A DNA stretch of 64,000 nucleotides from Pecten maximus (GCF_902652985.1 NC_047018.1:16492001-16556000); one strand, 5' to 3'. Counted from the first letter of the stretch, positions 1 to 64,000 are shown. Translations and numbers: made by a program. The notes: generated by a model not told the origin, from the letters alone.

Positions 1-1439
1 CTGGAGCACTATGTAGCAAACCCTCAGTGGAACACATAGATTATAGCCGTAACGTGTAAACAATTAGATAATATCTATAGAGATCTACAGAGAAATCAGA
101 TCTTACAGAAATGTTTTTTGCATAGATTCTGTAAAATTCCTATTGGAATGGACGGTCAACTACTGAAAAAACATCAATACATTTTTTTCAGAAAGAAAGG
201 CACAATCACATAAATCTATTTTATATCAGTAACCAATGAACTGATCATGATTGAACATCAGTTTAATAATTAATCCTTGAAATCTTGTGTTCTTAATCAG
301 CAGCTTAAAGTTGTATTTGAGCAGGTCTTAACATCATCCAAGATTCTGTACTCGAGTACAAGAAACACAGGACCTATTTACACATTAGCATTAACTAGTA
401 TTTTTAAGTGATAAAGCTGAGTTGGAATGACATACACACAATATTCTATAATTTTGTAATAGCTAACTTTGAAAAAAAAATTCTGGCGTACCAGTTACAG
501 TTAGTGGCTAGTTCATTAGGACAAGTTACTATTTACAAAGGCAAGAATACACATCTCCTACAGGCTATGTTAGAAATCAACAAAACCTAGCTATCTAGCA
601 TGTTTATGTATATAATGGCACAGACATCATTGGTAGGATTTGTTTGTATTTTCTGGCAAGTTCTGTTTACGTTTGTTTATTCTGTATAAAATCAAAGAAA
701 ATGGCCGGATACACATTTGACAAAAGGTAACTATTTAAAACTGGATAAATGTTGTTTTATGTAATATTACTTTCTTTTTTTTCTTTCTCTACTAAAACAA
801 ACTTTCTGTTTAGGCACAAATATTTATCTTTATTAAGTGACTAACAATCTGAAATGTAATTATCAATCCTGACTATTTAAGCAACACAATTATGGAAAGT
901 TAGGCTGTCTTTTTGTAAGTTTTGTTTTAAAGCTCGGAACTACAAAATTTTGGCATTTTACACACTCCAACTTGGGTGATTATATAAGGTAAATTTTGTT
1001 AAGAACACTTTTTCAGTGAGTAAAATCTGTCAGTCTCATTAAGACTTGTTCTGACCACACAAAGTCAGAATGCTGAGTTTGGGGTTTACTAAAACCAAAC
1101 TAAAACTATTGCCAAAAAGTTGGCATGGGAAGAGTGACAGCAAGATCATGTAGTTTTTTTGTGACTGATGGTGAAAACAATGTCTTTCAGATTCTCATTA
1201 TTTTTCACCCTGAACTTTATGCAGGTACAATTTTATGTAATTTATAACACGGCACAAGTGTAACCTTGTTCATATAACCAATGTTATTTTGAATTTAGTC
1301 TCACATGTTGTCTTTTTTAACAGGGGAACATATTGTCTACTTTACTTAAAGTCTGTGTTGTTTTTTTTAAATTCAATTTGGTCCAATGCTATGATTTGCT
1401 GAATGTGATAATAAATGTTTTGTAAAAGACCTGAAGCAC

Positions 1440-1740
1440 AACATTATTCAATCTGACCTTGATGACCGGTATCTGCTTGAACAAATCATTATTCAATCTG
1501 ACCTTGATGACCGGTATCTGCTTGAACAAATCATTATTCAATCTGACCTTGATGACCGGTATCTATAGCATTTTACACACAGCATTATTTAATCCAAGCT
1601 TGATTGACCGGTATCTATAGCATTTTACACACAGCATTATTTAATCTGACCTTGATGACCGGTACCTATAGCATTTTACATACAGCATTATTTAATTTGA
1701 ACTTTACGACCGGTACGTATACCTATAGCATTTTACATAC
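1440..1740. repeat. Short tandem repeat (45-bp units changing to ~59-bp units) in the probable Rab23 3'UTR
   Basis: attattcaatctgaccttgatgaccggtatct core repeated ~6 times with two alternative tails. Confidence 0.85.
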
Positions 1741-1929
1741 TTCAAATCACAAAATACATTGAAACAAAACAGTGAGTAGAGTTACTGGTCCACAAACAAT
1801 GAACACTTCAGAAGCTCGTTGTGAAGGAACCTCTTCTCTTGATTGGCTCCTGGATGTAGTCACATGATCAGAAGACTCCAGGTGTACAATAGGTCTATCA
1901 CTTCCTTAGTAACATTTACAATCATGGTT

Positions 1930-2153
1930 CTATAATATAACACACTTTGTAGTCACTATTGCTTTCTTGCCCTGTGTCCTCCGTTTGCTGGGTTCCAGTT
2001 TAATTGTGGTATCCTCACCGTTTCGCATTTTAAATCGATGTTTGTGAGAAGCTTTACCATTTCCAGTTTTTTTGTTTTTATTTTTTGAACTGTCTTTATC
2101 CCTGGAATGATTAGTTATACCTCCGCTATCCATTAAACCTGAAACAAACAAAC
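1930..2153 (-). CDS. RAB23: Rab23 last coding exon (two in-frame acceptors, exon starts 2153 or 2138)
   Basis: (G)[LFVSG]LMDSGGITNHSRDK...TIKLEPSKRRTQGKKAIVTTKCVIL*; basic tail plus CAAX box; TAG at 1930-1932. Confidence 0.9.
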
Positions 2154-5100
2154 CTGAGCTAAGCAAAACTATCATATAAAGTAAAACTACCATATAAACT
2201 ACCATATAAAGTAAAACTACCATATAAAGTAAAACTACCATATAAACTACCATATAAACTACCATATAAAGTAAAACTACCATATAAAGTAAAACTACCA
2301 TATAAACTACCATATAAAGTAAAACTACCATATAAACTTCCTTATAAAGTAAAACTACCATATAAACTACCATATAAAGTAAAACTACCATATAAACTTC
2401 CTTATAAAGTAAAACTACCATATAAACTACCATATAAAGTAAAACTACCATATAAACTACCATATAAAGTAAAACTACCATATAAACTACCATATAAACT
2501 ACCATATAAAGTAAAACTACCATATAAAGTAAAACTACCATATAAACTACCATATAAAGTAAAACTACCATATAAACTACCATATAAACTTCCTTATAAA
2601 GTAAAACTACCATATAAACTACCATATAAAGTAAAACTACCATATAAACTACCATATAAAGTAAAACTACCATATAAACTACCATATAATGTAAAACTTC
2701 CCTATAAAGTAAAACTACTATATAAAGTAAAACTACCATATAAACTACCCTATAAAGTAAAACTACTATATAAAGTAAAACTACCATATAAACTACCATA
2801 TAAAGTAAAACTACCATATAAAGTAAAACTACCATATAAACTACCATATAAAGTAAAACTACCATATAAACTACCATACAAACTACCATATAAACTACCA
2901 TATAAAGTAAAACTACCATATAAAGTAAAACTACCATATAAACTACCATATAATGTAAAACTTCCCTATAAAGTAAAACTACCATATAAACTACCATATT
3001 AAGTAAAACTACCATATAAAGTAAAACTACCATATAAACTACCATATAAAGTAAAACTTCCCTATAAAGTAAAACTACCATATAAACTACCATATAAAGT
3101 AAAACTACCATATAAACTACCATACAAACTACCATATAAACTACCATATAAAGTAAAACTACCATATAAAGTAAAACTACCATATAAACTACCATATAAA
3201 GTTAAACTACCATATAAACTACCATATAAACTACCATATAAAGTAAAACTACCATATAAAGTAAAACTACCTTATAAACTACCATATAAAGTAAAACTAC
3301 CAGATAAACTACCATACAAACTACCATATAAAGTAAAACTACCATATAAACTACCATATAAACTACCTTATCAAGTAAAACTACCATATAAAGAAAAACT
3401 ACCAGATAAACTACCATACAAACTACCATATAAACTACCATATAAAGTAAAACTACCATATAAACTACCATATAAACTACCTTATCAAGTAAAACTACTA
3501 TATAAACTACCATATAAAGTAAAACTACCATATAAACTACCATAAAAAGTAAAACTACCAGATAAACTACCATACTAACTACCATATAAACTACCATATA
3601 AACTACCATATAAAGTAAAACTTCCTTATAAAGTAAAACTACCATATAAACTACAATATAAAGTAAAACTACCATATAAACTACAATATAAAGTAAAACT
3701 ACCATATAAACTACCATATAAACTACCATATAAACTACCCTACCATATAAACTACCATATAAACTACCATATAAAGTAAAACTACCATATAAACTACAAT
3801 ATAAAGTAAAAATACAAAATACAGTCAAACTATATATATAGCTACATGTACCATACTTTAATATATTCGAATCTTAATATAATGACATGCAATTTGATAA
3901 ACAGAAAACATCATCAAATCATACAGATATATATTACCTTGTTAGGTGTTACAGACTTCTGAGCCATCTAAGCAACAATACGCCAACATGACACCAAAAA
4001 CAGTTGTAAATGCTAGTACTGATATAAATGTGATGCATTCACAATGTCATATATACAGTTGGTGATAATATACCTTGTCCAATGGAGATTTTTGGCTCTG
4101 GTTCTTCCACTTCACAATTGATTTGGTCCAAATACTTCTCGGAAAGGTACCGGAAAACTGAAATCATAATACTGAGGTTAGAGTGTTGATGATACTAGAA
4201 TGTTAACAGATAAACTTCATATAGAAAGCAGTCCTAATGCAAGATTTATGTGAATTTTCACCACCTGTTAACTTTGTCCACCCAGTAAGAATGTAGTGAA
4301 AGTCCCTGCCCCTCTCCATTCTTCCCTTCTCTCATCTCTCCTTCCTGGTCCCTTTCTTCTCTCGCTCCTTCCTTGCACCTTTCTCACCCCTCCCCTTCAC
4401 CTCTCTCACACCTCCGCTGCACCTCTCACCCCTACCCTACACCTCTCTCATTCCTCCCCTCCCCTTCCCATCCCCTCTCTCATTTTTCCCTTTTCCCACC
4501 CCTCCCTTATCTCTCTATATCTCACCCTCGTCCACATTGAGATTCTCCTTGACCGACGTCCGGTAGAACCGTAGTCGCAGCCTCTTCGCTAGGTCCTCTG
4601 CCTCTTCACTGCAACAATTTCAAAACATCTTCTGTGTAGCAACAATAGTGTATATGATAACCTGTACTATATAGTTCCTAATCTTTATTTATGTGATTCA
4701 GTTTTGCAACAAATGTAAATGTATTCCAAAATTTGGCAGTTTTAAGAAAAGTCAGAAATACACAAATACCTTTTGTACAATAGAATTAAGGTCAGAATCA
4801 ACCTGTTGATGACTTTAAATTCACTGGTTGATTTAGATAGTTAAATCTACAATGACAATTTGAATACAAATGACAACCATTATATAGTTCTTGACTTACT
4901 CATTCACCACTGTGTCATCGATTAGGTCAATCTTATTCTGGATAATGACCATCCCGATCTCCCCTACCTCATCCTCAACCTGAAAGGTAGACAAGGTTAG
5001 ATAGTGATTACAGGGAAATTAATGATTAAATCAAAGGTATGGATACCAGACAGTAGATAAAAAATACAGAAACAGGAATCAATCTGTTTGTACCAATACC

Positions 5101-8100
5101 CAATCACCACTAATCTGTTTGTCCCACATACAAACTAGCCATCACTAATCTGTTTGTCCCAGATACAAACTAGTCACCACTAATCTGTTTGCCCCACATA
5201 CAAACTAGTCACCACTAATCTGTTTGTCCCACATACAAACTAGTCACCACTAATCTGTTTGTACAAATACCCAATCAACACTAATCTGTTTGTCCCACAT
5301 ACAAACTAGCCACCACTAATCTGTTTGTCCCACATACAAACTAGCCACCACTAATCTGTTTGTCCCACATACAAACTTGTCACCACTAATCTGTTTGTCC
5401 CTCATACAAACTTGTCACCACTAATCTGTTTGTCCCACATACAAACTTGTCATCACTAATCTGTTTGTCCCTCATACAAACTTGTCACCACTAATCTGTT
5501 TGTCCCACATACAAACTAGCCATCACTAATCTGTTTGTCCCTCATACAAACTAGCCATCACTAATCTGTTTGTCCCTCATACAAACTTGTCACCACTAAT
5601 CTGTTTGTCCCTCATACAAACTAGCCATCACTAATCTGTTTGTCCCTCATACAAACTAGCCATCACTAATCTGTTTGTCCCTCATACAAACTTGTCACCA
5701 CTAATCTGTTTGTCCCACACATACAAACTAGTCACCACTAATCTGTTTGTCCCACATACAAACTAGCCACCACTAATCTGTTTGTCCCTCATACAAACTT
5801 GTCACCACTAATCTGTTTGTCCCTCATACAAACTTGCCACCACTAATCTGTTTGTCCAACATACAAACTTGTCATCACTAATCTGTTTGTCCCTCATACA
5901 AACTTGTCACCACTAATCTGTTTGTCCCTCATACAAACTTGCCACCACTAATCTGTTTGTCCAACATACAAACTTGTCATCACTAATCTGTTTGTCCCTC
6001 ATACAAACTTGTCACCACTAATCTGTTTGTCCCTCATACAAACTAGCCATCACTAATCTGTTTGTCCCTCATACAAACTAGCCATCACTAATCTGTTTGT
6101 CCCACACATACAAACTAGTCACCACTAATCTGTTTGTCCCACATACAAACTAGCCATCACTAATCTGTTTGTCCCTCATACAAACTAGCCATCACTAATC
6201 TGTTTGTCCCTCATACAAACTTGTCACCACTAATCTGTTTGTCCCACACATACAAACTAGTCACCACTAATCTGTTTGTCCCACATACAAACTAGCCACC
6301 ACTAATCTGTTTGTCCCTCATACAAACTTGTCACCACTAATCTGTTTGTCCCTCATACAAACTTGTCATCACTAATCTGTTTGTCCCACATACAAACTTG
6401 TCACCACTAATCTGTTTGTCCCACACATACAAACTAGTCACCACTAATCTGTTTGTCCCACATACAAACTAGCCACCACTAATCTGTTTGTCCCTCATAC
6501 AAACTTGTCACCACTAATCTGTTTGTCCCTCATACAAACTTGTCATCACTAATCTGTTTGTCCCACATACAAACTTGTCACCACTAATCTGTTTGTCTCT
6601 CATACAAACTAGTCACCACTTATCTGTTTGTCCCACACATACAAACTAGTCACCACTTATCTGTTTGTCCCACACATACAAACTAGTCACCACTTATCTG
6701 TTTGTCCCACACATACAAACTAGTCACCACTTATCTGTTTGTCCCACAAATACAAACTAGTCACCACTTATCTGTTTGTCCCACAAATACAAACTAGTCA
6801 CCACTAATCTGTTTGTCCCTCATACAAACTAGTCACCACTTATCTGTTTGTCCCACAAATACAAACTAGTCACCACTTATCTGTTTGTCCCACAAATACT
6901 ATGTTTCAGCCAAAGTTACTTCAGTCACTATAATTGGTCCACTATATCTAGTCCCTGTTTGTGGACGGCAAATTTTATCTTCTGTACACTGCTATATTAA
7001 GTCATCTCATGCTGCAGTTGTATTTATTTGTTAGAGGATGATAGGGTCATTAAGACAGTCCCACACCTATATGTACCTGTCTGCATAGGTAGGTGCATGA
7101 AATCAATAAATGTATCACAAACTCCAGATTTTATCGAAAGATGTTCATTTCCTATACCTGGAAGAAATTGTACCCATGTCTACTGCAATTCAATGAAAAT
7201 GTTACTAGTATTTCATTGTTTCACAGCTACAGACTTACAGTTTGCTTTTTTAAATTTGTAACTCCTCCAGAATTTATTTCAAATGATTTCCCATAAGTAA
7301 ACTACCTTTTTCTTCCATGATTCCACAGCTTCAAATGAATCTCGGTCAACTGTAGAAAACGCCAGCACGCAGGCCTGTGCTCCTAAAACAGACAATCGAC
7401 AATAAGAAAAAGATCAATTCTACTTTAATCTGACTTGATAGGAAAAGAGAAACAATTGCTATCAAACCTTTGAATTGATTAAAATACATACATGGAGTTT
7501 TATATTTGTAGGTGGATACAAAACAATATAATATGAGGAAATCAATATTTTGTGCTGGGAATATTAGTAGAACAGGATTTACCAAAGCAGGTACGTATTA
7601 ATTACTGAGAACATCACAGTGGGATCAGATTAGCCCGACACCTGGTGATAATCTGTATGGTGCTGTGGTCCGTCTAGAAGATTAGGTCCTGCGGCTCTCA
7701 TATTCAAAACATAAGTCAGCTAATCAGAGGGTTCTTTTAAGTGTGCAGGTTAGAAAGTCACCTGCTGGGCCTAGAGTTAAACTCATTAACTCCTAATTGA
7801 GACATATATATATATACTAGCCATGTAAATGGGTCACGTATAGAGCTGGACTTCTAATGACCTTGTGTAAGAATGTGGCATTAAAAAGTTAGACCAGGCA
7901 CATATCAACACCAAATTACATGTTGTATCCAGGTCTTACAGATGTTTTAATTTAAAGTCACACTAAACAAGATCTGGAGAGCCAAGGGCATCACTGATCA
8001 ATTACAACCACACCAGATCTTGTACAGAGTTATATATCAACTTAGAATTTGTTTAAAATAGTAGCTTATAGATGCCCCTAACACTAACATGACAGTGGGG

Positions 8101-11100
8101 ATTCTGACAAAGGAATCAGCAGCCCTTTGGTGTTATTTTATGTACTTATTATAACGTTGGTGATATAAGGTTAGATACTCCCTGACCTATCACATACATC
8201 ATATTAAATTCAATATAATTGTACATAATTGTTGTTTATAATGATATAATAAATCTAGGTGTTAATTACACCAGACTGCCTGTATCAATACTTGGTACAA
8301 AATATCAATAAATGCTCAGTTATCAATAAAATTAGTGCTCCACTACCGTATTTGACTGTAGATTACGCTGTTACCATATTCTTATAAAAAGAATGTGACT
8401 GAAATGAAAATATACAATAACAATCAAGATTTGGGAGCAGTGTACATTAGTATGACATTGTTTGGACAATAAAGAATGAGACACTTTTACACTTGTATTA
8501 AAACAGATGATGATATGGGACTATCATGTCAATGGCAAGACTTATTAAGATTAAGAAATTCACAAAGCATAGAATGTACATGACTACTTTGTCCAAAAAT
8601 GTGACAGACTATTTACTTACATATATATAAGTATATGGTTGGGGTGTTTATAAGGTCAAATGTGTGATTAAAATATTACCAATAATGGCCCGGTTATTGA
8701 TTTAAACACTCCCCTATAAACAGCTATTGGGTTTGTTATACTTCGTCAGAATCTGTTACACTGATGTGTCATTGCCTTACATATACTGAGTCTGTATACC
8801 TTAACACTGATACTAAATTTAACACCACCGATTAGCTGCAGGAGCTCTGCGGGAGATCAGTGATGACTGCAGCATTATCCCCCTTGTGACACGCAAACAG
8901 ATCTAGATGTATCTCAGAACTTGAGTGTTTTCCTTTGGGTCCGGCCAATCCCAGGACTTGTATGATTTCTACACTGATTTGACACATATATACATTGTAC
9001 TGTATGTATCAAATTAAAGTATTTAATTTATCAGTGTAATATATGGGTCCTGTCTCCAATTTATCCATTTCATTCCATTATTCTTCATATCATAATTCAA
9101 ATTAAAACGAAACATTAAGTAGATGGGTAACTGTGGATTACTGATGGTTTAATGCTATTTGTCCCCTGTGTGTGAATGGTAATTATATACCTTGTGTATA
9201 CTACTTTACATATGGACTATGGCAGGTAAGTCCTATTTTAATTGTGGTGGTTATTCAAGGTGACAAAAGGTCAAATTTGATAGCGAAATTAATGACCCAT
9301 AATAAACAATAGGTAAATCTTTACACCTGCAGCCCCCGGAGAGCGGATTAATCCTCGGGTATATAGGTGGCACTGCCTGTTGACACAGAGAGGCTACATT
9401 CATTACTAGGATTACAGTATTCAGTTGAAAAATCACAATACACTGTTTGTTTGTAAATGGTGTAAGTAACAATGCTAGGGGAACTTCTCCCACCAATGTC
9501 TTGTGTACATTGTTTGATAACGGAGAAATATTTACCTACCAGTTCTATACATTTAAACATTCAAATTGGAACCAAGTAAAAATGACTAACATGGGTCTGC
9601 CATGTCTGTGTTTTAGACAACAAGACCTATATATATGTAAGTCTGCCATGTCTGTGTTTTGGACAATAAGACCTATATATATGTAAGTCTGCCATGTCTG
9701 TGTTTTAGACAATAAGACCTATATATATATATCAGTCTACCATGTCTGTGTTTTAGACAATAAGACCTATATATATATATGTAAGTCTGCCATGTCTGTG
9801 TTTTAGACAATAAGACCTATATATATATATCAGTCTACCATGTCTGTGTTTTAGACAATAAGACCTATATATATCAGTCTGCCATGTCTGTGTTTTAGAC
9901 AATCAGACCTATATATATATGTAAGTCTGCCATGTCTGTGTTTTAGACAATAAGACCTATATATATATATATATCAGTCTACCATGTCTTTGTTTTAGAC
10001 ATCATTGTATATTTACAAGCTAGCGCGCTTCATGGAATTTGCCTCTGTCCAGTTGGCATTCATATTGACTATGAATGCCAACTGAAACTATTAGTCTGCT
10101 ATGTCTGCATGACTATCACACAGGACTAAAACACAGTTAAGCAAAGTTATGGGATTAAATAATCAAATTTAACCGATAGTTTGAATTGATATAGAGTAAA
10201 TTAAGTAGAGGTATGATAATGAATTTAACCGTTACTTTGGTATAGAGTATATTAAGTAGAGGTACACTTTAAACATAATTATAGGATCTACATGTTACAC
10301 ATATCTAATGCTGTAGTGTTACATGTATCCTAATATCTGATAAACCTACCAGATATCATTGTCAAATGCCATTGCTCATTATATGACCACTATATGACAC
10401 CATATAACTATAAGCATATACAGAAATCCAGATATTGATGGAGACTATACCTGGCAACTAATATGTGTATAAATGAATCTATCAATATTGATAATTTCTG
10501 TAGTTTAAATTTAATAACTTAATATAAGGTTCTACATATTAGGCACAAGTGAAGAAATGTAAATTCAAACTTACTGGCCTGTGGTTTAAAGCCATCTTTA
10601 TTACATCACTTTATGCTGTTCATTTTTTTGCTATTAATGGGATCTTAATGAATATTATAGGCAGTGTTTTTTTTTTCAAAATGAGGATCTAATAATCACT
10701 GGTGTGACAAATTGAGAATCTCACTCTAATTATTGGCAAGTATAGTATATTTTATGTGCAGAGGCAACCTGAAATACAATGCTTAATGGATCTGTTCACC
10801 TGGGCCCAACATTGATACAGATAAGGATCACACTGTTACATCAGAACCATGTTGTAATGATAGTGAGGTTACATCAGAACAATGTTGTAGAGACAGTGAG
10901 TTTACATCAGAACAATGTTGTAGAGATAGTGAGGTTACATCAGAACAATGTTGTAGAGACAGTGAGGTTACATCAGAACAATGTTGTATAGACTGAGGTT
11001 ACATCAGAACAATGTTGTATAGACTGAGGTTACATCAGAACAATGTTGTAGAGAGACAGTGAGGTTACATCAGAACAATGTTGTATAGACTGAGGTTACA

Positions 11101-12133
11101 TCAGTGCAATGTTGTAGAGAGACAGTGAGGTTACATCAGAACAATGTTGTAATGACAGTGAGGTTACATCAGAACAATGTTGTAGAGATAGTGAGGTTAC
11201 ATCAGAACAATGTTGTAGAGACTGAGGTAACATCAAAACAATGTTGTATAGACTGAGGTTACATCAGAACAATGTTGTAGAGACGGTGAGGTTACATCAA
11301 AACAATGTTGTATAGACTGAGGTTACATCAGAACAATGTTGTAGAGACGGTGAGGTTACATCAGAACAATGTTGTAATGACAGTGAGGTTACATCAGAAC
11401 AATGTTGTAGAGACAGTGAGGTTACATCAGAACAATGTTGTAGAGACAGTGAGGTTACATCAGAACAATGTTGTAATGATAGTGAGGTTACATCAGAACA
11501 ATGTTGTAGAGACTGAGGTTACATCAGTACAATGTTGTAGTGATAGTGAGGTTACATCAGTACAATGTTGTAGAGATAGTGAGGTTACATCAGAACAATG
11601 TTGTAGAGATAGTGAGGTTACATCAGAACAATGTTGTAGAGACTGAGGTTACATCAGAACAATGTTGTAGAGACAGTGAGGTTACGTCAGAACAATGTTG
11701 TAGAGATAGTGAGGTTACATCAGAACAATGTTGTAGAGATAGTGAGGTTACATCAGAACAATGTTGTAGAGATAGTGAGGTAACATCAGAACAATGTTGT
11801 AGAGACAGTGAGGTTACATCAGAACAATGTTGTAATGATAGTGAGGTTACATCAGAACAATGTTGTAGAGACTGAGGTTATATAATTACATCAGAACAAT
11901 GTTGTAGAGACAGTGAGGTTACATCAGAACAATGTTGTAATGATAGTGAGGTTACATCAGAACAATGTTGTAGAGATAGTGAACAAAGTTCAATCTTGAC
12001 CTTTAAATTGGCCTGGTTTGTAGTAGAGACATATCAACACTCCCCGACATCTCCCCCCCCCCCTCCCCTTCCCCCCTCCTCTAATTTGGTAATAGTGAAT
12101 TAGGTACAAGTGTATACAAATTGGAATTATGTA

Positions 12134-12164
<31 letters not shown>

Positions 12165-15100
12165 ATACCCAAATAGCCTCCTCTACATTTCCTTCCATAT
12201 ATGCATATACACTTCCAAATGTGAATACCCAATAGACTATGAAAATTACACAATTCTAATAAGTATATGCAATGATTTGGTTTATCTTAATACACAAACT
12301 TCTTTTCTGGAAGGCAAAGACTTTAGGAGACACAGTAATTGAGATATAAAGCGCTGTAGAGTTTTGTTTTTATGTGGTTTTGGTGTTTATACAGAACGAC
12401 ATGTAAAAACCACTAAAGTAATTTATGATGGTGTCATTCATGTTGGTTTTACCTCAAAATTCTTTAGTTATATGAAGTCATACAACATTGCATGTCCTCA
12501 TATTTAAATTATTCCACAGAGTTTGACCTTAATTACAGTAAGTCTAGCTTGGTGGCATTGAACAATGCCACAAAGTTTGGCCTTACAAAAAGCATCGGTA
12601 GCAGTGATTAATGCCGCAAAGTTTGGCCTTAACTCAGTAGTAAGCCTTAGTGGCACTGATCAAAGCCACAAAGTTTGGCCTTACCTCTATAGTAAGCCTT
12701 GGTGGCACTGATTAATGCCACTAAGTTTGGCCATACCTCTATAGTAAGCCTTGGTGGCACTGATTAATGCCACACATGTAGTACAGTTTGGCCTTACCTC
12801 TATAGTAAGCCTTGGTGCCACTGATCAATGCCACACATGTAGTACAGTTTGGCCTTACCTCTATAGTAAGACTTGGTGGCACTGATCAAAGCCACAAAGT
12901 TTGGCCTTACCTCTGTAGTAAGCCTTAGTGGCACTGATTAATGCCACTAAGTTTGGCCATACCTCTATAGGAAGCCTTGGTGGCACTGATTAATGCCACA
13001 CATGTAGTACCGTTTGGCCTTACCTCTATAGTAAGCCTTGGTGCCACTGATCAATGCCACACATGTAGTACAGTTTGGCCTTACCTCTATAGTAAGCCTT
13101 GGTGCCACTGATTAATGCCACACATGTAGTACAGTTTGGCCTTACCTCTATAGTAAGCCTTGGTGCCACTGATTAATGCCACAAAGTTTGGCCATACCTC
13201 TGTAGTAAGCCTTGGTGCCACTAATTAATGCCACACATGTAGTACAGTTTGGCCTTACCTCTATAGCAAGCCTTGGTGCCACTGATCATGCCACAAAGTT
13301 TGGCCTTACCTCTATAGTAAGCCTTAGTGCCACTGATCAACACCACAAAGTTTGGCCTTACCTCTATAGTAAGCCTTGGTGCCACTGATCAATGCCACAA
13401 AGTTTGGCCTTACCTCTATAGTAAGCCTTGGTGCCACTGATCAATGCCACAAAGTTTGGCCTTACCTCTGTAGTAAGACTTAGTGGCACTGATTAATGCC
13501 ACAAAATTAGGCCTTACCTCTGTAGTAAGCCTTAGTGCCACTGATCAACGCCACAAATTTTTACCTTACCTCTATAGTAAGCCTTGGTGGCACTGATCAA
13601 TGCCACAAAGTTTGGCCTTACCTCTAAAGTAAGCCTTGGTGCCACTGATTAATGCCACACATGTAGTACAGTTTGGCCTTACCTCTATAGTAAGCCTTGG
13701 TGCCACTGATTAATGCCACACATGTAGTACAGTTTGGCCTTACCTCTATAGTAAGTCTTGGTGCCACTGATCAATGCCACACATGTAGTACAGTTTGGCC
13801 TTACCTCTATAGTAAGCCTTAGTGCCACTGATCAACGCCACAAAGTTTGGCCTTACCTCTATAGTAAGCCTTGGTGGCACTGATCAATGCCACAAAGTTT
13901 GGCCTTACCTCTAAAGTAAGCCTTTGTGCCACTGATTAATGCCACAAAGTTTGGCCATTCCTCTATAGTAAGCCTTTGTGCCACTGATTAATACCACACA
14001 TGTAGTACAGTTTGGCCTTACCTCTAAAGTAAGCCTAAGTGCCACTGATCAACGCCACAAATTTTTCCCTTACCTCTATAGTAAGCCTTGGTGGCACTGA
14101 TCAATGCCACAAAGTTTGGCCTTACCTCTAAAGTAAGCCTTTGTGCCACTGATTAATGCCACAAAGTTTGGCCTTACCTCTAAAGTAAGCCTTTGTGCCA
14201 CTGATTAATGCCACAAAGTTTGGCCATACTTCTATAGTAAGCCTTTGTGCCACTGATCAATGCTACACATGTAGTACAGTTTGGCCTTACCTCTAAAGTA
14301 AGCCTTGGTGCCACTGATTAATGCCACACATGTAGTACAGTTTGGCCTTACCTCTATAGTAAGTCTTGGTGCCACTGATTAATGCCACACATGTAGTACA
14401 GTTTGGCCTTACCTCTATAGTAAGCCTTGGTGCCACTGATCAATGCCACACATGTAGTACAGTTTGGCCTTACCTCTATAGTAAGCCTTGGTGCCACTGA
14501 TCAATGCCACAAAGTTTGGCCTTACCTCTAAAGTAAGCCTTGGTGCCACTGATTAATGCCACACATGTAGTACAGTTTGGCCTTACCTCTATAGTAAGCC
14601 TTGGTGCCACTGATTAATGCCACACATGTAGTACAGTTTGGCCTTACCTCTGTAGTAAGCCTTAGTGGCACTGATTAATGCCACAAAGTTTGGCCATACC
14701 TCTATAGTAAGCCTTGGTGGCACTGATCAATGCCACACATGTAGTACAGTTTGGCCTTACCTCTATAGTAAGCCTTGGTGCCACTGATTAATGCCACACA
14801 TGTAGTACAGTTTGGCCTTACCTCTATAGTAAGCCTTGGTGCCACTTATCAATGCCACACATGTAGTACAGTTTGGCCTTACCTCTATAGTAAGCCTTGG
14901 TGCCACTGATCAATGCCACACATGTAGTACAGTTTGGCCTTACCTCTATAGTAAGCCTTGGTGCCACTGATCAATGCCACACATGTAGTACAGTTTGGCC
15001 TTACCTCTATAGTAAGCCTTGGTGCCACTGATCAATGCCACACATGTAGTACAGTTTGGCCTTACCTCTATAGTAAGCCTTGGTGCCACTGATTAATGCC

Positions 15101-15926
15101 ACACATGTAGTACAGTTTGGCCTTACCTCTATAGTAAGCCTTGGTGCCACTTATCAATGCCACACATGTAGTACAGTTTGGCCTTACCTCTATAGTAAGC
15201 CTTGGTGCCACTGATCAATGCCACACATGTAGTACAGTTTGGCCTTACCTCTGTAGTAAGCCTTGGTGCCACTGATCAATGCCACACATGTAGTACAGTT
15301 TGGCCTTACCTCTATAGTAAGCCTTGGTACCACTGATCAATGCCACACATGTAGTACAGTTTGGCCTTACCTCTATAGTAAGCCTTGGTGATAGCATCAA
15401 ACTCCTCCTGTCCAGCGGTATCCCACAACATCAGTCTCACATCCTCATTGTTTACTCTGTAATACATGTAACAAACTTTTATAATCGTAGGAAAAGTAGG
15501 GTGAGATATAATTTAGTAAGATAACCTCACAAGTCTCTATCAATAAATATAGTTAATAGTTTTAGGTTCCAGCTGATACTAACTTCTTCAGTGGAACATT
15601 ATTTGGTTGTACATGTAGTTATATATATATTGTAATAGATCATTTAAAGCCAATCTCATTGGTTTTCCCTATTATCAGATCATATCTGGAAACACTAACT
15701 GTGAGACTTGAGACATTTTACCTTACAATACACAATGGTATTAAGCCATACATAAATTGCTGTGTACTTACTCTATCTGCCGCTCCAGAAAGTCCACACC
15801 AATGGTTTTCTTGTATTCCTTGGTGAAGATTCCCTTACAGTAGCGTTGGATCATGCTGGACTTTCCCACAGCTCCGTTCCCTACAATAACGACCTTGATG
15901 GCCGTTTCCATATCCTCTTCCCGCAT
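1930..15926 (-). CDS. RAB23: Ras-related protein Rab-23 (7 coding exons; 257 or 262 aa depending on last acceptor)
   Basis: Manual splice and translation of join(15772-15926,15371-15456,7306-7382,4900-4979,4526-4608,4074-4157,1930-2138 or 2153). All introns GT-AG with consistent phases. MREEDMETAIKVVIVGNGAVGKSS (P-loop), IGVDF, WDTAGQE, YYRGA, NKID, C-terminal CAAX CVIL. N-terminus and single CAAX are characteristic of Rab23. Confidence 0.97.
2163..3812. repeat. Two-unit minisatellite (12-bp ctaccatataaa / 18-bp ctaccatataaagtaaaa) in the last Rab23 intron
   Basis: Directly visible; explains the MVVY/MVVLLY pseudo-ORFs 1930..3195 and 3202..3828. Confidence 0.97.
4074..4157 (-). CDS. RAB23: Rab23 coding exon 6
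   Basis: 84 nt, (V)FRYLSEKYLDQINCEVEEPEPKISIGQ(G); tttcag acceptor, G|gtatat donor. Confidence 0.9.
4305..4520. repeat. Low-complexity CT-rich tract (GA-rich in Rab23 pre-mRNA) directly after the exon 5 donor
   Basis: ~215 nt of almost only C/T on the + strand. Confidence 0.85.
4526..4608 (-). CDS. RAB23: Rab23 coding exon 5
   Basis: 83 nt, (D)EEAEDLAKRLRLRFYRTSVKENLNVDE; ttgcag acceptor, gtgaga donor. Confidence 0.95.
4900..4979 (-). CDS. RAB23: Rab23 coding exon 4
   Basis: 80 nt, VEDEVGEIGMVIIQNKIDLIDDTVVN (G4 NKxD motif); ctttcag acceptor, gtaagt donor. Confidence 0.95.
5080..6898. repeat. 35-bp minisatellite (~50 copies) in Rab23 intron 3
   Basis: Unit actaatctgtttgtcccacatacaaactagtcacc, with 37-bp variants. 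Confidence 0.97.
7306..7382 (-). CDS. RAB23: Rab23 coding exon 3
   Basis: 77 nt, (G)AQACVLAFSTVDRDSFEAVESWKKK; gttttag acceptor, gtagtt donor. Confidence 0.95.
9595..10000. repeat. ~42-52-bp minisatellite with embedded variable (TA)n
   Basis: Unit gtctgccatgtctgtgttttagacaataagacc(ta)n, ~9 copies. Confidence 0.93.
10835..11982. repeat. 31-35-bp minisatellite (~35 copies)
   Basis: Unit gaggttacatcagaacaatgttgtagagacagt; explains the RLHQNNVVETV pseudo-ORFs. Confidence 0.97.
12515..15390 (-). repeat. 52/61-bp minisatellite (~50 copies) derived from the Rab23 exon-2 3' end and donor site
   Basis: Minus-strand unit CACCAAGGCTTACTATAGAG|GTAAGGccaaactgtactacatgtgtggcattgatcagtgg; the first copy is the real exon end. 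Confidence 0.97.
15371..15456 (-). CDS. RAB23: Rab23 coding exon 2
   Basis: 86 nt, (E)VNNEDVRLMLWDTAGQEEFDAITKAYYR(G); ttacag acceptor, G|gtaagg donor. Confidence 0.96.
15772..15926 (-). CDS. RAB23: Rab23 coding exon 1
   Basis: 155 nt, MREEDMETAIKVVIVGNGAVGKSSMIQRYCKGIFTKEYKKTIGVDFLERQI; donor GA|gtaagt. Likely acceptor tttctgtatttccag at 16194-16208, so the exon probably has a 5'UTR portion up to 16193. Confidence 0.96.
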
Positions 15927-17005
15927 GATTAAAGTTTAAAGGTCACACAGGTCAAGGTCATTAAAGACACAGAGGTCAAGGTCACACATTCTAGTTTTGT
16001 ACAAAAACACAAAGAAAAATTCCACACGGTTTCTTGTTGATATCACATGACAAGATATTGGTCTTTACATATTTATATTGCTATTGATCCCGTTTAGAGC
16101 CTGCAAAGTTGTAGACAGGTTTCAGGCATAAATCACAAATAACAGATACAGAACTGGTCTCCTCCATCACATCCAGGTACGCCTACAGTAGACCTGGAAA
16201 TACAGAAACAGGCACGTATAAGTCACCCAGGCGTTTAGCTGTATCAGATAACACACAAGATGATCCTTGATAATTCTTTACATCTTACATATTACACACT
16301 TAAGTATTCTTATCTGGCTGATTTAAGCTTGAAATTATTTCATTTAAGACTGATAAATATGATAAAATTATGTAAATTCAAATGCAGTGATATGACAATT
16401 GAATTAATATACCTAGTTACTCAATTGTAGAATGGTCCATATACCCACAGAAACCAGCAAAGGTCCCATCCTCACCAACTAACCCTGGATATCTGAATAA
16501 AGTCCCATTTACATATTAAAGACATCAAGATGATCCTAGACATATACGGCTGGGAAGTTTACTGCATGACAGCATTTTACAACCCATTAAATTTGACTGA
16601 AGGCAAAATATAATGGAGATATATTAAGTCTGAAAAATGAAATAGCCTTGAGTCGTTATCAAATAGTGGAGATATTTGTAAAATGCCCCTTTAGCTTGTA
16701 TCCTCATCAACAACATGTTTAGAGTCCTGTTCTGTGGTAACATTCTCCTTTCTTTTATTATACTGCACTCTAACTTCTGGCTGAGGTAGGACAATTTCCA
16801 GGGCAGAAAAGTCAGGGCAAAATCAGAAATTTTGTTAACATGACAAGTTATTTTGATAAAAATATAATATAGGGTAAATAAAATAGAGAGCAATAATGTA
16901 AGTAAAAGAACCAGATAGATATATGAAACAGCACAGAAAATAAACATTAGGTGCTTATGATATATATACAGGTCAATTCAAAACAGCTTTTGAATAATAT
17001 ATACA

Positions 17006-17230
17006 TTTATTGCATTTTTGCCAGTTAAATATCAAACTAATAAAACTTATATTTTCAATGCAGCAATGAGCAGTTTTTCATTTTTGACCAATCAGAGTCA
17101 ATCTTAAGCTTTGTTATCACCTCATTGAAACTTGCTGATTTTTCCAATCAAAGCAGTGGTAGATAAATTGGTTATTTTGCTGTATTTCTGAAACATTCAG
17201 ACTAGTTTTTGACAAAATACTAACTTGACG
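17006..17230 (+). mobile_element. Fragment of an interspersed repeat also present at 47772-48005
   Basis: Colinear similarity tttattgcatttttgccagt...aataaaacttatattttca...gaaacttgctgatttt...agataaattggttattttgctgta...ttcag between the two loci. Confidence 0.8.
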
Positions 17231-18254
17231 TTTCGCTATTCATGCACAAATTCCCCGATAACAGCAGAAAACTCTCAAATTGCTTTGACCAGTCCTTATA
17301 TTACACTGACATGTTTCACACTTACAAAAGTATACCTACACATACGTGCAACCATTACAATGGCAAAGTGATCAAATTCAATGTCAGACTTTAATTAAGT
17401 ATGTATATATGTTTTCTCTCACTTGTGCTCTAGTCCCTGGGAGTGAAAGGTCACACATTTTTACATTTTTTTTCTGTATACAAAAGCACGGCATAATCAC
17501 TCTATGACAATAGGCTTTCTTTACGATATTGACTAAGAGATATAATTGATCCAAGCACCATGTTCACTTTTTCTTTGACTCACATTAACTCTTCAATGGT
17601 AAAATGGCCCCGACAAAGATAGAACCAGCCTTCACTACTGGCCCACAATGCTGCTTTATCTACAGTCAAGTGTCCGATACCAGTTCAATTATTCTGGTTT
17701 AATGACATGAATCAGCATATTGAGATCTTCTATCTCGGCCATCGAGGACTTGTTCTGCTTTAGGGTTTACACTGAATTTCTAGTTCAATGAACTATGTAC
17801 AGCTGTGGACAAGTTCCCACCAATCTGTAAGTTGAGCATCCGTTACTCCACTTGTTTAAAATGGTCTATAAATATTGTTGGTACGTCATTATCACTGGTG
17901 GTTAGGGCACAATTATACAGGTATCGGGTACTGGTAAATATAGGTGTCCAGTTTTGTAAGTGTATAGGTACCCAGTAGATAAAAGGTGATACAATGACAT
18001 TGGAAACTAGGCTAAGAAGGTGTTGACATTACTGAGTATGTGTATTATATACTCCCATCATTGACCGTAAGATTGTACTCTAGGGTATCTATTAACAATA
18101 CAACATTACAACATCATACAAAATCATTTAGAGTAACATTAAGTAATAGGGATGCCTTTGATTATATGCATGTCAAAATGCTCCTTGGACTTATTATAGC
18201 TTTCAATAGGTCAATGCTCAAGATCAATACGCCAATAGTGCAGACCACAAAGCC

Positions 18255-18405
18255 AATGCCCCAGACCAATAAGCCATGACCCGAGACCAATAAGCCATGA
18301 CCCAAGACCAATAAGCCATGACCCAAGACCAATAAGCCATGACCCGAGACCAATAAGCCATGACCCAAGACCAATAAGCCATGACCCAAGACCAATAAGC
18401 CAATG
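18255..18405. repeat. 21-bp minisatellite (~7 copies, degenerate tail to ~18620)
   Basis: Unit gaccaataagccatgacccaa. Confidence 0.92.
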
Positions 18406-20164
18406 CCTCAGACCTATATGCCAAGGCCCTAGATCGACCAATAAGTCAATACCCCAGCCTATAGGCCAATACGTATACCTCAGACCTATAGGTCAACACC
18501 CTAGCCCAACAGACCAATACTCCCACACCGATAGGACAAAACATAGACCTATAGGCCAACACCCCAGACCAACAACCTAGATCTATATACATGTATAGGC
18601 AAACACCCCAGACCAACACCCAACCCCCAAACTTTATTGCTTACTATACGTATGAGTGCATGTCTCAGGATACATTTTCTTGTGGAGGTGAGCAATCAAT
18701 CTTACAAATATATGAATTATGTATCAAAGGGACTAGACTTGTTATGATTCCCAGTTATATAAATAATATATTGGACATGAGAGAGGTGTCAATTTTCTGG
18801 CCCCTACAGTGGTTCTGATGTGTTTTGATTCATTATAACATAGGCCAGAATTGATTGAAGTCAAACACGAAATCTCCCAGAGTCTAGTACATCATTATAA
18901 TGTGTAAAGAGAAACAATTAACATTGCCACAGTGACTGTAAATATCACATTAATCTCAGAACCTAGCTTTCATCTGATCCTTGTGACCTTATAATTCCAC
19001 TAATGCCTCACATTCAGACCCATTACACATGTTCTGTTACACTTTATAATTCAAATTTCAACAATTAACAGGGTTTTCTAAGGACTTGGATCCTCATGAT
19101 TATGAAGATTGCTCACTGTATCAAGGAACAATCTTTACCATAAAAATGTGATCTTAGATTCACAATGTCACAACATTAATGTAAATTTTCAGTCAGAAAA
19201 TCATTCAAGGCCTATATGGAGCATTGACATGGCCAAAGGAAAGACAAACATCCATGTACAACACTGAACATGTAATCAGCTTGTATATATGCTTTTGCTG
19301 ATTTTACACAAAAAAATTATGTACTGTTGACAAATCTTATTACTTTCCAAGATCAATGATAAATCTTCTGTTCATATCTCAAAATCAAAAACTCCAGTCC
19401 ACTAATTCAAGTGGAATGTGTATTTACCAAGAAGACTTTCTCTGTGGCAGTATTCAATGTGTACTGTACATATCACAGTTAAATACTAAATGATACTGAT
19501 TGAAATACCAGATTTACTTTCAAAAGGATTAATTTCAATGCAAAAAACGTTAAGTAAAACATCAATTAAAGAAATTCTTTAATGCTTTTCTGACAGGAGA
19601 TGTTTGTGAGGAGGTCTTTGTCTGACAAACAATGCAAACAAGATGCCGCTGGTTAGAGCCTATTGATTGTGTGTGATCCGTAAATTAAACATGCTCAGTA
19701 ATTGTCCCTATACTCAACACCAGTTGGTATATTACTACCAGACATTGCTGATTTTACATTTTGTACTATAATAAACCTATACTAATATATAATATTACTA
19801 ATTTAAGTTATGAGCTAATAAATCTGAGACATACATTGAATGTATACCTAATACATACTTATGCAAGAGTGGTCATGTATTGTATATAAATGTCATGGTA
19901 TAGATGAAATCAAAACTTTAGCTGTTAATTGTTCTCTTTAAGAATTCCCTACCACTAGCCTAAAGGGAAACTTGAATTATCACAGCTGGTATGTCAATCT
20001 GTACTCAACTTTTTCAAAACTCTCTCCATCCTAAATGTTGCCCCTCAGAGTATGATAACCACAGTACGCAGGTTCTATAGTCGAGACTTCAGATTTTCAA
20101 TTTACAAAGTAGTGCTGCAGAATTACTGGTTTCCTGGTTAAGGGCATTCTGTTTTGGTTGCTTA

Positions 20165-21285
20165 TTTGGACAAACTGATTAGTGGTTGCTGATTAATGGG
20201 ACAGACAAATTATAGTGGTGGCTGGTTAGTGATTGAGACATCTATTTTAGTGGCTGGTTAGTGAGACATCAATTTTAGTGGCTGGTTAGTGAGACATCCA
20301 TTTTAGTGGTTGGTTAGTGAGAAAACCATTTTAGTGGCTGGTTAGTGAGACATCCATTTTAGTGGTTGGTTAGTGAGACATCCATTTTAGTGGTTGGTTA
20401 GTGAGAAAGCCATTTTAGTGGCTGGTTAGTGAGACATCCATTTTAGTGGTTGGTTAGTGAGAAAGCCATTTTAGTGGCTGGTTAGTGAGACATCCATTTT
20501 AGTGGCTGGTTAGTGAGACATCCATTTTAGTGGTTGGTTAGTGAGAAAGCCATTTTAGTGGCTGGTTAGTGAGACATCCATTTTAGTGGCTGGTTATATA
20601 TTAGTGGGACATCCATTTTAGTGGCTGGTTAGTGAGACATCCATTTTAGTGGCTGGTTAGTGAGACATCCATTTTAGTGGCTGGTTAGTGAGACATCCAT
20701 TTTAGTGGCTGGTTATATAATTAGTGAGACATCCATTTTAGTGGCTGGTTATATATTAGTGGGACATCCATTTTAGTGGCTGGTTAGTGGGACATCCATT
20801 TTAGTGGTTTGTTAGTGGGACAGACATATCAGTGGTTTGTTAGTGGGACAGACATATTAGTGGTTTTGTTAGTGGGACAGACATATTAGTGACTTGTTAG
20901 TGGGACAGACATATCAGTGGTTTGTTAGTGGGACAGACATATCAGTGGTTTGTAAGTGGGACAGACATATTAGTGACTTGTTAGTGAGACAGTCATATTA
21001 GTGGCTGGTATAGTGGGACAGTGCTATAAATGGTGGTTAATTAATGGGACAGCCAGACTAATGGAGGCTACTGGCTGTTAGACAAACAGACACAGATTAG
21101 TGGTAACTGGTTAACAGGGCAAACAGAAAGATTTGTGGTAACTGGTTAATGGGACAATCAGAAAGATTTGGTTAGTGGTTAACAGGACAAACAGAAACAG
21201 AATAGTGATAGATCATTAACTATACAAAGTAAGACAGCCAGATTAGTGGTGGCTGGTTAATGGGGCATCCAGATTAGGGTGGCTG
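20165..21285. repeat. 28-30-bp minisatellite with degenerate flanks
   Basis: Units ttagtgagacatccattttagtggctgg changing to ttagtgggacagacatattagtggtttg. Confidence 0.93.
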
Positions 21286-23324
21286 GCCATCGTTAATGTG
21301 GAATCTAGATCATATTAATTAATGGCCTGACTTGAGATTGCTGACAGTACTTTATAATTAGACATTGAGACAACTTACCTGTACCTTATAAAATCCACAT
21401 CCATGCGAGTATGTGGTGGTGTACATGTAAACCCACGGAAATAAAACATGAGTTGTTCATTACCAGCTTGAACTGCCGATCGCGACTCTGCTTCAGTTTT
21501 ATATCACCTTTATATGTCATTCCAGGAGTAAATATGATATTAATCAATGAGGTGAACATCCACGTTACTCTGTACCAGTCAACCATCACCTGTCACAGAG
21601 GGATCATCTTTACTGGCCACTAAATATTGATGTACCCCCTCTTTGGTTGGCCTGGGGCAGGAGTGGCCACACAGCTCTGGTCAGTCTGCTGTGTAATACA
21701 CATGACTGATTGCCTTTAAATGCAATCGACCAGAAAGTGTAGCTTAGGGTTATCGTTTTTGTGATATAGACAAATGGCCACCAGCTACACCTATTGTCAG
21801 ACAGAGGTTCAATACACAAATGATATTACTTCTCAGTCCAGGTATTAGGTCAGTGAAACCAATGACAAGGATAAATGCATGAAGTGATAGCAAACCTACA
21901 AACAGGGGAATTAACAATATATATGTAGATGTTATATATAGCTTGTGCTATGGGCAGACATATACTGTGTATGGAAAATGTAAGTAAAGGACAAGAGCCA
22001 GAGAGGAGGTGGGGACAGTGGGAAGAAAGGGGAGACAAATGAAGATGTTGGATCAAAGGAACGGGGGCAGAGGGAAAGAGGAAATTGATGGAAAGTAAAG
22101 GAGGGATGGACGGGGACAAACTGATACTATGTCTCCTCTGTTCAGTTTTAAGCAAACTCCAAAATTCACTAAAATTCTAATTTTTTTTACAAAAACAACC
22201 AAAAATCCTTCACTTGAAACCTCCACTTGATCCGAAGCACTCTGTATATGTTATAGAAATGTGTGATCATTGATGCATTGCAAAAACAAATATCAAATTT
22301 TGCAACATCACTGATTCTCTAAATTCACCTACATTGTATTAGTAAATGAGCAGAAAATACATATGATTTATAATAGAATTCATTTCAATTTGGCTATTAA
22401 TTATAACTAACTTATAAACCAAATGGAAAATGAAGCTACCGTATTAAGATTTGTATCTATTTTTCTACAAATCTAAGGTTCTTAACCCAAAAATACAGCA
22501 AAACAAGCTTAAGAAATACTATCAGGAATTAAATTAAGATCTACATCACCTTAAGAGTGGCTAGGTGGCATGCTACCTTTCACTACAAAGTAAATGTTTA
22601 AGTTTATAATGGTTAGCAGAAAACAATTAATCAAAAGTTTCCAACTCCTTAAACACTACTTGATGTCATGATCATTATAATGTATACCACGTACAAAGAT
22701 ATCGGTCAAAAATTATAGTAGGAGATCTCTGAGCAAAAAAAACGTTTATGCTGGAAGTACGCCATACCATAATATTAATATTCCCTTCAAATTTGACCAG
22801 AGTTTTTTTCTCACTGCATGGTTTTGGATGGGGCCTTTTTGTCTCATTTTGGGAAGAAAACGCATGGATTGGGAAAGATTTTTTCAGGAGCAAAATAGAT
22901 TTTTGAACAAATCTTTAAAGTGATTGTTAATGATACAGCTTTTGGAAAGGAACACCACATAGTTTTGATTTGTGTCTTCATATCAGGTGAGGTACAGAAG
23001 GGAAACCGTAAGAAGAAGAGTTCTGTGGCAGAGAATTGATGTTGATGGAAAGCTAAATAGGGGCAAACTGATAGCAAATATTACTTGTTAGGAAGGAAGA
23101 CTGACAATGAACCTTTGTTCCCTTTTATATGTATCACGAGATTGATTGGCATGAAAAATGACATTTTTGAAGTATGACAAGTGAACCACAAAATGTTTGA
23201 AGTTCTTAATTTGTCTTTTTAGCACTGTTGATTTTCAATGAGTGTAATTAGCTGTGTCTGTAGAATGATCAGGGCTATGTGACAGTGGGAACATTATAGG
23301 GTGATTATATCTCCTACAGAAACA

Positions 23325-24116
23325 TCAGGTTATCAGGTGTGAACAAATTACACCTGATACATCTCACCTGTAACAGGCTAAGGAAGCTGGTTATAAGGTG
23401 TGAATGAATATCACCTGTACATCTCACCTATAACAGGCTAAGGAAGCTGGTTATAATTATAAGGTGTGAATGAATTACACCCGATACATCTCACCTGTAA
23501 CAGGCTAAGGAAGCTGGTTATAAGGTGTGAATTAATTACACCTGTACATCCCACCTGTAACAGGCTAAGGAAGCTGGTTATAAGGTGTGAATGAATTACA
23601 CCCGATACATCTCACCTGTAACAAGCTAAGGAAGCTGGTTATAATTATAAGGTGTGAATGAATTACACCTGTACATCTCACCTGTAACTGGCTAAGGAAC
23701 TGGTTATAAGTTGTGAATGAATTACACCTGTACATCCCACCTGTAACAGGCTAAGGAAGCTTTTTATACATGTAAGGTGTGAATGAATTACATCTCTACA
23801 TCCCACCCTGTAACAGGCTAAGGAAACTGGTTATAAGGTGTGAATGAATTACACCTGTACATCTCACCTGTAACTGGCTAAGGAAGCTGGTTATAAGGTG
23901 TGAATGAATTACACCTGTACATCCCACCTGTAACAGGCTAAGGAAGCTTGTTATACATGTAAGGTGTGAATGAATTACACCTGTACATCTCACCTGTAAC
24001 AGGCTAAGGAAGCTGGTTATAAGGTGTGAATGAATTACACCTGTACATCTCACCTATAACAGACTAAGGAAGCTGGTTATAAGGTGTGAATGAATTACAC
24101 CCGATACATCTCACCT
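23325..24116. repeat. 60-bp minisatellite (~13 copies)
   Basis: Unit acctgtaacaggctaaggaagctggttataaggtgtgaatgaattacacctgtacatctc, some copies with 6-bp insertions. Confidence 0.95.
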
Positions 24117-27100
24117 TAAGATCCAGTGCAATTTTCACTTGTAACTTAATTATATATATAAACTATAGAGACATGATGTTATTGGCTATGGAGACTGGTG
24201 ATCATCATATTTCACCTGCATAGCCCAAACTTGTTCTACAGGTATACGTACTTCAAACATAAACACCAAAACGAATTCAGTTTAATCATCAACTTAATGA
24301 AAATGCACCTGCAGCCTATTTTTAAAATGATAAAATCTGGATACAAAACTGAGATGCTTCAAATAACTTTCCATCAAACAATTATATAAAGTGCTTTGAA
24401 ATACTGATTTACTGCTACATAATTGTATGAGTTATATGGTTAATGGAGACAAGGTGTTTAGTATCAAGTGATCACTCTACCTCTGTATAACACATAACCC
24501 GTTACTCCTGTTTATACTCGGTTCTATCTTACTTTTTGCACTCCTTTAGTGGTCCTACCACTCCAGTGACTAAATGATCATCTACTGGTTCAACCAGTTC
24601 ATACAGCTAATTGTATATAGATCCCTCCTTTAATTTGCTCCCCACCCAACTTTTCATTTCTGTATTCAACACATTCTCAATGTTTTTACTGTACACACAA
24701 AAATACTTTAAACCGAACATTTATCCGCAGTGTGTGGTATTTTTTTTGTGTGTGATCTGAATCAAGTGGATCATCAGGTGCTCTTGATATTATTCAGAAT
24801 TATGTTTGATACATATCTATGACTCAACTGGTACAACAGAATCACTTCCGGTGTTTTAGAATGATGACAAACACAGGACAATACCTGGAGATTGAACCTG
24901 GCTCACTGAGGACTTCGATACACAGACACTGATGTTTTCATTGATCAACAGTACGTTCTGTCCCTGTTTGTTTACAGGTAGAAGAGTCAGGCCTTATGTA
25001 GTGATCGAGGCCAGTCAGGTTGAATTATATCACCAACTTTTTACTGACATTAAATTAAAGCATCAATGGATGGTGAACCAGATCCTCAGTAACAAACCTG
25101 GCTATATTGAATGCAGTAGCTATATAATGTTACTATCATTTGTTAAAATCTTATATATTTTACATGTATACTGATAGTTTTCTTCCTCTTCTAAATTTCT
25201 AAACAAATCTAGCTAGTACAAATTGCTATTTATTTCCTTTTTTTTTTTTTACACATATATTGATGAAGTTTATTTTAACAAAGAAAATACCTGCACTATA
25301 GCTAGTTGAAGTTAATGTATTTTTTTTTTTCCAGCTTTTAAGAATTTATTAAGAACAAAACAATGCTACAGTATTTGGAATCTACATAAGATGTATACAT
25401 GTAATAAATATGTATGTGTAATATAGGCTAGATTTAGTGGTGTTAATGACTATGTTTGTACAAACAGATCTGAAATCCAAGAAGTTAAAATTTGAACTAG
25501 TGTGTGTAAATTGGTCAGTTTGACTTTATAATTATGCCTTATCACCCCTCTACAGCTACAGCTAATAATGTTATCAACATTATTAACCCTGCCATCAAGC
25601 AATTGCCATCTCTGGACAATGTGGTGTCCATGTTTACACTAGATAGCATGTCCAATCTTATGGGCTAGTGTTGGAGTTTAATGACAAGACTAGTGATAAA
25701 TGTGTGAGACTACAAGTGTCCTGGAGTGGGACAGGTCAGTAAATATATCAGGTCTACAATAACATGGCTAACCCTAAATACCTACACATTGACGATGTAG
25801 TCACACACCAATCATCACCCACTTCATTACTACCTTCATTTTCTACCTGGTATGGGGATGATATTGGTACCTTTATACATATACATGTAGTCTACCACAG
25901 GCAGTGACATCGATACTGGGGATATATTACATACCTTTGTTGTGAGGCCGCTAACCTTACATAATAGAAGGACAATGTGTCATGAACCTGTGAGAACAGG
26001 TTGAGAAAATTGGGGTAATAGTCGTGAGAGAATTTTTTAATCAAGGGAGATAATATGCAAATCAGGGGAGATAATTTTTGAAATAGGGGCAATAACTTAT
26101 GATACAGGCTACATGTATAAGGGAAGTAGACGGTCAACAGTACAAAGTTTCTGATAAGCTTGACACATGAAGCATTTTTGTACTTAATTATTCACTGTAT
26201 CATTCAAACATTGACTTTTAAACTTACTTAACATGCACATGGAATACTACAAACCTTCATTGAATCATCTAGCTCATCTGATATCAACAACCAGGTAATG
26301 GAAGTATATCGCTCTCAGCAAAAATTTGCATATCTGTCTGCTGATATATGATCTACAGTAAAAATCTCATTTATCCTTTGGCAAACCAGAGATAAATCTA
26401 TATAACTACCTAGATGGAATAGATCCGGAATAGAACATCCAAGCCCTCTAGTGTTCAACGGTTCACCATACAGTCAATGACAAGTCTGATTTCACATTTA
26501 ACATTGGTTTCATCTAACGTGACTATACTTCAAATTTCATTAAATACAGGATTGTGAGAGTATGTTTATATCACAATATATATACAATTTTAATCTGTTG
26601 TTTTCTTATATACAAGCACAGAGTTGAGAATAAAACAAAATTCCAAGTATATATGAACAACAATTTGTAAACAATCACTCAGCACTATAGTACACACTAG
26701 AGTTTAAAACGAGATATATCCTCATGATGACACCATTGATACATAATCTGTACCTGTAGGTACAAAACCCTGGTAGCTGTACATGTCAATATCTCAACAT
26801 AAAATGTTCATAAGGAATCACTCTACCATAGTGTGTATACACTTAATGAGGAAATTGCGACAGAATTGTTTATGTCAGTTACTTTCATTTATTTGATTTT
26901 GGTTGATACAGAGATTTTGAATTCAACCTTACAATTAGCCTGCACTGAAGCTATAATATACTGCAATATGTGTGACCATTTGGAGTAATTTGATTAAACA
27001 TTTTTTATGTAGAATGACAGACAGGTAACTGTTGCATTACCAAGATGAAAAAGACAATAGATTTATACCAGAAAGTATAAACAATATTTTGTATATTTAT

Positions 27101-30100
27101 AAACTCACCTCAAGTATCCCATAAATCTTAAGCTTCCATACCATTCAGAAGGGAGACCAAACATGAATTGGCGTGATTGAATTAGACACAATGTCTACAC
27201 ACCAGTGTACACAAAATCACAAAAAATACAGTGGGCACCAGTACACAGGTACGATCCAAAACAATACAGCACCGTAAACAGTAAATAGGACTATTGTGAC
27301 CGCGACAAAGCAGCAGATATGCAACAGTGATAGCAGATACTCACCTGGCAGGTAAAACGTCTATACGGTCTACATCACCGACTGTCAGTTACTTAAAGGC
27401 TGGACCTATAACCTGAATGTTTGTTGCAAATCAATAAGTAAACTGGGCCCATACCACTACCAGCCACATAATTACCTCCAGTATTGGATTTTCTACCACA
27501 CCCCTGTTGTTTGCATGTCTCCATTTTCTATAATAATTTAAACAGTGTATGCAAGCTATTCATGAAATTATCATTTTCATTGACACAAAAAAGTTGTCTT
27601 GTGTGGTGTATAAGGCAGAGCTAATGAGACAAGATAGTTATATACAATACTGTAATGAAATGACCCCAGCATTCCCTATGACCACAATTGATTTCAATCA
27701 TTGATATTCATTACATTGCAACCTGTATATTCTTTTGTGGAACGTATATGACAGATCTCAGAAATTTACTTGTACAATCATGTATAATGGTAAAATATTT
27801 CTCTGTAAATTAATTTCTGTGTCAACAGGTAAAATACTTAATATGTTTAATTAAAATATTACATTACTTATATAAAAATTCTACAACTACACGAGAATGA
27901 GTATACAATAGGACTACAATGAATCTATTGTTCGACTTGTTTAGAAGAGTTCTTTTATAAAAACAATTATTATAGTTTTGGAAAACTTGAGTAAACCATT
28001 TATAGAATTTAATCCTTTTAAATTAAATTAAATTCATTTTTTCCTTTTAAATATCCAACATTTATAAAAGAAGTCAGTATTTATTCTGTAAGTTGATGAA
28101 TTGACTACTATAATAGTGTAGTAAACATGTAGACCACTGTGTACCACCAACGTCTAATCATAACTGAGGAAAAATTAACTTTTCTCTCCCTACACCTAGC
28201 CAAGATTAACAATGCTGAAAATACTTGAATTAGTTATCTAAATCAGTCCAAACATGATCATTTTATCATTACAACTTCAGCTTTCTAAAACTGAAATTGG
28301 ATAGGAGTAACAGTCAGCAAGTTAAGTTTTAAATTTATCAAACACTTTTAGATTTATTTACAGATACAACAAAATTTAAGACATCATAAAAATAGCCTAT
28401 TTAAAATTACTAACAAGCTGAAGCATAGATTATATGTAATTATAGATAGTGAAATTGAAAACAGAGCTGATATATTTGATTTCAGAAAGACATCAGATTA
28501 TCTAAGTAGTGTAGGATGTCAGTTATATACAATAATAACACAAACTCTGATAGAAAGAGATTTTCATGATTAATCCAAGATTTTCTGGTCACTTTTCAAA
28601 ACTTAGCAGAGACGTTTAACAAAGTGGATAAAATTATGGCACATGTTAATTCTGAATGCAGACGATTCTGTTTATTCTCCGGTACAATAGGTGTAAAGCT
28701 TATTAGTATGCCTCAACAATACCTGGCTAGGTGTAACACAAAACCTGGATCTAACAACACACTAATTAAAAGCAATACAGAGGAACATATACAATGGTTG
28801 TAGATAAAGGCACATGGGCCTAAGTCAATTAGCAGTATGCAGCAGGAAAAGGAATCAACAATAAAATTCCTTTTGTTCAATATATAGTCAGAACATGAAA
28901 TATACATACTATGGTGGTTACATGTATATATACATATACTATAATCTTTAAGTACTGATAATGATGAAGTAATCAATTAAGTTTTGGAGTATCAGATGGG
29001 CAGAAAGAGCTGTATATACACAGTGTAATATATATAGTAGACTCTATAGTATACAGTGATCAATGTATAGCTCTGTTTGTAGTAGCTGGTGGCTAACTCA
29101 CTGAACAAGACACAGACTGATGCTCCATAGGCTCCTTGTAAAATGCTTGCTGCTTCCAGCAAAGTTGACAGAAATAATAGAGTGTCAGAGGGAGTATATG
29201 CAATCCTGGTACATTATAATTACTAGCCATTTTCCTGCCAACTTATAACGAGGGAGAATTTCCTTTGGGTGTCAATAAGTCTGTTAAACCAAATGCAAAG
29301 GTTCAGTGTTTTATTTATATCATAATAATATATTAATAGAGTGGTGTCTATTACATCATAATTAGTCTTTTTTTTTTTTTTTTTTTTTTAGTATATATCT
29401 TGTTGTTATTGTTTTTATCTCAAATGGTTTATTATTCACAGCTTGCAAGTAGAGCTTCAGACCATTCACTCTCCCAAGAATTTGATATTTTATATTCCCA
29501 TGGAATACCTGGAGATTTAAGTTGTTATTGTATGTGTGTATATAGGAAAGTTTTCCATGCAGCTTTTCAGTTTCCTCAGTCACAGACACAGAAACAGCAT
29601 TTGGACAATTTTGTCAGATGTATGTTTTCACTGATAATATTAATGAACACAACTTAAATTAAAAATTCTATTTTCAGACGGATTATTATTCTATGAATGA
29701 TATTACATTAGCCAGAAAGAAGAGTTTTTATTTCCCATTAAATATATCAACCATAGTTAATGTAAGCTCTTTGGAGATTGTATGTCGATAAACATGTACA
29801 GTATATAAAATGTAAAACATTGAAACAATGTTAATTATATAAGGCAAAGGTTTAGAACTTGTGCCCCAATCCTATTTGTCATTATGAACCAATCAAAGGC
29901 AAATAAAATATGTTTAAACCAATGTAAAGGCAAAAAACAAATCACAAGGTACTTTAACTTAGGTATCTACAATAGAAAGTACTAAGGTAAGGAGGCAAAG
30001 TAATCATGCTGTTCAAAATCTGGCACTAAATTTACTTCCTCTGGCACTGACACCATGTCTGGTGAAGGACCATAGAACACTACTATATATATGGAAATGT

Positions 30101-30956
30101 GGTATTCTCTGACACCATTTGGTGTCATTAAGATTTTGGTGTAGATAAAATCAAATCAGGTAAGACATAACACCTACCTTACATTTTCGGACACATGAGA
30201 TATTTATTTACCCCCAAACACCTATATAGATGATTCATATATATATATATATAATCTGGCTGTGTACACTGGACATACAATGTAGGTTCATGCAGGGCGA
30301 GAGGAAACTCAGGCTAGGACAGCCCCTACCAAACAAGCCCTCTGGATACTGCTGTACAAACCGCACTAGACAAAACATACTCGGGAAATGATAATATCAT
30401 AATTCACAGATATGATGTTCTATCAACTAATAATATTACAAGTATATATATCACATATACATTGAAATACAGAAACAAGAAACAAATGGACATTCAAAAC
30501 AAAGTTAAGCTGTGTGTTTGAACATAAGTGTGTACAGGAAAAAATGTGGAAAAATTGACAAGTTATTAGAATTACAGTATGGAATAAAGAAAAAATAAGT
30601 GAATTGTAAAACTACTGTCGAATTTACTTCAAAACAAAACGGTAAGTATCCATGTTCGTCACACAAATTCTGTCATAGAAAAAAATTGTAGGGGCTACAA
30701 TTATGCTTACATTAAAAAATAATTATTGAATAAGTTTAATACATCTAACACTAAAACCTTAAAATTAATATATGTATATAGAATACAAAACCCAACATTG
30801 CTATCTGGATTAATATTATGTACACACCTGTAACAGGCTGGCCACAACAGTTGAACAGGTGAATCGTAAAGTTTATAAACAAAGTTTCAAATGATCATTT
30901 TAATATGACCACCTCAAAGTTTAACGTAATCAACTTTTCCATAACATAAAACTTAC

Positions 30957-31342
30957 CATAACATCAAAGATCTGACGAATAAACCGTTGTGACAAATTAC
31001 AATCAATCCAAAAGTTTGTTAAACTGTTAACGTTCCAGTTAGAAGTCAATGGCAGGTGCCCGTTTCTTCGGAAGCTATATTATTCAGTCCGTGACTAATG
31101 TGTATTTTATGATCACATTAAAATATTTATGATCACATGTCCTGAAAATATTTATTAAAATATAGAAATATACAACGGAACAATCGTGTTCGTTCAAATA
31201 TTTATTTTTTCCCCAAATTCTCATAACGTCACTGTGGAACTACTATTATATTGACGGACATGCGCACAGAGCCGGCGGACAGACGATAACTTCCTGTAGA
31301 AAAGAAGCAAGTTCACTGAGGAGGAGACTAAAAGTGTAGAAC
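30957..31342. promoter_or_regulatory. Probable bidirectional promoter / first-exon region shared by Rab23 and USP14
   Basis: Locally CpG-enriched. NRF1-like CATGCGCA (~31259) and ETS-like ACTTCCTG (~31289) just upstream of the USP14 ATG. A consensus minus-strand donor (ATG|GTAAGT, 30951-30956) is a candidate end of a non-coding Rab23 exon 1. The Rab23 TSS assignment is inference. Confidence 0.55.
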
Positions 31343-51409
<20,067 letters not shown>

Positions 51410-51544
51410 TGGATAATGAAGAATTTGGCCATATTGGCAGTTACATATGTTGTCCATGAGAAGAGCTGCCTGGACACAATAGCCAGTAGTTACCTATGTT
51501 GATGTCGACAAAGTCCCCTATTCCTAACTCAAACTTCTCCGGAG

Positions 51545-51935
51545 AAAATCTACAAATCCTCAACAAGCTCTGAATTTGGTAGACAAAATCGACAAGTTCT
51601 GGACTTGGTTGACAAAAATAACAAGCGCTGGAGTTGGTTGACAAAATCAACAAGCTTTGGAGTTGGTTGACAAAATCAACAAGCTCTGGAGTTGGTTGAC
51701 AAAATCTACAAGCGCTGGAGTTGGTTGACAAAATCAACAAGCTTTGGAGTTGGTTGACAAAATCAACAAGTTCTGGAGTTGGTTGACAAAATCAACAAGC
51801 TCTGGATTTGGTTGACAATATCTACATGCTCTTGAGTTGGTAGACAAAATCAACAAGTTCTGGAGTTGGTTGACAAAATCTACAAGCTCTGGAGTTGGTT
51901 GATAAACTCTACAAGCTCTGGAGTTGGTTGATAAT
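51545..51935 (+). repeat. 29-bp tandem repeat (~13 copies) in the USP14 3'UTR
   Basis: Unit tctggagttggttgacaaaatcaacaagc, lying between the stop codon and the AATAAA. Confidence 0.93.
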
Positions 51936-52513
51936 CTCTTTGTCTACTTTTCTATGAAACACCTATAGGCATAGGACAGTATATACTTCTGTTGCTGGAA
52001 GAAATTGAGTTTATCAAAGTATCTACCCTTCTTTGGGGAACATTATTTCTTGAAAGATGTGATCAGTTGTTTTACATAACACACATGGGGACGTTTACAA
52101 TCATTTGTACTATAAGCTGTTCTGTTTCCCATATTGACTTCTTTACAGTCTATCTAACCAAATAAGTGCTATATGTTATTCCAAGTGCTAACATTATTCC
52201 ATATGTGGAATATTGAAATATTAGTCAGCATCCAATTTATCTGCTGTTATTTGTCAAACTTCAATTTTTGCCATCCATGTGTTTAAAAAAATTTAAACTT
52301 GAATTTCAAAGTGGCTATAGATATTGTCATCATCGCATTAAAACAACTTAGGTGTATCAGAATCATCCTTTGTAAGTATTGTCGTCGCTTTGGGAACTTA
52401 TACAATGTGTACTCCCCATGTAAACAATTAATGGACCAGGTTGTTACGTGAACTCATTTGTTAATTTTCAAAAGCTTGCTCATGTAAAGATGACATGTGG
52501 ATGTGATAATCAT

Positions 52514-52560
52514 ATTAAATAAATATGCATTAAAGATTTTTCGTTGTGATTATTTTATGC
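52514..52560 (+). terminator. Probable USP14 polyadenylation signal
   Basis: AATAAA at 52518-52523 with ATTAAA on both sides, followed by a T/GT-rich stretch, ~1.1 kb after the stop codon. Confidence 0.55.
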
Positions 52561-52849
52561 AAGTTTTAAGCCAGCTGATATTTCATTTGTGACTAATCAT
52601 CTTCCAGGTATGATTTGCTGAAGGGATATATGGATACATTAATAAGATCATAACTAATTATCCAAATCCTTGCTCTACCAGCTTCATTGATTATATCAGA
52701 TTGTCCTGAAACTTCATTTACTTATTATCAGATCACTAATTAACCGATAGTTCTGTTACTTCAAAGTCTTTCTCATACATTAACTATTGTCTATTGTTAT
52801 GATAACTAGTAGTGACTTCCTGAGCGACATAATTAGACAATTATTTTGT

Positions 52850-53068
52850 TGTGTACCAGATGGTTGGTTATTCAAATTTCCAAATGTCTATGGTCCATCC
52901 ATCCGTAAACAATTCTTGTTATTGCTATTTCTTAAAAAGGTTTGGAGGGTTATTGCACAAACTTCACATGGAAGTTCCCCTTGGTCCCTAGTTGTGTTAA
53001 TTTGATTACTTTGATTTTGATAGGAAAACAAAATGGCCAACATGTGACCATCTTGGATTTTGACAATT
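52850..53068 (+). mobile_element. Old single-unit relic related to the 36594-40533 HINE
   Basis: cagatggttggttattcaaat...gtccatccatccgtaaacaattcttgtt...gttccccttggtccctagtt...aaaacaaaatggcc...ccatcttggattttgacaatt. Confidence 0.8.
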
Positions 53069-54302
53069 AATTTACGTCATGGAAGCAAATAATGTCATAT
53101 GAAGACTGCATCTAATTGGGCAACTCGGGGATTGTTTAATAGCATTATCATAGGTCATTACCTGGATGTGGTAGCATAACACCTCATCCACACACATTAT
53201 ACTCTAACTCCTTACAGTCATACTCATCTTGCTGAAGGCAATGACAATACTAAGAATTGATATATAAGTGCCCACACGTTGAGTGTCCTATAGTAATTAC
53301 TGTGTCTGTACATCAGCACAAGTCTCCAAAGATAATCTCAGAATCCAGAAAGCCAAACTTTCTCGAACTTAATATAATAAACTGTGATGTGCAGATGTGC
53401 ACATCATATTTAAATCTTAGGTATTGGTTCATCTTATTTGAGGTTCACTATCAATTAACTTCTGATATCGCCTACTAAGATCAGTAATATTTCTGAATTC
53501 ATTCACATTGATACCACAACCGGAATTTGAATTCGCTGGGTCATCAAAACAGTCAGTATGTTGGATCGGTTCCAACACAAATTCACTGATGTGGGGTTTG
53601 AAAAATTTTCTAAGGTTAAAGTTAATGTAACTAATACCAAAAATATAATAGTAAATACTGCGAAAAATACATCATATAAGGGCCCATTCCGAAGTCAAAC
53701 TTTGTGAAATTTCACCTGGTGATTCAATGAAATGTAGATGCACATTATAGAGGTTTAAAATGGTATAGAACCTGGAATACACTGTCAAAAGTACATCACC
53801 TATGGCCCTTACAGAAGGCCAAACTTTCTACAGTATCAAATTATGATGCGCTGATATGGAGATGGGCAATAGGGGTTTTAAAAGTTTGAATGTATCATTT
53901 TGTCTGATATCAAAAGAACGAAATTAATATTGGGGTCACCTAGGTAAGGCGGTGTACCATGTCATGAACTAAAAATAAGGCACTCTGAACTACATTTTGA
54001 CCTTTGACCTAGGTCAAAAGAAAACTGCTTCTACTTTTGCCACTAGAACTTCTTCCTTGTTGTAAAGATCCATCCATTATGTTCACTTGCATGGAATTTG
54101 TAATATCGCCTACTAATATTTCTGAAGTCTTTCACATTGATACCACCAACCGCAATTTGGATGCAGTGGGTCTTTCAAACATTGTTTAATTAGGTTTTAT
54201 TGGATCGATTTGGGCGGACCACAAACAAGTCGTACGTCATACCATTGCACAAGGAAATACAATTTCTGAATGAGAATATGTTACCGACCATAACAATATC
54301 CC

Positions 54303-54515
54303 GTGGTCTTCGCGGTGGCAGAGTGGTTATGGTATCCCGACACTTTATCACTAGCCCTCCACCTCTGGGTTGCGGGTTCGAAACCTGCGTGGGGCAGTTG
54401 ACAGGTACTGACCGTAGGTCTGTGGGTTTTTTTTTTCTCAGGGTACTCCGTCTTTCCTCCACCTCCAAAATCGTTCACGTCCTTAAATGACCCTGGTTGT
54501 TAAAACAAGTAAACG
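54303..54515 (+). mobile_element. tRNA-derived SINE (V-domain-like central region)
   Basis: A box TGGCAGAGTGG, B box GGTTCGAAACC, central gggtactccgtctttcctccac, 3' tail cgtccttaaatgacc...gttaaaacaa. Confidence 0.82.
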
Positions 54516-55532
54516 AGCCACAGAAAACATCAAGACAATACTAATGTGGAAACAAATCAAACCAAGGCAAAATATAAACAAAAGGTGGACATACATTTAT
54601 ACCGTTGAAAAAAACCCTCGAGCAGACTAAGTGTCCCGGAAGTGTAAGCGTCTTCTGACTCGTTAACACATGTAAATCTAGGAAAAAATCATGTAATGTC
54701 ACATTCTCACCGTGAATATCAGGATAGTGAATGAATCTACCGGAAAAACACAACGACCATTGGCCTTCTCATTCTTTACTTCACGTAGGCAATACACAAT
54801 TACCCCAAAATGGTCATGATAGTAATAATGCTGCTTCTCATTTTCATCCTCAACCTAACTACATTATAATAATTTGTATATCTCAAAACCTTACAAGGTT
54901 TTACGCCAAGATTCGACACCTATCACAAAATATTGAAGACAAAACCATGAATATCAAATCCACCCTTACATGTAAATGTTGTAGCTTGGGGAACCATGTA
55001 TGTCACTAATTGAAATCATCAAGCCTATCATACAGCTCAGTTGTAAACTGTCTTTGTTGGTTACGTTTGCACAGTGTACGTAAGATTGAGGTTAGCAGCT
55101 GCTGTAGAAGAGTCTGTAGTGTCATTAGTTTTAACATCTTTAGGGTATTCCCGACAAATGGTTATTAAGTATGGTGAAATTGAAAGACATGGGTACCTTT
55201 TACTTGTTTTGAGTAGCTCTTCAATGGATTCAGTCTCTTATGAAATTCCACCAAGAGACTCCCTAAGGTATGCCTATAATCTTGAAAGTCTGGCCTCAAA
55301 ACTCAACAATGATAATCCAATCATTCACACTGGTTTTCAGTTCAGTTAATCTTGGCCCTGGTGTAACATATTGTTCCCCTTACTAAGACAATGAAACTAG
55401 TATCACCAGAGGACAGAGGCGTAAGCATGGTAACGCAGATTTAAAAATCAATTCTTTAATTATTCAAGATTGATAAAAAATATCTTTAAAGTTTGTTTTC
55501 CCCTTTCAAGATCTATACACCATTTCTCCGTG

Positions 55533-55944
55533 GGGAGGTCGAAGTTTGTTCCGAGTTCCGAGTTCCGTTTAAGTAAAACGGAACTAGGAACCAGTTCCGA
55601 GTTCCGTTTAAGAAAAACGGAACCAGGAACTAGTTCCGAGTTCCATTTTTTCTCAAACGGAACTGGGACCAAGTCCCGTAAAGCTTATACATGGTATTTC
55701 CGTTTATCATAAACAGAACTCGGAACTAGGAAGTTTTTCTTAAACGGAACTCGGAACTTGGACCAAGTTCCGTAAAGCTTATACTTGCTAGAATCTAGTT
55801 CCGTTTTTCTTAAACGGAACTGGAAACTAGTTCCTGGTTTCGATTTTCTTAAACGGAGCTGGGAACTTGGACCAAGTCAAGTAAAGCTTATACATAGTAG
55901 TTCCGTTTTACTTAAACGGAACTCGGAACCAACTTCAGGCTCCC
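55533..55944. mobile_element. Foldback / Mutator-like MITE
   Basis: Long TIRs gggaggtcgaagtttgttccgagttccg / cggaactcggaaccaacttcaggctccc; internal gagttccgtt/aacggaact modules; 9-bp TSD ttctccgtg (55524-55532) / ttctcggtg (55945-55953). Confidence 0.82.
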
Positions 55945-58122
55945 TTCTCGGTGAGGGTATAGGGAACCACGACACGATTAAAGCTCTGGTTGTACTAAGG
56001 ATGGAACTATGAAGGCTTGATAAACGGTTGGTTGAACTAGTAGCTGAGTCAGCGGTAATGTTTTTTAATGGCATTTTTGAAATGTATGAACATCTTGGAA
56101 GAGTTTAATGCTGAGGCGTAGTTACGTAATGTTTCGTCTCTGGGAAAATTGATAAAGTAATTGTAGGATTTTTTTATGGCTTAAACTTTTTTTAAACAGG
56201 TATTTTAATTGTTTGTATAAGACAAAGTTATTAGATGCTTCCCCCTTTCACCATGTATGTGCCTTTGATTCAGATCTTAAGTGTTGTCTGGACATTGGGA
56301 TCAAGAAACACACGATTGTGTTTTGTTTTCATTGCTATTTCTTTTTAATGATGGTAGACCCAGTGGATTTAATTTCCCCCGGAAGCGAATCCAATGCAGC
56401 ATGCCCTCGGGTTGTTTATGGCCTACAAAAGTCCAGACCCCGTCATGTTTAATCATCGATCCTTTCGATTATAAAAGAAGAAAAAAATCCGTTTTCAACA
56501 AAACTCTGCATTGACGTTTTATTTCAAATGAGTCCTCGTAGGAATAATTCCGCGTAGAATTAAAAATGTTAAAATATTCTAATAACAAAAACGGTATACT
56601 CCACATTGTAATCGCCTAAATATCGTCCCATGGTAATTGGCTGATTTGCAGTTTCTTGAGCAGCTGTGATGATTACAGACACCCGTCGTGGCCGACACTG
56701 TACAGCGCGCTGGTAGACACTAAATTACTTACACGATTACATACTTCCTCCACGGCCCGTTCAAAGATGGATATCACCAATTACTGTAAAACCCTGCCGA
56801 TCAATGGGAGTAGAGTGAAAGGGTGAAATCTCGGCCACTATTGATGTCGCTTTAATTCGTGTACTTTAGAGAAAGTAATGCTGACGATCTCCGAACAACC
56901 TGAAGGGCAAGACAACACAAAAACGCCATCAGGAATTTGATGTACTGCAACACGCCGGTTAGTGCTCTTAAGGACTCTTGGAAACTGAAACAAACGAGGG
57001 GAACCTGCCATTATTATTCCTTGGATTTATGTTAGATCCATCAACCATTATATATTTTTTTATCAAACTTTTGCATTTTCTTAATTAAATGGGTTAATTG
57101 AAACCCTGAAGCTTGATGGGTAAGAACTTGTCATGTAACGCCGTGTTGACTTAATGGATACCAGAACTAGGCCAACGCGCGTCTTCTCATTATTGATCGT
57201 GGAATTAAATTGACAAAGACAAGATTTTACCATGTACCACAGACAACGACACGTTACATCAATATTACTCCCGCTCGTCAAAGGATAAGAAATACGCCGT
57301 GACAGATGTTTGATCATCTTGTTTGGTTCGCTCCAGTACCACCAATGTTTCGTCCTTTCTGTACCGGATGTGTTTGTCATACCTTTACGCCTGAGTTATG
57401 TAGATATTTGATTGTAATGTAAATCTAATTGACCTCTGCATACGATGGAGACAAAACTAATAACATGGCGTCGTCAAAACAGCACATTGGTTCCGATTAC
57501 ATATACAAAGCGTCACCCCGGGGACGACTGTTTGTCGCTTAGTGTTTCATCACACAAATGTGTTGACTAGGTATGTTTCATCGTCCGTGTTGTTATTGTG
57601 TCCCAGGTCTCGTTTATACGATCCCGGGGATTGCCCCCAATAAGCCCTCTAGTGATTGGTTATAATTACTAGTGTAGACCTGACGCTTACATAGCTGCTT
57701 TATTGCCAGCCTTGTTTCGCGTCTCTCGACAGCAACAACTCAAAGGTTTATCTGTCAGGAATCAAAATGGAAGTGACCGATAAAACACGGCTTTATTTTG
57801 GTCATTAAATCAAAGTACAGAGAATTGGAAGATCGGGAGTGATAATCGGCAAATGGGACAGTTTGGAGTCAACAAGTATTGTCGCGCACGAGACACAAAG
57901 TACATGTACGGTCATTTGCAGATGACGTCATCGCTCCCTTAGTTTATGAAGACCAATTCCACAACTAATGTAATAGACGATTAATATATGACCTTATTCT
58001 TAAACCGATATCCTTTACTTTTAAAAGACCCAAATATACATAGAAATATAAAATCATAAAGCTATTTCGGTTATGATTGATCAGATATGAGTCTAGTAAA
58101 AGACATAGGGACCTTGTAAAAT

Positions 58123-58653
58123 TTGGTTTGGTTTATTTTGTTTAACGTCCTATTAACAGCTAAGGTCATTTAAGGACGGCCTCCCGTGCGTGCGACATGT
58201 ATGCGTGTGGTGAGTGCGTATGTGTGTTTTGGGAGGCTGCGGTATGTTTGTGTGAAGTCTCCTTGTGGTAGGCCGGGACTTTTGCCGATTATAGTGTTAC
58301 CTCACTGGAGCATACTGCCGAAGACACCCAGCAGCACACCCCACCCGGTCACATTATACTGACAACGGGTGAACCAGTCGTCCCACTCTTAATATGCTGA
58401 GCGCTAAGCAGGAGTAGCAACTACCATTTTTAAAGACTCTGGTATGTCTCGGCCAGGGGACAGAACCCAAAGCCTTCCTCACAGGGGTGAACGCTCAACT
58501 AAAGGCCAAAAGTGAGGCATTGTCAAGGGAGACATTAGGAAGAAGAAAGTTTGTAAGAAAGAAGAGAAAAGATAATATCCCAAATTCAGTCGCCTCTTAC
58601 GATCATGTAATGGGGGCAGCAGGTACAATTTTTACGCCCTACCTACAGGGCAG
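58123..58653 (-). mobile_element. SINE with Meta-domain-like body, extended 5' head and simple-repeat tail
   Basis: Perfect 11-bp TSD CCTTGTAAAAT (58112-58122, 58654-58664). Minus-strand body aaaatggtagttgc...cttagcgctcagcat...gactggt...cagtataatgtgaccgggtgg. Tail ccgtccttaaatgacc...gttaaacaaaataaaccaaaccaa is shared with the 54303 SINE. Family name is from recognition only. Confidence 0.85.
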
Positions 58654-58680
58654 CCTTGTAAAATCACGAATATCAGAATA

Positions 58681-60160
58681 ATCATACAGCGGTTTCATCC
58701 CTCTACGATTCATCCGTGATGTCGGTGACACCGTACAGCGGTTACGTCCTTCTACGATTCGTCAGTGATGTCGGTGACACCATACAGCGGTTACGTCCTT
58801 CTACGATTCGTCAGTGATGTCTGTGACACCACATAGCTATTTTGTCCTTCTACGATTCATCAGTGACACCACACAGCTGTTTCATCCCTCTACGATCGTC
58901 AGTGATGTCTGTGACACCATACAACTATTTTGTCCTTCTACGATTCATCAGTGATGTCTGTGACACCACATAGCTATTTTGTCCTTCTACGATCATCAGT
59001 GACACCACACAGCTGTTTCATCCCTCTACGATTCATCAGTGATGTCTGTGACACCATACAACTATTTTGTCCTTCTACGATTCATCAGTGATGTCTGTGA
59101 CACCACACAGCTATTTAGTCCCTCTAGAACTCGTCAGTGATGCTAGAGGGACATCATCAAGTTAGGGGGAAACCACAAACCTTTTGAGGTATAGCTTTGT
59201 TACTTAAAATAGCCAAAATCCAATCTTTTTTTAAAATTTGTTTCGTCCAAGTCGCATATATTTAGTCACGAAAAATCATAAAAATGCAAAATAAAATTCA
59301 TTTGCACGTTGGAAAGTAAGAAAAATTAATGCAATGCTTCCGACGTAGCATCAAGTTTATAAGTAGCTAACGCTTTCAGTAAGCGTCTTTAGTAAAATAT
59401 TATTTACCTTATGAATTAAATCGCCTTTTAAATAATTTATTACAAATTTTACTGTCTAAGCGATTTTTGCTATTTTTAGTTCCAAATCTATACTTCAACT
59501 GTCGTGTGATAGGCGAGTTTACGTTTTAAGTTGGTGGTTTTTACACAAATTGATCATACAGCTGATGTTAGGGACATCATACAGCTGCTTCGCCCTCCAA
59601 GGACTCGTCAGTGACGCCAGGCACATCAAACAGCTGCTTCGCCCTCCTATGACTAGTCAGTGACATCAGGCACATCATACATCTGCTTCGTCCTTCTAGG
59701 ACTCGTCACTGATGTCAGGGACACCATACAGCTGCTTTATCCTTCTAGGACTCGCCACTGATGTCAGGGACACCATACAGCTTTGTCGTCCTTCTAGGAC
59801 TCGCCACAGATGTCAGGGACACCATACAGTTGTTTCATCCTTCTAGGACTCGTTACTGATGTCAGGGACACCATACAGCTGTTTTGTCCTTCTAGGACTC
59901 GTCACTGATGTCAGGGATCTACCATACAGCTGCTTTATACTTCTAAGACTCGTCACTGATGTCAGGGACACCATACAGCTGTGTCGTCCTTCTAGGACTC
60001 GCCACAGATGTCAGGGACACCATACAGCTGTGTCGTCCTTCTAGGACTTGTCAGTGATGTCAGGGACACCATACAGTTGTTTTGTCCTTCTAGGACTCGC
60101 CACTGATGTCAGGGACACCATACAGCTGTGCCGTCCTTCTAGGACTCGTCATTGACGCAT
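58681..60160 (-). ncRNA. Tandem array of ~22 49-nt minimal (type I-like) hammerhead ribozyme units, individually degenerate, split by a MITE
   Basis: Minus-strand consensus GACAUCA-CUGAYGA-GUCC-UAGAA-GGAC-GAAA-C-AGCU-GUA^UGGUGUC-ccu, i.e. helix I (7 bp), core box, helix II, GAAA, palindromic helix III, NUH site. Best copies 59001-59046 and 59573-59618. Confidence 0.85.
59158..59552. mobile_element. 395-bp MITE inserted in the hammerhead array
   Basis: CAA...TTG ends with long imperfect TIRs (aaaccac...gtatag...aaaatagc.aaaatc on both ends); 5-bp TSD ATCAT at 59153-59157 and 59553-59557. Confidence 0.8.
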
Positions 60161-61992
60161 GCTAGGGGTCGAAAAATGTAAATAAAATTCCAGATGGAAG
60201 TCAGTGAAATAAAAATGTACCTGAACGCTGGTGCCAATATTCATAGGTATTTCATCGCGCAATGTTAACCTCGGGGACAGTACCGGGAGGTAAGATTGCA
60301 TTGACAACACTCTCATAGAATTTTAAAACTGCAATGCGAATCAACTCGAATCCTCAGCTCACCAGAGATGAGAATGAGTTCGGTCGTTACCTATATACCT
60401 ACAATGTAAGTTGATCTGTAATATTCGCGTGAGTTCAATTTTAAAAACATAACAGGATTTAAACATTCCAAGACCACATTTCTCTTCTTCATGGGGCAGC
60501 ATCAATCAATGTGAGAGTTTCTATGAACCTTGAATTGATCAAAATGCAATCATTAGAGAGCCATTCCTCATGCTACATTACGTCTCGGATACTTGATATA
60601 TCGGTCTTAAACTGGCAAGCACATAGACAATATGTTTTATCGGTATATTTCCGAATGAGTACAATAGCTTCTAACGTCCTTCGTCTAACTTGTCTGTATG
60701 TCGATTTGACGACTTGTACTGGTCTGTATGTCGATTTGATACGGAAGCGTATAGGGGACACGACATACTTATTTATAATACATTATGTATAGTTATCATA
60801 TCCCGTTTTACACACATATTTACTGTTATCTTGAGATAGAGATGTCGACATAACATACTTTATCTTCACATTTTACAGTTAAATAATCTAACTTATACAT
60901 ATAAAGTCATCTATCTAGAGTAAACATATGTCGATATACATAATGTCATTATAAGTCCTTATAACACTATCTTGAATTATCCATATACTTAGTTATTTCA
61001 ATATCTAATTTGTTGTATTAGAGCCTTGTACTTTCACATTTTAACTTAATGTTTGTGGGTTTTTTTTATAGTTTTTTTCATATCTCAAAATACTATAACT
61101 CGTGTTTGCGAAATATATCTTTCCATCCCAAGAAAAAAAACCGGTAAGAATAAGGTATAACATTTGAACACGATTTATATTATCTCGAATTCTAAGTTTG
61201 AAAGTTCGTGTTCGACGTAGGTGTTGTTGAGATATTAACTTATACCCGGCTACATTTAGGTAAACTTCTCGACTTGGCAAGTTAAATCTTAATTGCTTAA
61301 TTGTCGTAAAACGATTTGTCTGGTTATTACAATATCTCATAATGATGTATTTCGATTTAGTACTGTTAATGTTTTCCTCTACAAAAGCACAATAAAATTA
61401 ATAATATACAAGGGCATTTGCATTGCGTTTGAAGAAGGGAGAGCTGCTACTATTGAGTGTGGACGTACAACAATAATTTTGGAATATGCTGCCACTGAAG
61501 CAGGTAAATATAATAAGCAATAATTATCATATTTTTTAAATTATCACGGCACATGATTCTGCCTTGGATAACCTCTGAACAATCTTAGAAGTTAGAGGAC
61601 CAAATTGAGACTAAACAACAGAGTTGCTGAATCATATACCGGTTTGGCCTCTTAGTTAATGGGTGAAAATGAAAAGTCGGCTAAAATAGATGGTATCATA
61701 CAAAAGACCGGCTGACTCAAGGGCAAATCTAAGACTGGGGAAAAAAGGATTTTAATGGCCGAGAGCGAAAATAACAGGGGGCGAAATTTCCTTCAATTGC
61801 ATTAAATTTATTTGTATAATCGAGAACTGCTAATGAATTATTTTCCGTAATGCATATCCAATGCATAGACATTGGTATCAATTTTAATTATTCTAAATAA
61901 AGAAAACTTACTGGAATGTTATTATAAATAATAAGAACAATAAGTGTCTTTTACCGAGATTTTGAAGTTTTCAAGAAGATCTATTGCGAAAC

Positions 61993-63280
61993 ATGTTTAC
62001 ACCAATTGTTATTTGAGATATTATTGTGGTCATTTTGTATTTTACAGATTGTACTGATGTTGTCAATATTCCTTGTGGTGGCAGTAAACGGCTCAGATGA
62101 CCCTGACATATTCATAAATGATGATTCAACTCTGGACGAAATGGTCACGTTTTACTTCAATGATGGTTATACGTATAATGAAATCATTGGATTTCTTTTG
62201 ATCCATTATGATGTTGTTTTGAGTTGACGGCAGCTGAAAAGAATACTTCGTAGACAACGACTGCGTCGTTATAACGCAGGAGCCCCGGCTCGAGATGTTA
62301 TACGGGGAATCCGAATACTCCGGGATGCAGGTCTAATTGACGTCGGGTACAGAACGGTATGGAAACTGCTGAATACTAGGTGTGGATTGCGTTGCACAGT
62401 TAATGACTCGACATGCACTACGACTAATTGACAATGAAGGCGTAAATAATCGCAGAAGTCACAGACTACGGAGACGGTTATACTACAATAAGGGACCGAA
62501 TTTCCTGATGCACATCGATGGATTCGATAAGCTTAAACCTTACGGTATTGCGATACATGGTTCAATCGACGAATTGTTTGGTTGAAAGCTGGTTTCACCA
62601 ACAACAACCCACGATATGTTGCACGATTTTATATAGATGAGGTTTTACGAACCATGACTGTTCCTAGATGTATTCGTTCTGATAACGGTACAGAAAATGT
62701 AACAATCGAAGACTTGCATAAAACTCTGCGATCACGTCATCCGGATGCAGTAGCAGGCCAGCCCGTATTTCTGAAAGGACGTTCCACAGCCATTCAAAGG
62801 ATCGAAAAGTTTTGGGGTTTGCTTAACAGACATGTAATACAGTTTTAGAAGTCACTTTTCAAAGACCTGAGGGATTCTGGGATACTGCAAGATACAGACC
62901 CTATTCATATTGAGTGCGTAAGATTCTGTTTTATTGACGCAATACAGAGACAACTAGATGTGTTTAGATACATGTGGAACAGGCACCGCATACGACGACA
63001 GCATTTAAGTGACTGTTACTGTGGAATACCAAATGTACTGTATTTCCAACCAGAATTATGTGGTACAATTAACTATTCTCTCCCTGTTCCCTTTGAACAA
63101 CAAGACGTGGAACGTGTTGCTGATATTTATACCGTCCCATTTCCAAAGTTTGACTGCAATGACGATTTTCTGCAAATTGTGGAATTACTTTCAGATACAA
63201 ATCGCGACGAGCTTGTGCAACCAAGGACGGCCAATGAAGCAATAAGAATGTTTACAGCTTTACTAGACGTTTTGAAGTAA
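61993..63280 (+). pseudogene. Decayed DDE transposase / integrase-core gene (IS3EU / IS481-like eukaryotic DNA transposon)
   Basis: Fragments across frames give an HTH-like region (FYFNDGYTYNEII...LS*RQLKRIL...GYRTVW), RRLYYNKGPNFLMHIDGFDKLKPYGIAIHGSID (D1), PRCIRSDNGTEN (D2), GRSTAIQRIEKFW (E), then WNRHRIR...PNVLY. In-frame stops at 62225-62227 and 62846-62848, frameshifts near 62395 and 62575. Superfamily assignment is from motif recognition. Confidence 0.82.
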
Positions 63281-64000
63281 TGTTGTCTCCCAAAGTCTAG
63301 ACTAATGAAACTGTGGTAACGAGTGACTATTTATACATACTAGTAGACGAATAAGTACAATGTCGCGATACTTTTTAGTACTACAGAGTGATTACTTGTA
63401 TACATTGTGTATATTGCATTAAAATGAAATAAAATAAAGTCTGTTTCAAATGCGGTGTTGTTTTTAACATTGTGCTTTGACCATTCTGCTGAAAATATCT
63501 TTGTTAACGCCTGATTTGAAAATCTTAACAGTAGGTACAAATGTACTGCCTAATTTCACCTTTGGTTAATAATATAGAAACGAATATTTCAATAACATTG
63601 TACATCAATGTTCGTCGCCGCTATTGACTGATCTGACGCCGCATGTGAGCAAGATATTTGGCTTATCGACCTAAATTATCCTTTAAATAATCACTGAGAA
63701 AAATGAATTTAAAGAAAACCGCAAATCTTTATTATAATTATCATATTATAACGACAATAAAACACACACACTTTGTCCAAAAATCACCCTGATGAAATCA
63801 TTACGTTTTCTAAAAATTCATCATTGTTGCATTGTACATATCTTATAGCCGATATGCTGATGTGAATGGATACTTTTGAAGCAGAGCCCATGCACAGGGT
63901 AATAAACTGCTCAAGATGGTTAATGTTAAAAAACAATGATATGGTTAGATCATACATATTTTTTCAATATATCATTAAAGATAAAAAATACCACACTAAA

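What the first reader, a model, noticed from the sequence alone, without database searches (positions are those of the whole stretch)
58681..60160. A minisatellite whose 49-bp unit is nothing but a minimal hammerhead ribozyme
Seen: on the minus strand the unit consensus reads GACAUCA CUGAYGA GUCC UAGAA GGAC GAAA C AGCU GUA^ UGGUGUC plus a 3-nt linker. All hammerhead elements are present in order: 7-bp helix I (GACAUCA/UGGUGUC or UGAUGUC), CUGANGA, helix II, GAAA, a helix III reduced to the palindrome CAGCUG, and a GUA site. Some variants keep pairing (GUCC/GGGC, AUC/GAU, GGCGUCA/UGAUGUC). Established: minimal type I hammerheads with palindromic helix III occur in Penelope-like elements and in tandem animal repeats (newt satellite 2, Schistosoma SM-alpha, non-LTR retrozymes) and cleave as dimers, but those monomers are a few hundred nt with cargo between ribozymes. 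Inference: here the monomer is the ribozyme alone, so a transcript would be cut into 49-nt pieces or circles. It could be an ultra-minimal retrozyme, an RNA-shredding transcription barrier, or a slippage-amplified ribozyme fossil. Caveat: every copy I read has at least one core deviation (59001-59046 has GUG at the site; 59573-59618 has GAAG for GAAA; many right-hand copies have GUGACGA).
Basis: partly seen in the sequence, partly recalled or inferred. Interest (0 to 1): 0.92.

Follow-up and report, generated by a model that had tools for sequence, protein, structure and literature searches.

The report
Decayed tandem array of hammerhead ribozymes
Two runs of a 49-base repeat in a scallop genome are worn-out copies of a genome-wide repeat whose unit is one self-cutting hammerhead RNA motif, multiplied inside a small mobile element: a new twist on a known kind of ribozyme-bearing repeat, and dead at this locus.

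Summary
On the minus strand, window 59570-60159 (12 units) and 58675-59144 (about 10 units) are 49-bp tandem repeats with all hammerhead elements in order.

The two arrays are separated by 425 bp, mostly an unrelated MITE-like insertion.

The locus is one member of a genome-wide family in what is evidently the king scallop assembly. An intact 32-nt core motif occurs 528 times (reversed control 0), and intact units pass Rfam Hammerhead_1 (34-42 bits).

The arrays sit exactly where a single type I hammerhead sits in a roughly 400-bp non-coding dispersed element with variable 5' starts and a constant 3' end. That pattern suggests a 5'-truncating retroposon of the retrozyme or SINE-like kind.

Genomic copies decay neutrally: core positions are no better kept than loops, there is no covariation, and 34% of units are intact against 30% expected.

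Array-private variants and higher-order periods point to growth at the DNA level. Transcription and cleavage remain unshown.

Verdict: a new variant of a known kind, and a fossil at this locus. Other first-stage readers of this scan flagged the same family elsewhere in this genome.

The parts
59570..60159 (-). Array A: 12 units of 49 bp. Each unit is a minimal hammerhead module plus a CCU linker. All 12 are core-defective, mostly C3 to G, with further G12, A13 or A14 changes. Mean divergence from the family consensus is 10.2%.
58675..59144 (-). Array B: about 10 units, two of them shortened to 39-40 bp, giving a 137-bp higher-order period. This is a more diverged variant, with helix II as AUCG.../...GGAC or AUC/GAU and the linker ACA. 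Mean divergence is 16.6%, and no unit is intact in the type I frame.
59010..59064 (-). The one junction-spanning (type III frame) hammerhead candidate with all invariant core bases. The cleavage site and helix I strand come from one unit, and both core boxes come from the next. Helix III is 7 bp and helix I is 7 bp. Helix II is only 3 bp, with A10.1-U11.1 in place of G-C, and the MFE fold prefers a register that sequesters G12 and A13.
59145..59569 (.). Spacer between the arrays. Positions 59153-59557 are an unrelated MITE-like dispersed repeat (inverted arms 59153-59220 and 59462-59557; at least 45 genomic copies at 70-79% identity). A remnant of a deleted unit lies at its array-A side.
60160..60300 (-). 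Possible eroded remnant of the carrier element's head upstream of array A. The resemblance is by eye only and nhmmer does not detect it.

Best explanation
The two arrays are old, neutrally decaying members of a genome-wide family in which the hammerhead module of a small non-coding retroposon was tandemly duplicated.

The duplicated module is 49 bp: a 45-nt type I ribozyme plus 4 nt of upstream sequence. The carrier is about 400 bp and consists of a head, one hammerhead and a tail ending in ...TGTACAATCC.

The sampled 49-bp arrays share one internal junction, so the duplicated form most likely arose once. It then spread with the carrier and changed length locally by unequal crossing-over or slippage.

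The family consensus is a textbook hammerhead. In a multimeric transcript, the palindrome CAGCUG of one unit can pair with that of the next. This gives a complete three-way junction in cis (7-bp helix III, hairpin helix I, hairpin helix II) that should cut after GUA every 49 nt.

What is shown: the anatomy, the family, the carrier context, and the neutral decay. What is inferred: retroposition of the carrier, the single origin, and any cleavage.

At this window's locus the ribozymes are dead or nearly so. The locus is a fossil with no indication of host function.
For: Family:
- BLAST of 4 units finds at least 225 matches on many chromosomes.
- The intact 32-mer occurs 528 times and a 15-mer of helix II occurs 4,435 times. 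Reversed controls give 0 and 1.
- Intact units pass the Rfam Hammerhead_1 gathering score of 34 bits: 34.2-36.5 bits in fetched loci and up to 42.1 bits genome-wide.

Carrier:
- The 5' flank recurs at about 70-80% identity, followed by a single hammerhead in at least 9 loci and by arrays in others.
- A profile HMM of the element maps head starts at positions 16 to 239 but tail ends at 401-426.
- Tail-to-head partial tandems occur in L030, L044, L047 and L060.

Single origin: all 23 array consensus sequences share the same 49-bp phase and junction.

Local growth:
- Arrays carry private variants such as CACCUG in L009, AAAGAC in L008 and GUCAUAG in L027.
- The window's array B has a 137-bp higher-order period.

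Neutral decay:
- Mismatch rates are 9.1% in the core, 7.6-10.8% in the helices, 8.5% in the linker and 4.0% in loop II. CpG transitions dominate.
- 34% of units are intact against 30% expected from independent decay.
- Helix pairing is no better than in shuffled partners, bar one pair marginally above.

Fold: the junction-spanning hammerhead structure scores -17.6 kcal/mol against an MFE of -18.5. The type I monomer fold scores -7.4 against -12.3.

Window: 0 of 22 units are intact, and the arrays are among the most diverged sampled.
Against: - No head or tail of the carrier is detectable around the window's arrays, nor around two other sampled arrays, L005 and L028. Array-only copies therefore exist, or their flanks have eroded.
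- Arrays with 51-bp and 45-bp periods exist on C1. Either the 49-bp form changed by indels or duplication happened more than once.
- The variable 5' starts come from local HMM alignments of roughly 70%-identical copies and could partly reflect lost sensitivity.
- Target-site duplications were not established.
- No autonomous partner was found. Thirty GIY-YIG (Penelope-like) loci showed neither a hammerhead nor homology to the carrier.
- Transcription and cleavage are untested. The only runs available were contigs of unknown kind.
- One junction in the window (59064-59010) is core-complete in the junction-spanning frame, so 'completely dead' is not proven.
Confidence: 0.72

Rival explanations
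1. Ultra-minimal retrozyme. Intact arrays are transcribed and cut themselves into 49-nt RNAs, which are ligated into tiny circles. Rolling-circle reverse transcription of those circles then seeds new arrays. On this view the 49-mer itself is the mobile unit, and the window holds two old insertions.
For: - Arrays lie on many chromosomes.
- Some arrays, including both in the window, have no recognisable carrier flanks.
- Intact units pass Rfam.
- Adjacent units give a near-MFE complete hammerhead in cis.
- Known retrozymes spread through circular RNAs (PMC7229834), and a preprint lists retrozyme consensus lengths down to 51 bp.
Against: - In 17 of the 22 sampled array loci the carrier's head or tail (both in 9) is recognised beside the array; aligned junctions place the array at the carrier's single-hammerhead position.
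- The first and last units grade into carrier sequence.
- Array-private variants and higher-order periods indicate growth at the DNA level.
- No RNA evidence is available.
Confidence: 0.1
2. A satellite carried by a DNA transposon. The carrier is a MITE-like or Helitron-derived non-autonomous element with an internal tandem-repeat core, as described in other bivalves (recalled from my own knowledge, not checked here). The hammerhead is mere cargo inherited from an older retroelement.
For: - The architecture is a short non-coding element with conserved flanks around a variable tandem core.
- Array size changes at the DNA level.
- No tRNA-like head was found, and no retroelement partner was found.
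Against: - Head starts are variable while the tail end is constant.
- Tail-to-head partial tandems are typical of target-primed reverse transcription, not of cut-and-paste or rolling-circle DNA transposition.
- No terminal inverted repeats of the carrier were seen in the alignments.
Confidence: 0.12
3. Host-selected function at this locus. The array acts as a transcription barrier or RNA-shredding module, or defective units complement one another to yield active ribozymes.
For: - One junction (59064-59010) is core-complete when the substrate half of one unit is combined with the enzyme half of the next.
- Rfam Hammerhead_3 aligns across unit junctions.
Against: - There is no excess conservation of core or pairing in the family.
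- The window arrays are among the most decayed and are interrupted by a transposon insertion.
- The one complete junction has a weak 3-bp helix II with A10.1-U11.1 and a competing fold.
Confidence: 0.04

Closest known systems
Non-LTR retrozymes of metazoans (Cervera and de la Pena 2020, PMC7229834), including the mussel Mytilus galloprovincialis repeats of about 350-390 bp
   Same: Both carry a type I hammerhead with a very short helix III capped by a palindromic loop. Both are non-coding, occur as tandem DNA repeats, and are present in thousands of copies in a bivalve genome. The carrier here is about 400 bp with one hammerhead, the same size class as the mussel monomer.
   Different: Here the repeated unit is 49 bp, the ribozyme alone, multiplied inside the carrier. 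Described retrozymes repeat the whole monomer, 170-400 nt in that paper. The carrier here occurs mostly as dispersed single copies with 5' truncation rather than as long monomer arrays. Circular RNAs are not shown here.
Shortest retrozyme families in Li, Clavereau and Pollet 2026 (bioRxiv 10.64898/2026.07.22.740005): consensus lengths 51-972 bp
   Same: These are tandem repeats defined by a type I hammerhead in every unit, with a lower size bound (51 bp) essentially equal to a bare ribozyme.
   Different: That survey covers vertebrates plus a few insects and one anthozoan, and does not describe the short families further. No mollusc is included, and no carrier context or junction-spanning fold is reported in the text read.
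Minimal hammerheads in pseudo-LTRs of Penelope-like elements (Cervera and de la Pena 2014, PMC4209133)
   Same: Both are minimal hammerheads expected to work only when a second copy supplies an extended helix III. They show massive genomic occurrence, low activity as single motifs, and head-to-tail partial tandems of the host element.
   Different: The PLE motifs described there have a long helix II (7-8 bp) and a short helix I (4-5 bp), and they flank a reverse transcriptase gene. Here helix I is 6-7 bp and helix II is 4-5 bp. No reverse transcriptase or GIY-YIG gene was found next to the element, and 30 PLE loci showed no homology.
Hammerhead satellites of newts (satellite 2) and Schistosoma (Sm-alpha, SINE-like)
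   Same: Each is a dispersed or tandem non-coding repeat carrying one type I hammerhead. In newts the helix III is a single base pair with a palindromic tetraloop, and cleavage needs two copies (PMC7229834).
   Different: Those monomers are about 330 bp, so the two cooperating ribozymes lie hundreds of nt apart. Here neighbouring ribozymes abut, so the double arrangement collapses into an ordinary cis type III hammerhead of about 55 nt.

Membership tests
Hammerhead ribozyme (Rfam RF00163, type I) | Invariant core CUGANGA ... GAAA ... UH in the right order | tested here: not met
   Window: 0 of 22 units are complete in the type I frame. Family elsewhere: met, with 178 of 523 sampled units complete and 528 exact intact 32-mers in the genome. 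One window junction (59064-59010) is complete in the junction-spanning frame.
Hammerhead ribozyme (Rfam RF00163, type I) | Score at or above Rfam's gathering threshold (34 bits) | tested here: not met
   The best window unit scores 24.3 bits, and the gathering-mode scan gives 0 hits. Family elsewhere: met, at 34.2-36.5 bits in L005, L007 and L020 and up to 42.1 bits genome-wide.
Hammerhead ribozyme (Rfam RF00163, type I) | Three helices around the core | tested here: met
   Helix I is 6-7 bp and helix II is 4-5 bp. Helix III is 1 bp plus an AGCU loop, or 7 bp between the palindromes of neighbouring units. The junction-spanning fold lies within 0.9 kcal/mol of the MFE for intact natural units. 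No covariation supports the helices.
Hammerhead ribozyme (Rfam RF00163, type I) | Site-specific self-cleavage after the H17 nucleotide | not testable with these tools
   This needs transcription and cleavage assays. The only sequencing runs available were contigs, which cannot show RNA ends.
Non-LTR retrozyme | Tandem DNA repeats each holding a type I hammerhead, with no coding capacity | tested here: met
   No ORF of 90 aa or more overlaps the arrays, and the 49-bp period is not a multiple of 3.
Non-LTR retrozyme | The whole monomer (ribozyme plus cargo, 170-400 nt in PMC7229834) is the tandem unit | tested here: not met
   The unit is 49 bp with no cargo. The roughly 400-bp carrier shows only partial tail-to-head tandems in 4 loci. 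A preprint does list families down to 51 bp.
Non-LTR retrozyme | Expressed as self-processed linear and circular RNAs | tested here: inconclusive
   No holder is on record as RNA. Contigs of unknown kind from two organism labels cover array A, but mostly as other family members.
Penelope-like element pseudo-LTR | Hammerhead lies in a repeat flanking a reverse transcriptase / GIY-YIG ORF, or shares sequence with such a repeat | tested here: not met
   Thirty GIY-YIG loci (each +/-1.5 kb) hold no hammerhead motif and show no homology to the carrier. This is a limited sample dominated by one PLE family, so a partner may still exist.
tRNA-derived SINE | tRNA-, 5S- or 7SL-like head | tested here: not met
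   ARAGORN finds no tRNA in 10 loci with complete heads. An Rfam E-value scan of 3 loci gives no small-RNA match.

The most novel reading that the evidence does not exclude
Intact arrays of this family elsewhere in the scallop genome are transcribed and fold co-transcriptionally into cis type III hammerheads built from neighbouring units. They release 49-nt RNAs that are ligated into circles. These would be the smallest natural ribozyme-derived circular RNAs, and a minimal retrozyme whose whole genome is its ribozyme.
Probability: 0.1. Interest if true: 0.85.

Novelty: new variant of a known kind. Interest (0 to 1): 0.42.

Why it matters
Hammerhead-bearing tandem repeats (retrozymes, newt and schistosome satellites) are known. 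The puzzle of why animal type I hammerheads have a crippled helix III is usually answered by 'they act as dimers across monomers hundreds of nt apart'.

This scallop family shows the limiting case. When the ribozyme alone is repeated, the dimer arrangement becomes an ordinary, complete cis hammerhead every 49 nt. That gives a natural substrate for testing how such ribozymes fire in multimeric transcripts, and whether a ribozyme-only RNA can circularise or be reverse-transcribed.

It also documents how a minisatellite is born from a functional module inside a mobile element and then decays neutrally.

For genome annotation, it explains roughly ten thousand repeat units in the king scallop assembly. 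That figure is a rough extrapolation. The genome paper as searched mentions neither Penelope elements nor satellites.

The window's own locus is a fossil and in itself unremarkable.

Tried and rejected
- **Rfam gathering scan of the whole window:** nothing found.
- **Link to Penelope-like elements:** I searched 30 GIY-YIG loci with strict and relaxed hammerhead descriptors and by BLAST with carrier copies. Nothing was found. The sample is small and mostly one PLE family, so this is not evidence of absence.
- **tRNA or small-RNA origin of the carrier head:** none found.
- **Selection on the ribozyme in genomic copies:** rejected. Core positions are no better conserved than the rest, there is no covariation, and the intact fraction matches independent decay.
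- **Carrier flanks around the window arrays:** not detectable by nhmmer even at E <= 10. The resemblance by eye upstream of array A is not significant.
- **Expression:** The look-up of sequencing runs returned only Logan contigs, and no holder is on record as RNA. Laying four runs showed cross-mapping contigs from other family members. These read C where the window has G at core position 3 (plus-strand C>G at 59709, 59856, 60005, 60103). No strand, ends or proof of RNA could be obtained. This gives no verdict on transcription.
- **One script timed out**, and two anchor patterns were mistyped.
- **Genome allowance:** As a result the 51-bp and 45-bp arrays, the top Rfam hits and further PLE loci could not be fetched.
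- **Literature:** searches for a hammerhead satellite in bivalves, or for a hammerhead minisatellite, found no description of this family.

Full report
**1. The observation**

Tandem Repeats Finder reports two 49-bp arrays on the window, at 58686-59142 (9.7 copies) and 59562-60155 (12.1 copies). The left array also has 88- and 137-bp higher-order periods.

I read the minus strand and cut it into units.
- a 7-nt helix I strand,
- CUGAYGA,
- a helix II hairpin (GUCC-UAGAA-GGAC),
- GAAA,
- the palindrome CAGCUG,
- UA,
- the complementary helix I strand,
- a 3-nt linker.

Unit 59046-58998 has GUG at the site, unit 59618-59570 has GAAG, and most right-hand units have GUGRCGA. None of the 22 units has all invariant core bases in this frame.

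Rfam finds nothing at gathering thresholds. In E-value mode, Hammerhead_1 (best 24.3 bits, threshold 34) and Hammerhead_3 (24.5 bits, threshold 48.5) are the top hits, all on the minus strand.

59145-59569 is a 425-bp spacer. Its positions 59153-59557 carry inverted terminal arms and have at least 45 dispersed genomic relatives at 70-79% identity. The spacer is therefore an unrelated MITE-like insertion.

**2. A genome-wide family with intact members**

The window's genome has 918,306,378 bp in 3,983 sequences. These figures equal those of the published king scallop Pecten maximus assembly (PMC7191990).

- Four units of array A find at least 225 matches on many chromosomes, from 1,259 first-look candidates.
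- An intact 32-nt motif running from CUGAYGA to GUA occurs 528 times, against 0 for the reversed control.
- A 15-mer of helix II occurs 4,435 times, against 0 and 1 for the controls.
- Extrapolating from the sampled units gives on the order of ten thousand units, which is a rough figure.

In 21 fetched arrays many units are fully intact, for example 21 of 29 in L005. Such units pass Rfam's curated Hammerhead_1 threshold: 34.2-36.5 bits in the fetched loci and up to 42.1 bits genome-wide, at 49-bp spacing.

The window's own copies remain sub-threshold.

**3. The arrays sit inside a small mobile element**

Array flanks are weakly but consistently similar between loci. The 5' flank recurs across the genome at 70-80% identity. 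In at least 9 loci it is followed by a single hammerhead, with a perfect 6-bp helix I (GCAUCA/UGAUGC), and then by the same 3' flank. In other loci an array follows instead.

I built a profile HMM from 16 single-hammerhead copies and mapped it on all loci.
- The hammerhead occupies profile positions 283-332.
- In array loci the head starts anywhere from position 16 to 239.
- The tail ends at 401-426, close to the motif ...TGTACAATCC.
- In L030, L044, L047 and L060 a partial tail lies directly upstream of a head.

Variable 5' starts, a fixed 3' end and partial head-to-tail tandems are what target-primed reverse transcription leaves. I therefore read the carrier as a roughly 400-bp non-coding, 5'-truncating retroposon of the retrozyme or SINE-like kind. 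This is an inference, because target-site duplications were not established.

The carrier has no tRNA-like head. Thirty loci with canonical C-terminal GIY-YIG endonuclease (Penelope-like elements) held no hammerhead and showed no homology to it. No autonomous partner is identified.

Around the window's arrays the head and tail are not detectable.

**4. How the arrays arose**

All 23 array consensus sequences share the same 49-bp phase and the same internal junction. The first and last units grade into carrier sequence. A single origin of the 49-bp duplication (the ribozyme plus 4 upstream nt), followed by spread with the carrier, is the most economical reading.

Arrays also carry private, array-wide variants and multi-unit periods. 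This shows local expansion and homogenisation at the DNA level.

Arrays with 51-bp and 45-bp periods exist on C1.

**5. No sign of selection on genomic copies**

Across 523 units the mean mismatch to consensus is:

| Region | Mismatch |
|---|---|
| Core positions | 9.1% |
| Helices | 7.6-10.8% |
| Linker | 8.5% |
| Loop II | 4.0% |

The worst positions are the two CpG sites inside the core.

The observed intact fraction is 34%, against 30% expected if positions decay independently. Helix pairs are paired no more often than in shuffled partners, bar one pair marginally above, and compensatory changes are almost absent.

The ribozyme was thus intact in the source copies, but the genomic copies are decaying freely. 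The window's arrays are among the most diverged sampled, at 10.2% and 16.6%.

**6. How an intact array would work (inferred)**

The type I monomer fold is poor: -7.4 kcal/mol against an MFE of -12.3, and the MFE is a competing fold.

The palindromes of neighbouring units pair over 6 bp plus A15.1-U16.1. The linker closes helix I into a hairpin. This gives an ordinary 55-nt type III hammerhead at -17.6 kcal/mol, against an MFE of -18.5. The palindrome-palindrome helix appears in the MFE of di-, tri- and tetramers.

This is the known 'double hammerhead' logic of animal type I ribozymes (PMC4209133, PMC7229834), collapsed into cis.

In this frame one window junction, 59064-59010, has every invariant core base. 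However, its helix II is 3 bp with A10.1-U11.1, and a competing register sequesters G12 and A13. Residual activity cannot be excluded but is unlikely.

**7. Expression**

Only assembled contigs of runs of unknown kind were available. They cover array A, mostly as other family members, and include a second organism label. They prove neither transcription nor cleavage.

**8. Comparison and novelty**

Hammerhead tandem repeats are known as non-LTR retrozymes, with monomers of 170-400 nt in the founding paper. These include mussel repeats of 350-390 bp. Minimal hammerheads are known from Penelope-like elements.

A 2026 preprint lists retrozyme consensus lengths from 51 to 972 bp without describing the short ones. 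I found no description of this scallop family, or of a ribozyme-only array nested in a carrier.

I class it as a new variant of a known kind, and the window's locus as a fossil. Other first-stage readers of this scan noted the same family elsewhere in this genome, and none had been followed up.

Noticed in passing
window 58400-58683: Immediately beside array B lies part of a very high-copy dispersed repeat. Contigs from all four laid runs, including a second organism label, pile up here at summed depths in the thousands and above, up to 10^5. The unique flank 60175-60500 has none.
   Followed up: no
window 59153-59557: A MITE-like element with inverted terminal arms (37 nt at 84% and 28 nt at 71% complementary) splits the two hammerhead arrays. 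It has at least 45 genomic relatives at 70-79% identity, from 222 first-look candidates.
   Followed up: partly
G000:C1:7806095-7807776 and G000:C1:32132152-32132349: These are arrays of the same hammerhead module with other periods: 51 bp (about 30 units) and 45 bp (the ribozyme with no linker).
   Followed up: no
G000:C5:20188227-20188317, C16:2053556-2053648, C10:28335782-28335874: Rfam Hammerhead_1 matches above threshold (about 38 bits) span about 92 nt rather than 44. The model appears to bridge two units, with one unit read as an insertion.
   Followed up: no
L061-L090 (G000, 30 GIY-YIG loci): At least 150 scored GIY-YIG endonuclease matches were found. Several sit at the C-terminal end of long open frames (up to 929 aa) behind a Cys-rich linker, as in canonical Penelope-like elements. 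No hammerhead motif lies within 1.5 kb in the 30 loci read.
   Followed up: partly
L016 about 2140-2200 and L052 downstream flank: Another short repeat containing the palindromic motif GAGGCCC(A/G)(A/G)GGGCCTTAACGGTC abuts two unrelated copies of the carrier. It is probably a separate common mobile element.
   Followed up: no
L035 (G000:C4:33184987-33188116): Two near-identical copies of the carrier lie 1,372 bp apart. Each has exactly two hammerhead units and a tail cut at the same profile position (374). This indicates a local segmental duplication rather than two insertions.
   Followed up: no
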